Shown: one piece after another, positions 1-25,969 of the stretch
Numbering within the stretch: the first letter of the stretch is position 1
Layout of the letters: every line of letters begins with the position of its first letter
IMG/VR virus record: IMGVR_UViG_3300002756_000030
Span: 1-25,969 of that record
Length of the DNA: 25,969 bases
DNA from: a virus
Taxonomy: Duplodnaviria; Caudoviricetes
Strand: one strand, 5' to 3'
Notes under the pieces: generated by a model
Databases searched by the model: none
What the model was told of the DNA's origin: nothing
What the model saw: the letters and a program-made list of their open reading frames with translations, nothing else
Position numbers and translations under genes: made by a program

Positions 1-86
1 GGCGGCGTGGCGGTCGTCGTCGTGCTCGCCGCCTGGGTGGCGGGCACCCTCCCGGGGCCGCCTCCCGGTTCCTCGGACCCCGTACA

Positions 87-818
87 GTGACGGGCGTGAG
101 CGCGCCCTCTGCCACCAATGACCGGATCGTCTGGATCGACTGCGAGATGACCGGTCTTGACCTGACCGCTGATGCGCTGATCGAGGTGGCGGCGGTGGTC
201 ACGGACTCCGAGCTGACGGTCCTCGGCGAGGGCGTGGACATCGTGATCACCCCACCGGTCGAGGCCCTCGAGCAGATGGACCCGTTCGTCCGCGACATGC
301 ACACCACGTCCGAGCTGCTCACGGCGCTGCCGGGTGGCGTGACACTCGCCGAGGCTCAGGAGGCGGTCCTCGCCTACGTGCGGCAGTGGGTTCCCGAGCC
401 GGGCAAGGCTCCATTGGCCGGCAACTCCATCGGCACCGACAGGGTGTTCCTCGAGCGCGACATGCCTGAGCTCGTCGGCCACCTGCACTACCGGGTGATC
501 GACGTCTCCTCGATCAAGGAGCTCGCCCGGCGCTGGTACCCCCGGATCTACTTCGCATCGCCCGAGAAGAACGGCGGTCATCGAGCGCTCGCGGACATCC
601 TGGAGAGCATCGACGAGCTGCGGTACTACCGAGCAGCGATGCTGGTGCCGCCGCCGGGGCCGGACTCCGCCGAGGCGCGTGAGATCGCCGCCCAGGTCAT
701 GGCCACGTCGGTTCGCCCGGGACGAGCAGCCCAGTTGCGGGGGGACGCGCCCGAGGGTGTCGCCGCAGACCTGCGGGACGACGCCGCGACATCCGATGGG
801 GTGGCTAACGGGACTTGA
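87..818 (+). CDS. orn: Oligoribonuclease (DEDDh 3'-5' exoribonuclease), host gene
   Basis: IVWIDCEMTGLD, LAGNSIGTDRVFL, HYRVIDVSSIKELARRW and HRALADILESIDELRYYR are the canonical Orn motifs; low-complexity C-terminal tail ends inside the tRNA fragment. Confidence 0.97.
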   Translation: MTGVSAPSATNDRIVWIDCEMTGLDLTADALIEVAAVVTDSELTVLGEGVDIVITPPVEALEQMDPFVRDMHTTSELLTALPGGVTLAEAQEAVLAYVRQWVPEPGKAPLAGNSIGTDRVFLERDMPELVGHLHYRVIDVSSIKELARRWYPRIYFASPEKNGGHRALADILESIDELRYYRAAMLVPPPGPDSAEAREIAAQVMATSVRPGRAAQLRGDAPEGVAADLRDDAATSDGVANGT

Positions 819-819
819 A
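797..819 (-). mobile_element. Prophage att core: 3' fragment of tRNA-His
   Basis: Minus strand reads TTCAAGTCCCGTTAGCCACCCCA = T-loop, 3' T-stem, acceptor strand and CCA typical of tRNA-His; the upstream bases do not form the 5' T-stem, so it is a fragment; sits exactly at the host/phage boundary. Confidence 0.85.
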
Positions 820-837
820 AACGTGTTCCGCTAGGGC

Positions 838-947
838 GTGTCCCGTGTCCCTGACCAGCAAGTTAGCAGGTCAGCCCGCCCAAGTGGGCCCGTCAGCCCT
901 GTCGAGATCCTGGGGGATTCTCGCCGCCTCGCGTGTCCGTGGACACG
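838..947. repeat. Candidate integrase arm-type / accessory binding sites next to att
   Basis: GTGTCCC tandem (838-851), CTGACC..GGTCAG inverted repeat (851-874), CGTGTCC-gt-GGACACG inverted repeat (932-947). Confidence 0.4.
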
Positions 948-994
948 GGTCCTGCGCGCTTACCTCCCACCCAACGCGCGCCGACATAGGCACT

Positions 995-1204
995 ATGACA
1001 GCGCCCGACTTGCCCCATGACCCCTTCGACCTCATCCGCAGGCTAGGAACGAACGCGTTCGAGGTCGAGGGACTGCCGGTCCCGGTCCTGTACGTGCGGG
1101 ACCGGGACCTCGCCTTCATCCGCGCGGGGCTCACCCCGGAGGCTCGGACACGTGCTGCGGATTGGCTACTGTCGACGGTTGCGGCTCAGGTGCCTCAGAC
1201 GTAG
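995..1204 (+). CDS. Small protein resembling a truncated ImmA/IrrE N-terminal region without HExxH
   Basis: MTAPDLPHDPFDLIRRLG...VLYVRDRDLAFIRAGLTPEARTRAADWLL; convergent with and overlapping the repressor 3' end. Confidence 0.5.
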   Translation: MTAPDLPHDPFDLIRRLGTNAFEVEGLPVPVLYVRDRDLAFIRAGLTPEARTRAADWLLSTVAAQVPQT

Positions 1205-1568
1205 GGGAGACCACGTGCTCCCCCACGTCGGCGTCCCTGGTGGCGCTCGCTGCATAGCGGTGCATCCTCTCTCGTAGTACGTCGATCAGTTGGTCGTCGG
1301 TCAGGTGCTCGACGTTGGGCGGTGCGGCCGGCGCACCGGCGAGGGGCGTTGGGTCGCCGCCGTCGAACGCGCGGCGAGCGGACCCGGGCTCCCACTCAAG
1401 GGCCTTGTCGAGCTTGCGGAACGTGGACGGCGACGGCGTGCCCGTCCCGGCCTCGATCGCAGTCAGCGTGGAGTTCGACGGGCCGCCCCGCTGCCACACG
1501 TCTATCTGTGTGAGGTCGAGATCTTCCCGGCGGGCCGTGACGATCTGCCCGAAGCGCTTGGCTGACAT
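1131..1568 (-). CDS. Immunity repressor (XRE-family HTH)
   Basis: RFGQIVTARREDLDLTQIDVWQRGGPSNSTLTAIEAG...TFRKLDKALEWEPGS; divergent from a Cro-like gene, next to att. Confidence 0.88.
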   Translation of the reverse strand: MSAKRFGQIVTARREDLDLTQIDVWQRGGPSNSTLTAIEAGTGTPSPSTFRKLDKALEWEPGSARRAFDGGDPTPLAGAPAAPPNVEHLTDDQLIDVLRERMHRYAASATRDADVGEHVVSPTSEAPEPQPSTVANPQHVSEPPG

Positions 1569-1737
1569 GCCTTGAGTCTCCCCAAAACCTTTGGCAAACC
1601 CAAGCGGCGCGCGGCAAACGCCATGAAGGTAGTTTCACCTGCCCGTCTGTGGATAACCCAAGATCAGCGCTGGTCAGGAACGTTTGCCCGTGTCGCTCCT
1701 TGCGTCTGCCTTCGGTTTGCCTTAGAGTCAAGGCATG
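1566..1737. promoter_or_regulatory. Lysis/lysogeny switch: two divergent leaderless promoters and operator repeats
   Basis: Plus: TTGCGT(1700)-17-TAGAGT(1723)-6-ATG. Minus: TTGGGT-17-GAGACT-6-ATG. GGCAAAC repeats at 1593 and 1613, inverted copies at 1681-1688 and 1714-1721. Confidence 0.72.
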
Positions 1738-2034
1738 CCGAAGACGACCCGCTATGACAGGCAACGGCCACGAGTCACCCCCCCACACGTCACCCTCGGT
1801 GACCTGCGCGCAGCGGTCGGACTCACCCTCGACGCCCTCGCCGACCGGGTGGCAGAGCTTGAAGGAGAGGAGAACCGGCCCACGAAGGGCGCGCTGTCCG
1901 CCATAGAGAACGGACACCGGGGCGCATCTGAGTCGATGCTCAAGGCCCTAGCCCTCGCATACGGACTCCGCGAGGACGCGATCAGCACCGACTACGAGCC
2001 CCGCACCCGACGTTCTCCGGGCAGTGCAGCATGA
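1735..2034 (+). CDS. Cro-like XRE HTH regulator
   Basis: LGDLRAAVGLTLDALADRV...TKGALSAIENGHRGASESMLKALALAYG; first gene of the rightward operon. Confidence 0.85.
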   Translation: MPKTTRYDRQRPRVTPPHVTLGDLRAAVGLTLDALADRVAELEGEENRPTKGALSAIENGHRGASESMLKALALAYGLREDAISTDYEPRTRRSPGSAA

Positions 2035-2597
2035 CGCGCACCGACCGCCGCCGCTTCAACGGGCGGACGCCACGGGGTCTCACCGCCGAACAGCGCTTCT
2101 GGAGCAAAGTGCAGGGCGGTCCCCCATCTGAGTGTTGGCTCTGGACGGCATCTACCGACCCGTCTGGGTACGGCATGTTCCACGTCGGCGGTCAGCGCAG
2201 GCTGATCCGAGCCCACGCGTGGGCGTTCGAGGCCGCGCGGGGTCCAGTCCCCATGGGGCTCCACCTGGACCACTTGTGCGAGGTCAAGCGGTGTGTCAAC
2301 CCGTGGCACCTCGAGCCCGTGACGTGTCTTGAGAACGTGCGCCGTGGCCCACGGTCCCGTGTGCCGCGCGAACGGGGAGCCTGCCTCTACGGCCACCCCT
2401 ACGCCGAGTTCTCTCGGGTGTACCCGGCCAAGGACGGCAGTGACCGGCGCCAGTGCGCCGAGTGCAACCGCGAGTACGGCAGGGCATACAGGAATCTCTC
2501 ACCGATCGAGCGTGAGCGCCGGAAGGCCGCCGGCATCCCCGTCGTCGACCTCGCCGCCGTCTTTGCCGCCACCGAGCTTAGGAGCGCAGCCGCATGA
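2031..2597 (+). CDS. HNH homing-type endonuclease
   Basis: RFWSKV, CWLWTA, GYGMF, AHAWAFE, LDHLCEVKRCVNPWHLEPVT..EN, then CLYGH...CAEC module. Confidence 0.92.
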   Translation: MTRTDRRRFNGRTPRGLTAEQRFWSKVQGGPPSECWLWTASTDPSGYGMFHVGGQRRLIRAHAWAFEAARGPVPMGLHLDHLCEVKRCVNPWHLEPVTCLENVRRGPRSRVPRERGACLYGHPYAEFSRVYPAKDGSDRRQCAECNREYGRAYRNLSPIERERRKAAGIPVVDLAAVFAATELRSAAA

Positions 2598-2839
2598 GCA
2601 CCCTCACTCCCCGCGAGATCGCGGCAGACCTGAACATCGCACTCACCACGGTGGGCGACTACCTGCGCGCGGGTCGCATCCCCGGGGCCTTCCGCACCTA
2701 CGAGGACGGGCCCTGGCGGGTCGACGCCGAACAGTACGCACAGTGGAAGGCCGACCGGCAGGCCGCGGTCGACCCGAACCGCATCGCCCAGCGCTCCGAG
2801 CGCTCGAAGGCGGCACAGTCACGGAGGCGGACAGCGTGA
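2594..2839 (+). CDS. Excisionase-like HTH DNA-binding protein
   Basis: LTPREIAADLNIALTTVGDYLRAGRIPGA...WRV winged-HTH pattern; ATGA overlap. Confidence 0.75.
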   Translation: MSTLTPREIAADLNIALTTVGDYLRAGRIPGAFRTYEDGPWRVDAEQYAQWKADRQAAVDPNRIAQRSERSKAAQSRRRTA

Positions 2840-2988
2840 CCCCGTGCGTCGCTCGTCCGGGTCGTCGCCTGGTGCATGTGGATGGCCCGTGTGCGTGTTT
2901 CCGTGGTGGTCCTGCCCCCGAGTTCGCCCCGGCACTTCACGCGGGCGAAACGGACGACACCGTGTATGCGCCGAGGGCCGCCTCGTGA
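2836..2988 (+). CDS. Hypothetical phage protein
   Basis: GTGA overlaps at both ends. Confidence 0.5.
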   Translation: MTPCVARPGRRLVHVDGPCACFRGGPAPEFAPALHAGETDDTVYAPRAAS

Positions 2989-3146
2989 TCCCCGGCCCGT
3001 ACATCCCCACGGCGTCCCTGACCCCGTTTGAGGCGTTCCGGCTCGGTGCGGCTGAGGGTCGCGCGCAGGTCTTGTTGGACGTGTCGCGGGCGTTGTGCGT
3101 GGAGGGTCACCGTGTGGCCGGGGACATGCTCGGCGGTGCCAAGTGA
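2985..3146 (+). CDS. Hypothetical phage protein
   Basis: GTGA overlaps at both ends. Confidence 0.55.
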   Translation: MIPGPYIPTASLTPFEAFRLGAAEGRAQVLLDVSRALCVEGHRVAGDMLGGAK

Positions 3147-3421
3147 GCCGCGAACGCATCGACGGTCACTGGCTGGTCGAAGAGGCATCCGAGTGCACGT
3201 GCGCGGGCGTGGACCAGTTCGGCCACGCAGCGCACGAACGCGGATGCGGACTCGTGCCGCTCGTGGACCTCACCACCCTGCCCGGCTGGGAGTCGCTAAC
3301 GGCGCTCATCGCAGACGCCATTGAGGCGTCGCTTCACGAGCCTGGCCGCGCAACGTCCCACGCCGTCGCTTATGGCTTCCGGTGCGCCGCGAAGGTCGCC
3401 CGCGAGTGGAGTCCCCGATGA
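3143..3421 (+). CDS. Hypothetical phage protein (Cys/His motif)
   Basis: GTGA start overlap; CTC...HERGCG. Confidence 0.6.
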   Translation: MSRERIDGHWLVEEASECTCAGVDQFGHAAHERGCGLVPLVDLTTLPGWESLTALIADAIEASLHEPGRATSHAVAYGFRCAAKVAREWSPR

Positions 3422-3621
3422 GTCGCCCGTGGGAGTGGTCGTGCCCACCGTTGCGTGCCGTGTTGTCGCAGATGGAAGCGCAGGAAGTGCGCGTCGCGGG
3501 TGCTGGCCTGTCCTCGACCGTCCTGGGCGGGCGTGACCTCGCCGCAGCACTCCACCTCCCCGACGAAGGGCACACACCCCCACGCCGGCACACCAACCAA
3601 CCCACCCATAGAGAGGCATGA
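3418..3621 (+). CDS. Hypothetical phage protein
   Basis: ATGA overlap; weak coding signal. Confidence 0.35.
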   Translation: MSRPWEWSCPPLRAVLSQMEAQEVRVAGAGLSSTVLGGRDLAAALHLPDEGHTPPRRHTNQPTHREA

Positions 3622-3624
3622 ACC

Positions 3625-4050
3625 GTGAGCACCGAAATCAAGGACGTGTCCCGAGAGTTCCCCACGCACGAACTGAGGGGGGACGGTCGCAGCGCAACCT
3701 TCATTGTCGGCACTCCCAGTGGCGCCCGGTGGGTTGCCATCGTCCCCCGCGCTGACTTCCTTGCTGCTGTGGCCGTCGAGTGCGACGCCATCGTGATCCC
3801 CCGCACTGACTTGCCAGAGGTCGCGCAGAAGTACGGGGAGTACCACGCCGGGACGCTCGTGGTGGAGGGCGGCACGACCGCCGAGGAAGCGCTTGCCGCA
3901 GCCCGTGAGTGGCTCGCCCTAGCCGAGCACCTGACCGCGCACCCGCCCCTGTCGGACCTCGGCACAGCGCTCGTTGAGAGAGCCGGCATGGACCGGGAGA
4001 AGGCCGAGCATGTCGCGCGCCTCCTTACCGAGGACGGGTGGTCGCGATGA
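3625..4050 (+). CDS. Hypothetical phage protein
   Basis: GAGG RBS upstream, 141-aa ORF, ATGA overlap with next gene. Confidence 0.7.
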   Translation: MSTEIKDVSREFPTHELRGDGRSATFIVGTPSGARWVAIVPRADFLAAVAVECDAIVIPRTDLPEVAQKYGEYHAGTLVVEGGTTAEEALAAAREWLALAEHLTAHPPLSDLGTALVERAGMDREKAEHVARLLTEDGWSR

Positions 4051-4529
4051 GCGCCACTGTCGCTTCGCCGATCGAGGCGGGCGCGATTGTCGCCAGCCGT
4101 TTCGAGGCGAAGGTGGGAGATCCGACCGCTACGGGATGCCTGCCGTGGATGGGCGATCACTCACCCCGCGGATACGGCCGGTTCCGGGTGGCTGGCAGGC
4201 AACGGCCCGCACACAGGGTCGCCTACATCCTCGCGCACGGCGAGCTCGACTCCGGACTAGTCATCGACCACCTGTGTCGCAACCCCTCGTGCGTGAACCC
4301 TGACCACCTCGAGGCGGTCACGACACAAGAGAACACGGCCAGGGGCAACGCCGGGGCGAACACTCGATCCCGCACCCACTGTCCCCGAGGCCACGCCTAC
4401 GACGACGAAAACACCGTCGTCTACAGCGGGCGTCGGCACTGCCGCACATGCCGCGGGGCATCCCTCCGCGCCGCGTCCAAGCGCCTCTACTGGCGCAAGC
4501 GTGGCGTCCGCGTTGAGGACGGTGCCTGA
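4047..4529 (+). CDS. HNH homing-type endonuclease
   Basis: RFEAKV, GCLPWMG, GYGRF, AHRVAY, IDHLCRNPSCVNPDHLEAVTTQEN, THCPRGH...CRTC. Confidence 0.92.
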   Translation: MSATVASPIEAGAIVASRFEAKVGDPTATGCLPWMGDHSPRGYGRFRVAGRQRPAHRVAYILAHGELDSGLVIDHLCRNPSCVNPDHLEAVTTQENTARGNAGANTRSRTHCPRGHAYDDENTVVYSGRRHCRTCRGASLRAASKRLYWRKRGVRVEDGA

Positions 4530-4882
4530 TGACGACCCCCGCTGGTATTGAGCGCTTCTTGGACGCTGGCCCGGATGACCCGCGTGATTACGAGGACGAG
4601 CAGGCTGCGCGGGATGACGCACGGGAGGCACGTGCGGAGGCTGCCGCTGACCCGATCTTCGCGGCCGTGGACTTGGCCCCGTACATGGCACAGATGCGGC
4701 ACGCGGCGCAGGAGTTGGCCGATCTGGCCGAGCTGAGCCGTCCCCGTCCGCGTGATGACACGGCGGACGCGTTGGACCGGATCGCCGCCCTCTGCTCCCT
4801 CCACCTCCCCCGGGCCGCGTGGCGCGACTGGGCCGACTCCACCGGCAGGCACATCCGCATCGACATGGAGGTGGAGGCATGA
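4529..4882 (+). CDS. Hypothetical phage protein
   Basis: TGATG overlap, coupled operon. Confidence 0.6.
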   Translation: MTTPAGIERFLDAGPDDPRDYEDEQAARDDAREARAEAAADPIFAAVDLAPYMAQMRHAAQELADLAELSRPRPRDDTADALDRIAALCSLHLPRAAWRDWADSTGRHIRIDMEVEA

Positions 4883-5028
4883 GCGACATCGACCTGGGTT
4901 GGTGGGCCATCTCCGGGCAGGCGCTCTTGGCCGCCCTGCGCCGCGTCAGTGACGGCGAGGACCCGGATCTGACCTACGCCGAGTTGTACGCCAACAGCGA
5001 GGTCGAGCGACAGGACGGTCCCTCATGA
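4879..5028 (+). CDS. Hypothetical phage protein
   Basis: GGAGG RBS, ATGA overlaps. Confidence 0.65.
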   Translation: MSDIDLGWWAISGQALLAALRRVSDGEDPDLTYAELYANSEVERQDGPS

Positions 5029-5258
5029 TCCCCGTTGATCGTCCCCCGTGGGTTCCGTTGCACGCGGTTGAGGTGCCGTCCATGTCGGTGCGCCCGGGTG
5101 ACGTCCTGATCTACGCGGACGGGGCACACGAAGTGACCGAGGTCATCCCGTACACGGGGCCCACGCGCGGCATCGACGCGATCATCCGCGCCACTGATGA
5201 CTGGCAGATCGTCGCCGCCGACGGCATGAACCTCCACATCGAACCCAGGGAGCAGTGA
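5025..5258 (+). CDS. Hypothetical phage protein
   Basis: ATGA overlap, coupled. Confidence 0.65.
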   Translation: MIPVDRPPWVPLHAVEVPSMSVRPGDVLIYADGAHEVTEVIPYTGPTRGIDAIIRATDDWQIVAADGMNLHIEPREQ

Positions 5259-5587
5259 TGAGTATCGACCTGAGCGCGGCCATCGAGGCGGCGGCGCGTG
5301 TGGCATGGCGAGCGTGGAACCCGGACGGTCCCGCATGGCACGAGACCAACGACCGCACTCGCTCCGACGCGCGCAATGAGGCCGGGGCGATGGTGACCGC
5401 TGCTGCCCCGTTGATCGAGGCCGCCGTCCGGGAACAAGTCGCACGGGACATCGAAGCCGAGCACCGCGTTCACTCGTCCGCATGTGGTGAGTCGCCGGCC
5501 GAGCCAAGCACGTGGCACGCAGGAAACGATCGTGGCATCAGTTTCGGTCTCCTCCGTGCCGCCACCATCGCCCGGGGTGAGTCATGA
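5258..5587 (+). CDS. Hypothetical phage protein
   Basis: TGATG overlap, GGAG RBS. Confidence 0.7.
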   Translation: MSIDLSAAIEAAARVAWRAWNPDGPAWHETNDRTRSDARNEAGAMVTAAAPLIEAAVREQVARDIEAEHRVHSSACGESPAEPSTWHAGNDRGISFGLLRAATIARGES

Positions 5588-5811
5588 CCGCCCCTGCCCC
5601 GTCCCGTGAGGTTGCGTGGCATGAGGCCCGGGAGGAAGCCGCAGCATCCGCACGGGGCCTGCGACTCGCCTTCGCGTGGGCACTCGTACTAGTTGCCGCC
5701 GTGGTCGCGTACTGCGCTGCCGGGTGGTTGTTCCTCGCAGCCATAGTCGCGTTGTGGATCGGCGTCGCACTCGTCCGCGGAGCTGTTGACGGAAACGGGT
5801 GGGTGGGATGA
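5584..5811 (+). CDS. Small membrane protein (two hydrophobic segments)
   Basis: LAFAWALVLVAAVVAYCAAGWLFLAAIVALWIGVALV. Confidence 0.65.
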   Translation: MTAPAPSREVAWHEAREEAAASARGLRLAFAWALVLVAAVVAYCAAGWLFLAAIVALWIGVALVRGAVDGNGWVG

Positions 5812-6020
5812 GCGGGCGTCACGCGCACATCCCGCGCTGTTCCGCCCACGGCACCATCAACTGCGCGTGGTGCTCCCTCATCCGATCGGCCGACCTTGCG
5901 CGCGGCCAAGGGGAATGCCCCTCGTGCGAGTCCTGGGGCGCCACCGGAATGCACTGGGACACCTGCGGCCGACGTATCCGCGGACCCGTCGACCTCGGAC
6001 GCGCGAGGGCCGTCCGATGA
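5808..6020 (+). CDS. Small Cys-rich (Zn-finger-like) protein
   Basis: CSAH..CAWC, CPSC..HWDTC; ATGA overlaps. Confidence 0.6.
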   Translation: MSGRHAHIPRCSAHGTINCAWCSLIRSADLARGQGECPSCESWGATGMHWDTCGRRIRGPVDLGRARAVR

Positions 6021-6157
6021 CCGGCCCTGCCTCGTCTCGACCACGCGCCGACCTCACAGTTTGGTTCACGACACACCCGCGCACCGGGACACTCGCCGCG
6101 GCCCTGGTGCTCACCACCCCCATCTGGGCCGGGCTACTCATCGGCGGTGCGAGATGA
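6017..6157 (+). CDS. Small membrane protein
   Basis: Hydrophobic C-terminal half; ATGA overlaps. Confidence 0.55.
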   Translation: MTGPASSRPRADLTVWFTTHPRTGTLAAALVLTTPIWAGLLIGGAR

Positions 6158-6411
6158 GCCTCATGGGTGCGTTCCTCGGGCTGGGCGACTCCCGCCTGAT
6201 CGTCGGCATAGAGGACGACACGGACGGGTCGCTGCGGGTCTATGTCGGCGCGCGCTGGAAGAACATCCACACGCACGTCGAGGATGAGGGCACCAAGCGC
6301 GAGGTCCGCAACGCCTGGGGCGGCGCGCACGGGCACGTCGTGGCCGACATTCCCGCCGACGCGCTGTGCGACTGCCCGCCACCCGCGAGCCCAACCGAGG
6401 CCGACCGATGA
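6154..6411 (+). CDS. Hypothetical phage protein
   Basis: ATGA overlaps at both ends. Confidence 0.6.
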   Translation: MSLMGAFLGLGDSRLIVGIEDDTDGSLRVYVGARWKNIHTHVEDEGTKREVRNAWGGAHGHVVADIPADALCDCPPPASPTEADR

Positions 6412-6560
6412 CCGCCCACGGTGGTGCCCGTTACGACGACCAGCGGGCTGACGTCATCGACGCCGAATTCTGGGCCGCCATCGAGCACATGTCCAGGGCC
6501 GCAGCACGCAGCCACCGGATAGCGCGGTTCTTCGCAGGGGCACGAAGGGGCGGGCGATGA
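6408..6560 (+). CDS. Hypothetical phage protein
   Basis: ATGA overlaps at both ends. Confidence 0.55.
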   Translation: MTAHGGARYDDQRADVIDAEFWAAIEHMSRAAARSHRIARFFAGARRGGR

Positions 6561-6754
6561 ACGAGGTAAGCGCGCACGAGGCGGGGCTTGAGCGCATCCC
6601 GTGGCACTACGGCATCGGGTACGTCTCGGACTTCCGGTGGCAGGGCACATGTAGGTGCGGCTATCGGACCAAGTACCACATGTCCCCCGGATACGCAGAG
6701 TCCGCTGTCAACGAGCACGTCCGCGCCATGCAGAAGCGCGAGGCCCGCCCGTGA
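6557..6754 (+). CDS. Hypothetical phage protein (H..CRCG..H Zn motif)
   Basis: WQGTCRCGY...AVNEHV; coupled. Confidence 0.6.
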   Translation: MNEVSAHEAGLERIPWHYGIGYVSDFRWQGTCRCGYRTKYHMSPGYAESAVNEHVRAMQKREARP

Positions 6755-6843
6755 CCCCCGTCGAGTGGGCCATCACCCTCACCGCTACAGCCCTCGTCGC
6801 GCTCTACGCCGCCTGGGACGACCAAAGGAGCAAGGACCAGTGA
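6751..6843 (+). CDS. Very small membrane peptide
   Basis: 30 aa with one hydrophobic stretch; GTGA overlaps both ends. Confidence 0.45.
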   Translation: MTPVEWAITLTATALVALYAAWDDQRSKDQ

Positions 6844-7700
6844 GCACCGCACCAGTACCAGGGTCGGCCGAGTGGAACCGGTACATGACCGCATCGAAGA
6901 TCGCCGCCGTTGTGGGCACGTCCCCGTATGAGTCCCGGTTCTCCCTGTGGCACAAGATGGCCGGCAACGTCCCGACCGGTCACGTCACCGACAACCCGAT
7001 CTTCAACTACGGGCACTATCTCGAGCCCGTGCTGCTCAAGTGGTTCGGAGACCAGCACCCGGAGCTGACGGTCTCGCCCGGCGAATGGGTCGAGAAGGAC
7101 GGTTGGGCGGGCGCAACCCCGGACGGCAACGCGTACGGGCAGACGAAGCGGGACCGCGCCCTCATCGAGTGCAAGACGGGGCGCTTGTCGTGGGAGTGGG
7201 ACGACGGGGTACCGCCCGGGTACGTGGACCAGTGCCAGTGGGCGTTGTGGGTCACGGGCGAACGCGTCTGCTACGTCGTTGCCGATGTGGCGATGGAGTT
7301 CCGGGAGTACCGGGTTGACCGGGACGACGACCGGATCGCGCACCTTGTGGCCGAGGGGCGGGCGTTCATGGATTCCCTGGCCGCAGGCGACGCGCCGCCC
7401 CTGGACGGTTCCATGCACACGTACGTGGCCGTCCGACAGTTGCACCCGGACATCTCCCCCGAGGACGCAGAGATCCCACCCGTCATGGCGTGGGCGTGGC
7501 TGACCGCACGCGAAGCCCTCGCGACCACCACTGAGACCGAGCAGGCCGCGAAGAACGCGATCGCGGACTTCATGGGTGACGCCCGACGCGCCACCTGGGA
7601 CGGGCATGTCCTGTTCACCCGCCAAGCACGCAAGGACGGCACCCCGTACCTCGTGGCAGGGCGGAACCTACCCACCAACCTCGAAGGGACAGCAGCGTGA
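6840..7700 (+). CDS. YqaJ/RecE-like (lambda-exonuclease family) exonuclease
   Basis: TASKIAAVVGTSPY, GHYLEP, ATPDG, LIECKT, YVDQCQWAL; directly upstream of RecT. Confidence 0.92.
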   Translation: MSTAPVPGSAEWNRYMTASKIAAVVGTSPYESRFSLWHKMAGNVPTGHVTDNPIFNYGHYLEPVLLKWFGDQHPELTVSPGEWVEKDGWAGATPDGNAYGQTKRDRALIECKTGRLSWEWDDGVPPGYVDQCQWALWVTGERVCYVVADVAMEFREYRVDRDDDRIAHLVAEGRAFMDSLAAGDAPPLDGSMHTYVAVRQLHPDISPEDAEIPPVMAWAWLTAREALATTTETEQAAKNAIADFMGDARRATWDGHVLFTRQARKDGTPYLVAGRNLPTNLEGTAA

Positions 7701-8515
7701 GCACCGACATGGTGAAGGCCAGCCCAACCCAGATGGTCCAGGGGTACAAGGACGAGTTCGCGCTCGTCCTCCCGTCCCACTTGAAGCCTGAGACGTGGAC
7801 ACGTCTCGCCGTGGGTGCGTTGCGCCGGGACAAGAACCTCGCCCAAGCCGCAGCGAACGACCCCGCCGCACTCATGGGCGCCCTGCTCGACGCCGCCCGG
7901 CTCGGCCTCGAACCCGGTACCGAGCAGTATTACCTCACCGTCAGGTCCGGGAAGGTCCTCGGGATCCCCGGGTACCAGGGCGAGATCGAACTCATGTACC
8001 GGGCCGGGGCCGTGTCCTCCGTCATCGTCGAAGCCGTCCACGAACACGACAAGTTCACCTACCGGCCCGGCATCGACGACAGGCCCGTCCACGAAATCGA
8101 CTGGGACGCCGACGACCGCGGGGCAATCCGCCTCGCCTACGCATACGCCGTCATGAAAGACGGGGCCACGTCCAAGGTCGTCGTCGTCAACAAGGCCCGC
8201 ATCAAGCGCGCCAAAGACGCCAGCTCCACCGCCGGCAAGTCGTTCTCCCCCTGGGCGTCCGACGAAGTTGCCATGTGGCTCAAGACCGCCGCGCACGACC
8301 TCACCAAGTGGGTGCCAACGTCCGCCGAGTACATCCGCGAACAGTTGCGGGCGATCCGGGACGTGTCTGCTGAGCCCGCCCAACCCAAGCCCCCGACCAC
8401 GCCCGTGGACGTGACCGCACTCCCCGAACAAGGCGACGTCATCGACGCTGAGGTCATCCCCGACCCCGACGTTGAGGCGGCATGGGGACTCGCTGACAGT
8501 GGCGACCCAGCATGA
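7697..8515 (+). CDS. recT: RecT-family ssDNA annealing protein
   Basis: LLDAARLGLEPG..QYYL, GYQGEIELMYRAG, AYAYAVMKDG, SPW....AMWLKT...LTKWVPTS. Confidence 0.93.
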   Translation: MSTDMVKASPTQMVQGYKDEFALVLPSHLKPETWTRLAVGALRRDKNLAQAAANDPAALMGALLDAARLGLEPGTEQYYLTVRSGKVLGIPGYQGEIELMYRAGAVSSVIVEAVHEHDKFTYRPGIDDRPVHEIDWDADDRGAIRLAYAYAVMKDGATSKVVVVNKARIKRAKDASSTAGKSFSPWASDEVAMWLKTAAHDLTKWVPTSAEYIREQLRAIRDVSAEPAQPKPPTTPVDVTALPEQGDVIDAEVIPDPDVEAAWGLADSGDPA

Positions 8516-8784
8516 ACGCGTCCCCGCTCCCACCATCCCTGACCGCCCTCGACTTCACACCCGTCATGTCGTGCAACTGGCAGGGAGGGTGCGCCACGGA
8601 GGCCACTGAAGCCCTCGTGTCCGTGCACCGGTCCGACGCCACCGAGTGCACGCGCGTGTCCTTCTGCACCGGGCACGCCAGCGTGATCCAACGGGCACTC
8701 GCCCCCGTCGCCTATGACCTCGTATGCCACGCCCACAACATCCCCGCCACATGGTCCTGGGATCTCATCGAGGTGGACGCATGA
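8512..8784 (+). CDS. Hypothetical Cys/His-rich protein
   Basis: ATGA overlaps; multiple Cys/His pairs. Confidence 0.65.
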   Translation: MNASPLPPSLTALDFTPVMSCNWQGGCATEATEALVSVHRSDATECTRVSFCTGHASVIQRALAPVAYDLVCHAHNIPATWSWDLIEVDA

Positions 8785-9785
8785 GGCCCCGGCTGCTCGA
8801 CCTGTTCAGTGGCGAGGGTGGCGCGTCCGAGGGGTACCGGCGCGCCGGGTTCGACGTGTACGGCGTGGACCTGTTCAAGCACGCGGACGACAAGGGGCGG
8901 ACGGTCGGCCCTTCCCGTGGCCGCTACCCGTTCCCGTCCGTGCAGGGCGACGTTATCGACGTGCTGAACCTGCTCCTGGCCGGGGAAGTCATCGAGTTCC
9001 TAAGCCCCGAGGGCGCCAATTATGCCGAGTCCCTGGGGCTGTGGGACTTCGCGGCGGCCGCGGCATCACCCCCGTGCCAGGCGTACAGCATCACGAAGCA
9101 CACGCACAACAACGAACACCCCGAGCTCATCGAACCCGTGCGCGAACTGCTCATCCGAACCGGCCTCCCCTACGTCATAGAGAACGTCGTCGGGGCACCA
9201 CTCATCGACCCGCTCATGCTCTGCGGGTCCGAGTTCGGCCTCACCGCATGGGACCCCGCGATCGGGGAGACCGTGCGCCTCGAACGTCACCGCCTGTTCG
9301 AGTCCAACGTGTTCCTCGTCGGCAACGGCGGGTGCCGCCACGACAGGTCCGTGCAAGTCGCCGGCGTGTACGGCGGCGGGTCCTCTGACCGGGGCCACGC
9401 CAAGAACGTCCGCCGCGGCGGATACACGCCAGCCAAGGCCGTCCGCCGCGGCGGATACACGCCAGCCAAGGCCGTCCGCAGCGAACTGCTCGGATGCGAC
9501 TGGATGACCATGTGGGGCCAAGCGCAGTCCCTTCCGCCCGCATTTACACAGTGGATAGGCGAGCAGCTTCTCGACGCGCTGCGTAGCGACGCTTCGACGC
9601 CGCCCGGTTCTTCAACCGAACACACTCGCGGCACTTCCGCTTCCCCTGGTCATAGAACAGATTCTCGCCCGAGTACGGGTGGCCCTGGGGGCAATGCGTC
9701 TTCCGAATGTTCGCTCCCGTCAGAGTCCGCGGCGAACGTCGCGTGTTCTCCTGCGTCGAACAGGGGTCAAGATGTTCCGGCTTAA
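8781..9785 (+). CDS. DNA (cytosine-5) methyltransferase with replaced, extended C-terminus
   Basis: Motif I LLDLFSGEGG, IV ASPPCQ, VI IENV, VIII RHRLFE, X-like SLPPAFTQWIGEQL; last ~80 codons are antisense to the HNH gene. Confidence 0.9.
   Translation: MRPRLLDLFSGEGGASEGYRRAGFDVYGVDLFKHADDKGRTVGPSRGRYPFPSVQGDVIDVLNLLLAGEVIEFLSPEGANYAESLGLWDFAAAAASPPCQAYSITKHTHNNEHPELIEPVRELLIRTGLPYVIENVVGAPLIDPLMLCGSEFGLTAWDPAIGETVRLERHRLFESNVFLVGNGGCRHDRSVQVAGVYGGGSSDRGHAKNVRRGGYTPAKAVRRGGYTPAKAVRSELLGCDWMTMWGQAQSLPPAFTQWIGEQLLDALRSDASTPPGSSTEHTRGTSASPGHRTDSRPSTGGPGGNASSECSLPSESAANVACSPASNRGQDVPA
9408..9479 (+). repeat. Perfect 33-bp in-frame tandem duplication
   Basis: GTCCGCCGCGGCGGATACACGCCAGCCAAGGCC x2 followed by GTCCGC; VRRGGYTPAKA repeated. 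Confidence 0.97.
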
Positions 9786-10044
9786 CGCACAGCCTGTTCA
9801 TGCAGAGGTGGTCGATCGTCGCCCCCGGCGGGATCGGTCCGACGAGGAACTCGTAAGCGAGTCGATGGGCGTACTTCTGCACCCAGATGCCGTCGTCGCG
9901 CTTCACCGAGAGCACGCCATATCCGCTCTTCGCAACCACCCCGGTCCACGTCCAACAATGCTCTTCGCGGACGACTCGTTGCTCGAATCGCAGTCGCGGA
10001 TCGGTTGGCGGCCGTTGCGTGAGCCTTACTCCTCTACGTCCCAT
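9544..10044 (-). CDS. HNH homing-type endonuclease, inverted insertion
   Basis: RFEQRV, CWTWTG, GYGVL, AHRLAYE, IDHLCMNRLCVKPEHL, QEN, THCPQGHPY, CREC; only clearly supported minus-strand gene in the early operon. Confidence 0.93.
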   Translation of the reverse strand: MGRRGVRLTQRPPTDPRLRFEQRVVREEHCWTWTGVVAKSGYGVLSVKRDDGIWVQKYAHRLAYEFLVGPIPPGATIDHLCMNRLCVKPEHLDPCSTQENTRRSPRTLTGANIRKTHCPQGHPYSGENLFYDQGKRKCRECVRLKNRAASKRRYAARREAARLSTV

Positions 10045-10046
10045 GT

Positions 10047-10125
10047 GCCCAACTATACCACCCAATACACGGAGCACATCGGCGCCCAACTGCTCGACCA
10101 CCTGCGCATTGGAGCCGTCGCATGA
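10047..10125 (+). pseudogene. Displaced original 3' end of the cytosine methyltransferase
   Basis: Reads AQ-x-IPP-x-YTEHIGAQLLDHLRIGAVA* with two apparent 1-nt deletions; parallels AQSLPPAFTQWIGEQLLDALR at 9522-9584; keeps ATGA overlap with next gene. Confidence 0.8.
10052..10060 (-). promoter_or_regulatory. Extended -10 element for leaderless HNH transcript
   Basis: Minus strand TGgTATAGT, 7 nt before the ATG at 10044. Confidence 0.6.
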
Positions 10126-10394
10126 CCGCCCACTCTCTCCCGCCGATCGCCCATGAGATGGCGTTCCAGGCGACCCGTCTGCCCGTCCCCGAGCAGGTCC
10201 CGGCGTTGCGTCGTGTCCTCGCATGCCTGGGCTTGGTCGATTACGGGGACGTGTTCGAACCGTTGCCGACCACGTGCGGGCACCCGTCGTCGTTGCTCGT
10301 CCGGTCGGTGGAGTACACGGGGACACGGTGCTCACTGTGCGCGCAGCACAGGCAGGCACGGAAGAACGCGGCACGACGGGCGGTGACCGCATGA
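10122..10394 (+). CDS. Hypothetical protein (CGH...CSLC Zn motif)
   Basis: GGAG RBS, ATGA overlaps. Confidence 0.65.
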   Translation: MTAHSLPPIAHEMAFQATRLPVPEQVPALRRVLACLGLVDYGDVFEPLPTTCGHPSSLLVRSVEYTGTRCSLCAQHRQARKNAARRAVTA

Positions 10395-10648
10395 ACGACT
10401 GGCGTGATCTTGCGTTGTGTCAGTGGGAGCCCCCGGACGACTGGTTCCCGCACCCGTCCGATGAGGCGGGGATCCGGTACGCGAAGGCTGCGTGTCGTGC
10501 GTGCCCGGTGATCCGCGACTGTGCCTCGTGGTCTCTCGAGTTCCGTCCCCGGCTGACGGATGGCGTGTTCGGTGGCATGTCCGAGGCCGACCGGTTGCGG
10601 ATCTGGCGGGCACAGTCACGACAGTCAGCCAGGGACGGTGCGGCATGA
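10391..10648 (+). CDS. WhiB-family (Wbl) Fe-S transcription regulator, phage copy
   Basis: WRDLALC...WFP...AKAACRACPVIRDC...GVFGGMSEADR. Confidence 0.93.
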   Translation: MNDWRDLALCQWEPPDDWFPHPSDEAGIRYAKAACRACPVIRDCASWSLEFRPRLTDGVFGGMSEADRLRIWRAQSRQSARDGAA

Positions 10649-10956
10649 CCCGGGCCCGGTTCGCCACCCCACCAACAGTCGCGGACTACGGGCGCATGAC
10701 CCAACGCGCACGACTCGCAGCCGCCGAAGCCCTCGCAGAACGCCTCGACGCCATCAACCACGCACGCACCCAAGGCCGCCCACCCCTACGCACACCCAAC
10801 GACTGGACACCCGAAGAAACGTGGATGACAGCCCACGCACTCCACCCCATCATCACCGCCCTACACGCAGACCCACCCCACATCATCGACGCCCGACGCG
10901 CCGAACTCCGCGCCGCCGACATCGCATGGAACGCACACAGAAGGGCGGGCGCATGA
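10645..10956 (+). CDS. Hypothetical phage protein
   Basis: ATGA overlaps. Confidence 0.65.
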   Translation: MTRARFATPPTVADYGRMTQRARLAAAEALAERLDAINHARTQGRPPLRTPNDWTPEETWMTAHALHPIITALHADPPHIIDARRAELRAADIAWNAHRRAGA

Positions 10957-11438
10957 CCACGCGGCAAGTGCTCGACCCGGCGTCAGGGTCACGCATGTTC
11001 TGGTTCGACAAGACCGACCCGCGGGCCATCTTCGGAGACATCCGCACCGAAGACCACACCCTCTGCGACGGCCGCGAACTCCACATCGCACCCGACCTCG
11101 AGATGGACTTCCGCAACCTCCCCTTCGCGGCCGCCACCTTCCGGCTCGTCGTACTCGACCCACCCCACCTCGAGCGCGTCGGTGCCGCGTCATGGACCGC
11201 AGCCAAGTACGGGGCCCTCCTGCCCACCTGGCGCGACGACCTTCGCGCCGGATTCACCGAGTGCTTCCGGGTCCTCAAGCCCGGCGGCGTCCTCATCTTC
11301 AAGTGGAACGAGGACCAGATTCCCGTGCGCGACATCCTCGAGTTGACCCCCGAACGCCCACTGTTCGGACACCGGTCCGGGCGCGCATCAAAGACCCACT
11401 GGATCGCCTTCATCAAGGCCGAGGAGGCCCGCGCATGA
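10953..11438 (+). CDS. Small phage class I SAM-dependent methyltransferase (DPPH)
   Basis: VLDPASGSRMFWFDK, LVVLDPPH, ECFRVLKPGGVLIFKWNE. Confidence 0.88.
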   Translation: MTTRQVLDPASGSRMFWFDKTDPRAIFGDIRTEDHTLCDGRELHIAPDLEMDFRNLPFAAATFRLVVLDPPHLERVGAASWTAAKYGALLPTWRDDLRAGFTECFRVLKPGGVLIFKWNEDQIPVRDILELTPERPLFGHRSGRASKTHWIAFIKAEEARA

Positions 11439-11992
11439 CCACCCGCCCCAAAGACATTGGCACGCGCGCTGAAAGTGCCATCGTGCGAGCTGCACGCACC
11501 CGCGGTTTCCCCGGCGCCGACCGACGCACACAAACCGGCCGATACGACCGCGGCGACATCCTCCTATGCCCCGGGATCATCATCGAAGCCAAGGGCGGCG
11601 ACATGGCGAAACGCGCATCCGACACGCTCATCGACGACTGGCTCGACGAAACGCAAACGGAACGCATGAACGCCGGCGCTGAGGTTGCTTTCCTCGTCAC
11701 TCAACGCGCCGGACACGGGCCACAGAACGCACACAACTGGTGGGCACACTGGCGCCTCGGATGGCTCATGGGACTCGACGACCTATTCGCCCCGCCCGCC
11801 GGCCTCGACATTCACACACCCATCCGACTCACCCTCGGAAACACACTCCTAATCCTCCGCGCATGGGGCTGGGGAACACCATTAGGCATGGCTGACGGTG
11901 GTATCATAAAGGGGACAAAGAACGGCCCCCCGCTGGTGCGTCAACACCACAAGGCGGAGGGCCTGACCCCTAGTAAGGAGGGGCTGGTATGA
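11435..11992 (+). CDS. Holliday junction resolvase (PD-(D/E)xK, Hjc-like)
   Basis: KDIGTRAE..IV....RGF, DRGDI, IIIEAK; final ~35 aa look like read-through of a regulatory segment. Confidence 0.8.
   Translation: MTTRPKDIGTRAESAIVRAARTRGFPGADRRTQTGRYDRGDILLCPGIIIEAKGGDMAKRASDTLIDDWLDETQTERMNAGAEVAFLVTQRAGHGPQNAHNWWAHWRLGWLMGLDDLFAPPAGLDIHTPIRLTLGNTLLILRAWGWGTPLGMADGGIIKGTKNGPPLVRQHHKAEGLTPSKEGLV
11899..11988 (+). promoter_or_regulatory. Internal extended -10 promoter with hairpin leader and RBS-sequestering stem
   Basis: TGgTATCAT (11899-11907); stem 11924-11938/11945-11963; CCCCT/AGGGG stem over AAGGAGG. Confidence 0.55.
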
Positions 11993-12222
11993 GCGTACCA
12001 AAGCCACGGGCGATCCACACCACCAGTGCGACCCAAGCGCTGACGCGCGAGACGTTGCTCGCCGCGATCCCGGAGCCACACCTGGCCTGGCTCGAAGGCG
12101 CGAAGCCCGGCAGCCGCCTCGTCTACGACGACGAGCGCACAGAGTTCGGACACCTCTACCCGGACGTCAAGCACGTCCCGCTCAACTGGGCCGTCATCGC
12201 AATCAAGGGCGGTGCCAAGTGA
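11989..12222 (+). CDS. Hypothetical phage protein
   Basis: AAGGAGG RBS; overlaps both neighbours. Confidence 0.7.
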   Translation: MSVPKPRAIHTTSATQALTRETLLAAIPEPHLAWLEGAKPGSRLVYDDERTEFGHLYPDVKHVPLNWAVIAIKGGAK

Positions 12223-12908
12223 GCGTCTACTACTCCGACGAACTGGTCACCCTGTATCACGGGGACTGCCTCGAGCTGTCCGACTGGCTCGAGGCTGACG
12301 TACTCGTGACCGATCCGCCATACGGTCGAGACTGGCGCTCTGGCTCGGGCATGACGAACGCCTTTGGTCGTGGCCGTGGCAGCAAACCCCACGGTGGCAT
12401 CGTGGGCGACAAGGACACGATGACTCGCGATCTCGCCCTAGGTGCATGGGGCAACAGGCCCGCCGTCGTGTTCGGTGACCTGCTCGTCCAGCAGCCTTCC
12501 GGCGCGGTCCAAGCCCTCATCTACGCCAAGCCCGAGGACGCAGGGATCAAGGGTGCCCGGGCAGGGTTCCGCCGCGACGCCGAAGCAATCTACCTCGTCG
12601 GCCCCTGGCCCGTGGGTGTCGGAGGACTGTCGTCCATCATCCACACGAACGGCCTCGTCGCAGGCCCCCGGGGTGTGGCAACACGTGCCGGACATCCGCA
12701 CGCCAAGCCGCTCGACGTGCTCGAGCAGATCCTCGCCACCTGCCCCCCTGGTGTCGTCGCCGACCCGTTCGCCGGTAGCGGTCAGACGCTCATCGCCGCA
12801 AAGGCCCTCGGGCGCCGTGCTATCGGCGTGGAGATCGACGAACGCTACTGCGAGCTAATCGCTAAGCGGATCGCGCAGGATGCGCTCAACTTCGGGGGGG
12901 TCGCCTGA
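12219..12908 (+). CDS. N6-adenine/N4-cytosine DNA methyltransferase (beta-type motif order)
   Basis: LYHGDCLE, VTDPPYG, HPHAKP, VADPFAGSGQT, AIGVEIDERY. Confidence 0.93.
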   Translation: MSVYYSDELVTLYHGDCLELSDWLEADVLVTDPPYGRDWRSGSGMTNAFGRGRGSKPHGGIVGDKDTMTRDLALGAWGNRPAVVFGDLLVQQPSGAVQALIYAKPEDAGIKGARAGFRRDAEAIYLVGPWPVGVGGLSSIIHTNGLVAGPRGVATRAGHPHAKPLDVLEQILATCPPGVVADPFAGSGQTLIAAKALGRRAIGVEIDERYCELIAKRIAQDALNFGGVA

Positions 12909-13507
12909 TGGCCCGAATCCCGGGCGAGTTCGTGCCCCTCGACGTGAACTACTCACACGACCGCGCCATCCGCCAAGCCGGATACCAAGCCGAAATCCTC
13001 TTCATCCGCGGACTCACCTACGCCCGGAAAATGTACAAGGTCACCAACGGGCTCATCCCCGACTACGACCTCCCCTCCATCGCCGCCGGCATCCCCAACT
13101 ACAAGAAGCACGCCGCCACACTCGTCCAAGAACGCCTCTGGATGACAGCTAAGGGCGGGTGGCACATCCGCTCATTCGCCAAGTGGAATCCCGAGATCGA
13201 CCGTGCCGCACAATCCACCGGGGGCGCACTCGGAAACCACAACAGGTGGCACGTGGACGGCAAGTGGTCCCCCGACTGCGTGTTCTGCGGTGCACCACCC
13301 GACGACCGTGACCCCATCGGAAGCGACTCGGAGGGTGATCGGTATACCGATGACCACCGATCCGGAAGCGATCGGTCCCCCGGATCGCTTACCGATCGCT
13401 TCCCATCGCAGAGGGAGAGGGAGAGGGAAGAGGGAGAGAAAGACAAGCGATCCAAGCCTTCATCATCCTCGTCACTTACGTACCGCGAGGGAGGCGACGA
13501 GACATGA
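12908..13507 (+). CDS. Putative replication initiator protein
   Basis: N-terminal domain, GG..GNH.RWH motif, repeat-encoded linker and (ER)n tract typical of phage initiators; position in replication module. Confidence 0.6.
   Translation: MARIPGEFVPLDVNYSHDRAIRQAGYQAEILFIRGLTYARKMYKVTNGLIPDYDLPSIAAGIPNYKKHAATLVQERLWMTAKGGWHIRSFAKWNPEIDRAAQSTGGALGNHNRWHVDGKWSPDCVFCGAPPDDRDPIGSDSEGDRYTDDHRSGSDRSPGSLTDRFPSQREREREEGEKDKRSKPSSSSSLTYREGGDET
13316..13445. repeat. Iteron-like repeats / candidate phage origin within the initiator gene
   Basis: Palindrome ATCGGTATACCGAT (13338-13351); 13-bp inverted repeat 13364-13376/13391-13403; five GATC between 13337 and 13397; polypurine tract about 13410-13443. 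Confidence 0.65.
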
Positions 13508-13986
13508 TGCAAGCGAACGCATCCCGTGACGACTGGGCACAACCACTCGCTGCGCTCGTGGCGTGCATCCGCCGCGACTGGGACACCCCCGGCATCCGCG
13601 CCGCCATCTCCAAGGCCCGGCACCGTGGCACACCCCTCGAGATCGCACGCGCACTACTCACCCTCACCGAGAACAAGGCGCTGAGGACACCAGCACTGCT
13701 CGTCGAGGACGGAGCCCATTGGGGGCCGACCGCACCGGGCGCACCCGTGTCCTCGAGGGCCAAGTGCAGGGTCGACGGCCACGACTATTACCGGCTGCCC
13801 TGCGCGGCGTGCAAAGCCGACGAGCTTGCAGCACTTGCCGGCGCTGTGGACATCGCGGACCCGCCCACGTTGACACCGGAGCAGGCGGCACGGAACCAGG
13901 CCGGGGCGCACGAAGCCCTGGCGCGCATGAGCAGACCACTGGACGGGCGCGAACGAGCGGCCGGGGAACACGAAGGAGACGAGTGA
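13507..13986 (+). CDS. Hypothetical protein with C..H...C..C Zn motif, downstream of initiator
   Basis: CRVDGHDYYRLPCAAC; coupled (alternative start 13504). Confidence 0.7.
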   Translation: MQANASRDDWAQPLAALVACIRRDWDTPGIRAAISKARHRGTPLEIARALLTLTENKALRTPALLVEDGAHWGPTAPGAPVSSRAKCRVDGHDYYRLPCAACKADELAALAGAVDIADPPTLTPEQAARNQAGAHEALARMSRPLDGRERAAGEHEGDE

Positions 13987-14180
13987 TGGCGCATCCGTAC
14001 CCGTATCAGTCAGTCGGGCACGACGCATCGATCAGTGCCGAGCGCGGCGAGGACGACGACACCGTGACCGTGGAGATCGTCATCGGTGACCGCGCTGAGA
14101 TGCGGATCACCATGTGGGCCGAGGAGTTTGAGCGCATGGCCCGTGCCGCCCTCCGCAACGAAGGGAACGACGATGAGTGA
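13986..14180 (+). CDS. Hypothetical phage protein
   Basis: TGATG overlap, GGAG RBS. Confidence 0.65.
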   Translation: MAHPYPYQSVGHDASISAERGEDDDTVTVEIVIGDRAEMRITMWAEEFERMARAALRNEGNDDE

Positions 14181-14631
14181 GCTGGACGTGGCCGCGATCC
14201 GGGCGCGAGCGGAGGCGGCGACACCGGGGCCGTGGACCTACACGGAGGATGAGCCGACACGATCTGCCGTAGCCAACGTGGACGGTCGATGGATCATGTC
14301 GGACGTCCGGCCTAGTGATGACACCGAAGAGGATGCCGACTTCATCGCCCACGCACCCGCAGACATCGCTGCCCTCCTGGACGCTCTCGCCGCCGCCCGT
14401 GCCGAGGTGGAGCGGTTGACCGAGTGGTGGTGCAACGCCGAGACAGCCAGCAACGCCGCCCGCGCCCGTGAGGCCGCGCTACGGGAGGCGGTCGAGGGAC
14501 TGGCGGATGAACACGAGGCCGCGTGGCGGAACTCCTGGTATCGCCCCCAAGAAGACGAGGAGCCGCCACCTCTCGTAAAGGGCCTCCGCGCCGTCCTCGC
14601 TGCCCCCACCGGGACGGAGACGGGGACATGA
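14173..14631 (+). CDS. Ead/Ea22-like phage protein
   Basis: IRARAEAATPGPW...DADFIAHAPADIAALL...EVERL. Confidence 0.7.
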   Translation: MSELDVAAIRARAEAATPGPWTYTEDEPTRSAVANVDGRWIMSDVRPSDDTEEDADFIAHAPADIAALLDALAAARAEVERLTEWWCNAETASNAARAREAALREAVEGLADEHEAAWRNSWYRPQEDEEPPPLVKGLRAVLAAPTGTETGT

Positions 14632-14936
14632 CCTGGGTTTGCGTGTGCGGTCACGACCAACCGAACCACGCCCACGCGATCGGTGGTTGCGGGCTCTGTG
14701 ATTGCGCCTACTTCCGCCGCCCCGCCCCCACCGACCTCACGCCGGACGAACTTGCCGCCCATGACCGGCAGGTGGCCGAGCGGGCATGGGACGAGGGGTA
14801 CGCGCTGGCCATCGCCAACCACAAGCCGTTCCCCGGGTTCTGCACCTGGGGACGCGCCGGCAACCCCTACCGCGCCGACGCCGTGACCCGACAGGCCGAC
14901 ACCCCGGCCGCTGACGACGAGGGAGGGCGGGGGTGA
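14628..14936 (+). CDS. Hypothetical protein (CVCGH...CGLCDC)
   Basis: ATGA overlap; Cys/His cluster; HDRQVAERAWDEGY..NPY module. Confidence 0.65.
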   Translation: MTWVCVCGHDQPNHAHAIGGCGLCDCAYFRRPAPTDLTPDELAAHDRQVAERAWDEGYALAIANHKPFPGFCTWGRAGNPYRADAVTRQADTPAADDEGGRG

Positions 14937-15181
14937 TGGGCGGCATCAACGAGTACGCCGTGACGGCCACTGCGGTGCTGATCTGCGGGCAGTGCCGAGC
15001 ACGGTGGGAATCGCCGGTCTACAACGTGACGGGATGGAAGTCCTACGTCGAAGCCGCCCGGCCCGCGTTCGCGCGCGGCTGGCGGGTCTTTGTCGGCGCC
15101 CGCACCCAGCACACCTACTGCCCAGGACACGGGCCGACCGTGCCGATGCGGCAGGTCTACCCCCAGGACGGTGCCCGATGA
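14936..15181 (+). CDS. Hypothetical protein (CxxC...CPxH)
   Basis: CGQC...ARGWRV...YCPGH. Confidence 0.65.
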   Translation: MGGINEYAVTATAVLICGQCRARWESPVYNVTGWKSYVEAARPAFARGWRVFVGARTQHTYCPGHGPTVPMRQVYPQDGAR

Positions 15182-15738
15182 CCACGCCCGCGCACACGAG
15201 GGCCGTGGCTGAGGTGCTAGTGCAGCACCCGTCGATCCCTGGGCGGGTGTTCGAGTGGCAGTGCCCGACCTGCCGCTCACGTCTCGACGGAGGCCCAAAC
15301 AGCCCGGTCCACGCCCAGCACCAGGCCGACGCCCTCGCCGCCGCCGGTCTGCTGGCCGACCCTGACGCCCTGGCTGCCGCAGAAGCGGAGGTCGAGCGGC
15401 TGCGGGCGGTAATCCCGCGCGAGGACGGCGGTCCACAGGGGTGCAGCCTGCGCTACGGGCACGACGCCGACTGCATCACCAGCGGCGGTGTGACGTGCGA
15501 CGTGGCGAACGCGCTCCCGTTCGTGCCCGCATGGAAGCACGACGCCCTCGCGGCCCGGAACACCGCGCTACGGGAAGCCGTCGAGGCCCGGTGCGCACAA
15601 ATCGAAGCCATGCCCATCCCCGCAGACCCCGGCATGTCCCAGACCGAGATCACCGGCCGGATCGTCGCCACCATCGTCAAGGTGATCCGCGCCGCCTTGG
15701 CTGTGGACGGGGCCGGGCAAGAGGGGCGGCACGGATGA
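15178..15738 (+). CDS. Hypothetical mosaic phage protein
   Basis: CPTC...HAQHQAD Zn module plus coiled-coil segments; ATGA overlaps. Confidence 0.65.
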   Translation: MTTPAHTRAVAEVLVQHPSIPGRVFEWQCPTCRSRLDGGPNSPVHAQHQADALAAAGLLADPDALAAAEAEVERLRAVIPREDGGPQGCSLRYGHDADCITSGGVTCDVANALPFVPAWKHDALAARNTALREAVEARCAQIEAMPIPADPGMSQTEITGRIVATIVKVIRAALAVDGAGQEGRHG

Positions 15739-15929
15739 GGCCACCTCCCGGGATCAGCATCCGCAAGGAGCCATACACGGCCGACGACCTCGCCCGAAAC
15801 GTGGCCCGCTTCACGGTCACCCTGACGCACCGGTGTATCGCGTGTGGGCGTGGGCCTGGGGATGGTGCACGCGTGGACGTGCACGGCTGGTGCGAACAGT
15901 GCAGGCCAAGCGAACGGGGACGGGCATGA
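15735..15929 (+). CDS. Small Zn-finger-like protein
   Basis: CIAC...CEQC; ATGA overlaps. Confidence 0.55.
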   Translation: MRPPPGISIRKEPYTADDLARNVARFTVTLTHRCIACGRGPGDGARVDVHGWCEQCRPSERGRA

Positions 15930-16126
15930 GCGGACGACGCGGATGGTTCGCAGACGTTGACGGGGAAGCGCCCACCGGCTTCCCGTGGCAACCCTGCCTC
16001 GAAACGGGCCTAGGTCTCGTCCCGTGCTTCGAGTTGTGGTTCAAGACCGAGGCTGAGTGTGAGGCGTGGATCCGGGACAACGTGCTCGGCGTAGGCATGT
16101 TCGACGACACGGAGGCCCGACCATGA
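15926..16126 (+). CDS. Hypothetical phage protein
   Basis: ATGA overlaps. Confidence 0.6.
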   Translation: MSGRRGWFADVDGEAPTGFPWQPCLETGLGLVPCFELWFKTEAECEAWIRDNVLGVGMFDDTEARP

Positions 16127-16830
16127 GCGACGACCGACCATCGGTGCTGAATGCACGTGACGACCTTCGTGAGCTGGCGGAACGTTACGAGACCGTTGCC
16201 GCACTCGACCTCACCCCGGTCACGGTTGGGGCTGGTCGCACACCACCCGGGTCACGGCTTCCACCTGGCATGCAAGAGATCCTTGACGCCGACGAAATCC
16301 GGCGTGTGCTGACCGCCGTGGACGACTGGGCCCGGTTCCTAGTCGATGTCCTCGTGGACGAGTGCCAGGCAACCGCCCCGGAACCGACACCGGCACGGCT
16401 CAGGCTCGCATCCGTGCACGCCGAACACCTGTCCCACCACGACGACGTGATGTTCGCTGTTGCGTTCGACGACGACCTACACGACCACCTCCGGGCCATC
16501 CGCCGGCTCGCCAACAGGAACATTCGGCACATCCCCACCAAGCACCACTGCGTCCGATCCGTGTGCGCCGGGCACCTCGTCTCCACGCTCGGTGAAGGGG
16601 CAGACGCCGCACTCAGGTGTGACACGTGCGGTGATCTCGTGCCGTTCATCGTGTGGTCAGCTTGGCCGAAACTGCGGGCCACGTACATCACCCCCGACCA
16701 CGCCGCGAAGATGCTCCACACGACCGTGCAGGCGGTGCACCAGCGTGCCCGGCGTGGGAAGTGGCACCGCGTGGGGACGGGTCGGGATGTTCGCTACAGC
16801 GTCGAGGATGTGCGGAATGCGACGGGGTGA
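16123..16830 (+). CDS. Zn-finger + C-terminal HTH protein, probable late transcription regulator
   Basis: CVRSVCAG...CDTCG then ITPDHAAKMLHTTVQAVHQRARRGK; last early gene, just upstream of the late promoter. Confidence 0.7.
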   Translation: MSDDRPSVLNARDDLRELAERYETVAALDLTPVTVGAGRTPPGSRLPPGMQEILDADEIRRVLTAVDDWARFLVDVLVDECQATAPEPTPARLRLASVHAEHLSHHDDVMFAVAFDDDLHDHLRAIRRLANRNIRHIPTKHHCVRSVCAGHLVSTLGEGADAALRCDTCGDLVPFIVWSAWPKLRATYITPDHAAKMLHTTVQAVHQRARRGKWHRVGTGRDVRYSVEDVRNATG

Positions 16831-16840
16831 CGACACGCCG

Positions 16841-16881
16841 GGTTGTTCGCCTTGACGTAGAACAACCGTCGCGCATAGCAT
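16841..16881 (+). promoter_or_regulatory. Late promoter with inverted repeat bracketing -35
   Basis: TTGACG(16852)-18-TAGCAT(16876); GGTTGTTC (16841-16848) / GAACAACC (16860-16867). Confidence 0.7.
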
Positions 16882-16915
16882 GTCAGCCATAGAGGGCGTT
16901 CTACGCCCTAACGAC

Positions 16916-16945
16916 AGGGCCCCGCATAGTCGGGGCCTTCGTCAT
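16916..16945 (+). terminator. Intrinsic terminator-like hairpin just downstream of late promoter
   Basis: GGCCCCG-catagt-CGGGGCC followed by TTCGTCAT. Confidence 0.6.
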
Positions 16946-16946
16946 G

Positions 16947-17156
16947 CCCGCCCCGGTAAGCGCCGGGCGGGTCACAATCTCCACCGGATCAGGGGCGCGC
17001 TTGCCACGTGCTAGCCGGTGGAACCTGCGGGGACAACCGGCCCGGCCCTGGGCGTGGCGGTCCATTCCCAACCGGCTCCCCGCAGGCACCTTCTCCCGGT
17101 CGTCGCGCGACCCAGCCCGTGACCCACACGCGGACTGCTGCGCCCACGACGACCGG
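16947..17156 (+). ncRNA. Candidate structured RNA: four consecutive stem-loops
   Basis: Closing stems 16947-52/16966-71, 16980-87/17015-22, 17024-33/17077-86, 17096-105/17147-56. Confidence 0.4.
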
Positions 17157-17200
17157 TGACAGACCACCCAACCCGAGTCACTACCTCACCGGAGGCTGAC

Positions 17201-17509
17201 ATGAGCGACCCGCAGGTCGGAGATAGCATCAAGGCGCTAGCGGCATGTGACCGCCTGCCCGAAGGCACCATCGTCGGGTTCGCACACCCCATCTACCAGG
17301 GCCCATCGGCGGCCGTCCGCGTGGCACTCCACGACGGCACACTACTCTGGGCGACGACCGGGTATGGGAAGCCGCAGAAGACTCGCACCATCAAGCAGGC
17401 GTTCGGCTGGGCCCCTTTCGTAATCCTCCACCTGCCCGACTGCGCACCACTCAACACCGAGGCTCGCATCGGATACAGGACCTACGGACACGCCCCCGTT
17501 CCAGCCTGA
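17201..17509 (+). CDS. Hypothetical phage protein
   Basis: GGAGG RBS, 102-aa ORF. Confidence 0.75.
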   Translation: MSDPQVGDSIKALAACDRLPEGTIVGFAHPIYQGPSAAVRVALHDGTLLWATTGYGKPQKTRTIKQAFGWAPFVILHLPDCAPLNTEARIGYRTYGHAPVPA

Positions 17510-17526
17510 CGCAACACCCACAAGCT

Positions 17527-17628
17527 TCCCTCGGCGTCGACCGCCACGCGGCGACCAACAACACCCTCTCCAAGGGCGACCGGCCGTGAGTGCCGGAATG
17601 CTAAGCGAGTGGTGAGCGCGCCGAGGGA
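17527..17628 (+). ncRNA. Candidate multibranch structured RNA
   Basis: 10-bp closing stem TCCCTCGGCG/CGCCGAGGGA enclosing three small hairpins. Confidence 0.4.
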
Positions 17629-17662
17629 GTAAACCAAACCCGGGGGGGTGCTCGAGAGCAAG

Positions 17663-17998
17663 ATGCCCCGCGCACCCAAAGAATGCGCCCACCCCGGCTG
17701 CAACACCCGGGGGGCAGGAACACACTGCCCCGCCCACCAACCCAGGGGATGGTCCCAAACAACCCGGGGGGGATCCACCAGGGCATCCCGCAGACTCCGC
17801 GCCCTCATCCTCGAACGCGACCCCATCTGCACATGCACAGGGTGCCCAGCTTGCACCCCGGGGGGGTGTTCCAGGGAAAGCGTCGAGGACGACCACCTGG
17901 TCAACGTTGCGGCAGGTGGCACAGACGACGCGACCAACCATCGTGGAATCTGCGTCCCATGTCACAAGCGCAAGACGGCACGTGAAGCAAGGGGGTAG
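17663..17998 (+). CDS. Packaging-associated HNH endonuclease (HK97 gp74-like position)
   Basis: CAHPGC...CPAH, ILERDPIC, DDHLVNVAAGGTDDATNHRGICVPCHKRKT; precedes cos and terminase. Confidence 0.88.
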   Translation: MPRAPKECAHPGCNTRGAGTHCPAHQPRGWSQTTRGGSTRASRRLRALILERDPICTCTGCPACTPGGCSRESVEDDHLVNVAAGGTDDATNHRGICVPCHKRKTAREARG

Positions 17999-18065
17999 GG
18001 GGGAGCCCCTCCCCCGCCCCGCGCGGACACCGAAGAGGTGCTGCAGATTTTGTTCCCTACGTTTG
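17992..18065. other. Probable cos (cohesive end) region
   Basis: G-run/C-run after packaging HNH, then CGAAGAGGTGC|TGCAGATTTTG; strand composition flips from C/A-rich to G/T-rich here. Confidence 0.6.
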
Positions 18066-18194
18066 CCCCGACTTGGCGCCCTGGGGCGTCTGGGGCGAGC
18101 TGGGCGGCATGGGCGGCCCGCGGGTGGCATGCGTGCCCCGCTTGCCGTCCTCAAGTGGTCTACGTGGATCGATTCTTGCGAGTGGGCGTCCCCG

Positions 18195-18237
18195 CAGGTC
18201 ATAGACCTGTATCTGTTACATCGGGTAGACTGGCGTC
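18195..18237 (+). promoter_or_regulatory. Leaderless promoter for Zn-finger/prim-pol gene
   Basis: CAGGTC-ata-GACCTG inverted repeat, TGTTACA, then TAGACT (18226-31) 6 nt before GTG; no RBS. Confidence 0.5.
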
Positions 18238-18750
18238 GTGCGTAGTTGCAGGTGGTGTGGGGTCCGACTGGACGTGTTGGTGCGTTCGGATGCCCGGTTC
18301 TGTTCGACGCGGTGTCGTGTGGCGTCGCATCGTGCGGGGCGGTCGTTGCCGTTGGATCTGACCGATAGGCGGGCGTGGTCGCGTCGGGATGGGAAGCGTC
18401 CGATTCGGGTGAATGGGTTGCCGGCGTCGTCGACGAACCCTGCGACGTGGTGCACCTACGCCGAGGCTGTGGCGTCGACCGCGGGTGATGGGCTGGGCAT
18501 CATGCTCGGCGGCGGGCTTGGGTGCTATGACCTGGATCACTGCCTGTCGGGTGACGTTGTGGCCCCGTGGGCGCGTGAGGCCCTTGAGGGGATTCCGGAG
18601 CGTGTGGTGTGGGTGGAGCGGTCAATGTCTGGGACCGGCCTGCACGTGTTCGTGGAGGCTCCGGAGGTTCGCGGTTACCGGCGTCGCGGTGTTGAGCGTT
18701 ACACCCGTGACCGGTTCATCGCTGTGACTGGCGTGAGGTTCGTTCTGTAG
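18238..18750 (+). CDS. Zn-finger + minimal AEP primase-polymerase domain (NrS-1-like N-terminal domain)
   Basis: CRWC...FCSTRCR; ASSTNPATW, GLGIML, YDLDHC (motif I), ERSMSGTGLHVF (motif II), VERYTRDRFIAVTG. Confidence 0.85.
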   Translation: MRSCRWCGVRLDVLVRSDARFCSTRCRVASHRAGRSLPLDLTDRRAWSRRDGKRPIRVNGLPASSTNPATWCTYAEAVASTAGDGLGIMLGGGLGCYDLDHCLSGDVVAPWAREALEGIPERVVWVERSMSGTGLHVFVEAPEVRGYRRRGVERYTRDRFIAVTGVRFVL

Positions 18751-18796
18751 GGCGTCCGACCGGGGCGCCTCGTCCCGCTGTGATCGGAGGCCCCCA

Positions 18797-19006
18797 ATGG
18801 CACGTCCACCTCGCCTAAACCGTGACCCTGGCGGCTACAAGCGTGAAGCGCAGTCGGCGCGGAAGAACGATCTCGCGGCGGCGGCGTCAAAGCGTCGTCG
18901 TGGGACGTTCGAGCTTGGCACGAAGTCTCGTTCGAGCAGCAATGCCGGCGTGAAGAAGGGTGGCGGCTCGGGTCAGCGCCGTGACCGTAAGGGCCGTTTC
19001 GCCTAA
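18797..19006 (+). CDS. Small highly basic protein ending in RDxxGRF
   Basis: GGAGG RBS; 69 aa R/K/G/S-rich; C-terminus QRRDRKGRFA. Confidence 0.75.
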   Translation: MARPPRLNRDPGGYKREAQSARKNDLAAAASKRRRGTFELGTKSRSSSNAGVKKGGGSGQRRDRKGRFA

Positions 19007-19027
19007 TCCGTCGCACCATAAGGCCGA

Positions 19028-19064
19028 CCCGACACGGGGCGGTCCATCCGTCCCGACACGGGAG
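19028..19064 (+). promoter_or_regulatory. Tandem CCCGACACGGG hairpin motif over TerS RBS
   Basis: Copies at 19028-19038 and 19052-19062; second runs into GGAGG. Confidence 0.6.
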
Positions 19065-19070
19065 GTCATC

Positions 19071-19526
19071 ATGCCGCAGCCGAAGAAGCACGCGTCCGTT
19101 CGTGCACGGGCGAACAAGGCGTCCACGGCGGCGACCCTCGTGCGCGCGGGTGAGCAGGTTCCGTCTGTGCCGGTGATGCCGTCGGGGCCTGACTGGCATT
19201 CGGAGACGGTGGCGTGGTGGGCGGCTGTGTGGGCGTCTCCGATGTCGCCGGAGTGGGACGAGTCGGACGTGCACAACGTGGTCATCTGTGCCCTGTTGTA
19301 CAACGACATTTGGCGTGCGGAGACCGCGAAGGAACGCAAGGACGCGGCTGGCGAGTTCCGGTTGCAGCGGCGTGACCTTGGTTTGACCCCGTACGACCGT
19401 CGGCGGCTCGAGTGGACGATCGAGACGGTCGATGCCGCAAAGGCGCAGGGTGACGCGCGTCGTCAACGGCAGGCGTCGGCGCAGCCGAGCCCTGGTGAGG
19501 ATCCTCGCCTCGCTCTAGTGAACTAG
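19071..19526 (+). CDS. Terminase small subunit
   Basis: WHSETVAWWAAVWASPMSPEW..SD, EFRLQ...LGLTPYDRRRLEW; upstream of TerL. Confidence 0.88.
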   Translation: MPQPKKHASVRARANKASTAATLVRAGEQVPSVPVMPSGPDWHSETVAWWAAVWASPMSPEWDESDVHNVVICALLYNDIWRAETAKERKDAAGEFRLQRRDLGLTPYDRRRLEWTIETVDAAKAQGDARRQRQASAQPSPGEDPRLALVN

Positions 19527-19533
19527 TCCCACC

Positions 19534-21195
19534 GTGGCGACACTGATCGTCCCCCAACTTGACCTGTCGTTCCCGACATTGGGTCCAGCGTTGGCGGACT
19601 TCATCACTGAGCGGTGCGTGTTCGGGCCGGGGTCGTTGGCTGGTCAGCCGGCACGCTTGGACGCGGAGAAGCGCGCGGCCCTGTACCGGTTGTACGAGGT
19701 GTTCCCGAAGGGGCACCGCCAGGCGGGTCGGCGCAGGTTTCAGCGTGGCGCGCTTGAGTGGCGCAAGGGTTTGGCTAAGACGGAGTTTGCGGCGTGGGTG
19801 GCGTTCTGCGAGTTGCACCCTGAGGCGCCGGTGCGGTGTGACGGGTTCAACGCTGCGGGTGAACCGGTGGGGCGCCCGGTGTCGTTCCCGTATATCCCGA
19901 TGATGGCCGTGACGGAGGAGCAGGTCTCCGAGCTTGCTTACGGGGTGCTGAAGTACGTGGTCGAGGAAGGCCCTGACGCGGCGTTGTTTGATGCGTCCCT
20001 GGACAGGATCATCCGCCTTGGTCCGGGCGGTAAGGCTGAGGGTCGCGCGGTGCCGGTGTCGAATGCGCCGGGTGCGCGTGATGGTGCGTTGACGTCGTTT
20101 CAGCACTTTGATGAGCCGCACCGGTTGTACTTGCCGTCTCAGCGGAACGCACACGAGACGATGCTGCAGAACTTGCACAAGCGTCCCCTTGAGGATCCGT
20201 GGGTGTTCTACACGTCCACGGCGGGGCAGCCCGGGCAGAACTCCATCGAGGAGGATGTGCGCGCTGAGGCTGAGTCGATTGCCCGCGGTGACCAGGATGA
20301 CCCGTCCTTGTTCTTCTTCGCACGGTGGGCCGGGCCCGACCGTGATGACTTGTCGACGGTTGATCTGCGCATTGAGGCGGTGTCTGAGGCGACGGGTCCG
20401 GCTGGTGAGTATGGGCCGGGTCAGTTTGAGCGGATCGCCAAGGACTATGACCGGAAGGGTGTGGACCGCGCCTATTGGGAGCGGGTCTACCTGAACCGGT
20501 GGCGTAAGGCCGGGTCGCAGTTCTTCGACTTGAAGAGGATTGAGCCGCTGTTGCGGCCGGGGCACCGGATACCCGATGACGGGTTCGTGACACTCGGTTT
20601 TGACGGCGCCCGGTTTCGTGATGCGACTGCGCTTGTTGCGACGGAGATTGACACGGGGTTGCAGGAGCTTGTCGGGTTGTGGGAACGGCCTGAGGGTGTT
20701 GAGGAGTGGGAAGTTCCTGAGGATGAGGTCACGGACTTGCTCGCGGATACGTTGCGGCGCCTTGAGGTGTGGGTGCTGTATGGGGATCCGCCGCATTGGA
20801 CGGAGACGATGGGGTCGTGGTCGGCGAAGTGGCCGGGGCAGGTCGTTGAGTGGTGGACGGCTCGCCCTAAGACGATGGCGTACACGTTGCGTGAGTACGT
20901 GGAGGCGATTGACGCCGGCTTGGTGTCGTTCGGTGGTGTGGACGTTGATGGTGCGGTGTTCCGCCCGCATGACGACCTGGTGCGGCATTTGGGTAACGCG
21001 GGCCGCAAGGAACTCCGGTTGAAGGATGACGAGGGTCAACCGTTGTACGTGATGGCTAAGCAGGACGGCCAGCAGATGCTCAAGTTTGACGCGGCGATGG
21101 CTGCGGTTCTGTCGTGGAAGGCGTGCCTTGATGCGCGCAAGGTCGGCGCGCGTCCGCGTCGAGGGAACAGGCGGGCACCACGCCGCATCTACTGA
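19534..21195 (+). CDS. Terminase large subunit
   Basis: Walker A RKGLAKTE, Walker B FQHFDEPH, TSTAG, nuclease GFDGA...DATAL, KFDAAMA. Confidence 0.95.
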   Translation: MATLIVPQLDLSFPTLGPALADFITERCVFGPGSLAGQPARLDAEKRAALYRLYEVFPKGHRQAGRRRFQRGALEWRKGLAKTEFAAWVAFCELHPEAPVRCDGFNAAGEPVGRPVSFPYIPMMAVTEEQVSELAYGVLKYVVEEGPDAALFDASLDRIIRLGPGGKAEGRAVPVSNAPGARDGALTSFQHFDEPHRLYLPSQRNAHETMLQNLHKRPLEDPWVFYTSTAGQPGQNSIEEDVRAEAESIARGDQDDPSLFFFARWAGPDRDDLSTVDLRIEAVSEATGPAGEYGPGQFERIAKDYDRKGVDRAYWERVYLNRWRKAGSQFFDLKRIEPLLRPGHRIPDDGFVTLGFDGARFRDATALVATEIDTGLQELVGLWERPEGVEEWEVPEDEVTDLLADTLRRLEVWVLYGDPPHWTETMGSWSAKWPGQVVEWWTARPKTMAYTLREYVEAIDAGLVSFGGVDVDGAVFRPHDDLVRHLGNAGRKELRLKDDEGQPLYVMAKQDGQQMLKFDAAMAAVLSWKACLDARKVGARPRRGNRRAPRRIY

Positions 21196-21215
21196 TCAGA
21201 GGGTGGTGATGGCGC

Positions 21216-22631
21216 GTGGCTCCTACCACCCCGGATGAGTGGCTTCCCGTCTTGGCGAAGCGGCAGGATGACAGGTTTGCGCGGATCACGTTGCTGCGTG
21301 ATTATGCGAATGGGCGCGCCCCGTTGCCTGAGATGGGTGAGAACCTGAAGGCGTCGTGGTTGGCGTTCCAGAAGAAGTCCCGGACGGATTATGGGGGCCT
21401 GTGTGTTGGGTCGTTGGCTGATCGGATCCGCCCGAATGGGATTCTGATCGGTGATGCCCCGGACACGCCGGAATCTGTGCAGGCTCGCCGGATTTGGCGG
21501 GACAACCGCATGGACGTGCAGCTCTCCGATGCGGTTGACGACTACTTGACGACCTCGGTCGGGTACTTGGTTGTTGGTCGTGGCGTGGATGGTCGTGCGG
21601 TGATTACCCGCGAGGCCCCGGAGCAGTTCATTGCGGCGACTGACCCGTTGCGGCCGTGGAAGGCTCGCGCGGCGTTGAAGGTGTGGCGGGACCTGGACGC
21701 GAAGATGGATTACGCCCTGGTGTGGGCGTCGGGTTCCCGGCAGTTGTACCAGCGGTCGTCTTGGAACGATGAGCGGCGCCTGTTGCAGCGCGTCCAGGGC
21801 GGTTGGGGCAAGGTTGAGTCCGGGCTCGAGACGTATGAGGGTGACCCGCCCGTTGTCGTGTTCGAGCGGAAGTCCGGGCTGGGCCTGTTTGAGCCGCACA
21901 CGGACGTAATCGACCGGATCAACCTGGGCAAGTTGCAGCGCCTGGTGATCGCGGCGATGCAGGCGTTCCGTCAGCGCGCGTTGAAGGCGCAGCCGGGCAC
22001 TGGTGGGCTGCCGGAGAAGGATGAGAACGGGCACCCGATCGAGTGGGACAAGATTCTCGCGCCCGCCCCCGGTGCCTTGTGGGAGCTGCCTGAGGGCATC
22101 GACATTTGGGAGTCCCAGCAGACCGACATCCGCCCGTTGCTTGAGGGTGAGAAGTCGGACGCCAGGGACTTCGCCGCGGTGACACGCACCCCGATCAGTG
22201 TGTTCATCCCTGATGGGGCGAACCAGTCCGCTGAGGGTGCGGCGAACTCGACGGCGGGTCAGGTGGCGCAGGCCGAGCAGGAGATCGCCCGGTTGAAGCC
22301 CGCCCTGGCCGTGGTGCTCGTGTACTCGTTGCGGGTTGAGGGCACGGACCTGGGTGAGTCGCAGACGGTCGAGGTGTCGTTTGAGCCGCCGGCTTACGTG
22401 TCCCTGTCGGAGAAGTATGCGGCGGCGGCGCAGGCGAAGGCTGCGGGTGAGCCGTGGAAGTCGATCGCCCGGAACATCCTCGGGTACTCGCCGGAGAAGA
22501 TCGCGCAGGCGGAGTTGGATCGGGCTGAGGAGCAGTTGTCGGCGGCGACGTTGATCCAGGCGGCGACACCACCGCCGGCACCGGTCCCGCAGGAGCCTGT
22601 GAGGCAGCGTCGTGCCCCCGCTAACGCCTGA
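21216..22631 (+). CDS. Portal protein (SPP1 gp6-like)
   Basis: 471 aa after TerL; IWRDNRMD, FEPHTDVIDRIN, MQAFRQRA, ILGYSP. Confidence 0.9.
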   Translation: MAPTTPDEWLPVLAKRQDDRFARITLLRDYANGRAPLPEMGENLKASWLAFQKKSRTDYGGLCVGSLADRIRPNGILIGDAPDTPESVQARRIWRDNRMDVQLSDAVDDYLTTSVGYLVVGRGVDGRAVITREAPEQFIAATDPLRPWKARAALKVWRDLDAKMDYALVWASGSRQLYQRSSWNDERRLLQRVQGGWGKVESGLETYEGDPPVVVFERKSGLGLFEPHTDVIDRINLGKLQRLVIAAMQAFRQRALKAQPGTGGLPEKDENGHPIEWDKILAPAPGALWELPEGIDIWESQQTDIRPLLEGEKSDARDFAAVTRTPISVFIPDGANQSAEGAANSTAGQVAQAEQEIARLKPALAVVLVYSLRVEGTDLGESQTVEVSFEPPAYVSLSEKYAAAAQAKAAGEPWKSIARNILGYSPEKIAQAELDRAEEQLSAATLIQAATPPPAPVPQEPVRQRRAPANA

Positions 22632-23451
22632 ACGGGTCATTGGGGGGTATCAGTCTGCGGTGACGCAGGTTCGTGCCCGTGTGGTGGCTTATTCGCGGGC
22701 GGCGTGGTTGGCGCAGGGGTCGTACCGGGACGCTGACGTGGACCGCCTGGTCGGGTTGATTGTCCCGCGAGTGCAGGCGGGGCAGGTGCAGGTCGCGAAC
22801 CTGACGTCGGCGTACCTGGCATCTCTAGCGTCGTTGCGCGAGGGAACGCCTGTGACACCGGTTCCCGTGGACAGGGGTGCGGTGATTTCGGGGCGCGGTG
22901 TGCCCGCTACTGAGGTGTACCGCCGCCCGGCGGCGTCGATGTACACGGCGTTGTCGGGTGGTGCGTCGTTCGCGGTTGCGCTTAACCAGGGGTTGACCCG
23001 GTTGGAGTCGATCGTTGGCACTGACGTGCAGATGGCGAAGGTCCGCCAGTCGCGGTCGTCGATGAGGTCGCACGGGTGGCGGTTCTTCCGTCGCACGTTG
23101 ACGGGTAACGAGAACTGCGGCCTGTGTGTGATTGCGTCGACGCAGCGTTACCGCACGGAGTCACTGTCCCCGATCCACCCCGGTTGCGACTGCGGGGTCG
23201 CACCCATTGAGCAGGACTATGACCCGGGGCAGGTCATCAACCGTGAACTCCTTGAGGGCACACAGAGCGCGATCGGTGATTTCGCGGGCACGGCCGAGCG
23301 TGGCGCCCGAGACCTGGGCCTAGGTAGGTCCACGGCCACGGGTAAGCGCGCGTCGGACTACACGGACGTGATGATCCGTGACCACGGCGAATACGGCCCC
23401 ACGTTGACGTGGCGGGCCGACAAGTTCACGAGGGCCGCCGACCTCGCCTGA
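22612..23451 (+). CDS. MuF-like minor capsid / head morphogenesis protein
   Basis: RRTLTGNENCGLCVIAST...IHPGCDCGVAP; between portal and scaffold. Confidence 0.75.
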   Translation: MPPLTPERVIGGYQSAVTQVRARVVAYSRAAWLAQGSYRDADVDRLVGLIVPRVQAGQVQVANLTSAYLASLASLREGTPVTPVPVDRGAVISGRGVPATEVYRRPAASMYTALSGGASFAVALNQGLTRLESIVGTDVQMAKVRQSRSSMRSHGWRFFRRTLTGNENCGLCVIASTQRYRTESLSPIHPGCDCGVAPIEQDYDPGQVINRELLEGTQSAIGDFAGTAERGARDLGLGRSTATGKRASDYTDVMIRDHGEYGPTLTWRADKFTRAADLA

Positions 23452-23456
23452 TTCTT

Positions 23457-23494
23457 CCCGCCCCGACAGGGGGCGGGCCAACCCGACACGGGAG
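23457..23494 (+). promoter_or_regulatory. Second bipartite CCCGACA hairpin motif over scaffold RBS
   Basis: CCCGCCCC-GACAG-GGGGCGGG then CCCGACACGGGAG (23482-23494). Confidence 0.6.
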
Positions 23495-23502
23495 ATATTG
23501 CC

Positions 23503-24072
23503 ATGCCTGAACCGCAGCCGACCGAGCCCACCGCCGTCGCCGCCACGGAGACCCCGGAGCCGATCGAAGCAACACCCGAACCCCCAGCAAAGGACCCCGC
23601 CGCAGACGCGGAGAAGTGGAAGGCACTGGCCCGCAAGCACGAGGCACAGGCGAAGGCGAACGCCGACAAGGCAAAGCGCTTCGACGAACTCGAAGAGGCC
23701 AGCAAGTCCGAGTTGGAGAAGGCCATTGCGCGTGCGGAGGCCGCCGAGAAGGCGGTCCAGTCACGTGAGGCCGAAGCCCTGAGAGCGTCGATCGCGCTCG
23801 AGAAGGGTCTGACCGTTTCGCAGGCGAAGCGGTTGGTGGGTTCCACGCGTGAGGAACTGGAAGCCGACGCCGTTGAGCTTCTAGCTGACCTCAAGGCAGC
23901 GACGCCTAAGGCGCCGTCAGCGGATGGGCAGGGCAAGAACGGCAACCCCATTGGTGGTCCGGAGCAGTTGACCCGGGCTGACCTTGAGGGGATGTCCGCC
24001 GACGACATCGTTAGGGCCAAGGCCGAGGGCCGCCTTGACGTTGCGCTCGGGATCAAGACGCCCACTTCGTAA
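23503..24072 (+). CDS. Capsid scaffolding protein
   Basis: Pro/Glu-rich N-terminus, KWKALARKHE coiled coil, RLVGSTREELEADA; upstream of capsid. Confidence 0.88.
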   Translation: MPEPQPTEPTAVAATETPEPIEATPEPPAKDPAADAEKWKALARKHEAQAKANADKAKRFDELEEASKSELEKAIARAEAAEKAVQSREAEALRASIALEKGLTVSQAKRLVGSTREELEADAVELLADLKAATPKAPSADGQGKNGNPIGGPEQLTRADLEGMSADDIVRAKAEGRLDVALGIKTPTS

Positions 24073-24090
24073 CAAACAAGGAGGCCAATC

Positions 24091-24939
24091 ATGGCCGTTA
24101 CCAACTTCATCCCGGAGGTCTGGGCCGCTGAGCTTCAGTCCTCGCTCAAGAAGTCTCTCGTGTTCGCTGGCCCGCAGGCCGTGAACCGCAACTACGAGGG
24201 TGAGATCTCCAACTTCGGCGACACCGTGCACATCGTGTCGATCACCCGCCCGACCATCGCGAGTTACGTCGCGGGTACCACGTCGATCACGCCTGAGGCG
24301 CTGACGGACGCGGACCGGACCCTCGTCGTGGACCAGGCGAAGTACTTCGCGTTCGAGGTCGATGACGTGGATCTGCGTCAGGCGCGTTCCGGTGGGGCGC
24401 TGCTGTCGGAGGCCGCTCAGGAGGCTGCTTACGGTCTGGCCGACACGGCTGACCTGTACGTGGCGGGCCTGTACACGAACGCTGCTGCGGCGAACAAGAT
24501 CACGACCACGGCGATCACGTCTGCCGCGCTTGCGGTGACCGGCCTGGTGAACCTGAAGATCAAGCTCGACAACGCGAACGTCCCCAACCAAGGCCGTTAC
24601 GTGATCATCCCGCCCTGGTACCACGGTCTGCTGTTGCAGTCCGACACGTTCGTTCGTGTGGACGCTTCGGGCACGTCTGAGGCGCTGCGGAACGGCCTGG
24701 TCGGTCGGGCGTTCGGGTTCGACGTCCTCATGTCGAACAACGTGACCCTCGTGACCGGTGACGACTACCTCGTCTGCGCCGGGTACAACGGTGCGATCAC
24801 CTACGCCGAGCAGATCAACAAGGTCGAGGCGTACCGCCCGCAGGACGCGTTCTCGGACGCGATCAAGGGCCTGCACCTGTACGGCGCGAAGGTTGCCCGC
24901 CCCGAGGGCATCGCGACCCTCACGGCGTCGATCACCTGA
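24091..24939 (+). CDS. Major capsid protein (P22 coat-like family)
   Basis: NFIPEVWAA, NRNYEGEI..FGDTVHI, LVVDQAKYFAFEVDDVD, DAIKGLHLYGAKV; AAGGAGG RBS. Confidence 0.93.
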   Translation: MAVTNFIPEVWAAELQSSLKKSLVFAGPQAVNRNYEGEISNFGDTVHIVSITRPTIASYVAGTTSITPEALTDADRTLVVDQAKYFAFEVDDVDLRQARSGGALLSEAAQEAAYGLADTADLYVAGLYTNAAAANKITTTAITSAALAVTGLVNLKIKLDNANVPNQGRYVIIPPWYHGLLLQSDTFVRVDASGTSEALRNGLVGRAFGFDVLMSNNVTLVTGDDYLVCAGYNGAITYAEQINKVEAYRPQDAFSDAIKGLHLYGAKVARPEGIATLTASIT

Positions 24940-24946
24940 TCCGGTT

Positions 24947-24980
24947 GAGACGGCCGGGGGCTCCTGTTCCCGGCCGTCTC
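24947..24980 (+). terminator. Strong hairpin after capsid gene
   Basis: GAGACGGCCGGG/CCCGGCCGTCTC 12-bp stem; no U-tract. Confidence 0.6.
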
Positions 24981-25019
24981 CCCCGGTCACCCACACTCTG
25001 ACGCCCCAGGAGGCACAGC

Positions 25020-25388
25020 ATGGCAACCACAGTCGTTCCGATTACCCCGCTCACCGCGGGTACGGCAGTGGCCGATGTCGCCGGTACGGCGATCGTCGCT
25101 GCTAACACGCATGTCATCACTCCGACCAAGCCGTTCTCCAAGCTCGTGCTGCGGATCGTGAACACGGGCGCGGAGAAGGTCATCACCATCAAGGCTGGGG
25201 ATTCCCCGCCTGCCGACGCGGCCGGTCTGGGTGACCTTGCGACCACGTTCGCGATCGGTAGCTCGACCCCTGTCGTGAAGTGGTTTGCGGGTCTTGAGTC
25301 GGCCCGGTTCTCCCAGGACGACGGGTCGATCGAGATCACGGTCGCCGCGTCGACCACAGGGTTCATCACCGCGTTCGAGGTGGCGTGA
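25020..25388 (+). CDS. Putative capsid-associated (decoration-like) protein
   Basis: AGGAGG RBS; beta-strand-like T/V/I-rich sequence with GLESARF..DDG; follows capsid. Confidence 0.65.
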   Translation: MATTVVPITPLTAGTAVADVAGTAIVAANTHVITPTKPFSKLVLRIVNTGAEKVITIKAGDSPPADAAGLGDLATTFAIGSSTPVVKWFAGLESARFSQDDGSIEITVAASTTGFITAFEVA

Positions 25389-25585
25389 TGGCCGCCCAGT
25401 ACCCGCGTCAGCCGGCGCGGCGCACGGAGCTGGGGCGCGGGTTCACTGCTTCCACGGCTGACCTGTTCCCGTCGGGTTCTCTGGCGAACGTTGTGGACCC
25501 GACCGACCTTGCGACCGCCCTGGTGGCGATCATCGCGATCCGTGACGGTCTCATTGCCCTTGGGCTGATGGACGCGGCCGAGTAG
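25388..25585 (+). CDS. Small virion protein, head-fibre-like C-terminal helix
   Basis: C-terminus IIAIRDGLIALGLM; TGATG overlap. Confidence 0.55.
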   Translation: MAAQYPRQPARRTELGRGFTASTADLFPSGSLANVVDPTDLATALVAIIAIRDGLIALGLMDAAE

Positions 25586-25601
25586 CACCTAGGAGGTTCT
25601 G

Positions 25602-25969
25602 ATGCTTGCTGCTTTGGCGACCACGGCGAACGCTACGGCGTTCGGGCTGACGGTGACGGACGCGGCACTGTTGCGTGCGTCTACTCGGGTTCGGGGGTTC
25701 GTTGGGCAGGACATCAGTGCTGGTACGTCGACGGTGACGGTGCGGGGGCCCCGTTCGCGGCTCCCGCAGCGTCCCGTGACGGCGATCACGTCAATCACCG
25801 ATGAGGATTCGGTGGTGCTCGAAGCGGACGACTACGTGTTGTCCCCCGGTGGCGTGTTGGATCTACCGTCGACGAAGTTGTTCACAGTTGTGTACGCGCA
25901 CGGGTGGGCGACGATCCCGGACGCGGTGATCGAGGTTGTGTGCACGGTTGCGGCTCGCCTGGGTGCGAC
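25602..25969 (+). CDS. Head-to-tail adaptor (partial, runs off window)
   Basis: AGGAGG RBS; ALLRASTRVRGFVGQ, RLPQRPVTAI, VVYAHGWATIPDAVIEVVCTVAAR. Confidence 0.8.
   Translation, partial: MLAALATTANATAFGLTVTDAALLRASTRVRGFVGQDISAGTSTVTVRGPRSRLPQRPVTAITSITDEDSVVLEADDYVLSPGGVLDLPSTKLFTVVYAHGWATIPDAVIEVVCTVAARLGA

Follow-up and report, generated by a model that had tools for sequence, protein, structure and literature searches.

A reversed HNH gene at the 3' end of a phage cytosine methyltransferase gene: a probable homing cassette with a replacement gene end

We propose that a reversed HNH endonuclease gene at the 3' end of a phage cytosine methyltransferase (MTase) gene belongs to a selfish homing cassette, which brings a replacement gene end with it and thus would spread without splicing. 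From comparison of related loci, we put the probability of this reading at about 0.72, and we consider that the cassette probably leaves the host MTase working. We favor the homing reading because of the recurrence of the layout, the mobility of the cassette, displaced gene ends (‘orphans’) that track their host genes, the loss of a TAYRC pentamer, the silent changes in the HNH gene, the invariant H79 and N100, and the predicted fold of a terminal helix. The window (the whole stretch of DNA that was analyzed, 25,969 bases) is a GC-rich phage contig carrying RecE/RecT, WhiB, methyltransferases, terminase, portal and capsid, and its host is presumably an actinobacterium because of WhiB and the best cultured matches. 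The cassette is located in the early gene block, on the plus strand, and its features are as follows.

8781–9785, plus strand: ORF of a compact C5 cytosine DNA methyltransferase (ATG at 8781; 334 aa including the read-through tail; PHROG 363, E 2.7e-21).
9399–9464, plus strand: 33-bp tandem duplication that keeps the frame and adds 11 aa to the variable region of the MTase, absent from P0001.
9531–9584, plus strand: replacement motif-X end (L251–R268), with a putative left edge placed where the protein departs from P0002–P0006 (at L251) and where the CAI drops (from 9531).
9585–9785, plus strand: read-through tail antisense to the HNH gene, predicted to be disordered (pLDDT under 50 for residues 300–334).
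9544–10044, minus strand: HNH (HNH_3) endonuclease, 166 aa, with C-terminal zinc-finger-like Cys/His motifs (Pfam HNH_3, E 1.8e-12; PHROG 826, E 3.6e-49).
9531–10054, no strand assigned: putative mobile cassette of about 524 bp (replacement end, reversed HNH and leader), with a putative left edge.
10045–10060, minus strand: predicted extended −10 promoter TG-n-TATAGT (hexamer 10057–10052), read from the sequence, 7 nt before the HNH ATG.
10055–10125, plus strand: displaced native 3' end, I-P-P-(2 nt)-YTEHIGAQLLDHLRIGAVA and stop, of which YTEHIGAQLLDHLRIGAVA and stop occupy 10066–10125, with an ATGA overlap with the next gene.
10122–10394, plus strand: next gene (90 aa, no family), starting in the ATGA overlap with the orphan stop.

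Two further HNH_3 genes (2031–2597 and 4038–4529, plus strand) show ordinary short overlaps with their neighbors; with the cassette gene, this makes three HNH genes in 26 kb, alongside methyltransferase-like genes that number at least three (8781, 10953 and 12219).

The preliminary description of this DNA reported that motif X of the MTase occurs twice, once in frame and once as a frameshifted orphan, with a complete minus-strand HNH gene between the copies. The coordinates and translations hold: AQSLPPAFTQWIGEQLLDALR lies at 9522–9584 in phase with the MTase, and the HNH gene runs from 10044 to 9544 (166 aa). Motif X of C5 methyltransferases contributes to SAM binding. The window protein carries FSGEGG, SPPC, ENV, RHR and PP..G, which we take to be the C5 motifs I (FxGxG), IV (PC), VI, VIII and X, respectively. 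The PF00145 profile was matched by 69 of the 92 aligned MTase members, but not by the window protein itself. A model of the window protein from the 92-row alignment (pLDDT 84.5, a confidence driven by the alignment of empty, that is HNH-free, alleles) matches the C5 folds 3g7u, DNMT1, DNMT3 and M.HaeIII (best E 4.7e-8).

Comparison with homologues identifies the orphan as the native end of the gene and the in-frame end as foreign. The orphan scored 24.8 bits on a motif-X profile, whereas the best of 2000 resampled 610-nt regions reached 4.6 bits, so that chance does not account for it. The ATGA overlap had been taken to mark the orphan as the original end, and this was supported: its last 19 amino acids are identical to the end of the intact homologue P0023, and its best native DNA matches (L169 and L166, 32 of 39 nt) both fall in the MTase clade of the window. 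The orphan of another carrier locus, L326, best matches L190, its nearest MTase (30 of 39 nt). The closest MTases (P0002–P0006, 74–78%) end in I-P-P-A-Y-T-[EQ]-H-[IL]-G-x-Q-L, with a stop codon that follows within some 20 residues; they and P0023 were called empty from their protein ends only. Among 74 viral empty alleles, parsed from 80 loci, the Tyr position is occupied by Tyr in 72, by Met in two and by Phe in none, and all stop 10–30 residues later, whereas the four carriers run 80, 80, 79 and 19 residues past it. As the preliminary description expected, the ending FTQWIGEQLL was found in none of these 74 alleles and in none of 119 protein homologues. The in-frame end of the window best matches L206/L208, members of another MTase clade (28 of 39 nt), and shares 33 of 57 nt with the orphan. 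Its codons are atypical, as had been noticed: the CAI of the 15 codons from 9531 is 0.457, a value as low in 72 of 3965 reference windows, vs 0.794 for the orphan and 0.784 for the MTase gene body.

The four known orphans all start with AT[AC] CCA C[CT][AC] AN TA[CT], which is Ile-Pro-x-Tyr minus one base, and this 1-nt deletion is common to all of them. On their left side, only I-P-[P/L]-(2 nt)-Y is common to the four; of the AQ-x-IPP-x originally assigned to the orphan, the AQ-x part was not seen in the other three. The orphan also holds a GGAG (10111–10114), 7 nt before the ATG of the next gene, which provides a second reason for its retention besides the predicted promoter. Among the repeats listed, there were neither terminal inverted repeats nor an exact target duplication at the cassette edges. 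An assembly chimera was considered and ruled out, since 9450–10400 is found on single contigs in runs X1, X6, X8 and X5, of which X1 may be the run that the window derives from.

An insert flanked by two copies of a junction motif might suggest an intron, an intein or a translational bypass that rejoins the MTase body to the orphan. This is hardly credible, because an Rfam search of 8700–10500 gave nothing above chance (one hit, E 0.82), no intein family was matched, the orphan is frameshifted in the window and frameshifted a second time in L006, and the carrier L327 has no orphan at all. The description of the element as intron-less and intein-less is thus upheld.

HNH similarity was the sole criterion for collecting loci, which were searched for motif X afterwards. 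All five loci with DNA that encode an HNH of the DQGKR[KR]C type (window included) carry a motif-X piece on the opposite strand, complete in three and partial in two. Such a piece occurs in none of the 159 other HNH loci (of the 156 that are free of the motif, 146 extend at least 150 nt downstream), and none of 83 loci found through the MTase has an antisense HNH. The layout is complete in the window, L006 and L326, which bears out the expectation that the same HNH clade lies antisense at the same motif in other phages. L327 has the MTase, the replacement end and the 3' half of the HNH, and has lost the HNH start and the orphan; its positions 1–700 likely represent a decay stage in which an MTase with a replacement end persists. 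L005 has the HNH and the orphan, but no MTase of the window family downstream. In that locus (1336–2150), the orphan is separated from the HNH by a 66-aa gene and a full TTGACA-17-TATGGT promoter, and the HNH tail is antisense over a short broken stretch, which presumably resembles an excisionase-type HTH start. A different C5 MTase end with another HNH follows 0.6–1.1 kb further on.

The motif lies equally far from the last CxxC in the window, L326 and L327, and 4 nt further away in L006. Among 11 clade proteins, the tails of five that are known as proteins only (P0122, P0124, P0125, P0129 and P0130) fit an antisense motif X in the exact register of the window, with scores of 21–31 that were equaled in 0–5 of 300 shuffles. 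A score of 20 or more was found for one of 59 non-clade tails and, in a rerun, for none of 42 at the fixed register and four of 42 at any of 25 registers. However, the clade tails of P0123, P0126 and P0127 misfit the register and three others are too short, and the near-clade loci L085 and L019/L097 are without an MTase; these observations count against the homing reading.

The A1 scan covered 5 of 64 metagenome parts and 18 of 64 viral parts, and the A2 scan 28 of 64. Since the scans covered part of the data, the HNH family is undersampled and the family counts are lower bounds. A search of representatives gave one further clade protein, P0289, among 148 new ids. A promoter-junction pattern in viral contigs gave no HNH or MTase among the 80 matches listed, and a tighter version matched once, in the L326 contig. 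The DQGKR pattern matched 33 genome contigs, none with an HNH, and three viral contigs, two with an HNH. A scan for short alignments led to the contigs of L326 and L327, and also to L363, whose HNH falls outside the clade and has no accompanying MTase. In L363 (2118–2680), this unrelated HNH is antisense between two head-assembly-type genes, with its tail over the last codons of the upstream gene. Cultured phages gave no DNA match to 9480–10140, and HNH identity was at most 46% among the 40 cultured-phage matches listed and at most 43% among the 10 plasmid matches listed.

The two gene ends of the carriers differ at one short site. The Tyr-Thr pentamer TAYRC is kept in 71 of 74 empty alleles and in all four orphans, and is broken in all four in-frame ends (TTTAC, TTCGC, TATTG and TTCAC). 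We therefore predict that TAYRC, within the Pro-Pro-x-Tyr-Thr codons, is a candidate target of the HNH. A single origin may underlie the three Phe cases, and two of them also make the HNH stop, so that the loss amounts to about two independent observations. The Tyr-to-Phe change need not be a resistance change, because it also creates the HNH stop in the window and in L327. In addition, Phe is found at the Tyr position in 11 of 119 protein homologues of unknown context, which counts against the homing reading. The HNH itself shows a weak sequence match to I-PpoI (E 0.024). NCBIfam profiles gave nothing above cut-off. D78, H79 and N100, putative residues of a beta-beta-alpha-metal active site by comparison with I-PpoI and I-HmuI, are invariant in 12 of 12 HNH proteins, and Lys88 stands where the Asn of CVNP is usual, which counts against the homing reading. 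The best match of the window HNH among called proteins is 79%, and the overlapping form of the MTase is nonetheless on record.

Next, trees were built from the MTase body without motif X (FastTree, 91 rows; IQ-TREE, 26 chosen rows), with L225 left out, the window duplication collapsed and L327 partial. The four carriers need four changes on the MTase tree, and a single carrier clade was rejected (p-AU 7.2e-5). HNH identity (56–70%) exceeds MTase-body identity (44–57%) in all six carrier pairs, and the cassette is patchily present at one conserved site across divergent MTase alleles. Given that the carriers do not form one clade and that the HNHs are closer than their MTases, these comparisons show that the cassette has moved between alleles, and we infer that the nuclease drove the movement. 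In run X12, from another study, the HNH is about 98–99% identical to that of the window; all three listed differences are silent in the HNH, and two of them change the MTase tail. Selection in X12 thus acts on the HNH and not on the MTase tail. The X12 HNH contigs are 151 nt long, too short to show their context. Over window positions 9605–9877, HNH DNA in X12 is 98–99% identical vs about 92–93% for the neighboring genes, and the MTase body has no match at 85%. An X12 relative joins 8535 to 10125 and is without a 90-aa gene, the MTase and the HNH (8536–10124); with similar gene starts at 8512 and 10122, this block has the appearance of an insertion between the two. Neither an empty allele nor its joint was seen in X1, X2, X5, X6, X8, X10, X11 or X12, which counts against the homing reading.

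The same distribution could arise if an old HNH insertion between two motif-X copies were moved as a passive module by ordinary RecE/RecT recombination, for which the two copies would supply the homology, without site-specific cutting. YqaJ/RecT is encoded next door, the in-frame ends are unlike one another, L005 and L327 are rearranged or decayed, and the X12 relative is without the whole 8536–10124 block. However, the HNH is intact and its changes are silent, the HNHs are closer than their MTases in every pair, TAYRC is lost in each of the in-frame ends, and the clade is tied to one motif in one register across 56–70% divergence. We therefore regard passive movement as rather unlikely, and retain homing as the preferred reading.

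The origin of the replacement end is a separate question. After DALR, the MTase frame has no stop and continues for 66 more residues to a TAA at 9783–9785, so that the MTase and HNH genes overlap by 242 bp, of which 41 bp (9544–9584) carry the motif. This corrects the earlier figure of about 45 bp of dual coding. A search for other MTases with this read-through tail found only the protein's own cluster. The preliminary description further held that the motif was rebuilt from the antisense strand of the HNH itself. Comparison gives no support to this wording: the HNH stop has no fixed position in the motif and follows tails of 15, 18, 20 or 23 residues, the I-G-x-Q-L core of L326 lies outside the HNH frame, and so does the Pro-Pro part in all four loci. 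For these reasons we prefer to see the replacement end as captured MTase DNA, which a variable HNH tail appears to have overrun. Overall, the earlier interpretation is partly supported.

De novo overprinting of the motif on the HNH antisense strand would explain why 41 bp of it are dual-coding in the window, and the high-GC Q-L-L-D-A-L codons, read antisense, do give the Arg/Ala-rich tail usual in these HNHs. Nevertheless, the HNH frame does not reach I/L-P-P-x in any of the four loci, stop positions vary, and the HNH of L326 stops before I-G-x-Q-L, which is close to a short HNH tail with the replacement end wholly outside; overprinting is very improbable. Some features of the in-frame ends count against homing. 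In pairwise comparison, the ends of the four carriers agree at 15–25 of 39 nt and do not represent a single conserved sequence, the L006 end resembles its own orphan (21 of 39 nt) no less than any other end, and those of L006 and L327 score below all 74 native ends. This low likeness indicates either old divergence or repeated re-capture, and speaks against a single fixed cassette end. Four further MTases (P0017, P0071, P0081 and P0093) end in F..[IV]G.QLLDA like the window replacement end, and are possible present or former carriers.

Does the MTase remain active? The replacement end is modelled as a terminal helix (about residues 251–272, pLDDT 95–98). The 33-bp duplication at 9399–9464, which the preliminary description overlooked, is modelled poorly (pLDDT under 50 for residues 220–222). 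Its junction unitig is present in X1, X2, X5, X6 and X10, a 63-nt piece of it occurs in X8 and X11, and both MTase forms are on record (334 aa in eight contigs, 323 aa in five). These 11 amino acids could alter or switch off the specificity of the MTase and, together with the 66-aa tail, could impair the window enzyme. It can thus be argued that the HNH homes here while the MTase is inactive or not needed, and that the upstream copy of the motif is a by-product of insertion and not a rescue. The poorly conforming ends of L006 and L327 and the X12 relative without the gene agree with this, and phage methylases are described as non-essential in the accessible parts of PMC9957025 and PMC11855218. 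On the other hand, the window, L006 and L326 all have open MTase frames that retain motifs I, IV, VI, VIII and X, and I-G-x-Q-L is kept under dual-coding constraint in five further proteins. We consider a dead MTase quite improbable, and the rescue of the enzyme remains our preferred reading.

The displaced end may also have acquired a function. On the HNH strand, its Ile-Pro codons give TG-n-TATAGT in the window and TG-n-TATGAT in L006, 7 nt before the ATG. In L326, the Tyr-Thr codons give TATACT and an Ile codon gives the ATG 7 nt later, so that the spacing from promoter to ATG is equal in the window, L006 and L326; in L005, the Ile-Pro codons overlap a TTGACA. A consensus scan found no full sigma-70 promoter and no terminator. 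The HNH is likely leaderless, and leaderless starts are common in actinobacteria according to the accessible part of PMC11855218. Because the displaced half-site overlaps the predicted promoter, autorepression is a candidate. The recoded half would complete the host enzyme and end the nuclease gene, and the displaced half would serve both as the HNH promoter and as a repressing site that is bound and not cut, like that of I-TevI, which represses itself via an operator (PMC2988022, in part). We offer this division of labor tentatively, and regard it as doubtful.

Taken together, homing might proceed as follows. The HNH would nick or cut empty alleles near the Pro-Pro-x-Tyr-Thr codons, and repair would cross over on the left in the MTase body and on the right in the Tyr-to-Leu stretch, so that the recipient's own end would become the orphan. 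Both copies would then escape cutting, the in-frame copy by the loss of TAYRC and the orphan by the 1-nt deletion ahead of it. The replacement would restore the terminal helix and yield an active enzyme with a disordered tail, and HNH expression would depend on an antisense transcript that has no leader and whose −10 box would have arisen from the displaced codons.

End replacement is not new in itself, since it is known from mobile ORFs (mORFs) of fungal mitochondria; here and below, comparisons refer to the accessible parts of the cited sources. mORFs with a replacement C-terminus occur in Allomyces macrogynus atp6 and in Glomus atp6, atp9, cox2 and nad3 (PMC3630166), and in Phlebia atp6 and cox2 and Ophiostoma rps3 (PMC4019555). 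As in our cassette, an endonuclease gene lies near the 3' end of the gene, with a foreign C-terminus in phase upstream and the native end downstream. The displaced end groups with the host gene (here in the window and L326, by a 39-nt comparison), and the two ends share about 60% DNA identity (33 of 57 nt here, 63.5% in Glomus atp6; PMC3630166). However, mORFs are organellar and encode LAGLIDADG or GIY-YIG enzymes, whereas here we find an HNH in a phage, on the opposite strand, with the nuclease tail over the replacement end and a predicted promoter in the displaced end; the Glomus mORF is co-transcribed with its host gene (PMC3630166).

The ShiLan domain is likewise an HNH insertion without splicing in a phage methylase, with patchy distribution and proposed leaderless expression (PMC11855218; PMC9957025). 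Its insert opens with an 11-residue copy of downstream host sequence and the host frame reads through the HNH. In contrast to our case, that HNH is on the same strand, in frame 3, the host frame spans the whole insert and rejoins the gene, and gp65 is a DPPY-type amino methylase. The ShiLan HNH and methylase gave no match to profiles of the window HNH and MTase families. In the ShiLan gp65 locus (L364, 4786–7668), the copy at the opening of the insert is a diverged host motif, and this duplication may rescue the host in the same manner; gp65 itself stops short of an FxGxG motif, which lies in gp67.

Free-standing homing endonucleases of the T4 type (seg, mob) resemble the cassette in having no intron or intein, in including the HNH family and in lying, in some cases, within coding sequence, but seg and mob sit between genes and cut far away, and mobE in nrdA of Aeh1 and mobA in gene 60 of T4 split the host into two chains (PMC2988022). 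No element in the accessible part of that review provides its host with a new end or overlaps such an end in antisense. In actinophage inteins with antisense LAGLIDADG or VSR-like nucleases, the nuclease is also antisense to an open host frame, but protein splicing is needed there and no splicing domain is found here (bioRxiv 10.1101/2025.01.02.630785). The accessible parts of PMC8393795, PMC7202290 and PMC10055350 hold no phage end-replacement case. No antisense HNH replacing the 3' end of a phage gene was found in the open-access literature, and the ShiLan and intein supplements could hold related inserts. The cassette functions much as C-terminus-replacing mORFs do, yet it belongs neither to that family nor to the ShiLan domain. 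Its antisense orientation, dual coding and apparent reuse of the displaced end as a predicted promoter were not found described in open-access literature.

If the homing reading is true, end replacement as practiced in fungal mitochondria would also exist in phages, there with an HNH in antisense, as a route into coding sequence that needs neither an intron nor an intein. If the displaced half also served as promoter and repressing site, the invasion would be self-regulating and free of splicing, with a predicted specificity determinant, and would be hidden from gene callers by the overlap. HNH genes overlapped in antisense are easily missed, and long MTase tails in annotations may flag more of them. 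For one 166-aa protein, the comparison yields candidates for the target, for two immune alleles and for the operator.
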